A stretch of DNA of 20,000 nt. It comes from Atractiella rhizophila (taxonomy: Eukaryota). A program made the position numbers and the translations under genes. The notes below the pieces were generated by a model. The model saw only the letters and a list, made by a program, of their open reading frames with translations. It did no database searches and was not told the origin of the DNA. The DNA lies in the NCBI GenBank assembly GCA_021432655.1, contig MU271407.1:51625-71624 (forward strand), read 5' to 3'. Below are positions 1-20,000 of this stretch, one piece after another (the stretch's first letter is position 1; every line of letters starts with the position of its first letter).

Positions 1-1186
1 AGGAAAGGAAGGAGATGTACGTACCGAATGCATCCCGTCCCTCAGCTCTGGCAACTTCCCAAGCGCTCAACGCCGCTTTGTACATCTCTCCCCTACTACC
101 ACGTTTTCCTCCCGAGAATTTGTGCATGTTAAGTGCGAAAAAAACGTCAAAGGATCTCATGATCTTCCTCCTCATGTTCTGCGGTACGCCTATCCATCCG
201 CATCAACATCAGAGGGGACAGAAAGTACAGGGAAGAGGAGGAAGGAAGTGGATGACATGGTCAGAGGACAAACCAGCATTGTATTCCTCCAATACCCTCT
301 TCGTCACGATCGACATCCCCTTCTTCTCCCACTTCCCTCCGTTCTCTTTCTTCCACTCTTCCCTCGCGGCGGGGAACCTCTGAGCTATGAAACGAAGAAA
401 GTTGTCAATCGAGGCTTCCACTTTCGCTTCGTGTCTTTGTCAGCAAAGTAACGTTGGGAACAGGACTCGAGGGCTTACGGGTGGTGCCTGTGGAGGGAAA
501 ATTTGTTTCTTTCGGTAGAGGAGAGTCAGACGGCGGCGTTGGGAGGGATGCGAGACGCATTCGTTTAGGGGGAGGAGGGTGAGGGAACGTGGAGGTGAGG
601 AATCCGAATCCCGTTCTATCAATCAATTGGTTAGAGCATAGGACAAAAAATAGAAGAAGAAAGCGAACACATCGAGTAGAATACCTAGCCATTCTCTGAC
701 GTACTTCCCTTCCAGCACGCCAACCTCCTCCACAGCTGAAGCTTCGTTTTCCACATCTGCCAGTCTGAAGAAAGACTGCGTGGACAAAGAAACCATCGTG
801 GGAGGTATGCTAGGCGATGGAAAATGTTTTTTGAGGTCATAAGCGATAGAATGGTGCTTCCTCGTTCCCAAACGACCATTCGAACTGGAGCTGCTTCCTT
901 CTTCAGAACTCGAAAGCCGGGAGAAAAGAGGGACAAACACAGAGTTGGTTGAAGGATTGCGAAGAAACGGGAATGAACGATGCAGGGAGAGCACAAACGG
1001 GCTCATAGCATACCACAAGCTGACACGACCACGAAACTTTTTCAGTTAGGCGGCCGGAAAGACATACCTTAGGGGGACTGAGAGCGCTCAGCAAAAGGAA
1101 GCAATAGGCGGAAATGGCAGGACGCATGAGATACATGAGGCCTCATGAGGCATGAGGCATGGCGCTAGCGAAGAGGAATTCAGCAT
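1..1186 (-). CDS. Hypothetical multi-exon protein, 3' end runs off the window, start uncertain
   Basis: Frame-consistent GT-AG introns at 1067-1020, 704-616, 478-427, 273-190 and a donor at 24 join several ORF-track fragments into ...LWYAMSPFVLSLHRSFPF...VLEGK|TGFGFLTSTFPHPPPPKRMRLASLPTPP...|KVEASIDNFLRFIAQRFPAAREEWKKENGGKWEKKG...|GVPQNMRRKIMRSFDVFFALNMHKF...AWEVARAEGRDAF. The 5' exons (ATG at 1186 and a possible 10-nt micro-exon at 1077-1068) are tentative. No family recognised. Confidence 0.6.
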
Positions 1187-1884
1187 TCTGGGAGATGATA
1201 GGCTAGTGGCGGAATTTCGACAGGGAACAGTGGTTCGCCTTCAAGTCTTCACTCACCCATTCCTTTGAATAGCGTTGGAATCCCGCCTACTATGCATTGC
1301 TCGATGTACAGCGTCATCTGAACTTTTGATTCTACCTCCTGATAGTCGTGGCAAAATATCGAGATTTGTTCTACAAATAAGATGTGCATGCCAAATGGGA
1401 TCCTTGTCTCTTACAATCGAAACATGCGCTATCACCGTCGTGATCTTGGAGGACAGATTCTGTCAAAGTATAATATATATCAAAGGGCAGGACTACTGCA
1501 CTCCAACCACAACGACTTAGGTGGACGTTTCGTCAGCATTTGAGCCTCGTCTCCACCTCCTCTCGCTCGAGGTTGGGGAACCTACTGAAGGAAAGCAGTT
1601 CCGTCAATGACCAAAGAACTACCGCTTCGCCCTGTCCTCATTCGCGTCCAACTTTGCACACATTTCAAACTGACAGACGACATCATCTGTTCTTGAACCA
1701 GGATGTGCTCGATATATACCTCGGATCTGAGGATACCACGCTAGAGGTTGGCGGGTGATGCAAACAGCGTAGTCAGACAAAAATGTAATGTGTCTATAGA
1801 TTCAGGACGATTTATGGATGCTTCATGGAATGGGGTCAAATTGGAGTTTGGAGGGTCAATAACAATGTTTTCGGTGAGGCAGGT

Positions 1885-1929
1885 TGGAGCCCAACGTGAT
1901 GGGCTCCAGAGTTCAAATATCTAACTAGT
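1885..1929 (+). mobile_element. Candidate Helitron-like 3' terminus (GC-rich hairpin followed by CTAG|T)
   Basis: Perfect 9-bp stem TGGAGCCCA-acgtga-TGGGCTCCA (1885-1908), then CTAG at 1925-1928 followed by T. No Rep/helicase ORF seen and no 5' end identified. Confidence 0.3.
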
Positions 1930-2422
1930 CGCCCATTCGCCTCTATGCCTGCCTCTGTCCTCTCCATCTTCCAACATTAGACAGAATGATGAGTTCTTCT
2001 TCTATTCTTCTGCATCTTCCCGCGATCATGTGATCTACAAGATCGATGCTGTTCATGACGTAACTTTTGACGTCGACCGTACCCAATGAAATGCTAAACC
2101 TCGTCTTGCTCCTTCACTTAGAGCCACTCAGACTTTCTTGAGAGGCATGTTAAGTCGAAGAAGACGCGCTGTGAGGAGGCAGGTAAATGCTCCCGTTGTC
2201 TTTTGCTTCGTGATACAAGGCATGGGGAATGATGGCCAGGATTGTTCAGCGGCGAAGTTTTGAGGAACGCACGTCATTCTTGCGCTGTTATCCCGACAAA
2301 AACAGGATACAGCGAGTGAATTGGGATACCTGAACAATTGCTGATGCAATAATTGAGCAGCTTCCACGCGTTTTCCTGGAATATCCTGACGTCTGCTTTG
2401 TTGATGCTTCCAACAGCAAGCC

Positions 2423-2429
2423 TATAAAA
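2423..2429 (+). promoter_or_regulatory. Putative TATA box of the CFEM-like gene
   Basis: TATAAAA followed by a pyrimidine-rich tract, about 110 nt upstream of ATG 2537. Confidence 0.55.
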
Positions 2430-2536
2430 AACCTGATCCTGATCCTTCCCTTTCCCTCATCTTCAACGCTTCAGCAGTTCTTCATTCGACTTTCGAGCTT
2501 TCGACGACTCTAACGAAACCCAAGAAATCAATCATC

Positions 2537-3502
2537 ATGATCTCCCTCCTCCTCAGCGCTCTCATCGCATCGGCCATCGCCACGCCTTACGGATACCCAG
2601 TCATCAAGCGCCAGTCCTTCCCCAACAACACTCCCTCTTGTGCTCCTTTCTGCCTCGCCGTCAAGATCACAGAACAGCCCTACCTAGCTCCAGGTACAAC
2701 TCCAGGAGATTTGGCGGCCGCTTGCAACGTTAGCAGCTTTACGGGTGCTTACGAGCAATGCTGCAGGGATCACTGCGTGCGTTTCCATTTTCTGTTAATC
2801 TGTTACTGTCGGAGTTTACTAATAAATCATTCACAGAGCAAGGATGACCTTCAAAATGCTCTCAACGCTGGAAGCGCGGTGTGCAAGTCTGCGCAAAACG
2901 GTTCGTCTTTCTAACATCTCCCTATACGTAATATCTAGCGTAATCTGACGACATCGAATGAATAGGAGACGCGCCGCCTCCTTCCTCTGTCGTCTCCAGT
3001 GCTAGCGCGGCCATCTCTTCCGTCCAATCCAGCGTCTCGTTCGTTCCCCCTCCTTCAAGCCTCAAGCCATGACGACTAACATCATGGAAACAGCCAAGAG
3101 GTAGCCTCCCTCTCCTCCTCAGCGTCCCAAGCTTCCGCCTCCGTTTCCTCTGTCGCATCCCAGCTCTCAGCCTCGCTCTCATCCGTCCGCTCCTCCCTTT
3201 CCTCTGCCGCTTCCCAGCAACTCGCATCCGCCACCTCTGCCAGTGGAGCGGCGAGCAGCATCCAGGCGAGCGTCTCTAGCGTGCTGAGCCAGGCTTCAGC
3301 GAGCGCAAGCAGTGTGTTGGCCGTACGTATTCCTGTCCTCCTTCCCAAAACACGTTTATCTCATCTTTCTTTCTCGATACAGAGCGCCACGTCTGCTGCT
3401 GCAACCCAGCAAACAAACTCAAACTCTCCGGCATCCACTCTCCAAGTCGAAAAGGCTGGAATTCTCCTTACTGTGGTCGGAGCTGTTGCTTTTATGCTCT
3501 AA
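2537..3502 (+). CDS. Secreted CFEM-like, Ser/Ala-rich, putatively GPI-anchored cell-surface protein (5 exons)
   Basis: Signal peptide MISLLLSALIASAIA, Kex2-like KR site, Cys pattern PSCAPFC...GDLAAAC...CCRDHC...VC, long Ser/Ala stalk and hydrophobic C-terminus (GILLTVVGAVAFML). Introns 2777-2836, 2901-2965, 3039-3093 and 3323-3382 are all GT-AG and keep the frame. Confidence 0.85.
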
Positions 3503-5233
3503 GCGATGTCTTTCCACAGTTTACTGTAGTAGAGGGTATGATTGATTTCACGACGTGATGTAATGATTTTCATTCTGTGAATACTTCGACGTTCGACGTT
3601 CGATATACGATGTCGTCGCTTATTGTTAATGATTCAATGCATTAAACCACTTTTAATATCATACCTGCTTACAGTAACATTCGGTTAATTAACAAAGATC
3701 TTAAATGTTACTAACTGCGTTGTAAAAGGATATCAAAGAGAGCTGATTTATTATGTATTACTGGTTAGCCAAAGTTGCGTGTGGCAAGAGGGGGTTCAAG
3801 ATCTTGATTATTTCATGAGAGGGGAGATAACAGGTGAGTCAGTCACATCTAGAGAACGGCTTGAAAGCAACAACAACAACGTTTCATCTGCAATGTCTCT
3901 TAAGGTTCTCGGTGCCTCTGTGACTTTGATGAACATCAAATAAACAACATCTGACTTTCACGAAATGGATCACTTGCCCATTCTTAGTAACAGGGAATTT
4001 TCCATCCCAGATGTGGAGCGGGCTGGAATGTGCCTCGGATCGGGTGGAGCGGGCATTGGACAAAGTAATCCGCAATCTGCCGGCAGGAACAAGAGTGAGG
4101 TGAGGAGGGAGTGCTGGAGCCGAACGGATGTTTCGCCCATTCATGGTATGTCTTCTAAACGCTGTTGTTTCAGAGCACAACTCAGTTTTCCATTGTGCCT
4201 TCTTGACAAAATTGTGGACGAGATTGAGAGTTGAAATTACTTGCTCACACTGCATTCATATTTTTGTCCGGTTGCGGAATTATTATTCTGTTCTCTCTGG
4301 CGGAATCTGCGCTCTTGTGAGTTTCGGCGTTGTAATATCTGGATTCATTGTCTTGCTTGACAAGCTACATTTACTGCCCGTCTAAATAAGCTGTTGCTGC
4401 AACATCGTTGTTCGATCAAAGTGTAACCGATGAATCTGATGCTAAGTCCTCTGAAACCTCCTTGACTATGTGGAGTTCAAGACATTTCTCCCAATCATCA
4501 ATCAGTCAGCGTTAAACGATCTTGGCATCATAACTCTGTTCAGCGCTCAACTTTCTCCTCGTTGCTGGGCTAAAGCGGAGGATGTACGTAGAATGTGTGC
4601 CTAGTTCGCATCTCACCCTATCCTTTCTCTAAGCAAAGACTGATTCCATCGCGCACCACATTAATGACGCTGCCGCCGACGTCAAAGTCACGGCGCCGTG
4701 ATTCGATGCGCGAACAAGCCACACCAATCCAGTGGGCCTTGCTTTCTCCATCGGTTCAATCGCTCCCTAGAGTAATTTCTTCGTACAGCCTACTATCAGG
4801 CAATCTTTTGACCCGCAGACTAACTACAACATACTCAGGCCGTTGCTGTGATTATTGAGGAAGTGTAACATTTTTCTTGTACGACCTTCACCTTCCTCTG
4901 TAAAGCCAGATATGATCAGCACGATCATCTTAGACCTAGATTAGTGATAATTTTGGTGATAAATTACCAACTTTGTCCTGTAAAGTCCTGCATATACCTC
5001 CCGATTGTTTGATCCTCTTTTGTTGCACTGTCCGCGGTACAGGCTTGTGTCCAGTTCATTGGCACCACCACGCCGCTTTAACCGGATTTGCTTGGGATGT
5101 TCCAATGTTATCTCGGATATTGTACAAAATCCCGCTGTTCGATGTTCCCAACAGAGGGGGGAAGCCTTTGCGACCTTCCAGTCCCAATTCGCTGCTTGAA
5201 TGAGAGCAAACCGCGTATTATAAGTGGGCTCGA

Positions 5234-6067
5234 ATGCCTCCCTTCCAGCACCCTACAGTGCGGAAGGAGGTAGAGCTAGCTAAAACATCCACTTCACTTC
5301 ATCCTAACACGTAAAACGATTTGGAAATAGATGGCCTGTAGTTCTTGCAAAACACGAAAGGTTGGCTTTGAGTTTTGCCTCGATCGCGTTCTGACCCACA
5401 GTCGCGGTTAGATCAAGTGCGATGGTAGACGACCGACCTGCACTTCGTGTTTGAGGCTGGGGAAGACCAAAGGTTGGAATTCGAACGACATCGACTGCGT
5501 CTATCCACCGCCCTCAAAATGGGCCCAGGCTGCCAACAAAATCCTAGAGGAAAACAAAGCAGAGTTGAAGCGCTTGAAAGCTGTCGAGGACCTTGAAACT
5601 CGATTGCGTAAGCTTCTTTCCTGCATTCCCGCCCCCTGATCTCTTTAATGCAGCTAATTGCTCATGTAGAGTCCTTCGAGCACAAGTTATCACTTTTTCT
5701 TGAACCCTCGTCGACAAAGGACCAGATGATGGGAATGGCAGCAGAACCGTCTTCATCTGGAGCTCGGTCGCCTTCCCTCTCCCTCTCATCGTCCATTTCG
5801 TCGTCCTCGCGGAGAGACCTATTTTCTCCTCCTTCACCGTCTTCTTCGTCCTCTTGTACCTCCTCCGTCCGCTCGCAGTCAATACCAGGTTCCCCTCCAC
5901 CGCCACGTCAGTTCGAAGAGTATGAGGATTTGGGACCAGACGAGGCATTACAGATGCTCCTTTTACACTTTCCAACATCGAGCATGCTTGATGAGCTGGC
6001 TCTATATCGTTCGAAAGCTCATCCTTCAAGCCCACATTTGTTATGGTACCCTGCCCACCAAGGCTAA
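5234..6067 (+). CDS. Zn(II)2Cys6 (GAL4-type) binuclear-cluster transcription factor, ~219 aa, 4 exons
   Basis: Exons 5234-5269, 5331-5360, 5412-5607 and 5670-6067 give MPPFQHPTVRKE|MACSSCKTRK|IKCDGRRPTCTSCLRLGKTKGWNSNDIDCVY. All six Cys are present, followed by a coiled-coil segment (LKRLKAVEDLETRLQSFEHKL), a Ser-rich tract and an acidic/hydrophobic tail. Confidence 0.88.
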
Positions 6068-6170
6068 AGGCATTAATTTATTGGTTTGCTTTTAAGTGTG
6101 CACTTTATGACTTGTATTTGGTTTGGTTTATGATTGTACAACAAATTTGGAATGTCATTAGAGTTTCTGC

Positions 6171-7496
6171 TCACTGACCCAATCGCTCTGTCCACCACTT
6201 CCTGAACCTGTCTTCCCCTTCGATTTTGTGCAAGTCCAGACCCAGATTCCCCTGTGCCTTCATTCCAAGTTTGCAGTCTTTGGGTCTCCTCGTCTCTCCC
6301 TTCGTGAGATCCGGCCCCCGGCGTATTGGAACCAAGTGCTCGAGCGATGGCTTAGAAGGCAGACACGATGCAAAGAGTTGGCACATCGTGAGTTTTGTGT
6401 AGGGCACGGAGGAGGAATAGTGTAAGATCTTGGGAAACGGAGAAGTGGTATCCTTGAGGTAAACGTCTGCAAAGTATTTGTCAAAATGCCGAGGAGAGTT
6501 TGAAAGATGCACCTGTTATTCTCAGAAGCGCTACCGCCACGTCCTGTCGTCTCAATTAGATAGAAAACGAAGAAGGACTCGAGCTCACATCTACATGAGT
6601 GGGATACCTGACTGCCCAATCATCCATATCCACCTTCTCCTTCCCAGCCTTATTGAGAACAACGTCGACCAAGATGTTGACTGCAGATTCCGCATTGTAT
6701 TCCGCCTTGCCGTATCTGGTCACTGCAATTATATTGGGCGAAGTTGGCCATGAAGACGCACAGGATGGGCACTCTGACTACCACGTTCTTGCCTTTGCCG
6801 GCAACTGTCTCTCTCTCTCCTAGCTCCTTCGTCTTCCCGTACAGATTAAGGGGTTCAGTTGGGTCCTCTTCAGCATATCCACTCTCTGGCGCATCGCCTG
6901 GTTGTCGCTGATTGAGTAACCTCCAGTCATTCTGTGTGTGAAGGGATGAACCGACCAGGGAATACGTAGTCCGTGCTCACATAGACAAGCAGTCCATCAT
7001 ACTGAGCAAGGGTGCGTGTGGCTTCCACGTTCAATCGCTCAGCAGCCGAAGGATCTTTCTCGGCGACATCGGGGCGTCTCTCAGCGGCGCAGTGCACGAT
7101 GGCTTTCTCCCTTATTAAAAATTTCCACTGGTTAAGAAGGCAGTACGCACCATCTGGTTTGTACGATTCCAACAGTGATTTTACAGCATTGGTATCTGTG
7201 AGATCGAGCTTCGTAGCACCCGGCGCAGATCGAGAGTAGGAAAGCGGGAGAACTATTGGATAGTGAGCACTAGACGGTTTACCATATGGTAGATATGCTG
7301 AACGTACCTTGGTGCCCCGCGTCGCGAAATACTCTCACAACGGATCGTCCAAGCAGTCTATTATGCTTCATCAAGTTATTTTCTTCTGCAACATTGGAAC
7401 CCAAACCCGGTGGAGCCAGTGATAAGGATTTTTGGTTTCGATTCTACCAAGTGGTGAAATGGAGGCAGAAGACCAAAGGTTGTGCACACCAGTCAT
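6171..7496 (-). CDS. RmlD (dTDP-4-dehydrorhamnose reductase)/MAT2B-like extended SDR, NAD(P)-binding, multi-exon
   Basis: Spliced N-terminus MTESKPKILITGSTG|LLGRSVV (GxxGxxG Rossmann motif), IVHCAAERRPD, YVSTDYVF, catalytic PLNLYGKTK (YxxxK), VRVPIL|YG, DDWAVRYPTH and C-terminal RRPKDC. Stop at 6171-6173. Several internal exon boundaries were not fully resolved. Confidence 0.9.
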
Positions 7497-8518
7497 TTCA
7501 AGTTAGATCTGTGGAGAAACCCTGTTAGCTATGAGGAATACTCGGATGTCGCTGGTTTGAGGGTATTAGATCTACATTTCCAGGCAGCTCCGCTCCAAGT
7601 TTGTATTTCCCCTTTCTTCTCTGCTTGTGCAATAGGTGCCAACATAAATGACATGTTAGTCTCATCAGTCTTACCATCAGTGTGCACCACAGCTCCTCTG
7701 CTCAAACAACCAATTGCACAAGATAAAGAACGTCCGTTACAGTCTCCACTCTAACGCAATGCGTCTGGATCAATAACACGAGCACTCACATCTGATTGAC
7801 CTATCAGCCCGTTTGCGACGCGCCTTTAATCTCTCTGTAGTACCTCTTCGATCAGCTACGATGTATGTACGACGAACCACAAATGTTGCACTGGCCCCCA
7901 AGGCCTCCTATCCCAGCCCCTTTTGATGTCTTTGCTGAAATGAAAATTTGAAAGTCATATTGCGGAGTTCAAGCGCTCAAGAGCATAAGACACCCGTTTT
8001 GAGTTAGTTTGCAGACACATTGTTACGGCTTGACGAGGCCAGAACTATGTGGAGCTGCGAGCTCTTCACACCAACCCCCTTTCCCGTAACTTCACTGTGT
8101 TCCAGCAAATAGGAGTCTCCCTAAAGCTGCAATGGTCGCAACCTAAAGTCTTATTCGAAGGTAACATGCGTTACGAAATAAATTCCTGATTGTTCCACGA
8201 CACGGCGATACAAGATCGTGTCAAATCCAATCCGTATGGCGCTGAGGGACGGGAGGCAGAGCATTACCGTCTTTGGGAAGTCAACATGTCAGCCTTCGCC
8301 GTTCTCATACGACATGTGTAACAAAGTTATGTAGCAAAGACGCAGTGTTCAGAATCTGACAGTCACACATGCCACGTCACTGGAACAGGTTCAGATTGCT
8401 CCAGAGAACAAATCATATTAATGCGGCTTGTATCTCTTTCAAAGAGTTTTCGAAAGGGGAAAAGGCAATTTACATCGAACGAAGGTGGTGGGGAGATACT
8501 GCAAAGAGTACGAACTGT

Positions 8519-8956
8519 CTATTTTGATGATCCCAACTTGAGCGCCTTCTGTACGCCGTCACATCCCCCTCTGACGCAAACGAATCCACCTTCTGGTCCT
8601 CCTAGGTCGCAACGAACATCCTCGGAGAAGGGACAAGGCTGTTGAAATGCTTAGCGTGGCTCTCAGCACAAGTTTACATGAAACGCGAACACAATCTTTT
8701 GGGCTGTTGACACAGTCAAAGGTGTTGCACAAATACCGGTCGCATTCAGCTGTTCCAAATATAACCGTCGTCAGAAAGATAGGATTGCCGACGAGGACAT
8801 AGGAAGACCTTGAGCCATGCTCCAGCGATATTGTTCTCCAGGCTGAGGTTCCCGCTGTTGCCTCTGCTCTGCCCTGTCGTGGTGAAAAATTTGCTCGAAG
8901 AGGTTTCCAAACTGAGCAGCAGCGAGCGCTGGCAAGAGGAGTAGGTAGACCAGCAT
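8519..8956 (-). CDS. LCL2: LCL2-like (long chronological lifespan protein 2) small secreted/ER Cys-rich protein, ~108 aa, 3 exons
   Basis: Signal peptide MLVYLLLLPALAAA followed by QFGNLFEQIF, a Q-rich linker and CDRYLCNTFDCVNSPKDC|PCP...GFVCVRGG, matching the LCL2 family pattern as I recall it. Introns 8808-8750 and 8690-8639 keep the frame. Confidence 0.8.
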
Positions 8957-9268
8957 CTTCGCTTCGAAAAAGAGTGTTGACTTAAGCGTTGGAAACAAAG
9001 AATAAGGTCCAGAGCTTAACCCACAATAAGGTTCAACAAAAAAGTAGGGTTTAGAAATGCTTGTTAAGTTTAAGATTTAAATAGAAAAAGCACAAGCCTT
9101 GTTGAGTCATACACGCGTAAAGTCATTTTTTTCCCTTGCGCTTGTGACCGCATTCATCGACCGCCCGCAATTTACACCTAAACTCCACCGACTCAGCATA
9201 TAACTCAACTCAGCTCAATTCCACTCGAATCGCCACCACCCACTTGCATAATTATCTGCTCCAGGAAC
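8957..9268. promoter_or_regulatory. Short AT-rich divergent (bidirectional) promoter region
   Basis: 312 nt between divergent ATGs (8956 on -, 9269 on +). Contains TGAGTCA (9103-9109) next to ACGCGT (9113-9118) and A/T tracts. Confidence 0.5.
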
Positions 9269-10478
9269 ATGCATACGCGTCGCACCCTGGTCTCCTTGGC
9301 CACCGACGCCCAGGGTCCCGCCTTCCGAACCCGCTCGAAAGGCCCTCCCCTCCCCCGAGTGCAGAGCACCAGGAATACTTCGAAAAAGGGCAAGAAGAGG
9401 GCGAGGGAGCTGGATGGGGACGAGTCCACGAGGCGACGGAAGAGGCAGAAATCAGAGGGTATGTGGACTACTCTCCCTTCTCCCGCGTCTCCGAGGTACG
9501 TGCTGTCATGTGCTGATGAAGACGGCAGCAGATTCGGATATCCAAGTCATTGAAAGTCAAGAATCCGAGCTATCTCCCTTCGACATCCCTCCCATTGAAA
9601 GCGCGGTGTCGGAAATCGCCAGTGCGGAATCAGCCAGTACAGAAGGGGACGAAAACGGCTGTATGCAATTTCCTCCCTTCTTCACCCGTGAATTCCATAA
9701 AAAAAACTATTCGAACTACAGTGTACTCGGATCCCTCTCGCTCTCCTTCAAGAACGATATCCCCCGCTCCAAATCCGCTCGAATACACCTTTTCCAACCG
9801 TCTTTCCCAGATCTCAAGTTTGCCTCCCTCCCCTCCTCCCCTCCAATCCCTCTGATGGATGACCTAGTCCATCGTTCCCGCTGTCGCACTCCACGAGAGC
9901 ATGATTCTTCCACTCCCACCGCCACTCCCTTCACCAAGGACGGGAAAGAAATCTCCGCCTCCTCCCTCGCGCGAACTGAACCAGACCTCGATTCCTCCTA
10001 CGTCATTCCAACCTTAACCACTCCCTGGAAGAACTCATCTACCCATCCTGACTCTCCCACCGGTTCCCTCGCTCCCACCGAACCTCCAACGCCAGATGTT
10101 TCCTTTCGACAACCCCCAATCAGAGGGAAGAAGCCGATCCCTTACATCGTCCAACTCCCTAATGGAGGCTGCGAATACAAGTTTCCGCCAGACGCGGATT
10201 TCGACTATCGCTCCCCCTCTCCCACCCCTCCCCCTACTCCGAAACCGAGCCAGGGGCCGATGCCTCTCAGGAAAGAGGAAAGGGTGAGGATTAGGAGACC
10301 GAGACTGGTGAAGCAAGAGGATGTGGAGGCGGTTTATTCGAAGGAGAATATGAGGGCGGTCACCGTGCGGGACTTCTTGTTCCCAGAAGGAGAGGAGAAG
10401 AGGAACAACCCGATAGCTTGGAAAGTGAAGATATGTGGAGGGGTGAACGAGCAACAATGGGTCGAGGCGAAGAGGTGA
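9269..10478 (+). CDS. Hypothetical Pro/Ser/Thr-rich, probably disordered nuclear protein, multi-exon
   Basis: Exon 1 has basic NLS-like clusters (KKGKKRAR, RRRKRQK). GTATGT/GTATGC/GTCTTT donors with CTGAT-type branch points join the ORFs at 9269, 9414 and 9550 (e.g. intron 9661-9721). The 3' end may splice beyond 10478. Confidence 0.65.
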
Positions 10479-11173
10479 CGGACGGGACAACGCAATAACT
10501 GGTTGGGATGGAATCGAAGAAGGAGAAGGAAGAAGTGAATACGTCGTTTGTGAATACATCACTCGGTAAATACGTCGCAGGTCCTCGAGACCTACCTCAA
10601 GCAATACTTTATCGATTTCGATCGCGATCCATTCCAACAACATCAAACTACTTATGAACATTCTGTCGTTGTTCTGTATACCCGTCCAACAACAACATTT
10701 CCTGTCTCTCAAATTCACCTGCTTCTATTTGGCTCCACGCATATCATGGTTGAAGGTTCGATGTTTCGTCTTCGGTACCTCCATTGAGGTGCATGCAGGC
10801 TTACTGTTCATTTCTTTCTCTTTTTTTCTCGAGTCTGAACCATAGAAATGTCTGAGAACTGTCTTCTGGGCTGAAGTGAATTACATATGCGTTGCTACGA
10901 TTAGTGAAATCTAAACATGTCTGTCTGTCTACCCATTACAACTCCACCAATACCAACTCATGAGAATCGCACGATTACCTTCTTCTCCATTCCTTATGTC
11001 ACCACATCGAGCAGTTCGCGGATGTAAGGGAAGAAGCGTTCGGGTGCAAGCGTTCAGAAGGGCCAGGCAATTCTTCGTCCATCCCTAGAGACAAATATTA
11101 GGGGTGGTAATGCAAGGGAGGGTCCTTATACCTGAAGCCGTTTCTCGTTCAACACGTAGATGCTCATTAGTGC

Positions 11174-11725
11174 CTACGACAAACGTGGGTAAGACTGCCA
11201 GGAAGAAGTCGGAGAAGACGAACCTGGGCCTGCTGTGGTTGACGACAAATCGAGGGGAGGCAGACGAAAGGTCCTCGTCACATTCGCCATTGACAGAGGT
11301 TGGAAACCTGTAAAAGGTCGAGATGGAAGAAGCGGTCGAACTGGTACGAAGGGCATGTCCCCTTCGCTCATACTACTTCTTCCCTCCTCCTCGTCGCTGC
11401 TGCTAGCAAGCGAAAGTCGTCTTCTCAGCTTCCCTTCCAAATGCTTGATCTTCTCCTTCGACTCCAGTAGCTTAGACTTCCACCTCCTCTCCTTCCTCTC
11501 AAACTTGCGCTGCTGTCGGAGTCGTTCCAGATATGCCCTCGCACACTCCTTCCGTAATGCACGCTCCCTTCGAAATGTTCGGGCTTCCCTTTCGTCCAAA
11601 GTAATCGCTCGCAGTTTGGAAGTCGCCTCGCGTAAACCTGACGCATCTGAGTATGAAGCAGACAATCGAAAAGTGGGAGAATGGAGGGAGATGGAGTGTT
11701 GAAACTTCTTGTTGGTGCGCGTCAT
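11174..11725 (-). CDS. Hypothetical basic coiled-coil protein (183 aa ORF)
   Basis: ATG-initiated ORF with a charged helical segment (ERLRQQRKFERKERRWKSKLLESKEKIKHLEGKL) and a Ser/Pro-rich tail. Composition is more protein-like than the antisense ORF. It may have additional exons. Confidence 0.55.
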   Translation of the reverse strand: MTRTNKKFQHSISLHSPTFRLSASYSDASGLREATSKLRAITLDEREARTFRRERALRKECARAYLERLRQQRKFERKERRWKSKLLESKEKIKHLEGKLRRRLSLASSSDEEEGRSSMSEGDMPFVPVRPLLPSRPFTGFQPLSMANVTRTFRLPPLDLSSTTAGPGSSSPTSSWQSYPRLS

Positions 11726-12151
11726 AGTTCTAAAAGTTGTACGAAATGATATGAGAGACTGAAAACGAAGGCAAATGGCCTGTCTGTACTGATGGAGTGA
11801 AGAAGGCCATGCAGGGGCCTAAGCTCAAAGCTCCGGGCTGATTTTCGCCCACTGATCATCGATCATCATGTCAGCGAACAAAGGGCTGCATCATTCATGA
11901 TGGTTCGCCCTGTTTGGGCAAAAGTAAGCCATGGGTCGAGTCTCCATGAACATGCAGACCGCTTCTGAACTGTTTGTACTGGTTTACAGTCGCGGCACGA
12001 ACCGAACTGACAAAGGACATAGAGCGATATAAAAGCTTGTCTGATGGCGATCATGACTCAAAAGCACATGACGTGCTGAACTGAACACGATTTGAACCAG
12101 AAACGATGTTGTCCCTTGAACGGCAACGCGGGACTCAGCTATAAATTGAAG

Positions 12152-12594
12152 TGTTCCGCCTCATGCTCACCAGCGCACCAGCGGTCTCTCCACCTCCACC
12201 CACGAACGCCTCAAACCGAAATGCGATCTTCCCTTTTCTCGCTCTAAGCCGTCCCCACGCTCTTCCACGCCTCATCTTTATGATGCACCGATCTTACCTC
12301 CTAAACGACATTCCGGAGCGAGGTTCGAGCCGAATGTAGATTTAGGTAAGGAAGAGGATGTGGAAAGAGGAGGGAAGGAGAGCGAGGGCTGATATGCCAG
12401 CAATGGAGGACCTTAGAAGCCGAGGATCAGCTGTTTCGGACTCAAATCTACATGAGGACGTTGAGGAGTTAGTCGATCATGGCGTCAGCAGAGCCACTGG
12501 ATTTGGGTGCAATAAGTCGTTGCTGGACCTTAGGGGCGAGGGGTACCGTGCAGGGCACACCACACTTGCCTTCAATGCGCGCGATATGATGTGA
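12152..12594 (+). CDS. Small hypothetical spliced protein, start unresolved
   Basis: A canonical intron at 12346-12400 (GTAAGG...CTGAT...CAG) joins the open frame ...HERLKPKCDLPFSRSKPSPRSSTPHLYDAPILPPKRHSGARFEPNVDL to AMEDLRSRGSAVSD...RDMM*. The upstream exon is not confidently placed. Confidence 0.35.
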
Positions 12595-12762
12595 TGTCTC
12601 GAAGGAAGATATAAATAAACCCTACATAACATTGAATTTAATGTCTGCTGAAAATACGAGTACGGGGGCATGAACACATATTCCAGCTCTGTCTCACGGG
12701 CTGCCGCTTCTTTGTTAGAGCACCCACTGCATCCAATCCCCAAGGGAACTGCACAGTGAAGG

Positions 12763-14671
12763 TCAAGGCTTCGACCTTCTGTTTGCCTCGAAATTCTCCC
12801 AAAAGAAAAGAGAACTCTCATTCCCCGACTCGTCGTCTTGATCAATGAACCAAATATCAACTTGCAGATAACCCAGACGGCAGAACATGCTGAATACTTT
12901 CCCTGACCTTGAGGGATCGTACTGGAGCGGATATTTGGTGTCTCCATAATACCTCTCATTGAACAATTCGACAGATGACACTGCCACCGAGTTGTGGAAA
13001 TTCCCTAAGGCTTTGGAAAACCAAGGGGTGGAAAAGTCGCAGTCTCCAAAGAATAGCTTCAACTGGACGACTAAACGTTGGTTTAACCTGTATGGCAGCA
13101 GTTTCTGGACCGTACCCAAGAATTGGCGGAGTCCGCTGGCTGAAAAATGGCAGTAAAGCAAAACAAGCTCTTGAAGGTTGTCCCAGCGAGCTTCGGCCTC
13201 TAAAAACGATTCAGAAATAAGATTCGAGTCCTCCATCCCCCCATCAAGGTACAGTGTGCTGGAATAATCCTGTTCGGAGAACCATTTACGGAGTTCATCG
13301 TCTAGGGGTCTTCTCAAACGTGACACCGTGTTACCTTTAGCACTATCTGAAAGCTGCTGGAAAGCACAACAAAGACCAAGCGGTTGAAAGATTTGCAACA
13401 TCTTGCCAAAGCCCCTTGCAGAAAACAGATAATAAAATGAGCTGAACCTGATCGTGGACAAACGGTATGATGGTTCATGCGTGTCAAGGATGCCACTGAA
13501 GTGCCCATCACAAAGGCAACACTGAAGGAGAGCCAAATGAGCCAAATGATCTTCGATCAGCGAGAATGGCTGTGCCAGTAAACGACCAGATATGGAAGGG
13601 GTCAGCCACGATATGGCGACAGACTCCGTAGACCTAGAGCTATAACTCGAGAAGCTGAGTATTTCTCCAAGAGAAAGTTCAGCTTGCTGATTTTGAAAGA
13701 AAAGTCCTAAAGATGCTGGTCCGAGCGAGGAAATAGATATCAGCATATCATGCAGATCGAAACCATCCCATGGTAAATTGTAAACCTGCACTTTCGTATT
13801 CCCTGAGTGCTTTGCAACAGCATCCAGTAAATGGAACCAAGATTTGTGCGATGGCGGAAGGGGACGACCTAAAGTCAACGTTGCGTCTTTCCCCCATTTC
13901 ATTAATCCATGTTCCACTGCCATATTCCGGAGATAACTGATGTTCAAAGTATAAGAGGAAAAGTTGTCAGCAAAAAGAGCACAGTAATGTTGTAGGATGG
14001 ATAGGGCTATATTTCTGAAAGCAGAGCAAATCGCCGTCAAGTTGCAAAACCGTGAAATAAACTCCTGATTCAGATCCTGGATGCGAGAGACTGGAGGCAA
14101 TAAAAAGTCGAATATGCGGAACAAATGTTCGATGGGTAGCTTGGCGATCGGAGACATTTGCGGAGCTCGTTTCAAAATTATGTTGCCACTTGCATCCTTC
14201 TGCCATCTTATCAAAGAGTGCTCTGCCGTGATGTTCCTGAGATAGCTAATGTTCACGGCATAAGAAGGAAAGCCATCAACAGCACAGTAATCTTCCAGGA
14301 CGGAGAGCGCTATTTTTCTGAATTTACAGCAAACTCCTCCAAAGATGCGAAGACGTGAAAGAAAATCTTGATTCAGATCCTGGATGCAAGCGACTGGAGG
14401 TACGGGAAGATCAAATACACGGCACAACAGCTCGATGGGCAGCAGTAAAATTGCAGTTTTCCGAGGTCGTGAGTACTTAGAGGGCCACTTCCTGCGAATC
14501 GGCTGTTCGTTGATCAAATTTAGGAAGTAGCCAAGCGATGCTGACTCTTGACTCAGTTTAGGAGCTCCAGCAGATAATCAACAAAATCTCACCAAGCTTG
14601 TGCTTGAACTTGAGCCTAGATGCCACAGATCCCAAGTGCTTCTTTCGCCGCCTCGGAAAGTGAAAAGTCAT
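12763..14671 (-). CDS. F-box-like/RNI-like LRR protein with a tandemly duplicated N-terminal module, ~618 aa
   Basis: ATG 14671 plus intron 14592-14541 (GTGAGA...CAG) splices in frame onto the 584-aa ORF. Two LPIE-L-R-F...C--FR-IAL motifs are F-box-like. The C-terminal half has LxxLxL-type repeats (HLAHLALLQC, STLYLDG, NLQELVLLYCHFSASGLRQFL). Confidence 0.75.
13882..14451 (-). repeat. Internal tandem duplication in the F-box-like gene (units ~14451-14191 and ~14148-13882, period ~303 nt)
   Basis: LPIELLCRVFDLPVPPVACIQDLNQDFLSR...NISYLRNITAEHSLIRWQKDA vs LPIEHLFRIFDFLLPPVSRIQDLNQEFISR...NISYLRNMAVEHGLMKWGKDA. The DNA string TGATTCAGATCCTGGATGC occurs in both copies. Confidence 0.92.
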
Positions 14672-16248
14672 GGAAAGGTCGGTGCGTGGAATTCGAAGTG
14701 CTGACAAAAATTGGTTGGATGCACCAGATGTCGTCTGTTTCGTAGGAGGTCACCTTGCTTGCTCTAGTGAGCTCAACTCATTAGCAAAAACTTAGGACCT
14801 TGCTTTTGTACGGCACAACGTCCGTACCCTTGTCTGTCCACGTCAGCATTTCCAATGTTCTAAATTTCATTATCCGCATTGCAAGAGCTGAACTCGCAAC
14901 TCGAGAGCTCAACTAAGACAATCCGAATGCCGTACCTCGGGTGCATCTATCCTCATCATAACTCACCACTTCAAGTCGCAGTGCTACATGGAACCTCATG
15001 CGGTACAACCGTGTCTAAAATAGGCCTGCAAGCACTCATTCCTACTACTTGATATCCCATCCAGTCAGAGCGATTCCGAACAGCGGGTGACTTGGTGACA
15101 ATAATTAATAGAAAGCCATTATGATACTAATTCTTTCTCTGTCGACAGCGGTTACGAACTCGTCTATCAAGTCAACTTGACTTGCCACTGTTGTCAGTCA
15201 CAAGAGCGACGCAAGGCTGCAAAATTCGTCCATGTATAGAACGCAGAACACAAATATCAATTCTCTGAAGATGAGAGCATTCAAATCAATTGTTCAGGGA
15301 ATACCTACTGCTGGAAAGCAGTAATGCTCAGTTTTGTCGTGGAGGGATCTACCTAAGTTTTAGACTGTTTCAGGTGGGAATCAACTGAGTTTATCGCAGT
15401 CTAACTTTTGCACCTTTCATCTTTAACCTTAATCAAATTAAATTTCTGCCCTTGCAGTCGCAACCGAATTATGCACCAACTCACTCCTAATTTTGATCCT
15501 CTCTGCCGCAGCATCTCTCACATCTTGCGTCTTCCACTCCTTTTTAGACCTGCTGTTGTTGCTGAGATAATGGTCCATTGGGAGCTAACGCCAGTGTCGA
15601 GATCCCGCAAACATGATTTTTACCACGGTACGAAAGCGTCTTGGGAGGACATGGCATGAGGATTGTGGACGACGAATTGGAATATTGGATCTGGATCCGT
15701 TCCCAGCTGTAGACAGAATAGAATGCCTTTCGTCCTAGTTGTTGCCTTGGTCTACGCTCAGTAGTACTTTAATGGCTTATGGATTAGTGGGATCCAAATT
15801 TCCTGTCCCTGGAGGAAGGACGCGCCGTTACCGCGCACAATCGGAATCGAACTTGCTGGCATAAGAGGAAGTGAAGCAAGAACGGGACTTGTCCTTCTTC
15901 GTACTCGAGTCAGCTTCATAGTATCCGAAATAATGAAGGGATAAGAAAGACGAACCAAGATCCTTCCTCTCCCTGGATGTCCTCATTGCTCAAGTGCAGA
16001 GAACACACGTCCCCGTCTTCTTTACAATTTGTGACTGTGAGGTGGTGGAAGAGGGCCAAAAGTTTCAAGCTTAAGACAATGGAAATAGAGTTAACTGCGG
16101 GACTTGAAGGCTAGACCAACAGTTAGAGAGTCTTTCAGAAATTATTTGACAGACCACGCACACGTGAGTCTTTTCCAATCTAAATTAACCAGTCGCAGAA
16201 AACTAGAGCAATATTTACGACATATTAAGCCGCTCCTCTGTGCTCTTG

Positions 16249-16599
16249 CTACAGTCGTAACCACGACGAGACCACCATCAGTACCTTGATCGCTCGACGC
16301 TTGCAACATCGTCGACGCTCCTTGGCCCTGCAGGATCTTCTGTGCAATATTTCCCCTGGTTTCAGACGTCGCATATCAAGTTGTTCAAACGCGCTGCCGA
16401 CGATCACGTGGGCGAGTAGGGAGGCAGTTGTCCTAACAGTTACCCGCTCCAGATCCGCGACCTTGCTATACGATTCGTATCCTGTAACCTTCCTGCGGCA
16501 GATGAAGGTGTTTCCATCTTCTTTCTCGTAGCTGAAAAAAATGGTACTCCCTAATGTGGATGAAATGTCATGTTTGCGAATATCGAATGGGACAGCCAT
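16249..16599 (-). CDS. Possible hypothetical gene or gene remnant
   Basis: ATG-initiated 116-aa ORF divergent from the 16909 gene. Splice-like signals occur downstream (e.g. GTTCGT...CTGAC...AAG near 15955-15900), but no coherent long model could be built. Confidence 0.25.
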   Translation of the reverse strand: MAVPFDIRKHDISSTLGSTIFFSYEKEDGNTFICRRKVTGYESYSKVADLERVTVRTTASLLAHVIVGSAFEQLDMRRLKPGEILHRRSCRAKERRRCCKRRAIKVLMVVSSWLRL

Positions 16600-16908
16600 G
16601 ACAGGGATCCTGTAAAGCGAAATATAAAGATCAGATGTCTTTTATAACGGCAGGATTAGAGCGGTAGATTATGATCGTTTCCCCTATTTTGCAACTTCGG
16701 ATCCGCAACCCTTCCCGCAGAATTGCTCCCTCCTACCAACAAAGCCAACTACCCCAAGATTCCCCTACCTTCAATTAGCTGTGTGGTGTAACGTTGTTTT
16801 GGCAACTTGTACGTTATTCTCTCCTGATAATGACTTATTCTGACAGTTTGACTTCTAGCTTCTTACACTGAGGCTTCACTTCTTGCACGTCTTGTATAAT
16901 CATTTGAT

Positions 16909-17967
16909 ATGCCGTCCTCCTCCACCACTCTGCCAGGACAAGCTATAGGGGCAGCTTATCCAAATCTACAGCAGATTGAGTCTGTCAAACTCACTATGCT
17001 AGCAAAACAATGGCAACACCTCCTTCCAGCCTATACGAACCGAGTAGAACCTCCTATTCCCTTCCTCCAAGCCCAAGCATTCGAAGCGACTTACAAATGC
17101 TCTGCTTGTTGGGTCTACCTGGGTGTTTTAGAGAAGGGCCGCCATCACAATTGTTCTGGGGCGGAAAGATTTCGCAACGATCTGAAGGCAGTAATAGTGC
17201 GATTAGAAGCTGGAGAAGATCCTTACGACGCAGACTATGTCTCTCCATCTCGTCTTGCTGTCATTAAATGGGAAAATAATCTCATCGATCCATTTCTTTC
17301 CTCTGGTTCTGCTGTGACACCACCCGCATCTCCGGCATCGACTCCACGCAAGAGAAAAAGAGAACAACCATTCTCAACTCCTGGAGAAAGAGATCGCTCT
17401 TTCAACCGTACAATGGCAAGCTTGCAGAGTAAGGTGTGGACTATACTCCTTCATTTTGATGTTTACACTAAGAATGTTTGATTTCAGTTGCCCAAGTATG
17501 AGCATACGTCAAATGGGAATATGCTGGTTGTTGCATTTCCGTAAGTCCTCTCCTCTCTTTAAGCCCAAACCTATACTCACGTAAATTGTTACATTCCCAG
17601 CGCCGATCCTCCTCCTGCTCTTCGTGATGCCAGGGTGCTAACAGACGCTGAACTACGCGAAATCGTACAAAATGCCATTACCATCACAGCTTCCTCTGTG
17701 TTCACTTCGGACGAGGAGTTCCCAATGTTCAAGAACCTTATCAAAGGTTATGTCACTCAGAAAGCGTCTGCATATTGGGCTAAAAATGCAGATGAAGCGG
17801 TAGCAGCCAGTAGTGCGATGCGAGCTAAGCTTACAAATTGGGAGGAAGTGAGTAACTTCCTTTCTTCTAGACCATACCTAGTACTGAGGTTGATACAGGT
17901 TGTTATGAACCAAGATCAATTGCGCACCGGTCCTGACGCGCCAGGCTCTAGTCAGGAATCGCCCTGA
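16909..17967 (+). CDS. Unknown ~297-aa protein with a CxxC-x11-HHxC putative Zn-binding motif and NLS; candidate transposon accessory gene (4 exons)
   Basis: Exons 16909-17433, 17488-17540, 17601-17847 and 17899-17967 with canonical GT-AG introns keep one frame. Motif YKCSACWVYLGVLEKGRHHNC, NLS-like PRKRKRE, helical C-terminus. Confidence 0.75.
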
Positions 17968-18058
17968 TTACTTACGGCAGTACATGTTCTTATATTCTTC
18001 TTCTCTTGATTTGTACATCGTATTCATTGATCAGAATGTAAATTTACATCGTAATACA

Positions 18059-19968
18059 TCATGATCCTAGACCAGTCGCAGGTGGGAAGTGACTGGCTCC
18101 ACGAGAACGAAGTAATAAAATTCGATTGTGAATCAAGAGATGAATGCGAAGATAGCGATTGGCTTGTTCTTGATGCATGAAAGACAGAGATTTTTCGATC
18201 TTTTTGACAGTCAAGTTTCCTACCTCACAGAGAGAGCTGCGTATAGCATAATATGATGGATTAGTGGCCATGTAATGAGCTAGCAATGTCGCAGCGGAGC
18301 AGGAAACGTGGTTGATTCCATGGAGCTCATCGGTTAAAAAAAGACTCTTCCGAAAAAATTGATACTCCCTGGCCATGCAATACCGATGCAGCTGACACGC
18401 ATAATCGTAGACGATGATGTCGGGAGCGATGAGGAAATGGCAGAACAGAACAGAGAAAAAGTCATTTCTTCCCTCATGGTTGGGGATAAGATGAAATCCT
18501 AGGCAGAAACCGTGGAGCAAGCACCATAAGATGAAGACACCGCCAGTCCTATCTCGCTTCTTTTTGGTTTCCTTGTCAAACTCTTTAGATGGACAACCTG
18601 CTCCTAAGTTGTCGCTGGGAGAATCTTGCTGACCATCGTTGATAAAGTTGGCATAGAAAGGGCGTTCACGAATTTTAGGCAAAAAGTACTCGTATCCACT
18701 GTAGACTGGATTAGGCTGGGCTGTCTCAAAAAGTTGAGTGTGGTAAGGTCCATCAGGTCCATCCGGCTCATATAGCGGTCCAACTACTGAAGTTTGTGTG
18801 GTAGAGCAAGGTAAAAGCTGAGGGAGGCGAGGAAATCTTCGGGTCTGGTCATCCTTGCAATTCTCAAGATAATTTTGAAAAGATTGAAGCCTGGAAACAA
18901 AAAAAGCAGCCAAAGACGCAAAGGCTGGAATGCTCTTCTTGATCGTAGCCTCTTCAGCTAGCCTCGCGCGTTCTAGAATATCGCCGTAAGATGGAAACTG
19001 TTGCTTGATCCGGAGTATTAATAGCCAGCTTTTTTTGCTAGACAATGTTGGGTCTTGCAGTTGTTCGTTAGTGAGAGCCTGCAGACAAGGTAATAGATCA
19101 TCGGCGACCACTTGTGTGATCCAATCGGGAGAGGTCAGGATTTCAAGAAGGATGCGAAGTTTGGCTTGGAATGCACGAACTGGGTTCACAAAAATCGTGC
19201 CATCAATTGTAGGGTCCATTGACATGATAATTGCCATTGCTGTCAACCCATGAAGAGCAAGCCACAGGGAGTCCATGTCTGGACCCTTGATTTGTCCGAA
19301 TGACAAACGGTCTGCATCTTCAGGATTGTTCTGATCCTGATCGTAAATGAGATCTTGTTTTGTACTCCGTGTCTTGGTTTGTCTTGCTCCTTCTGACACG
19401 TCCTGCATCTTCTCTACCTTCCTAACCCTAGGAGCTATGGCTTGGACGAGGCGGGAATCAAGGCAAGGTAGTGTGATAACAGGCAGGTTTAAAGTGGATG
19501 CCTTCCTCTGCTTCAAGCTGTCGAGAAGTGCATTAGCTAAAGATTTCCAGTCTTCAGCTTTGATGGGAATTCGAAGTTGAGCAGCTTCTTTTCCTAATAG
19601 TGCTTTCAGGTGATTCGACAGAGAAATCCAAGGTAAACAGATGCGAATGTTAGTTGGTGGTAGCCTGGTGTAATCTGGAAAGTCTGGATTTGGTTTGCTC
19701 GGTGGTTGAAGTTCAGCTGTGAATAGATCTTTGTAGGAACCAGACATTTTGCCATCGCCTCCCACGACCTTATAGCTATCGTTGGGACAGAGTGGACAAT
19801 GAAAGCGTTCGTTAAAATCAAGGAGGTCCAAGTAGCGATAGTAGGCTGCAAGAATGACCGGAAAACTGGGAAGGTCAAAAGGAGACGCATGGTTTTTGTA
19901 GATGCTCTGCATTTTCCAGTACTCGCCATTAATCGTCATAGATTGGCGAGAGGCAAGAAGGAATGAAA
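18059..19968 (-). CDS. KDZ (Kyakuja-Dileera-Zisupton)-type DDE transposase, last exon; 5' part lies beyond the window
   Basis: Uninterrupted frame with FHCPLC..VVGGDGK (first acidic residue D62 of the 626-aa ORF), TGGVFILWCLLHGFCLGFHLIPNHEGRNDFF, IIVYDYAC (D512), DELHGINHVSC and SSLCEVGN (E572), which are the hallmark motifs of KDZ transposases. An intron acceptor (CTCAC...TTCTAG, ending 19969) precedes the exon. Confidence 0.85.
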
Positions 19969-20000
19969 CTAGAAGTTCGTGAGTGAATAAGAATTTGTTA

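Follow-up and report, generated by a model that had tools for sequence, protein, structure and literature searches.

A probable recently mobile Zisupton-type KDZ DNA transposon in Atractiella rhizophila

KDZ elements are described as widespread and often large, with accessory genes (PMC12477816, PMC5751038, PMC9297572). Judged by its published description, the closest known system to the one reported here is KDZx1 of Cryptococcus deneoformans, which combines KDZ, CxC4 and SWIM, has been filed as Zisupton and was seen to jump (PMC11343200). The same description gives KDZx1 a length of 6,397 bp, two frames (the second a gene of unknown kind) and 8-bp duplications, and reports no terminal repeats detected (PMC11343200). 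In a further published account, Zisupton elements have 8-bp duplications and terminal repeats, a Dileera element has an 8-bp duplication, and Kyakuja has a 7-bp duplication with CA..TG ends and without terminal repeats (PMC12730594).

The locus analysed here lies in a 20,000-base stretch at the end of an A. rhizophila contig, referred to below as the window. We put the probability at roughly 0.87 that the long frame in this window encodes the catalytic half of a transposase belonging to a Zisupton-type KDZ DNA transposon that has moved recently, with zinc motifs, CxC4 and an RNase H-fold DDE core. By description, the element resembles KDZx1 in having a CxC4-type KDZ protein with a candidate SWIM-like zinc motif, an 8-bp duplication and at least one extra gene. 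It differs from KDZx1 as described in its length (9,625 bp versus 6,397), its imperfect 40-bp repeats and its cargo of at least two genes. Like Zisupton elements as characterised in PMC12730594, it is large, with an 8-bp duplication, terminal repeats and passenger genes, and it is provisionally filed under that clade. Unlike Kyakuja in that account, it has G...C ends, terminal repeats and 8 bp at its complete locus, not 7 bp and CA..TG. When its 5' end was compared by eye with fourteen KDZ consensus starts given in the supplement of PMC12730594, none was similar. Unlike the Cryptococcus Dileera elements (KDZ1-3), the protein is without CxC1, which is absent among the Pfam matches at E <= 1 on its 976-codon frame, where CxC4 is listed instead. 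HMGXB3 is a vertebrate domesticated KDZ relative of the CxC4-type family. The present protein differs from HMGXB3 in belonging to a multi-copy mobile element and in having no HMG box by Pfam on the 976-codon frame.

The frame occupies window positions 18059-19999 on the reverse strand and comprises 646 codons with zero internal stops in translation, an open run with a chance of about 2e-15 at this base composition. It is the 3' part of the transposase main exon and is cut at its 5' side, since the end of the window is also the end of contig C228 (71,624 bases). A preliminary description of this DNA had reported a stop-free exon of more than 630 codons with a series of named residues, numbered from Met21, so that frame positions are its numbers plus 20. 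Its D62, C449, C473, H476, D512, H540, H544, C547 and E572 are D82, C469, C493, H496, D532, H560, H564, C567 and E592 of the frame, and every one is present. It had also suggested looking beyond the right edge of the window for an N-terminal CxC domain. This was recovered from a sister copy on contig C141, which lengthens the frame to 976 codons and carries CxC4 (PF18717) at residues 250-370 (E 9.7e-15; 55 bits, where the cut-off is 26.9). Window residues 1-40 correspond to residues 331-370 of that match, so the window holds only the C-terminal 40 residues of the CxC4 cluster (19880-19999, reverse strand), the remainder falling past the contig end. From the sister copies, the whole transposase would be about 1,145-1,155 aa long.

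The Pfam comparison suggested in the preliminary description was borne out for CxC4, in the sister copy on C141, and fell short for KDZ (PF18758), which matches the frame at E 0.0027 and 17.9 bits against a cut-off of 26.6. Only one of thirteen relatives from the same search reaches the KDZ cut-off, so that model fits the clade poorly, whereas CxC4 passes its cut-off in all thirteen relatives scanned; a weak KDZ score is therefore normal for this clade. A full HMMER search with the 976-codon frame returned 1,580 representatives at E <= 0.001, and the closest non-self relative among the matches listed is 35% identical. Word-index protein searches were nearly blind to the family, finding four proteins among 8,000 candidates and none among 3,195 longer ones, and only the self match was found when the alignment served as query. 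UniRef names were available for nine of ten relatives looked up, and all nine clusters are from basidiomycetes, the group in which the preliminary description had placed the expansion of these enzymes.

Conservation was assessed in an alignment of seventy-five relatives, namely 73 of the 148 listed non-self matches (600-1,300 residues) and two from the word-index search. D82 and D532 each occur in 74 of these relatives, and E592 in all 75. D82 lies with C68-x2-C71 (each cysteine in 74/75) at 19754-19798, on the strand that the model places at residues 78-84. C469, the TGG strand 2 (487-493), W-C493-x2-H496, strand 3 (499-505) and the invariant E509 (75/75) follow at 18473-18595; C469, C493 and H496 are each present in 73/75. 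D532 is encoded at 18404-18406, at the end of strand 4 (528-531), and E592 at 18224-18226, in the helix after strand 5 (590-600). Between these two acidic residues, D557-x2-H560-x3-H564-x2-C567 (18299-18331) is kept in 75, 75, 74 and 74 of 75, by residue; all of these features are on the reverse strand. C68, C71, C469, C493 and H496 are candidate zinc ligands. N-terminal to the core is a CxC-x12-CxH motif, found in 57-60 of the 75 relatives, which we take to resemble the SWIM pattern; together with a second C...CxH motif, also upstream, the range is 57-64 of 75. The Pfam SWIM model has no match on the 976-codon frame of this protein and matches one of thirteen relatives weakly (E 0.026). Two relatives have other domains of their own: P0085 carries an extra SET domain (E 8.8e-08, over cut-off), and P0090 has weak OTU and Ulp1 protease matches.

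A structure model of the frame, built from a 98-row alignment (pLDDT 78, pTM 0.81), has strands at 78-84, 487-493, 499-505, 528-531 and 553-556 and a helix at 590-600. The predicted succession is that of an RNase H fold, in which D82 sits on the first strand, D532 comes after the fourth, and E592 lies in the helix that follows strand 5. In a wide structural search the top match was the ISCth4 transposase (PDB 6xg8; rmsd 3.8 over 217 aligned residues) at Z 9.8, which is only moderately over the background described for the tool, and DDE transposases or integrases filled fifteen of the top seventeen rows. Most of these DDE rows align about 140 residues, spread across 70-635, so the core is matched across the insert that divides it. 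The modelled RNase H core thus matches those of DDE transposases and integrases, and is like that of ISCth4 (IS256/Mutator group), Tn5, TnsB, MuA and the integrases. Foldseek with the whole model returned nothing at E <= 0.001, and a PDB sequence search with the 98-row profile gave a best E of 0.22 and nothing usable; no solved KDZ structure was found by the profile search, Foldseek or the wide structural search. The putative catalytic triad D82/D532/E592 is assigned by conservation together with strand position, E509 and D557 being equally invariant. The preliminary description's central claim, a KDZ-type RNase H-fold DDE transposase with a full triad, agrees with the CxC4 match, the likeness of the predicted core to DDE enzymes and the conservation of the three residues.

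The element itself could be delimited from copies elsewhere in the genome, and its full length is 9,625 bases. It reads 5'-GTATAAAT...TATATTC-3' at its termini, with G...C ends. The 5' end, GTATAAATAAATGG, is identical to the base at C141:83940, C399:1960 and C95:64769, and the 3' end, ...TATATATATATTC, lies at C366:38268 and recurs to the base on solo fragments on C242 and C260. The terminal inverted repeats are imperfect, matching at 30 of 40 positions, a score reached by none of 200,000 shuffles. The 8-bp target duplication CCTTGACT is read across two contigs, standing before the 5' end on C141 and, on C366, after the 3' end. Although the repetition includes a ninth base, the duplication was set at 8 because of the register of the terminal repeats and the two solo 3' ends. 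An early reading of a 7-bp duplication, as in Kyakuja, was dropped when the true 3' end was found on C366. An element-free join of the C141 and C366 flanks is present on C1035, where identity is 89-95% and a few bases around the site are affected by small indels.

The protein matches at about 100% in two further places, on C141 and C366. At the DNA level, the window copy and C141 are 99.6% identical, and C141 and C366 are 99.5% identical over 8,314 bases. Contig depths over element and flank were 366 and 133 in run X1 and 241.5 and 90.2 in run X2, rough figures from one sample, so that the element stands at 2.7 times its flank in both, in agreement with about three copies. We therefore count about three near-identical copies, among which those on C141 and C366 may be alleles, a tandem pair or two loci. 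Identity of at least 99.5% over the main body points to recent movement, and the copy-number check raised in the preliminary description, together with its suggestion of recent activity, fits about three copies 99.5% alike with defined ends and a target duplication, marks of past movement left in the sequence. Solo ends of the family were noted at L035:4769 (C95), L059:7489-7562 (C242) and L060:8051-8120 (C260), and no pairing of these was found by their flanking 8 bases. With the window copy included, there are more one-ended forms than complete ones. The bases CCT after the C242 fragment are the first three of the C141/C366 target duplication. On C366, a 71-base tandem duplication (L050:7394-7535) lies in the 3' segment of the long copies.

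The transposon part of the window runs from 16432 to 20000 on the reverse strand (element positions 3093 to about 6662), and its 5' end is on C399:1-1960. C399 begins within the element, holds the 5' end and runs into the same tandem gene cluster that forms the left flank in the window. Compared with C141, the window is 99.6% identical over 3,573 bases from 16429, where identity stops sharply and unrelated flanks begin; C141 and C366 continue for 2.96 kb past this break. The window copy is thus without the last 2.96 kb and one terminal repeat, and keeps only the 5' repeat. At the break, CAGTTGT (16425-16431, forward strand) supplies seven of the eight target-duplication bases, and C399 from 1961 onward begins CAGTTGTG. 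At the filled site, CAGTTGT stands to the left of the element and CAGTTGTG to its right, while empty paralogous sites at C399:7844 and on C111 have one copy, reading GGCAGTTGTGAGCGG. TGT at 16429-16431 is common to the duplication and to the internal sequence of the element at the break, a 3-base microhomology.

The simplest history is a full-length insertion with an 8-bp duplication, followed by loss of the 3' 2.96 kb through repair at the microhomology. The short form is the derived one, because in the long copies cargo gene 2 reads across the point where the window copy ends. The window copy would have inserted full length at CAGTTGTG in the tandem F-box-like gene cluster and later lost its 3' part; the flush break fits excision or a one-end cut, then incomplete gap repair. 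The position of the break inside the duplication likewise suggests that the transposase cut at that end and that the gap was incompletely repaired, which is how deletion derivatives of other DNA transposons have been proposed to arise (PMC3814204).

The strongest rival to this history is that the window copy is the direct insertion of a 6.66-kb sub-element with a cryptic internal end and a 7-bp (Kyakuja-like) or 4-bp duplication. CAGTTGT is exactly duplicated around the 6.66-kb unit, and published Kyakuja elements have 7-bp duplications without terminal repeats (PMC12730594). The internal break, however, matches the terminal repeat at only 8-12 of 40 positions (five registers), against 30/40 at the true end; it cuts cargo gene 2 after 57 codons, and only one copy with that end was found. 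In the long form, moreover, the duplication measures 8 bp and the ends are G...C instead of CA...TG. We consider such a sub-element unlikely and retain the full-length insertion with later loss. The window copy is then one-ended and probably immobile now, and could yet supply enzyme in trans; an open, intact frame need not mean a mobile copy.

On the general model of DDE-transposase biochemistry, the N-terminal zinc modules would bind the terminal repeats, D82, D532 and E592 would coordinate two metal ions for cleaving the ends of the element and attaching them to the target strands with a stagger of 8 bp, after which repair by the host would produce the target duplication. We also offer, as a doubtful extension, the idea that CxC4-type Zisupton transposases are a eukaryotic offshoot of IS256/Mutator that carry a large helical bundle at an unusual place, the strand 1-strand 2 hairpin, and often cut a single end at a time, with the window junction and the solo ends on C95, C242 and C260 as asymmetric by-products.

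The feature that separates this protein from solved DDE enzymes is its large insert between strands 1 and 2. ISCth4-type and other solved DDE enzymes carry a helical insertion between strand 5 and the Glu helix; here, strand 5 to the Glu spans only about 35 residues. By alignment and model, the insertion covers residues 86-430 (18710-19744, reverse strand). The preliminary figure of about 380 residues is a fair one, D82 to C469 being 387 and D82 to the TGG strand 403. Among the 74 relatives with the Asp, the D82-to-TGG distance has a median of 274.5 and a range of 82-387. Most of the excess falls in two stretches, residues 141-271, with 131 residues where the median is 50, and residues 386-430, with 45 where the median is 18, each measured in 93 of the 97 relatives having both Asp. 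Predicted secondary structure consists of helices and loops. A profile made from the inserts of 91 relatives, with the query left out, scores 22.6 bits on this insert, against 7.1 bits for the best of 500 shuffled inserts, which identifies it as a homologue of a domain present throughout the family. By this comparison it is an enlarged form of a helical domain also carried by relatives; the earlier characterisation as long and mostly helical stands, and the insert is not peculiar to this copy.

Folded alone, the insert gives a helical bundle at pLDDT 66.6. Against 48,161 chains its best match was Avd (Z 7.2, rmsd 2.7, 96 aligned), with none at Z >= 8 and the matches being generic bundles, and Foldseek returned no match at E <= 0.001. 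These results accord with the earlier remark that the insert has no recognisable domain, and at a model pLDDT of 66.6 the structural search neither names nor excludes a fold. Hanging off the strand 1-strand 2 hairpin, the bundle would most likely make multimer or DNA contacts. It is very unlikely that the extra length is an unspliced in-frame intron and that the protein is of the usual family length. The extra residues do fall in low-confidence, badly aligned stretches (pLDDT <50 at 165-181, 208-236 and 385-422). Much of the added length is nevertheless predicted as long helices, and a scan for in-frame G[TC]..AG introns of 39-129 bases with a branch point found two in frame and none within residues 83-456; the two candidates cover conserved sequence, the N-terminal stretch and C469, respectively.

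The element adds a fully delimited, recently mobile CxC4-type Zisupton transposon with terminal repeats, of which the literature surveyed has few complete ones. The surprise is limited, because the class, the 8-bp duplication, the cargo and mobility in basidiomycetes are already published. On the doubtful extension offered above, an element of this kind, small, without TET, recently mobile and with known ends, would be convenient for first KDZ biochemistry and structure. It could be used to ask what the insert does, given that no solved KDZ structure was found and that the insert is family-wide without an assigned role.

The preliminary description had called the transposase apparently intact. 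This holds for the reading frame in the assembled parts, but the element is without its 3' end, and element positions 1991-3092 of this copy (1,102 bases), with intron 1, the zinc motifs and most of CxC4, are in the contig gap. Inside the frame there is no decay, as had been claimed: twelve sites differ among the three assembled copies within 1,941 bases, and at each of them the window copy carries the majority base. The first 160 codons, on C399, are also open. The copy on C366 has a stop at codon 482; that on C141 is open throughout, has GC instead of GT at the intron 1 donor and ends 117 bases short of the 3' end. With the gap in the window copy, none of the assembled copies can be shown to be both whole and free of defects. 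Both contigs of the window copy break within the element, in an assembly of 1,998 contigs, and its one-ended form could in principle be an artefact of a collapsed repeat. This is highly improbable: an 87-base contig bridges the junction (16372-16458) without differences in both X1 and X2, at depths near those of the flank (113 against 133 and 71 against 90), and in X2 a contig of 6,665 bases, the length of the shared unit, begins at 16429. As X1 and X2 come from one sample, which may be the assembly source, they show only that reads hold the junction.

Of the coding changes between C141 and C366, fourteen are silent and fifteen are not; dN/dS is about 0.32 (P 0.002 for departure from neutrality), the pattern expected of lineages that descended through functional transposases. 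None of the contigs of run X3, whose kind is unrecorded, covers the transposase, and this says nothing on expression either way. The other suggestion of the preliminary description was domestication, here taken as a host gene of the HMGXB3 type with its catalytic residues retained. In its favour are the open frame, in which every conserved residue is present, a dN/dS under 1 from copy to copy, and the UniRef name 'HMG domain-containing protein' on three of the ten relatives looked up. It is already largely refuted and scarcely credible: the flanks of the roughly three near-identical copies are unrelated, the ends are sharp and defined, and there are terminal inverted repeats, a target duplication, empty sites and a nonsense change in one copy; no conserved orthologue is in view, the best non-self relative being only 35% identical.

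Cargo gene 1 lies on the forward strand, convergent with the transposase, at 16909-17967. Its four exons (16909-17433, 17488-17540, 17601-17847 and 17899-17967) are open when spliced at GT..AG and encode 297 aa. Contigs from run X3 pass over two of its introns, the first and the third, and over a GT..AG segment of 50 bases lying upstream, as cDNA would. The first 57 codons of cargo gene 2 are on the reverse strand at 16429-16599; in the long copies it runs on into the 2.96-kb segment with a 339-codon frame, and an X3 contig of 1,842 bases covers 16429-16672 and then enters the lost segment. In the window, cargo gene 2 instead reads into host DNA and stops at 16249, and the truncation thereby makes a chimeric 116-codon frame (16249-16599, reverse strand) of 57 cargo codons and 59 host codons. 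Additional frames are present in the first 1.5 kb of the element at its 5' side and in the last 1 kb at its 3' side. Exons 1 and 3 of cargo gene 1 have no Pfam match, none of eight cargo frames has one near cut-off, and the ESM Atlas gave no usable match for exon 1 of cargo gene 1 or for the frame of 339 codons in cargo gene 2, which has no other relative in the genome.

A search for TET/JBP (PF12851) inside the element found none, with the reservation that a very divergent type could be missed; in this the element is unlike the TET-carrying fungal KDZ families. Three TET/JBP-like matches elsewhere in the genome, on C193, C447 and C15 (L064, L065 and L066), are below cut-off. The association with TET/JBP genes mentioned in the preliminary description finds no support in this element, the three weak matches being on other contigs. 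At C14:129400-134850 (L019) lies a relative from another subfamily that has decayed; it is broken by stops and frameshifts, and its CxC4 and catalytic parts are about 4.5 kb apart. In the host DNA beside the transposon, a 604-codon frame (12763-14577, reverse strand) has a weak F-box-like match (E 0.063). It belongs to a tandem family with paralogues 65-81% identical on C399, C979, C111, C108 and other contigs, and the transposon sits in a repeated unit adjoining this frame (15404-16431).
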